Assembly: GCA_951406725.2 (NCBI GenBank)
Contig: OX597826.1
Location: 74,710,001-74,774,000, forward strand
Source: Octopus vulgaris
Taxonomy: Eukaryota
Length of the DNA stretch: 64,000 nt
Direction: 5' to 3'
In this document: piece after piece, positions 1-64,000 of the stretch
Position numbering within the stretch: the stretch's first letter is position 1
Layout: each line of letters opens with the position of its first letter
Position numbers and translations under genes: made by a program
The notes under the pieces: model-generated
Told to the model about the DNA's origin: nothing
The model's input: only the letters and a program-made list of their open reading frames with translations
The model's database searches: none

Positions 1-13016: not shown

Positions 13017-14179
13017 TCTCTATAGTTTTAGTGAGCGTGTGCGGTAGGTGATGGGGGGGGGGGACATGTTGGAGACGTGTCTTCGCTGATTTAATGACTT
13101 AATGACGGCTCAGCTTGACCAGTCTGACAAAGTTTATTTATCTACTTCGCTTCAATGAAATGTGTCTAATAATAATAACGATAACATCCCAAGAAGTTAA
13201 TGTCTGTAGCACCTGTTTTCTAGCCTGCGAATTCTCCCGGAGCTGGGAATCTGGGCGGAAGTCACTCGGTAATGTCTGGTGAAGAAGTAGTGCCTCTAGG
13301 TAGCGTTCTGAGAATCACTTTCATTTGATAGAGTGTTGTGAACCAGTGTTAATAGATTGAGTTTTTCGAAGCACTGACGCTACTTAGGGTCCTACGAAGC
13401 GGTGTTAAAAGTCCTCAGAAGTAGTGTCTCTTGTCAAGGGCTCGTGAAGCAGTATTATTAGGCAAAGAGCCTTGTGAAAAAGCTTTGTCAATATACTGTG
13501 TCTCACTACATAGAGTTATGTAGGCAACGAGAACTACAGCCCTGTCAGACTCGTTTCCTTTTTCTTTTTTCTATTTTTTTTTGTTTGTTCTCTTTCTTCT
13601 TTGTTAATACTGACATAAAATGTTACAATATAAGAGCATAACGATGGCGACCAGAAAATGGCAGAATTTCAGTTTTCAGCCTTAAAACGTTTTCTGTTGC
13701 CTTATACGTATGAGACGCATTATATATACAGAAAGCGATTGGTTAAAAATATTTGTAATGTGTGCCTGGTTGGGCACGTATCAACCGGAGAGACAAAACA
13801 CGAAAGAAACACACAAAGTTGTTTATAATAACTTATCTGTCAAGCATCTCCCTAATTGATACCCCGGGGACAAAAATTTAGAAAAAAAAAAACAAACATG
13901 GAATCTTTCCTTCAAACTAGTTCTAATGGCATTGAATATATTTTTTCAATGTTTGTATTGTATAAATTCCAGCGAAGACATGTAATTGTACTTAGTTCCA
14001 CTTGTATATTCTTAGTGTGTAGTTGATAGGAATCGCCGTAGAAAGTACATAGCTGTCACGTGCAACCGTTAAGACTATCTCTTAATTGGCCAAATGAGAA
14101 AAACATAAAAAAGATCGAAACATCAAATTTATTTTAAAATAGGTTATATTTTTACCGATGGTTCAATGAGTTTTGCTAC

Positions 14180-14700
14180 AGTAATCAATCAATCGAATCG
14201 GCTATTACTCTCCCACTGCTAAGTAAAGGCCTTCACTTTTATTCTCATAACATTCGAATTTGGTTTCTCGATCTCAAATTATTGTTAAATCTATCCAGCT
14301 CCTTCCTCCATTTTGTTAATTTTCGACCACTGTTTCTTTTGCAACCTTTCATTATTACCATTCTGTCTTCTTCTAGAACGTCCGCCCTAACTCCATTTCT
14401 GTGATTTTACGAACTTGATTTCGTTGTTTTATTTTCTTCCTACTTTGTGCCAAGCATAATGCGTTCGTCAGCTCTTCTAAGCTTGATTTCTTGGGGGTCT
14501 TTCGTCAAATTCCATATTTGTGCAACATAAGAATGGGATTGTTGGAAAGACGCATTCGTTGTTAAGCTCCACTTTTAAGACTTACTTCAAAAGGGAATGA
14601 GACTGTCTACCATCGTTTGACAAGGGCCTCAGCAACCAAATGCTGATCTTTACAATCGCACTGTCAAGTAATTGGGTATATCAAACATGACTGCGCATCA
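14180..14700 (-). mobile_element. Degenerate RTE-clade LINE 3' fragment
   Basis: Broken frames resembling LK..FN.CV.P and K..KW.W.GH..R, ending KAFT.QW with a (GATT)n tail. Confidence 0.5.
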
Positions 14701-17700
14701 ATATTCATAAAATACATTTAGAAGTTAGTTTCATCGCCCTAAGGCTGGATTTCAAATTTTGCCAGAGTCGAAAATATCTTTCCTTGTTCTTGGATCTACA
14801 AAATGAGAACTGGATTTAAAAATGATAAAAAAATTATTCCTATAAAAATTGGAGCCGTTCGTCGCCAATATTTGTTTTATGAAAAAAAACTTCTTTGGCT
14901 TCAGTTTGGGTTTTAAGCGTTCCAATCATGACCATCTCATTCTATTTTCTAATAATCTTTTGGGGATTGTACGGAGGGTTGTGTCCTTCCTTTTTGTTGG
15001 AGTCCCTCAAAAAGGTATTTGGCATTGTTGTTCCTCCTCTGACAAACACATGTAGAAATGAAGAATCGATATCTCTTGGATGAAAAATTTCACTCGTTTT
15101 AGTGCAAGAGGTATGGATGGTGTTCGGTGAGTGAAGATTGCGATTTGGTTTCAAACCTTGACTTTCGTCTCAAAGTAACCTTAAAAAGTGCATGAACGTC
15201 ATTTCCGCATCCACTTCCTTGAAATAAACTTTGAACAGAGACAAAAAAAAAAAAAAGAATATGTTAAAAACCATACTTTAGTATTCAACATTAATGTAAG
15301 TCAGCGAGCTGGCTGGCAGAATCGTTAACATTCCAGGCAAAATGCTTAGCGGCATTTCGACCGTCATTAAGTTCTGAGTTCAAATTCAGCTGAGGTCGAC
15401 TTTGCCTTTCATCCTTTCGGGGTCAATAAAATAAGTACCAGTCGAACACTGAAGTTGATGTAATTGACTAGCCCCCCGACCCCCCCCGCCGAAGCTGCTA
15501 ATCTTTCGTCAAAATTTGAAACCAATATTTTAACATTGATGTCAATTATTCAACCAGCCTTTCTATAAACAACGAATGTTTAGTCATAAGTATAGACTTC
15601 AATTGCTCACCAATCAGAGTAAAATCCTAAAAGGGAATTACGATATCATTTCCTTGTAATCTGCCGCGATTCTTGTTTGTTAGTCTTCGTTTTTTTTCCT
15701 TTTTTTCTTTTTCTCTTTACATTTTCATTTCGCCGCCATATTTATTTCTGATTAATCACGATATTTTGTCGTTTCAGTCATCTAATTTTATTCTGTTCTC
15801 CTTTATATTGCACTTCTGGCTTGAAAAGTAAATCTCCTTTGAGGGTAATAATGTTTAATAGGGCTGACCCCTATAATCCCCAGCTGTCAGCAAAACTTCA
15901 TCGCCAACCTCGAGCGCGTTTCAACATGACGCTGTCCACATCTGACAAAACTATCATTTGTCTACTTTTAACAATAACAACTATTCCTGGAACAGATTTT
16001 ATTTTAATTTCCCTGAGCTACATTTATTAAGATTTCCTTATCTTCAATGACAAGCATCCATTCCGCCAGAAAAATAACAGAATACATTGCAGAATAAACA
16101 AAAGTGGTTGTGGAAAAGTAAAGAGCTAGTTTCCCTGTTTAACCTCTTCCTGATTCAGTTTAGTTTGAGTGGTGATAAATGGCAGAGGCGAGCTGGGAAT
16201 CAAAGTCGAGATTGTTTTGATTTTCAGCTCTATTTCAATTTCCTTCACCTTACTAGTCCCCCCCCCGGGAAAAAAAGAAGAAGAAAAACAGAAGAAAAAA
16301 ACATGTAATTCATAAAATATCAATTTCCTGCCTTAACTATCCCGAGCTTTTGTTGTTATTGTGCTTCTTTTTTTTTTCTATGTAAAATATGTTAGGGTTT
16401 GAGGAATGTAAGAAAAAAAAAAAAAAAGACAAGTAGCGTCAAGTAGCGATAGACAAACACTTAGCGGTTCGGCAAAAGAGACCAATAGAATAAGTACTGG
16501 GCTTACAAAGAATAAGTCCTGGGGTCGATTTGCTCGACTAAAGGCGGTGCTCCAGCAGTCAAATGACTGAAACAAGTAAAAGAGTAAAGTGTAAAGAGAG
16601 TAGATTGATCATAGCGTTTTCTTTTCTTTCGTCAATACTTATTGCTTGGAGTTTAGGGTTGTACTGCGGCACACTGGCACATTCAAAAGGTGTACTACGT
16701 ACGGCACATTAAGGAACTATAAATTCATTTTCTATATGTGCTGCAAAATCTTGTAAAATTATTGGTTTCAAATTATGGTACAAGGCCAACAATTTCGGAG
16801 TGTTGGGGGGGGGGGTCATCAATCCCAGTGCTCAACAGGTGCTTATTTTATCGATCCCGAAAGAATGAAAGGCAAAGTCAACATCGGTGGAATTTGAACT
16901 CAGAACGTAGCGACGGGCGAAATGCCGCTAAGCATTTTGCCCGGCATGCAAACATTTCTTCCATCTCAGTGCCTTTATACCTTGTAAATATATGGCCTTT
17001 ATGCAAGCCTTTTGTTCAGTATTCTAGTTTATTTAGGCAAAAACTGGTTTATTATTTCGATGTTTATTCCACTGGGAAAGACTAGGACATTTTAATCGAC
17101 TGTGGCCCGCCCCAAATATGTTGCCTTGTTCCAATGTTACAAATCATTACCTAACTTAGATGGTTAGATTAAACTTTAAGGAGACGAGTCAAATTTCTGT
17201 AAAACCGAGTTCGCGAGTCGGAGTTGCTTTCAATTTTATCATTCGTGGAAAATATGAATGTACAATTTGTGATTAGCCTACCTTGAAAATGATCAAAGTT
17301 TATATTTGTGTTCTTAAGTTTGCTGAGTGGGTTCAAACCCAGGTCCAACCCAAGATGTTCAAAGCATTTTCATTGTCCCACTCCACCAAAAAACATTTTA
17401 GGGGTAACGCTTGCAACACCTGTTTCTGAGCTTATGTTCCGAAACTAAAAGGGCTATAAAAATCGGTTCTTACTTTTGGTTTTTGTTACGTTTCGCGATA
17501 AAGGATATGTGATTCTTTAAATGGAATGTTAATCAGGCCACATTGCTCATGATAAGGATCGAACTCAGCCCTGCATTGCAGTGAAATATTTGCCCATTGG
17601 TAAGTTATATCACAATTGGTGGCCACCGTGGTACCAATCACTGGTCAACGAAGGAGGGGGAACCTATAAGTGGTCACTTCTTTTTTACTTAAAATAGCAG

Positions 17701-17981
17701 CCAAATCTTTCTCAAAGAGCATCTTACTGTCTTCAAGGAAAATCAAACAGGGTTGTATTGTGCAAGAAACACTACCACTGAAAAACAAGTTGTATAGCCG
17801 TGGCTTGAATACTGTTCACCATAGATCTGACGTTGTGCGCTGACTTGGGGGCAAAAAAAGAACCCTGACACTGTCGGTTACGGTGATGAGGGTTCCAATT
17901 GATCCAATCAGTGGAACAGCTTGGTCATAAAATTAATGTGCAAGTGACTGAGCACTCCACAGACATGCACACTCTTAATGT

Positions 17982-18295
17982 GTGGAGGTACATGGCCTAG
18001 TGGTTAGAGCAGCGGACTCGCGGGCAAGGGATCACGGGTTCGAATCTCAGACCGGGCGATATGTGTGTTTATGAGCGAAACACCTAAGCTCCACGCGGCT
18101 CCGGCAGAAGGTAATGGCGAACTTCTGCTGACTCTTTCGCCACAACTTTCTCTCTCTCTTTCCTCCTGCGTCTAGCAGCTCACCTGCGACGGACCGGCGT
18201 CCCGGCCAGGTGGGGAACCTATACGCCAAGAAACCGGGAAACCGGCCCTTATGAGCCAGGCGTGGCTCGAGAAGGAACAAGCAACAACAACAACG
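17982..18295 (+). mobile_element. Young tRNA-derived SINE with (CAA)n tail, nested in an older SINE (17868-18500, minus)
   Basis: A box tggcctagtgg, B box ggttcgaatct. 10-bp TSD ctcttaatgt at 17972-17981 and 18296-18305. Confidence 0.85.
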
Positions 18296-19259
18296 CTCTT
18301 AATGTAGTTATTAGGGAGATTCAGTGTGACACAGAATGTGACAAGACTGGCCCCTTTGAAATAGAGAGGCTACTCATTTTTGCCAGCTGAGGGAACTGGA
18401 GAAGCGCAAAATAAAGTGTCTTGCCCAAGGACACAACGCGTCATCGGGAATCGAATTCACGACCTTACGATTGTAAGCCGAACAGCCTAATCACAAATCT
18501 TCGCTACCTGCAATGAACGACAACTAGAAACTACACTCAGCTGTCTTCGTTCTCATTGTGTAAGGAAGAATTGTTCAGGGAAGTTATGGCGGCGGAGTAT
18601 TGCACTTGATGTCATGGCGGTAATTAACGCTGTTTTACTATGAAATCTTACCGAAGACAACTTCTTTCGGGGCCAAACGGTTTAAATAAGTTACACTCTG
18701 TTCAACTGGCCAAAATTCAATCCTTTGCGAAACGAAATCCGAGCTGGTTTTATTTGTTGTTTATTAACTTTTCTTATCAAATCATTTGTCCTTTTGTTTT
18801 GTTTGATACAGAATAAAATGAAGAAAAACAAAACAAAACAAAAAAAAGGACTTGTTATGACACAGAGTGGAACTCTAGACAAGGCTTGATGATAAGAATG
18901 ATAATGATGATGATGATGATGACGACGACGACGACGATGATGATGATAATAGGGTGGTGATGATGATGATGATGATAATGATAATCGTCATCTTCATGAT
19001 GACGTCGACGACGAAAGCGATGGAGTATAATTTAGTTTACGAGAGTAAATGAATCTTAGTGACGATAATTAAATATATAAACATTAAGAAAAAAAAATGA
19101 TTATATAGAGAAATTGCCTCGTGATGACATCTTGACTAAACACCATAGAATTGTGATTTTAAAAGAAAATATACGAAATAAAGAGATAATAACATATATA
19201 ATTTCTTTTTTCTAACGCTTAGAGACATCAGATTAATCTGCTTTCATTTTTAATTTCTA

Positions 19260-19686
19260 CTAGCAGTATCGCCCGGCGTTGCTCGGGTTTGTTTCGACCC
19301 TTTAGAATTGGAATTTTTGAAAATCGACCCTTTAGAATTGGAATTTTTGAAAAGTAAAAATCTTGCATTATGTAGCTTGTTATTCTCTTTAAGTGAACAT
19401 TTTTCTGGTTGAAATACACCGGAAAATGGAGACACAGCAGTAAAAATATCGTAAAAAATAGGGATTTTCATAGAAAAAAAAGCACCTTTTTGATGTAAAT
19501 AATTTTTGGTGTTAACATGGTCCGATTAAAATTTTTTCTTCTACAGAAGGAAAAGCAAGCCTTCTTCTATCATACTCTAAATTTTGGTCAACTTGCGCCG
19601 CAGGGTCTCGGAGGAGATAGTGTTAGTTGAAGGCTACCAAACCTGCCATACACAGACAACTTCAGCTTTATATATAAAGAGAGAGA
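19260..19686 (-). mobile_element. Non-autonomous Helitron
   Basis: On the minus strand: A|TC start, hairpin cccgagcaacgccggg, CTAG|T end. Confidence 0.85.
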
Positions 19687-19992
19687 TTTCTTTTTTCTAA
19701 CGCTTAGAGCCATCGGATTAGTTTGCTTTCATTTTTAATTTCTATTGGTTGACCGGGTTCAAAGTCATTTTACTAAAACTGATTATTTAATGCTCACAGA
19801 AATGATGATGATGATGATGATGATGATGATGTAAACGTAGTTATTTAAAAGCTCTTTCCCTCCGCCACCACCACCACTTTCCACACTTCTCCACCTTCCC
19901 TTTCCATACCCCCTCCCTCGCCCCCCCCACACACTTTTTGCTCGAACAAAATTTTGTTTGTGTTCTTTGTTTTTTGTTGCCGTTTAATGCAG

Positions 19993-20203
19993 GAATCGGC
20001 TCGTCTCAGTTCCATACTGGTTTCTGAGTTCAGGAAAGCTATCAAGACCACACACACAGCCCGAGAGTTGATACGACTATTTGCAGGCAAGGACGCCACC
20101 AGGGAGCAGATTGATCGCATACTCGGCTACGAGCTAGAACGCACATACTCAGACAGAGGACGGTTTCCACGCATGATGAGTGGCTACGATGACGTTATAT
20201 CAG
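19993..20203 (+). CDS. PVF: PDGF/VEGF-related factor (PVF), internal exon encoding the N-terminal propeptide region
   Basis: tgcag acceptor ends at 19992 and donor is TCAG|gtgagg. The open frame reads ESARLSSILV...RGRFPRMMSGYDDVIS-G. Its phase-1 end joins the exon at 25907 in frame (G|GA). Confidence 0.8.
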
Positions 20204-20323
20204 GTGAGGATTGAACCCTTGTCATTTGAAGTTTTCACTGATTTTACTATCTACTAATGCTGTTGCTAGTTTGTTTCTTATTTACTTTTTTTTAAAATCT
20301 TACATACATGTTATAAATCTTTT

Positions 20324-20900
20324 AAGGTGGCGAGCTGGCAGAAACGTTAGCACGCCGGGCGAAATGCCTAGGGGTATTTCGTCTGACGCTACGTTCTGAG
20401 TTCAAATTTCGCCGAGGTCGACTTTGCCTTTCATCCTTTCGGAGTCGATAAATTAAGTACCAGTTACGCACTGGGGTCAATGTAATCGATTTAATCCCTT
20501 TGTCTGTCCTTGTTTGTCCTCTCTGTGTTTAGCCCCTTGTGGGTAGTAAAGAAATAGGTATTTCGTCTGGCGCTACGTTCTGAGTTCAAATTCAGCCGAG
20601 GTCGATAAATTAAGTACCAGTTACGCACTGGGGTCAATGTAATCGATTTAATCCCTTTGTCTGCCCTTGTTTGTCCTCTCTGTGTTTAGCCCCTTGTGGG
20701 TAGTAAAGAAATAGGTATTTCGTCTGGCGCTACGTTCTGAGTTCAAATTCTGCCGAAGTCGACTTTGCCTTTCATCCTTTCGGGGTCGATAAATTAAGTA
20801 CCAGTTACACACTGGGGTCGATATAATCGACTTAATCCCTTTGTCTGTCCTTGTTTGTCCTCTCTATGTTTAGCCCCTTGTGGGCAATAAAGAAATAAGA
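20324..20900 (+). mobile_element. SINE family A, head plus three tandem body units
   Basis: Units restart at gtatttcgtctg (20374, 20558, 20714). Flanking direct repeat atcttttaa. Confidence 0.85.
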
Positions 20901-21858
20901 TCTTTTAATGAGGCGAAATGGCAGAACAGTAGCGCGCTGGACAAAGTACTTAGCGGCATTTCGTCCGTCCTTACGTTCTGAGTTCAAATTCCGCCTAAGT
21001 ACACTGTGCTTGTCATCCTTTTCGGGGTCAATGAAATAAGTTCCGGCTGAGCACTCGGCTCGATACAACCGACTTAACTTGTGCCAAAATTTGAAGCCAT
21101 TATTGTTATACCTTTAAAGGTAGTAAGCTGACAGGATCGTTAGCGCTCCGAATAAAATTCTCAGCGATATTTCATCCATCTTTACGTCCGAGTTCCACTT
21201 CCGACTTTGCCTTTCATCCTTTTTGGGGGTCTACGTAAACAACGTAGCACTCACCATTTCCTTGTTGGTCTTGTGCCAAAATTTTAAACCAATCCATGTT
21301 ATAGTTTTTTTTTCTTAAGGCGGACAAAATGCTTAGCGACATTTCTTTCGGCTTTATGTTCTGCGTTCAAAGTCGAATTTATCCTTCATCGTTTCGGAGT
21401 ACCGGTGCTTGTGTATTATATTAGAGAAAAATACATTGTATATGTTAAAGCTATTTTTTGTTATTACTACGCTTTTACCGGGACAGCGAGCTGGAAGAAC
21501 CGTTTGCACGCCGGATGAGGTGCTTAGCGGCATTTCGTTCGTCTTCGCGTTCTGAGTTCAAATTCTGCAGAGGTCAATTTTTGTCTTTCGTCCATTCAAA
21601 GAACAATAGCAACCCAAAGAAAATTTGAGTTTTGATATCTGTTCCCACATCATTAATTGAGAAGACATTATTATTATTTTTTTTTTTTTTTTTTTTTTTT
21701 TTTTCCTACCCGATCACATTTTGCATTCATTAGCACGAGGCAGAAAGGGTGGCAACATTGATCAGTTGATAAGTTGTGATTGGTTTTTAGTAATTCCTGC
21801 CCCCCCCCCCACGACTGCAGCTTTGAAGCTGAAACGAATTTAAAGATTGAAAGTAATA

Positions 21859-22430
<572 letters not shown>

Positions 22431-22872
22431 ACAGATAAAATTATAATCGGCGTGCTGACAGGCAGTCAAACAGCCCCCTACATAATCCCGATCGCCTACA
22501 TTCCGACATTCTGCATAAATATGTGAGTGAGCAGAAAAGGAAAGAAGCAAAAAAAAAAAAAAAAAAAATTTAGTAATGTATTCAGGAAATTAAGGCGGAT
22601 GTAAGACGAATGAATGGAAGAGGAATGATGAGTCTGGAGCCAAGTTTGTCTTCGGTTTGCTTGATTAGTTTTGCGTTAATAACAATTGAAACGTTGGTGA
22701 TTGGCTACATCCGTACAACCTCGGCCAAAACAGATGCCAAGATTGTAAATGTAGGTTTGTGTGCGCGCGTGCACATGCATATATATATATAAAGACATGC
22801 ACAGAAGGAAAGAAACAGAGCACTTCCAAATTACGCGTGTATATACGTATTCATGCATATATACGTATATAC

Positions 22873-22947
<75 letters not shown>

Positions 22948-23081
22948 TAAATCCATAACTATATATATATATATGTATGTATGTTGTATATATATATATA
23001 TAAAATTATTGATTGTACTTTAGTCTTTTCCACCGTATGAACAATTGAGAGGTACTCAATATGCATACATGCATACACGCG

Positions 23082-23113
<32 letters not shown>

Positions 23114-23123
23114 CATACATATA

Positions 23124-23222
<99 letters not shown>

Positions 23223-25477
23223 TATATTATATTATCTCTGTTGAAATTGGGTCATTTGGTGTGGCCTACATTCAGAGGTATTGCTCGATACAAATGTAGA
23301 CTTTCATGTAGGTATTTGTATTTAGAAATTGTCACACCGATCTGGACCAATATTTGTCTTTTTGAAGTTCATTGAACATTATCGATATCAGACGAAGCAA
23401 TCGTTGTGTCAGTTTCTGAATTCCTGCGTGCGTGTGGGGAGGAGAGTTGTCCGTGTTTGTGTATATGCGTATGTACGTACTTGTGTCAGTGTGTGTGTAT
23501 AGGAAATTGAATTTGAACGTGTAACCGTGAAATGGAAAACAACAAATTAAACATACAACACCTCTCGTCAGCTATGGTGGCAAGAGGCAATGCAGTTTTT
23601 GCGTTTTAAGTCTCTAAAGATTATTAATTCCATGTTGCTGCTCCTTTGGTTGCACCAATGGGAGTTCATATTACTAAAGTCTGAGATGCTGCAAGTAAAT
23701 GCTTAGATTCCTCCCCAACTGGCACACTTCATTTTCCAGCCGATTTCCCTCACCCCATGCTGCTTTCTGCGGGCCACAGAAACTGTGTTGCGGTCTACGA
23801 TTGTATACAGTTTTCTCAATGTCGACACAGTAAACAGAAATGTCAATGGAGGTTCAGTAAGTGGAGCTGAAGACGTGTGTGTCCGTGTGTGTTTGTGTGT
23901 GTGTGTGTATGCGTGTGTGTGTGTGTGTATGCGTGTGTGTGTGTGTGTCAGTGTTTGTGTTTGTGTGTGTATGTGCGTGCGTGTGGGTAAATGCATTTAT
24001 AAGACCTTATAAAATATTACGTCCACAGGAGTATTTGGATGTTTAAGGAGAAAATTTGGTGTGACATTTTAAAATGTTGAACTTGGAAAATATACGTAAG
24101 CACACACACACACACACACGCACACACACATCAGCATATTCTCATACGTCAATTTGAGACAATTTCCGGAACTCGAACCACACACACACACACACTTATC
24201 CTTTGCAGAGCATCTAAGTTGTCTCCCATTCATACTCTCTGTCATTTTCTCTCCCATGTCTCTCTCTTACCTGTTGCTTTTATATTTTTTTAAATTTATA
24301 ATTATGCTCCTTATTAAGTTTGCAATATAATTGCTATGCTAATTAATGCAGTAGGACAGATTCAAGTCTCTGTGTAAACGATATATTTAATTTCAAATTT
24401 TGGCGCAAGGCTACCAACTTCGGGGCCGTGGTTTAGTCGATTATATCTCCCCCGGAGTTCAATTCGTACTTAATTTATCGACTTCGAACGAATGAAAGGT
24501 ATTTTATCGACCCCAGCGGGATTTGGATTCAGAACTGGAAAACGTGTTGCCGCTAAACATTTAGCCCAGTTTGCGCGTGCGTATCTGTCTGTCTGTATTT
24601 GTCCCCCAACCACAGCTTCACAACCGGTGTTGGTGTGTTTATGTCCCCGCAACCTAGCGGTTCAGCAAATGAAATGCCTATTTCTTTACTACCCACAAAG
24701 GGCTACACACAGAGAGGACAAACAAGGACAGACAAACGGATTAAGTCGATTACATCGACCCCAGTGCATCACTGGTACTTAATTTATCGACCCCGAAAGG
24801 ATGAAAGGCAAAGTCGACCTCGGCAGAATTTGAACTCAGAACGTAATGGCAGACGAAATACCGCTAAGCATTTCGCCCGGCGTGCTAACGTTTCTGCCAG
24901 CTGGCTGCTTTTCAGCAAATGAAATACCACGCTTGAATAAACACCACGCTTGAAAAATAAGAACTGGGGTCGATTCAGTCGACTAAAATTCCTCAAGGTG
25001 ATGCCTCCGCATGGCCGCAATGTAATCTAAATATTAATAACATACATTTACTCCACACACAATTGCTGTCTCTTTCGTGACATGCTGTATCCATCATTTA
25101 GACATCATTTCCTCTACGCTTGCAGTCAGAGGGAAATGGCCGTTGTAAATGTCTTACCCCTGTGAAGGACATTAACTGCATAAAAGAACTCTTTCTAAGC
25201 TTAGTAATTATTCTATCGGTCTCTTTTGCCGAACCGCTAAGTTACGGTGATGTAAACACATCAGCATCGGTTGTCAAGCGATGTTGGGAGGCAAACACGG
25301 ACACACAAACATATATACACACACACACACACACACATATACATATATACGACGGGCTTCTTTCAGTTTCCGTCTACCAAATCCACTCACAAGGCTTTGG
25401 TCGGCCCGAGGCTATAGTAAAGCACAATCGATGACAGATAAGCTTGGATATCGAATCAATAGGTAACTTAATCTTTA

Positions 25478-25751
25478 TACTTACTTGTGTACTTGTGACG
25501 GCGTTCACCCAGGGTGGGTTGAGCCGGCTTCCTCTCCGTTCCTAACGGCATCACGAGCCATGGTGGCGCACGCTAACCAGGTCCTGTGCGAGATCACTGG
25601 AGATAGCGAGCCATTCGCAATTCCATCTGAGCAGACCGACCACCTGCGGACCTGAGGGTTCGGAGAGATCCACCTTTATCGTCGTTGCCCAGGTCTTCAG
25701 CTGCCCGCCCTTGCGTTTGCGCCAGCTGGGAAGTGGCGGTGGGAGGAGGAC
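25478..25751 (-). mobile_element. 5'-truncated RTE-clade LINE
   Basis: Minus frame LPSWRKRKGGQLKTWATTIKVDLSEPSGPQVVGLLRWNCEWLAISSDLAQD, a caagta-type tail, and flanking aatctt repeats. Confidence 0.75.
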
Positions 25752-25906
25752 AATCTTAATATTTATTCGATCTTAATCAAATGTTATTAAAACTTCCATT
25801 TATTTTCCGGTACGTATTCTTTTCAGTTTGTTATGTCATATCCAAGAGACGATCTTCGTAGTCTTGTACCGATTGGCTAAAGCTTGTCTATTTTCTTTTA
25901 TTTCAG

Positions 25907-26136
25907 GACTGGACAAAGCGTTGTCGCATGTTCAAGAGATGACGTCATCGCCGTTGCATAGATGTAAACATCCTCGACCAGAAATTGTCTATATTCAAGA
26001 CAACGAAGCTAAAAATCGTGTCTATTTCCCATCATGCACAGTCATCCATCGATGCCGTAATGTAACCGGATGTTGTTCGAATGCCTCGGCTGTGTGCGGA
26101 CCAAAGAGGGTGAAGATCATTAGCAAATATTTTGTG
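25907..26136 (+). CDS. PVF: PVF exon, cystine-knot domain first part
   Basis: tttcag acceptor, GTG|gtgaga donor. Encodes HRCKHPRP...YFPSCTVIHRCRNVTGCCSNASAVCGP, the P-x-C...RC...GCC...C-x-P PDGF/VEGF signature. Confidence 0.95.
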
Positions 26137-26237
26137 GTGAGAGCACTGTTCTCTCATTCTTTCTTTCTCTAAGCTTCCGCTATATGTCTCTAACCACGCA
26201 TACACACACATTCATATGTATGTGTGTACATGTAAAC

Positions 26238-26305
<68 letters not shown>

Positions 26306-26400
26306 TCGCTCTTTATGAGTGTGTGTTATATATTCGCCATGTTGGACCGCTGAAATCTACAAGTGTTTTTTTCATTCTCTCTGTTTATTTTTTCTTATTC

Positions 26401-26431
26401 CTTTCTGTTGAAGAACGTTGGCTCGAAACGT
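26401..26431 (+). ncRNA. Degenerate, 3'-truncated hammerhead motif
   Basis: CTGTTGA-A-GAAC-GTTG-GCTC-GAAA-CGT followed by (TG)n. Has A6U and no 3' stem I strand. Confidence 0.4.
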
Positions 26432-26547
26432 GTGTGTGTGTGTGTATGAACTGGCACTCCGTCGGTTACGACGACTAGGGTTCCAGTTGATCCGATAATA
26501 GAACAGCCTGTCTATGAAATTAACGTGCAAATGGCTGAGCTCTTCGC

Positions 26548-26611
<64 letters not shown>

Positions 26612-26686
26612 GTTGTTGTTGTTGTTGTTAATGTCCGATGATGGTTAGATATATATTTAGATATAAGCTGAAATTTGTTTTTACAG

Positions 26687-26805
26687 GTTTTGGATTTGAC
26701 AGACAAAAAGCCCGAAACTGCCAATTTAAATTCCAAAATGGTAGAAGTACGAAAATTTATGAACCACACAGAGTGTGAATGTAAAGAAATAATAAAACTA
26801 CCCGG
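26687..26805 (+). CDS. PVF: PVF exon, cystine-knot domain second part (missed by ORF track)
   Basis: ttacag acceptor, GG|gtatgt donor. Translates VLDLTDKKPETANLNSKMVEVRKFMNHTECECKEIIKLP with the NHTxCxC motif that ends PDGF/VEGF domains. Phases match both neighbours. Confidence 0.95.
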
Positions 26806-27235
26806 GTATGTTTTTATTTTTGTTTATATCGGATTGGTTTTTGTTTTGTTTTAGATGTTGGGGGGGGGGGATATGCTCCTTTCTAGGGACCCTAAGACAG
26901 ATAGAAGGAAGGGGAAGAACCGGCCTAGTTGTTTGTTTTTGAAGAAGATTGGACCGTTATTTATATCAGTTAAAGCGACCACATAGAGGCTTGTTTGTGA
27001 GAGTCTATAGGTAATTATTTAGGGTGTATAGGTATGAGTATGTTACATGGACATGCGGAATGAGCCGAGTGGGCGTGGGTGTTTGGATACTGGCGATTTG
27101 GCACAGCTGACTGGAGACTGAATCTGTCTTTGCGATGACTCATTTGGCGAGAGTACATTTTGGCGCTAGTGCCAAATACACGCCCGCACACCACACGCGC
27201 AGAAATATACGCATATAGCTAGAGAGGGCGAGAGC

Positions 27236-27285
<50 letters not shown>

Positions 27286-28313
27286 ACAATTTATCAAATG
27301 GATCCGACTGATATAAATATTTTCCGCCTCCTCATATACGTAAAGAGAAATATGCTCACACACATAAACACAGAGATGAAGAGGAGAGAAAATGTACGAT
27401 ACCAAATAATCAGCGTTGAATCAGCAACGTTAAAACTCCTGTGCTAAAATGGCTCATACCTATGAACATGTCCACCTTTACTTACACCCCATTTAACCAA
27501 AAATCACAACTATGGTGTCGTCCGAAAACCATAATGAATTAAACCAAGGCCAAAAAGAAAACAAATAATAGATTTGATTAAATGATCGACCTCAATGAGT
27601 TAACTTCTCTTCCGTCGGTATGGCATGTTTGTGTCTCATGTTCTTCACAAACTATTAAGACAAATGCTGCTGATGAGGAGGAAGGTGTGGAATTCTGATA
27701 GGTTATGTTTAGAGTATTTGAAAAGATGTAGTACAATCATTCTATTTTCCTACACCAAAAAATAAAAAAATTATGTATATTTAATTAGTAAACCACATCA
27801 AACGTGGTTAAAATCAAAATAATACCAAATCATATAAGGAGTTGTCCTCTGTATTTGCCCAAAAAAGATTTTAAATTAATATTGATATTAACTGTGGAAA
27901 AAAAAAAAACTTTATGCAATGCATGTGAGAACTTAAGCAAAACATGTAAAGTGAAGTCAATAGAATAAAACAATGAGAGCAGATTTTGCATTTCCTTACA
28001 AAGGTTGTTTAATAATCTTTAAAAATTTCGGGAAAGATTTCCCATTTCAAATAGAAAATTTCGGAGTATGTATTGTTCCCGACTCTCTAATACTGTTTTA
28101 TCCCTCGCTGCTTGTTTGTTCCTAAATGACTTTCTAACATTCCCTGTATTGAATATAGACATACCAACATATGAAATTGTTGTCTAATATGTAAAAATAC
28201 TTATGTACCTTTGTCTCATCGTATATTTATTTCTTGCTTACATCTCCTTTTTTTTTTGTTGTTCCATGTAGTAAATACGTTAAACGCAAACTTAACTATG
28301 AAAGTTATTTAGA

Positions 28314-28471
28314 CAGGAGTGGCTGTGTCGTAAGTAGCTTGCTAACCAACCACATGGTTCCGGGTTCAGTCCCACTGCGTGGCATCTTGGGCAAGTGTCT
28401 TCTGCTATAGCCCCGGGCCGACCAATGCCTTGTGAGTGGATTTGGTAGACGGAAACTGAAAGAAGCCTGTC

Positions 28472-28524
<53 letters not shown>

Positions 28525-28745
28525 AGTGGGTTTGTGTGTCTGTGTTTGTCCCCCTAGCATTGCTTGACAACCGATGCTGGTGTGTTTACGTCCCCGTCAC
28601 CTAGCGGTTCGGCAAAAGAGACCGATAGAGTAAGTACTGGGCTTACAAAGAATAAGTCCCGGGGTCGATTTGCTCGACTAAAGGCGGTGCTCCAGCATGG
28701 CCGCAGTCAAATGTCTGAAACAAGTAAAAGAGTAAAAGAGTAAAG
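28314..28745 (+). mobile_element. tRNA-derived SINE family B, full length
   Basis: Head caggagtggctgtgt.gtaag, B-box-like ggttcagtccc, internal (TA)n/(TG)n tract, (gtaaaaga)n tail. Confidence 0.9.
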
Positions 28746-28985
28746 AGATATATAAGACTACATACCAAGCTTTCCATCTCCTCTCACCGCATGATTTTCT
28801 TATGGGCCTTTTGTTGTTGCATGTATTATATGTTTCCACCCTCTTATGAAATTGATAGCTTGACGCACGCGTAATTATATACATACGTACATATACACAT
28901 ACAAATTATATGTATATATAATGCATACATTCATGTATATATATATATATATATATTTATATATTTTTCTATTTCAAAATACCAG

Positions 28986-29120
28986 GTGTCGGAAAGAATG
29001 TCCACATCCGTTCCAGAAAGTTCGAAATGGTCTCGAATGCGTCTGTGATTGCCGTAACGGCCAGCGAAATTGTTTGCTTATTAAAGATGGTATGAAACCA
29101 TTAAATGAACATTCTTTGGT
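28986..29120 (+). CDS. PVF: PVF exon, cysteine-rich C-terminal extension
   Basis: accag acceptor, GT|gtaagt donor, phase 2 at both ends. Encodes CRKECPHPFQKVRNGLECVCDCRNGQRNCLLIKDGMKPLNEHSL with a CxCxC motif. Confidence 0.92.
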
Positions 29121-29945
29121 GTAAGTAGACATTTCTTATTGAACTTGTTGCATTTCATACAGCGCTGTCAATTGCAGAGGGCTGACAGGTGGACTCATGG
29201 TTAGCAGAAACTTAGACCCTGATTTCAATGTCCCTTTAATGCCATATCAAGCGTTTCGAGACAACGAAGAAGGCCCTTGTATGGCCGATCGATCTGCTTG
29301 CAATAGCAGCCAAATTTAACTCAAATCACGCCGAATCGGCTTAGGGTACATTAGGTAATGTGGTCCTGCATATAATATACCTGATTTAAAATAGTTACGG
29401 CTGGAATGCCTTTAATCATAGATTTTAGTCAAGGATAACTTTGAGTTAACTAACAATTGGTGTCACGGAAAGGTAAATCCGATTCAATTGTCATGTAATT
29501 AGAGGAAAAGTTTCAAATTCGGATGTTTTGATCTTCCTTGTTGTGAGTCGAAATTCAGCCAGAGTTGGCTTGAGGTTATATATTCCTGAACGGTGATAAC
29601 AGAAGTACAGGATTCAAGGAAAGCGGAGGTTTCGTCGGCGAAAGGCTCACACTGATAGCAGCCAGTCACGTTCCTGTATTTGTTAATCTTTCTCTACTCT
29701 GTGTTAAAGTAATCGATCGCTAAATTCTGATACACATCAATAACGATTACAATCCTTCTTTCACACTACAGTGTATGACTGGGAGAGGACTAGTCGACTA
29801 CATCGACCCCAGTACGCAACTGGTACTTAATTTTTCAACCCCAAAAGGATGAAAGGCAGAGTCGACCTCGGCGGAATTTGAACTTGGAACGTAACAACGA
29901 CGGGCGAAATACTGCTAAGAATTTCGTCCAGTTCGCCGCGTTAAC

Positions 29946-29979
<34 letters not shown>

Positions 29980-30238
29980 TCTACTATAGGCACAAGGCCT
30001 GAAATTTTTGTGGGGAGGGGGCCAGTCGATTAGATCGGCTCCAGTACGCAATTGGTACTAATTTTATCGACCCTGAAAGGATGAAAAGCAAAGTCGACCT
30101 CGGCGAAATTTGAACTCAAAACTAACGTCAGACGAAATACCACTAAGCATTTCGCCCGACGTGCTAACAATTCTGCCAGCTCGCCGCCTTAATAATAATA
30201 ATGATGATGATGATGTTTTTTTTCTTTTTCTTTTGCAG

Positions 30239-30386
30239 ATGCATCAAAAGACGGCAGTGTCAACGACCAAATTGTAGATATGGTTATTTCGATGTGAATA
30301 CGGGGTATTGTCCGCTTTTACAATTAGGAAACCAACGTAAAAACCGGCGCCGAAATCGACTACGTCTCCGAGGGAAACTAATTTAA
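30239..30386 (+). CDS. PVF: PVF last coding exon, Cys-rich plus polybasic tail, TAA stop
   Basis: Polypyrimidine tract and ttttgcag acceptor. GT|A completes Val. Reads CIKRRQCQRPNCRYGYFDVNTGYCPLLQLGNQRKNRRRNRLRLRGKLI*. The five exons total 843 nt = 281 codons. Confidence 0.92.
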
Positions 30387-30547
30387 AAAAAGCGAACTCA
30401 TCAGACACATAGAAGTTGCCAGAAAAGGCTGCTCCTGTTAACCCAGTCGTTATAACAGCAGAACATTAGTTACACAGACTACAACAATACTAAAACACAT
30501 ACATACATGCCTATATATATATATATATGTATATATGATATATATAT

Positions 30548-30629
<82 letters not shown>

Positions 30630-31377
30630 TTATATGTGTATATAATTATATATTTATATATATATATATATTTGATTGTTTGTGTATATGTATACGTATA
30701 ATTGCCAACAGAACTACTACTGTTCATTCAATTTAATTCAATTGCTATAACAGACAAACAATAGTTACTCAGAGTACAAAACTAGCATATTACGAAGCAG
30801 ACAGTAAGATACATACGCATTTGGTTTATGTCTGGCAATGAGTTGTGTAAAAACAAAAAAACAAAGAGGATTCTATTATACATCAGTTTTTGACTATCAA
30901 CCAATTATAGAGATAATCTTCGATTATTGAGCTCATTTTCACGCAAACCAAATTCAGCAAAATGAAGAGAAGGTGGAGGAAGCAAAAAATAAACGACGAA
31001 GTATATACATATATATATACTCACTGTTGTAATAAACCGAAAGAGAGATGTTAGCGAAGGATCGACATGTTGAAAGAGCTGTACGGGTTGGTGCAGAAGG
31101 TGACCAATGAAACGGACATATTTTCATCTGGAATATGTAAATGATGTACTAAGTATTATCAAAGTCAGACAATTTATAAAAGGACAGGTCACCTTGATTG
31201 GCAGACACAAATTGTCAATAAGTGTTTTTGAACCTGCCTCACATTCACTTGCTATGTTCATTGACCGACACACACTCACATACACACACATATACAAATT
31301 CACACGGTGACAGTACATAAAAAAATAAACTCTGCCACGTCACACACTCATCTCTCCATCTCTTCTTCCCTTGAATG

Positions 31378-31437
<60 letters not shown>

Positions 31438-31573
31438 CATGTATATGACATACCAATGCTTAACAAATAATGACAAAAACATTTGGATTGTTTCTTGGTA
31501 TCAACAATTTTTTTGTTTTTAAAGTGGGCGAAAATTGACTTATGAAATAAAACACAAGCCATGATACATGAAA

Positions 31574-31579
31574 AATAAA
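31574..31579 (+). promoter_or_regulatory. Candidate polyadenylation signal of PVF
   Basis: AATAAA about 1.2 kb after the stop. Several other AATAAA hexamers lie upstream, so the used site is uncertain. Confidence 0.3.
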
Positions 31580-31757
31580 ACTTTATCTTATGTTTAAATA
31601 GTTCATTGCCCCTGGCTTTGTTGGAAAACTGTGAATAATAAAAAAAAATGTGAATAATAAAAAAAAAAAGGAAAATATTTTCAGAAGGATCTTATCAATG
31701 CGAAATTACAGCTTTAAGATATAAAAAATACTATATATTTGGTATAAGCAACCAAAT

Positions 31758-31811
<54 letters not shown>

Positions 31812-32561
31812 TATATATATAACTCCTTTCTTTCTTGTATTTCTCCCTTTCACTCATAGTCTTTTCTTTTCCCCTACCCTTCCTCTTGCTCTCTTTTAGT
31901 TCCTCGACTTCTCTTTTTCCACCAATTTCCTTTGGCATCCCCCCCCCTCTCTCTCTCTCTCTCTCTCTTTTTGTTCTAACTGAACATTGGAACATAGAAG
32001 TGTCTTTCCCAAAGATATTTTAAAAAATCAAAACGATGCAAAGACGTTTAAACGATGACCATAACTGGTTATTGAAACAAAAGACTAACAAACTTAAATA
32101 TGGATACAGCGGAAGGAAAAACTGTGAAGAAACAAAATCTATTTCAGATAATGTAGACCATAGCAGAGACTCGTTGAATATCTTATATTCTTCACTAGAA
32201 AATGTACCATTAAATGTAAGTGATCGAACTGCTGGCGTGAGTGTTTATAGTAGGAAGTTGTCTAGGTTACTGAGCAATATTGTCCATTCTAATATGGTTA
32301 GTCAGAAGACAACAATAAATCAATCAAAAATTAATAGATCTTTGCGCTCTTTCACTTAATGTATTTAGTTAAATGAGTGATGGCTGAATGCGTATAAAAG
32401 TTTGTGTGCGAGCGCGCTTCATATTTCTGTGTGTGTGTGTGCGTGGGCGTGTGTGTGTGCGTGTGTGCGTGAGTGACTCACAAACTTCAATGAATACACT
32501 GCAATGAATATACTTTACATCATGTATTGAGTACTTTTTCTCTCGTCCATTTAACCAGAGA

Positions 32562-32605
<44 letters not shown>

Positions 32606-32609
32606 TATA

Positions 32610-32668
<59 letters not shown>

Positions 32669-34284
32669 TATATATATGTATGTATGAAGTGGCCGAGATT
32701 GCTATATTCTGCCTGAACGAAACGCCAGTCCGTCGCAAAGTATGCTCGTTTACAACTGAATGGATTGGAGCAACGTAAGATAAAAGGTTTTGCTTGTGTG
32801 TGTGTGTGTGCGTGTGCGTGTGTGTGTCTGTGTCTGTGTGTGTTTGCGTGTGCATGTGTATTGTACATAAATATCTAATATAAATATAGTCTAACGACTG
32901 ACGCATGGAAACATAAGATATATGTATTAAAACGAATAGATAAATAAATGTGTATTCCGTTACCTTTCGCTGGGCATGAACCATGTTTTATTCTTTCGTT
33001 TTTTGTTTTGTTTTTGGTTTTGGTTTTGTTTTTGGACCCCGTCAGAGCAAAAGATTAAGCATTCCGTACTTGGACATTTTCAGTGGCATTACTGTGACAC
33101 AAAGTCGAACACAAAACATATAACAAAATAGCATTCCCTTTGAGTTAACGTGTAGTGGTTGAGTACACCGCAGACACGTGTGCCCTGACCTAATTCTAAA
33201 GCATAATCAACGTCACATGTGATGAGATTGTACCTTTTGAATTATAGACACAATCCATCCGACTAGCTTCCATACTTTTTTCCGTCTACCCATATTTACA
33301 CACACACACACACACACTATGTATGGGTTAATCCGAAACTTGAAACGACAATTACATGAAATTTCATGCAAGCGAGACGGAAATTGTTTAGCCATTCGAC
33401 CAAACTGCCTATGGAATTTCTCAATAAAATTTTGAAAGAGGCATTTATAGTAATGACGGCCACAAAAATTTCGCAATTGTAATATGTATGAGTATTTCTA
33501 CCAACAAGATTCTTCTATCAAGTTTCTTAATATAAAAGAAAAAAAGTAGTAAATTCAATTTTTCCTGTTAACAAAATAATAAAATATAAACATGGTCTAT
33601 CGAAATGACATGTGACAATACAAAATATTCATATTGAAATATATAAATGCTGAAGACGGTGATGTGTGTATATTTTTATGCAGGATTGTATTTTATTTAA
33701 TAATTTCCGATGGTTCAGCTCTTTTAGGATAGAGCTATACATGGTAAGAATCGGGTCTTTTACTTTTAACAAAACTCAAGTATACGTGTAGTTTTCAAGC
33801 TCTTACGTTCATTAGAAACAGGATTTATGTCCGGAGAAAATAATATAATTCTTTTATATTTTATGTTTCAGCCATTGGCCTGAGCCATGTTCGACTTAAA
33901 CCCTTCAAAGGGAACAAATTGACCCCAATACTTTTTAATTTTTTAATTTCAAAACCTGGTACTTATTTTATCAGTCTCTTTTTTTCAGAACTGCTAAATT
34001 ACGGGGACGTAAACAAACACACACTGGCTGTCAAGCGGTGATGGTACTCAAACACTACATAAACATACACACATACATACAAACACAAACACACACACAC
34101 ACACACACATACATACAAACACAAACGCACACACACAGACACACACACATATATATTTCCGAATCTGTGTGAATGTGTATAGAATAATATATCAGTTGAA
34201 TAAAGTTATAATATGGTTTAGTTTTCACATTTTTTGTTATGGTATTTTAACATTAAAAAAATTATTTTGTAATGTTCATAAAGC

Positions 34285-34326
34285 TCAATTAGCGCTTTCA
34301 TACGTTCGTAGTAATCATCAGATTCC
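34285..34326 (-). ncRNA. Possible degenerate minimal hammerhead
   Basis: Minus strand reads AAT-CTGATGA-TTACTACGAACGTAT-GAAA-GCGC-TA-ATT. Stem III is palindromic (AGCGCT); stems I and II are weak. Confidence 0.35.
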
Positions 34327-35769
34327 AAAATGTATTTAACTGACAGTTGAGTTCTTGACAACTGTAGTACCTCTTAGAACACTCCAACAAGCTGGATTTT
34401 TGTAATGCGGTTTTTGAATACTGTGACACAAAGTCGAACACAAAATATATAACCAGTTGCACAACTGTCGTTAAATTCCAAAGCAGCCCCATTCACGTGT
34501 AGAACTTTACAATGGCTTCTTGTAAAGTGTTGGTGATGGAGATGGTTCTCTGTTGTTTGATAGCAAGGATTCAATTATTCGATCAAATGTGAGTGTGTGC
34601 ACGCGCCTGTGAATGGTCTGTATTTGTGTTGCCACGGAGAGTAGTAAGCAAAAAATAACATACTTGGACACGTGTTGGATGACTTTACAGCAGAGTGAGA
34701 GAGAGAAAGAGAGAGAGCATGCTCAATGTGAGTTCTGTAAACAGACCGCGGTCTGCACGGACGTTTTGCCTAAGCATCTCAGACATCAGACCACATGGAT
34801 CTGAAATCTCTACCTAAGAGGGGAACCTCTGAGACACATGAAGAAACACGATTACCGCTCGCAAAACAGACAAACAGGGTGTGATAGGGTTCAGTCAGCA
34901 AGGTGGAACAAAGATTTGTTCGCTCTTCTAATGCATTACTTAGTGTTTTTATGTATTTTACACCAAGAAATTCCTCACGAAATTGGCAGACATTGAAAAA
35001 GCTATTCATGATACCAGGTATGTATGTTATCAGGTGTGTCTGATACCAGGTGTGTATGTGTAACCACAGTACATACCTAGTATGTTTATGTATGTGTACA
35101 GGAATTTCGTGCGTTTGTATATTTAGTATACAGCTCTTTCCCTACCCCCAATCTAATATTGTTTATCCGTCTTGTAAGTGCATGGTTAATCTTCGGTTAT
35201 GAGGCGTGACAGTCTGGCCGATTTAGAAATTATTACAGAGTTTACAACTTTGTTGCGAACACTCAAAATTGAAATTGACTCTGCAGACAAGCAGCTCTCA
35301 AAAGTCTGAAAATAAAAGAACAGTTCCATACCATTAACCTCTTGACCTTTCATGTTTTTCTCGTATAAGACAGGAGAAAGATAATAGACGAAATGGAATT
35401 GACATGTAGATATTTGTGAGTGGTTTGTGTTTTGTCTTTGCGTGTTTTGCCTTTTGTGTGTTATCAATCTTTTATATTTTGCTTGAAACAATAAAGTTTC
35501 TTGGTCTGTTGACATTCCTCGTCTTTCGCAGTCTTATCTTAGTCATGAAGTGTTTGTTAGTGTGTGACTTATTGTCGCTTTACACCAGATAAACATCATG
35601 TGAATGATGCTGCGTTCATGAGAATGAGAAATTGCGATGTTTAACTGCAAGATACGAGTTTCTTTGAGCAATCAGGCAGTCGTCTGGCATCTTTCCCCGG
35701 TGCTTAATATATTTGCGTGTGAAGTTTTGTGTTGTATTTTGCTGTTAAAAACTATATATAGCAGATTAG

Positions 35770-36078
35770 TGTGTGGGGTTGCATGAATCAGTGGTTAAGG
35801 TGTTGCACTCACGATTGTGAGATCGTGGGTTCGATTCCCAGACCGGGCGTTGCGTTGTGTTCTTGAGCAAAGTACTTCATTTCACGTTGCTCTGCAATCA
35901 TTTCACCATCTGACAATTGGCACATGGTACACCTGTGCAGGTAATGTCGATTTTATGGAGAGAGTGACCTTATGTCTACACGCGCATTTGATTACTATAA
36001 ACAAATCATTTGTGTGGTTGTTCGGTAGGAAATTGTCGAACCCGCATACGTCATTTAACGACGGGAGAGTCCATCATA
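35770..36078 (+). mobile_element. tRNA-derived SINE
   Basis: A-box-like tgaatcagtgg and B box ggttcgattcc. Similar heads at 43915-44030 and 53059-53170. Confidence 0.7.
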
Positions 36079-36141
36079 TATATATGTGTGTGTGATTTTT
36101 TTTCCTCCATCTTCCCTTCTTTGGATCTTTGCTTTTCCTAT

Positions 36142-36176
36142 GTTTCTGACGAAGAGCTCCGCCCGAAACGTTAAAT
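36142..36176 (+). ncRNA. Minimal type I hammerhead ribozyme in a Penelope-like repeat (36095-36277)
   Basis: GTTT-CTGACGA-A-GAGC-TCC-GCCC-GAAA-C-GTT-AAAT; one stem II mismatch. Confidence 0.65.
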
Positions 36177-36274
36177 CCTCCTTCTTTCTTTCCTTTCCTG
36201 AGCGTCCAATAACACTATACTTGTTCCACGTCCTCGCGTTGTTGTGTTTTCTCTTTGTGTTTTCATGCTTGGAT

Positions 36275-36364
<90 letters not shown>

Positions 36365-36416
36365 TATAATATATATATATAAGCATATGTATACATATAG
36401 ATATATATATGTATGC

Positions 36417-36454
<38 letters not shown>

Positions 36455-36476
36455 CATACATACACATATGTATATA

Positions 36477-37345
36477 TACAGGGCGCGATGGGTAACTTGT
36501 AGCCATTTCATATTTTTAATTTCGCTCACGCGCATTCTTTGGTTTTAATTTTGTTGACTACACAGTATAGTAGGATTAGTTGGGCACCGTCTGTGAGAGA
36601 AACAGTACCATGACGCAATCCACTCTGCCTGAAATTTGGAAATGATATTCTGTACTGCTTGGCTCCAATACGAAAATGAGAACAGTGCAGAGGATTCGGA
36701 AAGGGTTGGATGAGTCTAATTGTGATTAGGAAGGTACGGCAGCTCAGGGAACGCATTCTGATCGTTATGATAAGAAAAAATGTCCTGAATTTGTTGGTGA
36801 GATCCAAGTCATGATTGACAATCCTTCCAAGTCAATTAAGTCCATCGCTAAGAACATGGGAGTGTCTGAGTTCTTTTTATCAGGTTGTGCAACTTCCGAC
36901 TATCATGTCTTTGGGGCTGCTCAAAGATGGTTTACAAGGACGTCGATTTCCTACAGATGAAGATGTGAAGGAAGCGGTGCTTAAATGTTTCCACGACCAA
37001 CCGAAACCGTTCTTGAAGGGAATACGCCAGCTTGTGGATCGTTGACCAATTGCATCGAAAAGAAAGGCAACTATATAGAAAAATTACCTACTTGTTTATC
37101 CCCTGCTTGTCATTCCGAAAAGCTCTACCTGCGACGATTTCATCTCAATCGAAGGAGAGGAGCTTTCTCCGTCCGAGTTGCGGATCCGTGGAACAAGCTG
37201 CCAGACGAGATGGTGAAGATGCCGACGACCGCTTTGTTCAAAGCCTCCCTGGACCTCAAGTGGCCTGAACTCTTTACATGAACACTACCCTGTACTTAAC
37301 TCCATGTCCCCCTACATGGCCTTGCTATTTGCTTTTGAGCCAAAT

Positions 37346-37380
<35 letters not shown>

Positions 37381-37424
37381 ATACATCGAAAAAACAAGAG
37401 TGCGTATACTTTTTTACTCTCCCT

Positions 37425-37427
<3 letters not shown>
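36477..37427 (+). mobile_element. Tc1/mariner remnants (N-terminal HTH region plus mariner C-terminus)
   Basis: TA-CAGGG start. Broken frame RTVQRIRK...IDNPSKSIKSIAKNMGVSE, then SDYHVFG/LKDGLQGRRFPTDEDVKEAV...GIRQLVDR/CIEKKGNYIEK. Confidence 0.75.
37095..37380 (+). mobile_element. 5'-truncated CR1-clade LINE
   Basis: HSEKLYLRRFHLNRRRGAFSVRVADPWNKLPDEMVKMPTTALFKASLD*-type C-terminus, short 3'UTR, (CTAA)n tail. Confidence 0.8.
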
Positions 37428-37461
<34 letters not shown>

Positions 37462-38875
37462 TGTATAAAAGATCGTATCGTAAGGCCAACACAAAGCGAA
37501 GTAAATCACAAGAAAACAAATATGTGAACTAATGTAGACTTACCTTGTATTCAATGTTTCCGGTTTATGACCCCATTTTCAAGAAATTGACGAATGTTGC
37601 CGATGTGCATGTGTGTGAGCGTGTGTGGAGTGGACATGCGCAGAAGGGTGTTTTATATATATATATAATAGATAGATATAGATATAAATATATTGAGAGA
37701 CAGACAGAGTTATATTTCTCTCTCGTCTGAACACCAACATCTTTTTCTTTGTGTGTGTGCTTTTTAGGTTTTTTAGCAATTCCCACATTTCTCCATAACG
37801 AAACATTACAGTAGCAGGACCGTAACCTTCCATGGGACCCTGCTAATTCATCCGTTTTCGATCGACTAACATCCATGCTGCAAGCGACCTTTTCTTCTCT
37901 GCTTCACTGCTTTTAACTAATGCTATTTTTAAATAATGTAATTAGAAATTCAATGAAGTTCAGCTTTAAGATGCTTCGTACTTTCAAAATGACTTGGCAA
38001 AGGGAAACAATCCCAGCAAACTAGCCCTAAATTACCCACCTTACAGAATATTTACCATCAGTTCTCATTTAACATCATTGATAGGTTCTTGGAAAATGCA
38101 GCTTAAAGTGAAACGCTGTAAAGCGAGACCATTTTTACCATAGATTCCGTCATATAAATGTGAGTTGCCTTTCTATACTATATTCCTAGTTGCACAGACA
38201 TCAACAAAATTCTAAATGATTCCACCGCATTATATAACGGAAACAGCTGTAAGGTAATGAAGTTCATAAGATAATCGCTTATTCCTTTGTCATCTCTTTT
38301 TCATCTCTTATATCATACATTATACATGCATATATACACACATATATGTGTGTATGTTTTTATAAATACTATGCATGTGTATATTTATTCTACATATAGA
38401 TAGATAAATAGACAGATAATACAGTTTAGATAGATTCAACTTCATACCAGATTCCTTGCGGTTGTTTACACTTGTCGCTACCCCGACATTTAAACAGTGA
38501 CCGTCTTGTCAATTTTTCAATATCATTCATGATGTAGTAACCACGCCAAAATTCCTTTCAGTTTCATCCTCTAAGAATTTCTTAATGTTGTGCCGTAAAA
38601 GGTAGCCTTTGACTGGACAACTCAAACCAATCTCGACTTGCCATGGATTTTTCATTCACTCTTTACATTAGAACCGTGTGTTTTCTTTAGGTCTTCAACA
38701 ATACTTAAAATTTGCATTTGTAAGGTAGCAGGGAGCAGGAAACGATCCTAAGCCTTCTAGCAACTCAGCTAACCTTGTTACCTTATTTACCAATACATAA
38801 ACGCACATGCGCACTCTCAATATATGAATGTATGGTTGTATCTATGTAGGTATGTATTTGTATATAGATATGTAT

Positions 38876-38939
<64 letters not shown>

Positions 38940-39263
38940 GTATATGTATATATATTTATATATATATGTATATGTGTATATATACATATATATATATATA
39001 TATGTATATATATGTATATGTATATATATTTATATATTTATATATATATGTATATGTGTATATATACAAGTATATATACATATACATAGAGAGAGAGATA
39101 GAAAGAGAGAGAATTAGTCAGATATACAGACATGCATACATACAGACAGTCAGACAGAAAGACAGATTGACGGATAGACAGATAGATATATGTATACACA
39201 GGCGTACACTCACATAAAAATACACGCACACAGATATATAAATACATACATACACACACACAC

Positions 39264-39354
<91 letters not shown>

Positions 39355-39842
39355 ATTTATTTAGTTATCAATTTAGCTTCGATGCGGGAGACAATATTGA
39401 ATTATTCTACCCAAAATAAATCAATTTTTTTTCTCTTTTTAATTAGAAGACCAAATAATAGCAAAGCAGACATTTCTCCGGTATTTTGCCAAAATCAATG
39501 ACCTCTCTCCACTGCAGCTCTGCAGTTATTTTTACATGACTGCAGTACAATGCAACCAAAATACCATGTTTTACATATCCACAACACTATATATATATAT
39601 ATATATATATATAAAAGCAGAGTTGGTTATAAAGTTTTACTTTAGTTTTCATTAGTTCAAAAGCTTAATGTATTTATTGCTCCTAACTCAATATTGTTAC
39701 GTTACTGGTTATCTCGAATTGGTCGATTTTCCTACATCATTCAATAACTTCATTAAACTGATGCTGTATTGACTAGTATTAATGAAGGCGGCAGCATTAA
39801 TAATAGATTGATAAAAATATGCGTAGTTGGTTTGTTTGTTAT

Positions 39843-40195
39843 TGTTTTTGTTCAGGTCAGACTCATGGTCAAACTCACTCAAGCTGTGACTATTCCATTC
39901 TATTTTAAGGTACAGCTTGTGTAGGGCTTCGATATCCAGTGTGTCCTTCGTGTTTTCTGTTTTTGTTCAGGTCAGACTTATGGTCAAACTTATTCAAGCT
40001 GTGACTATTCCATTCTATTTTAAGGTACAGCTTGTGTAGGTTTCGATATCCAGTGTGTCCTTCGTGTTTTCTGTTTTTGTTCAGGTCAGACTTATGGTCA
40101 AACTCATTCAAGCTGTGACTATTCCATTCTATTTTAAGGTACAGCTTGTGTAGGGTTTCGATATCCAGTGTGTCCTTCGTGTTTTTCTGTTTTTA
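39843..40195. repeat. Three near-identical tandem copies of a ~115-bp unit
   Basis: ttcaggtcagact starts at 39851, 39966 and 40080. Confidence 0.95.
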
Positions 40196-41199
40196 GTTAG
40201 TAGGATGTAATCTGAGAGATATTTAGTTGCTATTTCTAGCACGTCGTGCGAATCTGTACGAGCAGATGTCCCCATCGTCGTTTTAAGTGTTCCCTTTGCT
40301 GTATAGACCGACATCAATTCATGTGGAGGCCCTTGTTGATATCGTGTACGTTCTGGTCAGCTCTGATGGAGCAGTCCTTGTTCTTAGGTTGACCTGATCG
40401 AGGGGTCCCATGTCATGCAAATAGTCGCAGTTGTGTTGCCCCAGATCGGTCCTAAAGTGCGCTAGATACTTGACGGGCGATTAGGGGAAATCCAAAGATA
40501 CATCTTCCATGTTGTGCCATGTTTCAACAGAGCTGAGAAACCTTTGTGTAATTCGACATGTTGTGATGAACTGTAAAATATATACAGTGTGACCGTCTAG
40601 TCCAGAGATTATCAGCCATTTTTTTTACCTATGGACCCCTTTCATTACTATCTTATTCTGGTGGACTACCATAGCCATTTGATGTTTAAAAACTAGTTTT
40701 ATAGAAGCTTCTTTCAAAATTCCCTTTTCTGTTTTTCACACATTAACTTGTGTAGGTTGAACAATATAAAATGTTAGGGAAAGGAACCTAGCTGTTTCTT
40801 GCAAAACATACCAATACATACATCTAAAGCAAAAATTTTTCAGGGGCCCTTAAAAATTCTATTGTGGATCCCCAATTTACTCTTTTGCTACATGGATCCC
40901 CCAAAATCTTACATGGTCCCTTGTTGACAACTACTGATCTAGATATATTCGTAGTTTATTGTGGCTTGCTGCAATGAGATTGGGACCCAGAGAGAATTGA
41001 CACAAATCATGATCGATCTATTGTATTATTCCTGCACTGTTGTTTTTTATTCTTGTTAATCAAATGTGGTATCTGTCGATGTTCTAAGTATATTTGTCTA
41101 CTGTTGTATTTTTGTATGTATGTCTTCTCCGTGTGTAGTTTATGGTGTGAATGTGTTATATATAACTTTGTATTTTTGTCTTTGATGTATGTCGTGTAT

Positions 41200-42888
41200 A
41201 TATATTGTTGATCATATTTGATCTTCTCTGATGTTGCTAGTAAGAAGGAAGGCAGTGGATTAAGTAAGTGCTATTTCAAGCCAGTTGTTTTGAAGCCAGA
41301 TTTCTAAATGGTTCGTGTGTAAGTACAGAATCTCTGTAGTAGTGTCTTCAGATTAGTGGGACGATGTGTCTGTGAGGGCATCTACGTATGGAGGCCGTGT
41401 GTAAGTTTGAAGGGTATTGAAAGGTCATGCATCTACATATTGAACGGTTTGGGTGAGGGAACGAATTCCATTCGGAAAATATTATGTTCTAGAAGTGTTA
41501 CTTTTCTACATTAAACACATTTGGCTGACTGACAGATTTGTCGATGCCATTGTTTGTTAGAATGCTTTGTGTGGAAGATTTTGGTTATTGATGCCATCAT
41601 GCATTCTGTATATTCAGCTTGTGGTCAGTGTAGTAGTTGAATGCAATGATCGAGATCTGCATCATGATTTGGAAAAGTGATGTGTAAGTGATGTCAAGGA
41701 TTAGCCATCCTAAAAGATGTCTAAGAGTGCGTATATGACTTGAGTTTTTGTTTGATATTAGAATTATGATCTTGCTTAGCTCCCACATTCTGGGAATTTG
41801 ATACAGTCGCTGTGAGCATCTCTGGATGTTTCTTATTTCTTTATTGCCCACATTGGCTAAACATAGAAGGGACAAACAAGGACAGACAAAGGGATTAAGT
41901 CGATTACATCGACCCCAGTGTGTAACTGGGACCTAATTTATCGACCCCGAAAGGATGGAAGGTAAAGTCGACCTCGGCGGAATTTGAACTCAGAACGTAA
42001 AGACAGACGAAATACCTATTTCTTTATTACCCACAAGGGGCTAAACACAGAGGGGACAAACAAGGACAGACATAGGTATTAAGTCGATTACATCGACCCC
42101 AGTGCGTAACTGGTACTTAATTTATCGACCCCGAAAGAATGAAAGGTAAAGTCGACCTCGGCGGAATTTGAACTCAGAACGTAAAGACAGACGAAATACC
42201 GATAAGCATTTTGCCCACCGTGCTAACGTTTCTGCCAGCTCGCCGCCTTCCATCTCTGGATGTTTCAGTGTGCAGTGACGCTTTCAGGCTGTAGGTGTTT
42301 TAAGTGTATGCGTGTGGTTTTGTCAGACCCTGGGGGCTTTCGAGATTTTAGATTCGCGTTGCTTTTTGGGTGTTTGGTGGAAGAAAGGAATCAAAATCTC
42401 GAGCTTTGATGCAAAGCTCGTTATTTTCTTTCATATTTCTTTTATATTTCACGCTTCTTACTGTGTGTTTCCGTGGTTGATTTAACGTAAATGTCAGATA
42501 AAGACATCTGCATAGTGTTGTGATGTATTGAGTGTTAGGATCGGCGTTATAGTGTGACAGAGCCATTCTCACGTTGGGTGTGATGATGTGTCCTTTGTTC
42601 TTGTTACTGATCCTCTTAATTACTCCAGATGGCGTTTTGCTGTTTGTTTTGAGGCCGATACAAATGTTTAGTTTCTTGAATTTCTATTGTTTACTTATTC
42701 AAATGGCATCGTTTCAGTCATTAGATTGCGACCACGCTGGGGCACCGCCATGAGAAATTTTAGTCGAACGAATCTACTTTTTCTATCGGTCACTTTTGCC
42801 GAACCACTGAAGGTACGAGGACGTGTGCGCATCAATATTGGTTATCAAGTGGGGGTGGGGTAGAAACACACAAGCACACACACACACG

Positions 42889-42980
<92 letters not shown>

Positions 42981-43643
42981 CGACAGGCTTCTTTCAGTTT
43001 CCGTCTGCCAGATCCACTCACAATGCTTTGATCGGCCCAAGGTTGTAGTAGAAGACATTTGCCCAAAGTTCCACGCGGTGGGCCTGAACCCAGAACCATG
43101 TGGCTGACAAACAATCTCCTTACCACACAGCCGTATGTGCGTGCGCGCGCATTTACGTATGTTTATCATTTCTTTATTCGAGGCTGTGTCTCTGTTTCGA
43201 TTGCGTGTAGTATTTTATGTATTGTGTTCGGGCTGTCCCTGATTTTCTTAAGATTAACCACGTAACTAGGATCGCATTTTGTATGTTGCTTAGTAGAATG
43301 TGTATTTTTGTTTATTTGTCTATTTCTGTAAAGGCGTATAATTATTTTGTTAAATGAATATGTACAGCTATGTCTAACCTGATGACTGTGGTCTTTATTG
43401 AATTCTGACAAAAAAATAAACCCTGATTTTGTTTGTTGGTGGAACTCGTTCGATTGGGCTCTCTTGTAGTTTGTAAAAAAGGTTTTTTGCTGTCTTCATT
43501 GATGTGTAAATCCGTTGTGAGGATAATTGGTGGGTGGTCTGAGCAAAATCTGGAGCATTGTTCGCCAAGAAGTGTGGAACGGAAGGTGATGTCTTGGGAA
43601 GAGGTGTTCATAGTGAGCTGGCTTAAAGTGATATGAATGTGTG

Positions 43644-43688
<45 letters not shown>

Positions 43689-43870
43689 GGTGTAACTGTT
43701 AAAGATCTAAGGGAATTTTAATTTCGGTTCTATTGTGCTACGTTTTTGTATCATCCGTAGTCTTTTAAAATAAGTTTGTGTGAAGTGCATTCAAGGCTTC
43801 CCCAACGATGGTGTTTGAAAAAGAACTTAGTATTATAGTTGGGTGGTGTAACCAGGTAGGTCGTTCAGTG
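41200..43870 (-). mobile_element. Old degraded LINE ORF2 (AP endonuclease plus RT), interrupted by two SINEs
   Basis: Motif remnants in the expected order: SSQDITF...SDHPPII (APE), IPRMWELSKII, RSLHSTTT, SPKPFNM*MHDL, YVDALT, LEIWLQNN (RT). Confidence 0.7.
41833..42250 (-). mobile_element. SINE family A (two tandem units) with 16-bp TSD
   Basis: catctctggatgtttc at 41817-41832 and 42251-42266. Confidence 0.92.
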
Positions 43871-45011
43871 AGGTCGGTGGCTTTATATGTGTATGTGGCG
43901 GTGTTGCAGTATGAATGTGCATGGCCTAGTGGTTAGGGTGCTGTACTCACGATCACTAGATCGTGGGTTCAATTCCCGGAGCGGATAGCGTGTTATGTTC
44001 TTGAGCTTCATTTCACATTGCTCTGCGTGTGGGAGAGTGACAGAATCATTGGCGCATGAGCAGAAATGCTTTGCGGCATATCTTCCGGCTCTCTTCATTC
44101 TGAGTTCAAATCCCATCTGCCTGGAGAAGGCAACAGGAAACTACTCATGGGTCAAGTCATGGCAGCTGCAGTTCCAGTCATCTACCTATCATTCATGTAC
44201 CGAATTAATGATCTTTACATCATCTTGCTATTTTGCCAAATTTGTCCTTTTTTAAAAAAAAAAAATTCTTAGTATTAAGTCAGAAAGTATATTTTGGTGA
44301 GTGAAATTTCGTATTTTTCTTTAAATATATTACCTGCAGGTCTGTGACGTTGACAAAAGGGCTGATAACGACCCTTCTCGTTTTCGTTGTTGTTATTGTT
44401 GTTCTCATTTTTTACCGTTTTTGTAATGTGTTTTCCTATTTGTAAATAGCTTTCTTTGATTAAATTTTTCTTGGTATTTTATAAAATATCTATCCTGTAA
44501 GGAGTTTGTAGTCCGTTCTGTGCACATTCGTGGGAACGTTATTCTCTGTGTTCGTACATATCGGGAAAAATTATTCCGTGACGAAGTTATATCGCTACCC
44601 CGACATTTAAACAGTGACCGTCTTGTCTTCTTCATTGACGCATTACATTCACTTGAAATTATTGACTATTAGTCCTGTGTAGTTCCTCAACCTAGAGTCA
44701 GGAGGAATGAGAGTCAACCTATAAACCATTGCCTTCGAAAGGCAGAATTCCTCCAGTGGACAGATTTGTTTATTTCGGCAGTTGCAGGTGGAAGTCTAGA
44801 ATAGAGGCTGCGTTGGTATATGCATTATTTTCATTGTAGCGCATGATACAGGAGCGATGCTGACTAGACAATAGAAACTAACCATAACAATATGTACATT
44901 GAAGAGCATGTTGTATCTATGTGTTTAGAAATGGAATCTAATGAGAGATAAAAAAAAGCCGTTTATCTTCTCAAGAATGTGTGTGTGTCTGTGTATGATA
45001 GAGGGAGAGAG

Positions 45012-45058
<47 letters not shown>

Positions 45059-45644
45059 ATGTTCATGCCAACATGGAATGATAACAGGTGCATTCGGACA
45101 GAAATACTTTGTGATATCAATGTTTGATTGAGTTATCTCCTATTACTCGAATGTTCCCTTTCCATGCTATATCTTAACGAGAACGATGAAATAAAAGCCG
45201 GATACATTACTAAAGTAGATATAATAATTGACTAAGCTCCTGAAAGAGATACCCAACATGTCCGTAGTCAATGATTAAAACCGTTAAAAGAAGAATAGAA
45301 GAAAAAAAAAGATCTATTCAAACAAGCTGAACTGTAGCAAAGCAACAGCAACGCAGTTTTATTGTGAACTTTGCCCTTTCGTAGATACCGAGCTGGAGGG
45401 ACATCAGGTTTAATTTTTATTACCCTAGGGGAGAATGGGGCAATGATCATGACCTTTGCTGGACACACTCCTAGTCTACTGATATTAATGGCGTTGATAT
45501 TCAGCTTGAAAATTCATAGATTAATATTGGTAGGAAAAACAAGAGGAATTCCAGAGGGTTGCAAAGTCCAACGTAAAATTTGGAACTTTCTAACAAAAAA
45601 TAAAACAAAAAGTAGTCGTAAAAACTGTGATATTTAGAAATCAT

Positions 45645-45650
45645 TTTATT
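45645..45650 (-). promoter_or_regulatory. Candidate polyadenylation signal of beta-tubulin
   Basis: AATAAA on the minus strand about 70 nt after the stop; a second one at 45358-45363. Confidence 0.45.
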
Positions 45651-45721
45651 GAATATAAACATCAGTTTGTTCTTTTGAACTTCAACTTTATCTTTATGTA
45701 GAAGATGGTTCTTGTTTCTTC

Positions 45722-45778
45722 TTAAGTTTCTTCTGCTTCCTCCTCTTCAAACTCGCCTTCTTCCTCGGCTGTTGCATC
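45722..45778 (-). CDS. TUBB: Beta-tubulin last exon, acidic C-terminal tail
   Basis: gtccag acceptor. Reads DATAEEEGEFEEEEAEET*, containing the EGEFxxx motif; TAA at 45724-45722. Confidence 0.97.
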   Translation of the reverse strand, partial: DATAEEEGEFEEEEAEET

Positions 45779-46060
45779 CTGGACAAAAAGATTAAGAATT
45801 ATCTACTTTGGCGAAGTTTGGTTTTATTATATACTAAAAAAAGAAGGTCAACTTCGCTTTTTATCAATTCTTTTTCAATAGAATAAAGTACCGGTCATGT
45901 ACTGCGGTCGATGGTATTGACGTTCCCTCAAAATTACTGGCCTTGATTCTAAATCAGAAACCATTATATAAAAATAGACTTGATTACGGAATCCATGATA
46001 TTATGAAGGAAGAATGGGTGTTAGTAAAACAGAAGAGGTGTAAGTAAACCGGAAAATACT

Positions 46061-46388
46061 AACAATTGCGGCGTGGAAGGTGTTTCTAAGCCAGTTAAGA
46101 AACACACAAAAACCGTTAGATTCACTTCAACATTTAAATTTATTTTGTCAAAATATTTTCGTCGCTTTGAGACCGCGACCTGTTCATTGCAGCACGAAGT
46201 TTTGTCAGTGAACAGTTCGCGGTCTCAAAGCGACGAAAATATTTTGACAAAATAAATTTAAATGTTGAAGTGAATCTAACGGTTTTTGTGTGTTTCTTAA
46301 CTGGCTTAGAAACACCTTCCACGCTGCAATTGTTTTCGTTCCAGCACACGATCTCAGATCAAGTCACTCGCTATGCAAGTACATCTCC
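46061..46388. mobile_element. Palindromic Penelope-like pLTR insertion in the last beta-tubulin intron
   Basis: Inverted arms 46061-46186 and 46209-46334 (2 mismatches). Direct repeat ccggaaaatactaa at 46049-46062 and 46387-46400. Carries a hammerhead motif. Confidence 0.8.
46200..46252 (+). ncRNA. Minimal type I hammerhead ribozyme, G3:C8 core variant
   Basis: TTTTGTCA-GTGAACA-G-TTCGC-loop-GCGAC-GAAA-ATAT-TT-TGACAAAA. Stem I is 8 bp, stem III is palindromic, and the opposite palindrome arm has perfect stem II GTCGC/GCGAC. Confidence 0.65.
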
Positions 46389-46660
46389 GGAAAATACTAA
46401 GTAAACCAGAAAAGATGTTAACAAAAATATGTGTGGAGAAAACAGATGTTGAAAGAGAAAAGGTGTTAACGAAACGGAATAAAAGTGAACAAAAGAGAAA
46501 GGATGTTAACGGAAGATTATGATAAATATATTAGTCTCAACTAAAAACAAATACAATTCTTTATCCAGCCTATATTGTTGTACAATAACTAAAGTAAAAC
46601 AAGAAACACTCAATTAAAGAAAATGGATCTCACCAAAACAAAAATTATTAGAGTGTAGAA

Positions 46661-46957
46661 CAGTTCTTCTCAACCTTTTTTTTTTTTACTTATGGACCCC
46701 TTCCTTTCTTATTTTATTTGGATGGAAACCCTGCCTCATTGCCATTCAATGTTTCAAAAGAAGTAATATATTTTTTATAATTAAATATTAGGAATCTTAA
46801 AAATTACTAAGAAAATGTGGAAATATTTTGTGCTTTGCAGTCGTATAACCAATTTATTGCAGATAAATTTTAACAATAAAATCTTATTTAGACCTCCAAG
46901 GGTTATATGATTCCCCAAGGGTTATATGGTTACATGTACCCTGGTTGAGAAGCATTG
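46661..46957. mobile_element. hAT-type MITE with 8-bp TSD
   Basis: TIRs cagttcttctcaacc / ggttgagaagcattg; flanks gtgtagaa / gtatagaa. Confidence 0.75.
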
Positions 46958-47055
46958 GTATAGAATAAAAAGTAGTTGTCTCAAGCAATTTTGGCTCTTA
47001 GTAAGAATATTACTGCAAAACCGACGACCTCAACCGCCTTCGTAGACCCCCATCA

Positions 47056-47277
<222 letters not shown>

Positions 47278-47565
47278 CTAGAAAATAATTGTAGTTTCAC
47301 ATTGCTTACTGATCACAGACCCTGTATCCTTGTCACCCAGCATCTTTACTGGGAATGTACTTAAAAGAATATATTTTCAAAAGAACGAGGTCAAAATGTT
47401 TATTTTGTCGCGCTCGGAAAACGAAATTGCTTGAAATATGTGGAAACTTCTCGAAGATTATACAACGATTTGTCTTGTAATAAAGAATTTAGAAGCAGGA
47501 ATTTCACAACCTCGAGGGAAGCACGGAGATTTAGCTATTCATGTATTCAAAAATATTCAGACATT

Positions 47566-47607
<42 letters not shown>

Positions 47608-48297
47608 AACTGCGACCTGGTCTATTGACATGATGCAACATAATCTTGTCAGTGAAGGTAACAGTGTTTATGTCTTTGAATGGCTAATGGGGGCTTTCCA
47701 CGCTCCGATCGGAAGATAATTAAATTGTGAGCGTGATTAAGTTGAATGATATCAGATATTATTTTTAAAATATTAAACATTAAAAGCAATACGGACGTTG
47801 TGATGAAGATAGAAGGCAGCATCATGAAGATGATGATACGCCTATACGTAAGTATTCGCGAAAAAATGCCAGCGAATTTAGACAACAAAACAATTAATCA
47901 GTTAGATTGAAGAGAGCAGGTCCGTAGATTTTTTGGCTGAGGATAATCGGGTGAAGATAACGAGATAACGCAGTTAATGTTCAGTTTGAGAGGGGCTTTT
48001 ACATACGTGTAATTATAGATAGATTAATTGTCCCTGGCAACATTTTTAGATTACACTTCACATTTTTTTTTTTTAAGAAGCTAACAAGACGGTGAGTAAT
48101 ATTTATGAAGAGAATCGGATAAAGTTGAGAAAGCAGCCAAGAGACAGCGTGAACGATGATAATGTTCATATCACAAATTCCAATAGATCTTGTCTTTGAA
48201 CTCTTGAACTTTCAAGTTTGGTTATAAACAGTGCCAGAGTATTTAGACTAACTTTCTTGTACACCACACTGAGATTCATATCGTGTTATATATATAC

Positions 48298-48402
<105 letters not shown>

Positions 48403-48462
48403 TATATGTGTGTGTATGTATGTATGTATATGTATGTATGCATGTATATATATGTTATTATG

Positions 48463-48510
<48 letters not shown>

Positions 48511-48664
48511 TATATATATATACACCATTATTACTATCATGACTATCATCATCATCATCATCATCACACTACTACTGCTGCTACTACTACTACTACTACT
48601 AGAAATGGAAAGGGACAGAGATAAGAATAGTTCACTACTCCTGCTGCCGCTGCTGCTACTACTT

Positions 48665-48705
<41 letters not shown>

Positions 48706-49245
48706 GCTGCTACTATTACTTCCACCTAGTAGTAGTAGTAGTAGTAGTCTACCACTACTACTACTACCACTTCTAACACGACTACTTTAAATTTTATGAA
48801 TACCACCACTTCAACTACGACTACCCTCATCACCACCACTACCACTACCACCACCACCACCACCACTACCACCACCACCACCACCACCACCTGTACTACA
48901 AGTAAACAGTATGGTGTATTTCTGTAGCGTTGTACAACCGCGTAGTACCTCAGAGTAATGTTATACGAAAGGAAATGACAGTACATCTGTCTTTAGTGTA
49001 CGACATTAGCGAGGTATGGTATAAATGTATAAACGCTACACATTAGTGTCTTACATTACTGTAATGTTGTACAAATGTATGGTACAGTGCAGCAATGTAG
49101 TCCATAGATGTGGTGTAGTATAAAGGTTTAATGCAGGACTATTGTGTAGTCAAACGAACACAGTCGAAGGTTCTTCCCGAGCCAGAGGCTAATAAGGATG
49201 GATACCCTAATTCCGTAGCGTATATATTCCTCCCCTGAGCGGGAC

Positions 49246-49643
49246 CAGGGCCAGATTAAGACCCATAGAAGCCCTGAGTGCCTTAAAAGATTTTGGTGCC
49301 CCCATAGATATGTAATTCAAAATATAAACAATAATGAACCATAAGATTATTTTTTTAGTTTTCAAAATGTAACAAAACTAAGATGGCGAATAATGTTTAT
49401 TTTTGTAGACTTCCACTTCATTATATCTGAAAAGCTTTCTCAGATCCTCACTATGAGGCCAACAACACTTTGAAATCCTATTTCCGATCGTATAAACTAC
49501 TTCGAACATTATTTTAGAAAGCTTAAAGGGATTTCTTGATTTATTTTGTGCCGTAAACCATTTATCATTTCGGTGGGGTCCTCCCCGTTTCCCTTGATGC
49601 TCTAAGTACCGTGCTTATTTTCTTTAAGGGTTAATCCAGCAAT
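49246..49643. mobile_element. hAT-like MITE inserted in a SINE; a second MITE at about 49895-50177
   Basis: Degenerate TIRs cagggccagattaa / ttaatccagcaatg. The SINE sequence resumes on both sides. Confidence 0.5.
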
Positions 49644-50589
49644 GGATGGGACTCCGGTCTGTCGCAGGATTACTGATTTTTGCCAGCTGAGTGGACTGGA
49701 GCAACGTGAAATGAAGTGTTTTGTTCAAGAACACAAATGCATCGCCCGGTCCAGGAATCGAAACAACGCTCTTACAACCATGCCCTCAACGCTCTAACCA
49801 CTAAGCCACGCGCCGCCACTCCGCGGTGTAGTACGTAGGCATAATATAAGTGTGTAGTGCGGTACAATAGTGGAATACATTAGTACAGAATCGCTAGTGC
49901 CGCCTTTAAGACATGGATACACCACGTAGTTGCTCCATACACTTGGGTGGTTGCCCGGGGGCCTCATGAGTCTAGCGGACCAATTCTGTCAATAAATACT
50001 TTAGGGCTTGCTATCAATAAATACTTTAGGGCCCGTTGCTTTGATTTGTTCTGGGGCGCTACAGATTTAGGGTCCCTCTTCTGATCTATGTTGCGGCTTG
50101 CTGTCAATAAATAAATACTTTAGAGCCCAATGCATTGATTTGCCCGCGGGTCAGTAAGGTCGCTAAGGCGGCCCCGGGGATAGAATAAATATAAAGCAGA
50201 CAATAGTATGCTATATTAGTCTAATACATTAATGTGGTATTTCGTCTGTCTTTACGGTCTGAGTTCAAACTCCGCTGAGGTCGACTTTGCCTTTCATCCT
50301 TTCGAGGTCGATAAATTAAGTACCAGTTACGTACTGGGGTCGATTTAATCGACTGGCCCCCCTCCCCAAAAATTTCAGGTTTTGTGCCTGGAGTAGAAAA
50401 GAATACATTAATGGAGCATGCTGAGTAGTATGCAGCAATAAACCATACAATCGCCAATGTATCAAACATCACCAACACCACCACTGCCGCTATTACAGCC
50501 ACTGCAACCACCACTGTCGCCACTTGCGCTGTCAGTACTACAGGAGCTTTACCCTTTGACCGACAGATTTTTAAAATAATTTTTTGTAA

Positions 50590-50985
50590 CTAAACACTTT
50601 CAAACTTCCAGTGCCGGTGGCATGTAAGAGAACCATCCGCTCGTGACCGTTGCCAGCGCCGCCCCGACTGGCCTCGTGCCGGTGACACGTAAAAAGCACC
50701 ATCCGCTCGTGTCCGTTGCCAGCCTCGCCTGGCCCCCGTGCCGGTGGCACATAAAAAGCACCATCCGTTTGTGGCCGTTCGCCAGCTCTGTCTGGCACCT
50801 GTGCGGGTGGCACGTAAAAAGCACCCACTACACTCACGGAGTGGTTGGCGTTAGGAAGGGCATCCAGCCGTAGAAACACTGCCCGATCTGATTAGGCCTG
50901 ATGAAGCCTTCCGGCTTCACAGACCCCAGTTGAACCGTCCAACCCATGCTAGCATGGAAAACGGACGCTAAACGATGATGATGAT
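50590..50985 (+). mobile_element. SINE with internal ~60-70-bp tandem repeats and (GAT)n tail
   Basis: gtgccggtggcacgtaaaaagcacc-like motif repeated four times, then ggttggcgttaggaagggcatccagcc. Confidence 0.75.
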
Positions 50986-51407
50986 GTATACTTGTAGAAT
51001 GTGTCACATAAAACATCTTTTACTCTTGGCGTTGTTGGGAAAATTCTGTATTTTGGAAGTTATTTCTTGTTAAAGTTGTCGTATTTCGGTAATTTCAACC
51101 AATCAATGACGTGTATTCAGCGGAATAAAATTACTGCCGTTGTTTGTCAGCAACAACTATCGGTTACTATTGCGATCACGAATACCAGTGCCACTACCAA
51201 CACCACCAAAAACACTACCACCATAGCTACAACGAATATCATTACTACTACTACAAATACTACTGCTACTGCTACTACTACTACAACTACTACAAATACT
51301 ACTACTACTGCAACTACTTCAATAACTGCTACTACTACTACTATTACTACAACTACTACCGCTACTACTGCTACTACTACTACTACTACTACTACAACAA
51401 TAACTGT

Positions 51408-51452
<45 letters not shown>

Positions 51453-51453
51453 A

Positions 51454-51506
<53 letters not shown>

Positions 51507-53173
51507 AACCACTACTACTATAACCGCCACCATCAACCTCGGCGCTATCACCACTATGAACACTACCGCCTTCACCACTACTGCCATTATTGTCACCAAC
51601 TACGGAGCCACTACCACCAATACCAGCTGAACAACAACCACTACTATCACCACCACTGAAGCCATTATCAACAGTACCGTCACTCACACCACCACCTTAA
51701 CACCACCACCCTCACACCACCCTCACATGACCACCCTCACACCACCACTATCATCATTGTCACCTCATCCACCACCACCACCACCACCACCACCACCACC
51801 ACTGCCGCCGCCCCAGCCATTTTACTTACTGGTCCTACCATCATTACAATGATGTTCGCCAATCTGTCAACATGGTTGGGGGTTTTCTGTGTGACCGTGA
51901 TAACTAAAACCTCGTCAGTCAGCCTCCTGCAAGTATTAAGTACTCTATCATCAGAGAATCCAGTCCCTACCCCGACAGGGACATCCCACACCCACCCCGG
52001 GGGCACAAGATGTATTCTCTACTATCATCACTTAATACAGTGATCAATCAATCTTGTCGTGGAATAGATTGGCCATGATGACCGCGTTTAAACAGAAAGC
52101 GAAAGAGGTGGAGAGAAAGAATGTGCGCGTGTGTGTTTGTGAGTGTATGTGTGTGTGTGAGAGAGAGAGAAAGAAAGAGAGAGAGGCAAGTGGCGGGAAG
52201 ACCTGAGGGTAAGTCAGAGATGGAATAAATGAGGAAGAAAGAGGAGAGAGTAATTAAGAATCAGAAGAAAGAGAAAGAAAGGGAAGTGGCGAAAGAATGA
52301 GGCATTTTTTTGAGCCTGAAATTCCTGTGGAAACCCTAGATTGCTGGGGTTCGTTAACTAATAATGGAAAAGAGACATTTCAAGAGTAAAAAGCAACAGC
52401 CCCCAAAATACCCTTCGAATTTGTTATGACCGTATGCTGACATTTTCTGACGATGATTGATTAATTACTTATATACAAACACCCTCCCTACTTTCAAATG
52501 TTTGTCCTCTGCCACCCGTCCTCTGCTACCCGTCTAAATAGCTTTGATAGTGTTTAGGAAGATGTACCAAGGGTCAAACAGCTTTGGAGTTGACCTTCTT
52601 CGCTGGAATTTGTTGGAGGAAAGGGTGGGGGAAATATCTTTGTTTTGCAATGGGTAAAACAAAATTAACATCTGAGGGTTCGGTTACTGTTCGTTTAGTA
52701 CTGAAGCTAAAAATAAAATGGAGGGTAGCTGAATATACATGCCTTTCTGTCCTAGACAACCGAATTACCAAGGGTAGATGAAAATAAATAGGCTTTTTCC
52801 GCTATTCTAAACACCAGAATAACTAAGAATAGGTTGAAAGCAAATGCAGTGCGTAATTGGTACTTATTTTATCGACCCCGAAAGGATGAAAGGCAAAGTC
52901 GACCTCGGTGGAATTTGAACTCAGAACGTAAAGACAGACGAAATGCTCCTAAGCATTTTGCCCGGCGCGTTAACGATTCTGCCAGCTCGCCGCCTTTATC
53001 CAATAAAATCTATTAAAACTTAAATAGCAATAATAACGTTTTTGCGTGTCATACTGTGGTGAAGGCGCATGGCTCAGTGGTTAGAGCGTCGGGTTCGCAG
53101 TCATAAGGTAGTGATTTCGATTTCATGACCGGGTTTTGTGTTATGTTTTTTGGAGCGGAAAACTCTATTTCAT

Positions 53174-53484
53174 ACAGTTAAGAGATGAGGAATTATGTAC
53201 ATTATTTACATTTGACGGATATTTGTCCTCATCATGCATATGACGTAGTGGTTAAGAGCACGGGCTACTAACCCCAAAATTCCGAGTTCGATTCCAGGTA
53301 GTGACCTAAATTATAATAATAATAATAATAACATCGAAAAATACCTTAGGAATGAGAAACCAGGTTCGAATTTTCCCCAAGACACCTGATGGAGGCTGGA
53401 GGGTATATCAGCCGAAACGTTGTGTTGACAACAAACAAGATGAGGGCAAATATCCGTCAAATGTAAATAATGTCAATAATGTAC
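53174..53484 (+). mobile_element. Composite element: inverted terminal segment, tRNA-like head, (AAT)n and hammerhead; nested in a SINE (53059-53722)
   Basis: 53199-53233 is the reverse complement of 53439-53473 (34/35). A box at 53241, B box at 53285. Confidence 0.75.
53381..53426 (+). ncRNA. Minimal type I hammerhead ribozyme (position-9 variant)
   Basis: GACAC-CTGATGG-A-GGCTG-loop-CAGCC-GAAA-C-GTT-GTGTT, with palindromic AACGTT in stem III. Confidence 0.7.
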
Positions 53485-54006
53485 TTTATCTCATGTTGCT
53501 CCAGTTCATACAGCTGTAGAAATGAGTTCCGACATCACTAATGCCAAGCTGTTTCAGCCTTTACCTTTCCCATGGGCAACATCGGTAGCGTGGACAGGAG
53601 AGGCTGGTATGCATGGGCGACTGCTGGTCTTCCGTAAACAACCTTGCCCGGATTGCACCTCGGAGGGGAACTTTCTAAGTGCAATACCATGGTCATTTTG
53701 ACCGAAGGGGTCTTTAGCCTTTATATCATACTTAATGCAGATACACCGTAGAAAGCCTAGAAACTGCTTTATTCGTCTCGGAAAAGTATCATGTATAGAC
53801 GTATAGTGTTAAAAAAATCACAGAAATACATCGAAAAGTGTCAAAATATAAATAAGTACTGGGCCGATTTATTTATCGACACCCTTTCAAGGCGGTGCTT
53901 CTCCGTGGCCGCCGTCCAATGACTGCAAGCAAGAAAAAGGTAAAAGGTGTATATGAACAGGTACCTGCTAACTCAATAACTGAAAAGACAATGTCAAGTC
54001 GTTTCA

Positions 54007-54838
<832 letters not shown>

Positions 54839-55052
54839 CTGAATTATTTATTTATTTGCTTTATTTTCCTAAAAAATTTTCCTAAAATTTTTTACAAAAA
54901 ATATACCGGTATTTTAAAAAAATTTCATTCAATAAATAATGTTTTTACGTTATGTATAGATGAATAGAATACAGCGTCACTTTTCTAAATAGCGAATTAA
55001 ATGAAAACATCAGAAGAAAAAGTGAGACTTAGCAAATACAAATGGAATACTT

Positions 55053-55709
55053 CGCAGTGAATGCAATGAATATTTAAATTTGTGAATAACTGGACGCAGT
55101 GAATGCAATGAATATTTAAATTTGTGAATAACTGGACGCAGTGAATGCAATGAATATTTAAATTTGTGAATAACTGGACGCAGTGAATGCAATGAATATT
55201 TAAATTTGTGAATAACTGGACGCAGTGAATGCAATGAATATTTAAATTTGTGAATAACTGGACGCAGTGAATGCAATGAATATTTAAATTTGTGAATAAC
55301 TGGACGCAGTGAATGCAATGAATATTTAAATTTGTGAATAACTGGACGCAGTGAATGCAATGAATATTTAAATTTGTGAATAACTGGACGCAGTGAATGC
55401 AATGAATATTTAAATTTGTGAATAACTGGACGCAGTGAATGCAATGAATATTTAAATTTGTGAATAACTGGACGCAGTGAATGCAATGAATATTTAAATT
55501 TGTGAATAACTGGACGCAGTGAATGCAATGAATATTTAAATTTGTGAATAACTGGACGCAGTGAATGCAATGAATATTTAAATTTGTGAATAACTGGACG
55601 CAGTGAATGCAATGAATATTTAAATTTGTGAATAACTGGACGCAGTGAATGCAATGAATATTTAAATTTGTGAATAACTGGACGCAGTGAATGCAATGAA
55701 TATTTAAAT
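55053..55709. repeat. Perfect 42-bp minisatellite, 15 full units plus 27 bp
   Basis: Unit cgcagtgaatgcaatgaatatttaaatttgtgaataactgga, head-to-tail with no spacers. Confidence 0.98.
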
Positions 55710-56141
55710 GTGCGAGAAATTGGAGTTTAAAAAAATTCAATAAACTTGAGAAATCGAAATTATAGGAAATTTCTTGGAACATGAATTTATAAAATTATTT
55801 CCAGACGATCAACCCTTTAATAATTGCTTTCTTTTGGTAGTCTTTACATACCTAATTAATAAGCAGCTTCCTCCATCAAAGTATAGAAGAAGATAGAAGA
55901 TAGATGTGTCAAATGTGTCATTTAGCGGTGTCGTTGATAATTTTTTCCTCACCTCAATGATGCCGGTGACTTATATTAAAAGTCCCTTATAGAACTAGAT
56001 TCATAAAAAGGTATAGAACTATATTATCATCCTCAAATTTGAGAAACAAACACTCATAACTTTTTTCTTTTAAAACTTCATTGCATGAGATTGATATCAA
56101 TGAAATTCCTCGAATTGAACATTTAAGCTTAATTAGAATAT

Positions 56142-56559
56142 TTGTTGGCATCCTTTCTGTCTCGGGAGACAATGGAGTTGCGCATGAAGTAATCTAGTCC
56201 GGCTTTTATATTTCATGTCCTGATACATTTCCTGCTGTGGCTGTGTAGTCCTATCCTGGACAAACACTCCCTCTGGCAGGTACCGCAAACGTAGCGAAGA
56301 CTGTTCCTGGCTCGTTGTAAAGTCATAGTTTCTTGTTGACGTCTTTTCTTGTCTTTCCATTTCTCCTCTCTCTCTCTCTCTCTCTGTCACTCCTTTGTAT
56401 TCCCTCTTTTACGGTACGTCGCCATTCTCCACGGTTGCCGGCAACTGCCTCCCAACCGCTAATATTGATGTTGCAGGCCTTCATGTCCCTTTTGCAAACA
56501 TCCTTGTAACGTAAGATCGGTCTACCCACAGACCTAGTACCCCTAGCAAGCTCTCCGTA
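56142..56559 (-). mobile_element. 5'-truncated RTE-type LINE
   Basis: LYGELARGTRSVGRPILRYKDVCKRDMK...WEAVAGNRGEWR, then zinc finger YVCGTCQRECLSRIGLHSHSRKC*. Flanking direct repeat tagaatat at 56134 and 56560. Confidence 0.85.
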
Positions 56560-57397
56560 TAGAATATAGTTTGTTTTTAAAATAAAAAAAGTTAATTATA
56601 CTTAAATCTAATTTTTGCTTTACTTATATATATTTTTTCATGATATTTTACCTTACAACTTTTTTGATACAAAATTTTGTTGCATGGAGCCAAAGCTATG
56701 AAATTCCTCGTGCTTTCTTCTATCATTTAAGCTAAGATAAATGTATTTTGCTTTTAAAATAAAAAGGTTATTTAGATCTAAACTTGATTGGTGGCGTTAT
56801 TAGACTCCTGTAATGTTGCTACAAATTTTGATGGGAACTTTTTTCTACAGGATCAAATCCCAATTTTTTAATGCCAAAATATAGCTAGGGACAAGTCCTC
56901 TTCAAAATTGTTAACAGTTTTCAATTTGGTTAAGAACTGAATTAGCGACAAACTCTGAAAGATGCTGCGTGTGAGTAAATGGCGGCCTTAATAATATTTT
57001 TCAACTACTACCGTAGTTGAATGATATACATACATATATATATATATATTTTCGTAATGAGATAAAAAACCAAGGCTGTGTAGATTTTAGAACATTATAA
57101 AATGTTCTACACAGCCTTGGTTTTTTTTATCTCATTATGAAAAAAAATTTTTATATATATATATAAACACTCATAGAAACGTATATGAGACTACGTACAT
57201 GTATTTGTAGACACTCATTCTACAGATATACGCACGTACAACTGAACTCAGATTACATAGCTCTGCAGTGTGAATATAAACTTTCACATGCTTCTATTTT
57301 GTTTATAAATATACACGTCTGCTTTGATATATATACATGTGTGTTTATATAGGTGCACATACATGTGTAGGTGTGCATATAAATGTATGTACATATA

Positions 57398-57462
<65 letters not shown>

Positions 57463-57800
57463 GTACATACGTACATACATACACACATACGTACATATTA
57501 TATATATATATGCATTTATATGAGTGAAATTTTAAGAGGCATTTCATTTTTAAAATGCATCTCCCTCTCTCTCTCTCTATCTATCTATCTTCATATTACT
57601 CCCCCGCACCAATTCTATACACCCCTCACGCTGCTTCTTTTTTTCCCAGCCTCTGGTCACTTCACCACTACTCCTTCACCTTCCTCTGACGACTTTGGGC
57701 CTTTAATTTCTCGCTTCCTTGGGAAAAAATGTACTATATTTCTATCATTATTTTTGACCATTTAAGGTTGTGAATATTTTCTGTGTACCAAGTTCCAGCA

Positions 57801-58183
57801 TCTCTCTATATATAAACGGCAGTTTGTCTGTGTGTGTTTCTGTGTGTCTGTTAGGTTGTACCCTCACCCTGACCACGGCTTTCAACCGATTCTGATGAAA
57901 CTTGATACACACATAGCCCAATGTCATAATTCAAAACTAACGCAACGACAATTTTGAAAAGTTTCCCCAGTTCTGAAAAAAATCGATAAATTCGACATGG
58001 GTCGAGAATCAGAAACACAAACCACAGACTGTCTAGGGGACGCAACTCGACCTTTTAACTCTCAAAAAAAAATTTACCATCATTTTTTTTCCATTTTTTT
58101 GCTATTTTTTGGCTATAACTCTCTAAAAATGCTTTATAGTTATTTCCCTTACAAACCCGAGCAACGCCGGGTGATACTGCTAG
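57801..58183 (+). mobile_element. Non-autonomous Helitron, second subfamily
   Basis: A|TC start, hairpin cccgagcaacgccggg at 58156-58171, CTAG|T end. Confidence 0.88.
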
Positions 58184-58715
58184 TATTCTTATAAATACAT
58201 ATGTACATGATTGTGTGTGTGTATTTGTGTGAGGATGTGTATGTGTATACACACACATACACACACACATATATATATCTTTAAATCTTTATATATATAT
58301 ATCTACGCACGCATGCACATACACAAACACACATACGCGCAGAAGTTTATATTCTGCTGTTTATTCCTTCCTCCCAAGCAAAATTATGCCCTAAAAAATC
58401 TTTATATTTAAATGTCCATAGCCAATACGCTATCTTTAAGATAGCGCGTTAGCTGCTCTTAAGTGGTTGAGTGTCTGCGTATGTGTGTGTGTGTGTGTGT
58501 GTGTGTAAGCATGCGCGTTTGTACATGCGTGCATATGTAAGTATAGTTGTGTGCATGCATATATATGTGCGTATGTCTTTATGTGTTCGTGCGCGTGCGT
58601 TTCTGCATATATGTCAAATATAGGATGTAATAGATGTCGACAAATATGGGAGAGGAAGAGACAGACGAGGCCGGATAAAAGAGAACAAAAATATACAGGC
58701 AAAAACGTAAGAAAA

Positions 58716-59011
58716 AATGAAGAAAATGTGTAAGAAGGAAAGGTAGAGAGAAAGGAAGATAAGAGAGAGAGACAAGGCAAGGCAGAAAGAAGGGGAGAGA
58801 GGTGGAGAGAGAGAAGGCAAGACAGAAAGAGGGAGATATAGGGAGAGAGAGACAGAGGGAGAGAAGGCAAGACAGAAAGAGGGTGAGAGAGAGAGAGAGA
58901 GAGAAGGCAAGACAGAAAGAATGAGAGAGAGAGAGGTGGAGAGAGAGAGAAGGCAAGACAGAAAGAGGGAGAGAGAGACAGAGGGAGAGAGAGACAGAGG
59001 GAGAGAAGGCA

Positions 59012-59043
<32 letters not shown>

Positions 59044-59430
59044 CGCAAGACAGAAAGAGGGAGAGATAGGGAGAGAGAGACAGAGGGAGAGAAGGCAAGA
59101 CAGAAAGAGGGTGAGAGAGAGAGAGACAGAGGGAGAGAGAACAGAAAGAGGGAGGGAAATGAAGAAAATGTGTAAGAAGGAAAGGTAGAGAGAAAGGAAG
59201 AAAGAAGAGAGAGACAACGCAAGACAGAAAGCGAGAGAGAGAGAGAGACGGAGAGAGAGAAGGTAAGACAGAAAGCGAGAGAGAGAGAAACAGAGAGAGA
59301 GAAGGCAAGACAGAGAGAGACAGAGAGAGAGAAGGTAAGACAGAAAGAGGGAGAGACAGAGAGAGAGGGGGAGAGACAGAGGGAGAGAAGGCAAGACAGA
59401 AAGAGGGAGGGAAATGAAGGAAAAATGAGA
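58716..59430. repeat. Purine-rich compound satellite
   Basis: Recurrent gagagaaggcaagacagaaaga among (GA)n tracts. Confidence 0.9.
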
Positions 59431-59789
59431 ACGATGTGGGACGGGGGGGTGGATGTGTGTGTAACAAGTAAGATTTTCAAAGCTGAATAGATGTCGTCTG
59501 AAATATTTGAAACGTTGGGAATTCTGGCGGAGGTAGGATCTCATAAAACATGTGTAGCTTTACACTTGCTGCTGGTGGCGCATCCACACACGTGACGTGA
59601 CGTTAGGTGAGAGCGGGGGCTTGTGACGGGGGGGGGGGAAGTGGCGTGGAGCTGACACCGGGGTCACACGTATGAGGAGCAGTCTTCTTCTTCTCCTCGT
59701 TCAACGCTTAACTGTCTACTTTAAACTAAGGACCCCGCAGCAAAAATTCTCTTACTTGTCCCCTCACACACACACACACACACACACAG

Positions 59790-59964
59790 TCCCTCACTCA
59801 CTCTCTCTCTCTCTCTCTCCCTTTCTCTCTTTCTTTCTGTCTCTCCCTTTCTCTCTTTCTCTCTGTCTCTCCCTTTCTCTCTCTCTCTCTCTCTCTCTCT
59901 CCCTTTCTCTCTTTCTCTCTCTCTCGCTCCCATTCAGTCTATCTCTTTCAATCTCTCTCTTTCA

Positions 59965-60001
<37 letters not shown>

Positions 60002-60335
60002 ATTCAGTCTCCCTCATTCAATCTCTCCCTCTCTCACCCATTCAATCTCTCTCTTTCAATTTCTCTCTCTCTCTCTCTCTCTCTCCCATTCACTCTATCT
60101 CTTTCAATTTTTCTCTCTCTCCCATTCACTCTATCTCTTTCAATTTTTCTTTCTCTCTCATTCAATCTCTTTCTTTCAGTCTATCTCTCTCTTTCATTCA
60201 ATCTCTCTCGCACCTTCAGTCTGTCACCCCCTCCCCTATAATTCTCCTCTCTTTCAATCTCTCTCTGCTTCAGTCTCTCTCTCTCTCTCTTTCAGTTTCT
60301 CCTTCTCTTCGCCCCTCTCCCTTTCTCTACCCTTA
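59790..60335. repeat. Pyrimidine-rich compound satellite
   Basis: (CT)n with recurrent ttcaatctctc / cccattca. Confidence 0.9.
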
Positions 60336-60599
60336 TACTCACACTCACACTCACACTTTTACACCCGCACCCGCACTCGAATGAAACATAGACGCATTCA
60401 AGAAATGAAATTCAAAAGTCAATTACTTGGAGACGCCATCTGCATAAAATATGAAGAGTTAAGTTAGTCTTCGCATAATTAATGAAGGGGACATTAAAAA
60501 TGTAATTAGAAATACTTATGTGGTAAGGAACACCCTTAAAGTACAGACACACACCCATACCTACATCCCCCACACACATACACACATATACATGCATAC

Positions 60600-60647
<48 letters not shown>

Positions 60648-60688
60648 TATATATATAAGTATATATATATAAACATATACTTATATAC

Positions 60689-60721
<33 letters not shown>

Positions 60722-60881
60722 CATATATATTTATGCATGTATGTGTGTGTATATACCAATTTAATAAATAAGACATATGTATACATACATATACATATAT
60801 GTACATACCTACATCTATATGTATATACACATGCATGTATGTATGTATGTATGTATGTATATATGTGTGTATGTGTATATA

Positions 60882-60955
<74 letters not shown>

Positions 60956-61802
60956 CATACAGTGCAGGTACTGGCTGTGGTGTAAGTGGTGAAAGTTGTG
61001 GCGATGGCTGTGGTTGTGGTGGTGGTGGTGGTGGTAGTGGTGATGGTGGTGGCGGCGGCGGCGGCGGCGGTGGTGGTGGTGGTGGTGGTGGTGGTGGCGT
61101 AGGCGGCGGCGGTGGTGGTGGTGGTGGTGTTGGTGGTGGTGGTAGCGGCGGCGACGGCGACAGTGGTGGTGGTGGGGTGATTATTGTGTCAATGGTGGTG
61201 GTGGTGTTGAGGGGGGAGGGTGTTCGACCGTCTCATTATCGTATAACAGAAAGAAAAAAAAATGAGGCCTTAATATCTCATTTAACCTCTCATTTATCTC
61301 CGTCAATTAAAAGCCATAAAAAATTTCCTAATTTATAGAGCAACATTTTTTTTTTTTGTTTAATACGGTTTCTCGTCTCATTCTTCCGTACTTGTGAAAT
61401 GTCAAGACAAAATATATCACATGACTTCGTTCGTTTTTGAAAGGTGAACGAACGTAAAGTAACTCGAAGAACCGTCTTTGTTGTTTAACTCTTTTCAGAA
61501 ATAACGAGGTAAACCGAGAAATATTTGTGGACACCTACGATATTATTTGACTGAAACTGCCCCATTATTTGTAGACAGACAGGTTTGTGAGGAAGAGCGG
61601 GAACATACCATCTGTACAGACCACAAATCATCCGTCACGCATCGGTAAGTTTTATTTCCAAACTGATTTTTGTCTTACTAAGTAGAAGTGCCATAGATGC
61701 TACTAGAAATAATGGTTTTAAATTTTGGCAGAAAGCAGTTTCGCGAGGAGGTTGGGGGGGTAAGTCGATTACATCGCCCCCCAAGTATTCAACTCGATAG
61801 TA

Positions 61803-61865
<63 letters not shown>

Positions 61866-62005
61866 TAACTTTAAAAAAAAATGAACGTACTAGTGAGTTT
61901 AGTTTAATGGCTTACCAATGTATACTATGAGTTTCTTTGCCCTAGGAGTCGGGAAGATACCCGGCAAGAAATGGAAGTAAATTTGAAAGAAGAGGAAAAA
62001 AACAG

Positions 62006-62065
<60 letters not shown>

Positions 62066-62629
62066 TCATGCCCTGATGCAGTACCAGGCAGTGCCTCTCA
62101 TGGCTTCTAATCTTAACTGATTGGAAGTGTTATCATGTACATTGTTTTCTCTTGGTATAAATGATGTGCTACAGCAAATATTCTGCTCAATACCACAGAT
62201 TTGCTTGTCAGTTGTTTGACCATAACCAGTTGAGCATGTCCCTTTGTGGCTGACGATATGTGCATCTCTGATCACGAGCAAAAGTTTTGGGGGAGCATCA
62301 TAGCCGTGTGTTGAGAGGAATTCTTGGAGGTTTGGATAATTCACCCTTGGAAACATGGGTGGTTCGTTCAACATCCATAAACAATCCTTATTCGGGGACC
62401 TTTTGAGTGGGATGGGCTACTCGATCAGAAGAAAATTCTAACTGGGCCCCACCTGCAAGGTCATGCGCTGTTTATCTTGATATGAGATCACCATGTCGCG
62501 CACATATGGTTGTGATGCATGTGCCTAGTGTACCCTTATCAGACGGGTAGTCATGATGGGTATATTGGGCTTCGTATATTTTACCCCAGTGTCACGTTGA
62601 TGGCATGCACTGCTCTTTCAATCAATAAA

Positions 62630-62666
<37 letters not shown>

Positions 62667-62680
62667 TTAATAATAATAAT

Positions 62681-62740
<60 letters not shown>
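62066..62740 (+). mobile_element. Retroposon-like repeat with long (TAA)n tail inserted into a (TAA)n tract
   Basis: ~560-bp higher-complexity block bounded by (TAA)n on both sides. Family not assignable from sequence alone. Confidence 0.5.
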
Positions 62741-62744
<4 letters not shown>

Positions 62745-63059
62745 TGCATGCGTGTGTGTGTGCGTATGTTTGTGTGTGTTTGTATGTGTCGTGTGTGTGT
62801 GTGTGTGTGTTCGTGTGTGTGTGTTATTGTGTCCATTTGTCCCCCACCACTGCTTGACAACCATTGCTGGTATGTTTACGTCCCCGTAACTTAGTGGTTC
62901 AGCAAAAGAGACCGTATACCTATTTGCATACAGACACAAGTATGAACGTCTGAGGAATAAGTCTTCTCAGTGTTATAAAAGGATTTTCTTTATTCAGCTT
63001 GGTTCCATTTCAAAGAGAAATACCAACTTCAGTTTCCGTCTGCCTAAAAAGACGAATCA

Positions 63060-63347
<288 letters not shown>

Positions 63348-63594
63348 CTAGATTTGATACCATTTTCTTAAGCTTATATAAAGTAATATCGGAACATATT
63401 ATATGGCTATATGACATGAAAAGAAAATATTTTGAAAACCCGTTGAGTCAAGATAAGAACCATAAGGTCGTTTAAAAATATTGCACTCATGTAAAAGAAG
63501 TAAAGTCACTAAGTTACTTCATTACTGACCAGTTATCTGCTGAGTGACCAACCGATTATTAACTGACCCAAACACTTTACTATATTTGAACAAC

Positions 63595-63839
63595 ACTCTT
63601 TTACTCTTTTACTTGTTTCAGTCATTTGACTGTGGCCATGCTGGTGCACCGCCTTTAGTCGAGCAAATCGACCCCAGGACTTATTCTTTGTAAGCCTAGT
63701 ACTTATTCTATCGGTATCATTTGTCGAACTGCTAAGTTACGGGGACGTAAACACACCAGCATCGGTTGTCAAGCGATGTTGGGGGGACAAACACAGACGC
63801 ACAAACATACACACATACACACACACACACACACACACA

Positions 63840-63929
<90 letters not shown>

Positions 63930-64000
63930 GACGGACTTCTTTCAGTTTCCGTCTGCCAAATCCACTCACAAGGCTTTGGTCGGCCCGAGGCTATAGTAGA
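63595..64000 (-). mobile_element. SINE family B, runs off the window end
   Basis: Reverse-complement match to 28314-28745. Confidence 0.88.

Follow-up and report, generated by a model that had tools for sequence, protein, structure and literature searches.

What is the insert of 338 bp that sits in the final intron of an Octopus vulgaris beta-tubulin gene, and does it carry a natural hammerhead ribozyme in which the two bases of the core pair 3:8 have changed places? The locus lies in a window of 64,000 nucleotides, the whole stretch analysed here (GCA_951406725.2, contig OX597826.1, positions 74,710,001 to 74,774,000), and coordinates below are window positions unless a genomic locus is named. 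A preliminary description had proposed a compensatory C3G/G8C hammerhead within a palindrome flanked by a 14-bp TSD, and had assigned it to a young mobile ribozyme family. Palindrome and direct repeat are indeed where that description put them (Table 1). The arms, of 129 nt each (46061-46189 and 46206-46334), are 98% complementary, differing at 3/127 positions (46208 at the junction, 46216 with G>T, and 46325). Both copies of the 14-nt repeat are identical; since 3 nt of the right copy and 2 nt of the left also match element sequence, 14 bp is an upper bound for the TSD. A short imperfect direct repeat already existed at the target site (46041-46056 and 46398-46413), so the insertion landed in a duplication with a 19-bp period.

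Table 1. The insertion, its hammerhead motif and the surrounding host gene, in window coordinates
Feature	Position	Strand	Basis or remark
TSD, left copy	46049..46062	+	direct repeat; last 2 nt common with inverted arm, from family-copy comparison
Inverted 5'-truncated pLTR copy without tail	46061..46186	-	begins at hammerhead U4
Junction base between arms (earlier 'A3')	46187	.	arm comparison versus family alignment
Direct pLTR copy	46188..46334	+	begins where short family copies share a 5' end
Minimal type I hammerhead motif	46200..46252	+	motif reading, folds, family and cross-family alignment
Stem I	46200-46207 / 46245-46252	+
Core GTGAACA	46208-46214	+	G3 46208, C8 46213
Extra G after core	46215	+
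Stem II	46216-46220 / 46230-46234	+	G10.1>U here
GAAA	46235-46238	+
Palindromic stem III	46238-46243	+	4-nt palindrome
Predicted cut	46244/46245	+
PLE ORF start	46301..46389	+	here ATG>CTG and codon 3 a stop; longer copies L092, L093 are intact
PLE 'tail'	46335..46389	+	stretch between two preferred 3' ends of family copies
TSD, right copy	46387..46400	+	direct repeat; first 3 nt also fit element
Last beta-tubulin exon, acidic C-terminal tail and stop	45722..45778	-	translation
Last beta-tubulin intron, holds insertion	45779..47103	-	GT and AG ends; flanking exon identity
Beta-tubulin exon part, residues 387-426	47104..47223	-	40/40 identical to solved beta-tubulin

The insert is a 5'-truncated Penelope-like element (PLE), made up of an inverted pLTR, a direct pLTR, a tail and a TSD. 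Palindrome and TSD together are an ordinary PLE insertion scar, the layout of inverted pLTR, tail and TSD being known from rotifer and other PLEs (PMC3846280, PMC8557442; here and below, statements on published work concern the parts of each source available to us). The inverted arm begins at U4 and is therefore without the 5' strand of stem I and without position 3. The missing stem I strand had been seen correctly, but the 'A3' reported there as a ribozyme variant is a single junction base, at which family copies carry G. A fold and motif check found no complete ribozyme on the tubulin-sense strand, where the hairpin folds at -236.8 kcal/mol (z -25); in this model the host pre-mRNA would form a 126-bp hairpin devoid of a complete ribozyme, in line with the earlier expectation.

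The anatomy claimed for the motif, with core GUGAACA, stem I, stem II, GAAA and palindromic stem III, can be read off the forward strand as described. A 32-mer of the core occurs twice in the window at up to 3 mismatches, against 0 occurrences in 100 shuffles. The literal consensus CUGANGA / GAAA / UH fails at positions 3 and 8, occupied by G and C, and standard searching misses the motif, as had been foreseen: Rfam gave no hammerhead family at E<=10 and returned sub-threshold miRNA hairpins only. The single stem II change noted for the right arm is real and strikes G10.1, in the closing pair. The reported copy, being without G10.1, is likely impaired; its fold is able to shift by one base despite the loss. 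With U at 10.1, its ATG lost and a stop codon gained, the copy is damaged. The window holds a second copy of the pLTR unit at 5093-5298 (+), which is 92% identical and has G3-C8 but a damaged GAAA; it bears a short inverted piece 5', its common start is preceded by an extra G, and it is flanked by (TA)n.

The 2.8-Gb genome was searched for other copies. The 197-bp right arm plus tail yielded 2,073 candidates, and all 40 of these that were scored were 96-100% identical over nearly the whole query; one 28-mer had 4,954 exact genomic matches, its reversed control 0. A pattern search leaving positions 3 and 8 free gave 6,905 matches, with G3-C8 in 6,323 and G3-G8 in 220 (about 3%), so that the exchange proposed from one locus proves natural and conserved among copies. 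Among the first 100 matches listed, 95 were G3-C8 and 0 were C3-G8, and copies chosen by a downstream pattern had G3-C8 in 70/79, with the remaining core positions canonical in 72-79 of 79 and position 10.1 a G in 77/79. Stems I and II, G10.1-C11.1, the extra base before 10.1 and the palindromic stem III are all the family majority. Contigs from four runs under four organism labels showed no alternative letter at >=10% at position 3 or 8. G3-C8 is the family norm.

The G3-G8 copies are spread over many chromosomes and occur against several subfamily backgrounds, and 220 dispersed copies of this kind indicate that spreading does not strictly depend on the pair. They have diverged as much as G3-C8 copies (0.042 vs 0.044), so no order can be assigned, and the idea that they are an older intermediate was dropped. 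Changes common to subfamilies are located in loop II, in the region of distal stem I and downstream, and include C8>G; the one within stem I is wobble-compatible. An apparent covariation in distal stem I (unit positions 8 and 68) was rejected, since these positions are not paired in folds and reflect subfamily linkage. A long-pLTR subfamily is concentrated on contig C16, which holds 31 of the best 40 full-length matches, and 125/220 G3-G8 matches are on C16 or later contigs.

To what kind of element does the unit belong? Among the first 30 copies, 3 had upstream DNA in common, and following it uncovered a GIY-YIG frame; the unit lies downstream of the end of GIY-YIG on the same strand at 20/25 loci, including 8/8 long loci, where it sits about 1 kb past the stop codon. 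At L092, L093, L099, L104-L107 and L109 the unit continues across the tail into the ORF's start, and a pLTR also lies upstream of where the ORF begins in L093 and others. Open frames span 646-1,025 aa in 8/8 long loci, and the ORF reaches about 1,070 aa in all once the start encoded by the tail is included. It contains DKS, YVDD, a CX3CxxC linker and GIY-YIG. The RT motifs were read by eye, Pfam giving no RT model match on the long ORFs; GIY-YIG (PF01541, E 1.7e-5) was above cut-off in 1/2 long ORFs and 2/2 C-terminal pieces, and the CX2-5CxxC linker had one match, at residue 710 of L084. An inverted copy adjoins 53/100 arms by a loose test, flanks are mostly (TA)n, and clear non-microsatellite TSDs are seen in 4/30 copies. 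Several features of EN+ PLEs are present: an ORF with RT and GIY-YIG, flanking pLTRs, an ORF-derived tail, an inverted 5'-truncated copy, and a TSD or AT-rich target. A linker of the form CX2-5CxxC between RT and EN is a mark of Neptune and Nematis (PMC8557442), and by this motif the parent would be assigned to the two clades jointly rather than to either. The Neptune and Nematis EN+ PLEs (Craig et al. 2021, PMC8557442) are alike in their single ORF with RT, C-terminal GIY-YIG and this linker, in (TA)n preference, and in the inverted 5'-truncated copy and tail. In contrast to those elements, whose tails measure 30-40 nt, the octopus family has a tail of about 57 nt, and its pLTR includes some 1 kb of DNA rich in microsatellites. 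Fragments of a different, Hydra-like PLE family (L039:302-1069 and L053) were seen beside family copies.

Other origins for the unit were weighed against this parentage. The near-perfect 126-bp arms would suit a foldback or MITE-type DNA element, or a microRNA-like hairpin resembling a hammerhead by chance, and Rfam does report a MIR8675 match (E 2.5e-7). However, the score of 46.1 is far under the 90.8 cut-off, arm length varies, the inverted arm is often absent and the tail is asymmetric, with no fixed terminal inverted repeats, and the RT-GIY-YIG parent loci running into the unit rule such readings out; we give them a vanishingly small probability. Closer to the preliminary description is a family of retrozymes or SINE-like ribozymes that is independent and non-autonomous and borrows PLE enzymes. 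Most copies are 150-210 bp and have no ORF, and at L106 (G000:C28:4994870-4997945) at least 7 pLTR units without tails stand in tandem with (TA)n between them, an arrangement that is retrozyme-like and derived from a PLE end. Non-LTR retrozymes (Li et al. 2026, 10.64898/2026.07.22.740005) are likewise short, non-coding, PLE-pLTR-related units with a type I hammerhead. They are defined by tandem units, though, whereas the octopus copies are dispersed in the main, mostly as single units or inverted pairs of the same kind as the parent's pLTR; moreover, the unit is the pLTR plus ORF start of an autonomous element, and long and short copies have identical subfamily variants. Evidence from the parent loci has largely refuted this second reading, which we consider improbable. 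What the preliminary description said of mobility and fairly young age stands, but its stand-alone ribozyme family does not, the unit being the pLTR of an autonomous PLE.

Pair 3:8 was also compared across relatives of the parent. A sister octopus family, with 54% aa identity and 100/100 support as sister in a 12-row tree restricted to relatives, combines C3-G8 with C9, with a swapped A-U in stem II and with G-C at 15.2-16.2 at 30/30 loci. This family (L115-L144; e.g. L120, G000:C17:6331579-6336951) is very young, its copies being 99% identical with open frames of 1,312 aa; its N-terminal part contains a long insert rich in asparagine, and its hammerhead has C at position 9. Among 78 metagenomic loci related to the parent, the 3' side was examined in 15 without requiring pairing at 3:8. 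Seven of the 15 have a motif 100-400 nt past the ORF, all Watson-Crick at 3:8: U3-A8 in L146, L147, L148 and L163, C3-G8 in L149 and L159, and A3-U8 in L152 (2793-2865), where stem I pairing is weak. Another 4/15, with 235-1,613 nt of 3' sequence, have no motif under the descriptor used, and a further 4/15 had <100 nt of 3' sequence. In ten aligned rows 90% of cells pair, a level reached by 0/500 shuffles and compared with 27-49% for slid controls; as the rows were picked by their fit to the hammerhead descriptor and are related by descent, this statistic overstates the strength of the pairing. Watson-Crick pairing at 3:8 with covarying stems across relatives indicates that the pair is under selection across the clade, and the copy count and covariation put forward in the preliminary description as a check both bear out its exchanged pair. 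A looser genome pattern, read at the level of the motif, found further octopus motifs that have C3-G8, U3-A8, U3.G8 and, once, C3.U8. The U3.G8 wobble group (G000:C1:47718947, 56516568, 79618253 and 99302010) is a possible bridge between C3-G8 and U3-A8.

How the copies arose was addressed by mapping the ends of 100 arms, taken in chromosome order and picked by a pattern downstream of the cut site. The 3' ends are bimodal, at unit positions 139-152 in 42/100 arms and 195-203 in 58/100, and the sister family also has two 3' ends, at homologous codons. Two internal RT start sites have been demonstrated for Anolis Poseidon (PMC11167929), and the two octopus ends match them; in Poseidon_Ac (Frangieh et al. 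2024, PMC11167929), as proposed here, the two starts lie in the 5' end of the ORF and define the tail, targets are AT-rich and the template is uncut RNA. At the 5' side, 47/100 arms begin within -10 to +4 of the unit start and no more than 8 further upstream, a pile-up just upstream of the ribozyme of which we found no mention in the available text of PMC11167929. Most arms (84/100) begin before the cut site and span it intact, and the 2/100 that begin at it are both accounted for by a deletion or an inversion junction. That 84 copies span the cut site and 47 begin just 5' of the ribozyme suggests that uncut RNA likely templates insertion, and the former count argues that the template does not owe its 5' end to cleavage. 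A non-genomic G precedes the start in 21/38 short copies that keep AG (p 7e-5 against a rate of 0.25), though in only 8/21 of a position-ordered sample (p 0.13), and an initiator-like TCA, as described at the start of rotifer pLTRs (PMC3846280), stands exactly at the common start. The extra G reads as RT running to a capped 5' end.

We propose that the GIY-YIG domain nicks AT-rich DNA and that RT would start internally on the RNA, within the first 31 codons, at either of two sites separated by about 57 nt. Starting at the 5' pLTR-ORF junction, it would have no more than about 150 or 206 nt to copy before reaching the RNA 5' end, probably a capped transcription start, and joining of a second cDNA head-to-head would create the palindrome. 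The template would be uncut RNA, and if so we suggest that the ribozyme is slow or gated; the reported copy would be a damaged passenger, antisense in the tubulin intron. Sequence analysis suggests that the natural G3-C8 hammerhead likely still cuts RNA, slowly, and we rate as somewhat better than even the prospect that it is catalytic in some context. In folding, the monomer does not outdo shuffled sequence (z -0.8 to -1.5), the energy model does not produce the stem III exchange in the dimer, and cut templates leave no trace among the 100 sampled arms. The dispersed G3-G8 copies, C at position 9 in the sister family and the one C3.U8 octopus motif also count against this account. In favour of activity stand the covariation of pair 3:8 and of the three stems across the clade, and an engineered change: in a protein-dependent PLE hammerhead, C3G/G8C gives a partial rescue (PMC11167929), and the state it creates is the natural one in octopus.

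Two rivals to this account share its PLE origin. One places a splice acceptor at the common 5' end, so that the template would be a spliced RNA with a very short first exon. Sequence resembling a branch point, a pyrimidine tract and YAG lies upstream of that end, the 5' intron of Penelope ends at helix I (PMC4209133), and T precedes G in 10/21 extra-G copies, with 10 nt common to two unlinked loci. A search for a spliced leader, however, found no common exon in most copies, no matching donor occurs in two full 3' UTR/pLTR sequences, and the initiator-like TCA falls exactly at the start, as in rotifer pLTRs; we think splicing unlikely, if a serious contender, and templates would be uncut under it too. 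The other rival, to which we assign a slightly lower probability, holds that the hammerhead is vestigial, with G3 and C8 kept by an overlapping internal promoter or arising by chance pair-restoring changes. The core lies about 20-35 nt past the common 5' end and the internal promoter of Penelope has a downstream element (PMC2377424), the cut site is spanned by the great majority of arms with no pile-up there, the G3-G8 copies are dispersed, and hammerhead cleavage is dispensable for insertion in vitro, mutants still inserting (PMC11167929). Yet a chance double change restoring the one tertiary pair is unlikely, 3:8 is Watson-Crick in the sister family and in 7/7 metagenomic motifs, a promoter acting as DNA would have no use for the covariation seen in stems I-III, and G3-G8 is a small minority. 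Starting from the observed element structure, RT and GIY-YIG parent, family-wide G3-C8, and covariation of 3:8 and the stems, we hold it quite probable that the locus as a whole is a 5'-truncated PLE insertion with a family-wide G3-C8 hammerhead, likely to cleave itself slowly as a dimer or with the help of protein.

We know of no natural G3-C8 hammerhead, having met this pair only as an engineered rescue. In other respects the octopus motif resembles the minimal type I hammerheads of PLEs (Cervera and de la Peña 2014, PMC4209133), which likewise lie in pLTRs, have an extra nucleotide between 9 and 10.1, G10.1-C11.1 and palindromic 15.2-16.2, occur as thousands of dispersed single motifs, and are predicted to act as dimers with low activity. 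Unlike these, the octopus family has U17, and its stem I of 7 bp is extended distally; and whereas their consensus is CUGANGA, with U3-A8 in Schistosoma the only core covariation, the octopus family has G3-C8. Natural 3:8 covariation also occurs among the core variants of Perreault et al. (2011, PMC3088659), as U3-A8 only, G3-C8 and A3-U8 not being described in the text available. Natural U3-A8 is thus in print (PMC3088659, PMC4209133), while G3-C8 appears as an engineered change (PMC3884650, PMC11167929); natural G3-C8 or A3-U8 was not found in our literature search, outside which the large Lünse 2017 survey fell and may hold them. That search returned no report from octopus, and a 2026 paper on O. 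vulgaris repeats counts Penelope families with the word ribozyme absent from the text we had. Two motifs of the octopus family were absent from the supplement of PMC8557442, as far as this was available; its hammerhead table has every motif starting with CTGA, and its methods, like published hammerhead searches in general, fix the core as CUGANGA. Such searches will miss families of this kind, and some 'no ribozyme' calls for PLEs may be wrong. A natural G3-C8 core at high copy number is apparently unreported, the PLE scar itself being of a known kind.

The G3-C8 family, with >6,000 copies, and its C3-G8 sister form a matched pair for testing the interchangeability of the core pair in vivo, and the 84/100 copies that span the cut site bear on the role of the hammerhead in PLEs. 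Octopus is an animal with heavy A-to-I editing, and its thousands of short palindromes could be substrates for editing or small RNAs. It is possible, if somewhat doubtful, that the PLE clade has cycled 3:8 through C-G, U-A, A-U and G-C, U.G and G.G also being present in the genome, and that the octopus G3-C8 ribozyme is naturally throttled, gated by dimer or protein, about 60 nt past the cap. Were this true, a throttled ribozyme would leave most transcripts uncut, internal RT priming on their first 150-206 nt would give rise to SINE-like solo pLTRs by the thousand, many of them palindromic, and the copies would be an in vivo record of uncut, capped RNA as the PLE template.
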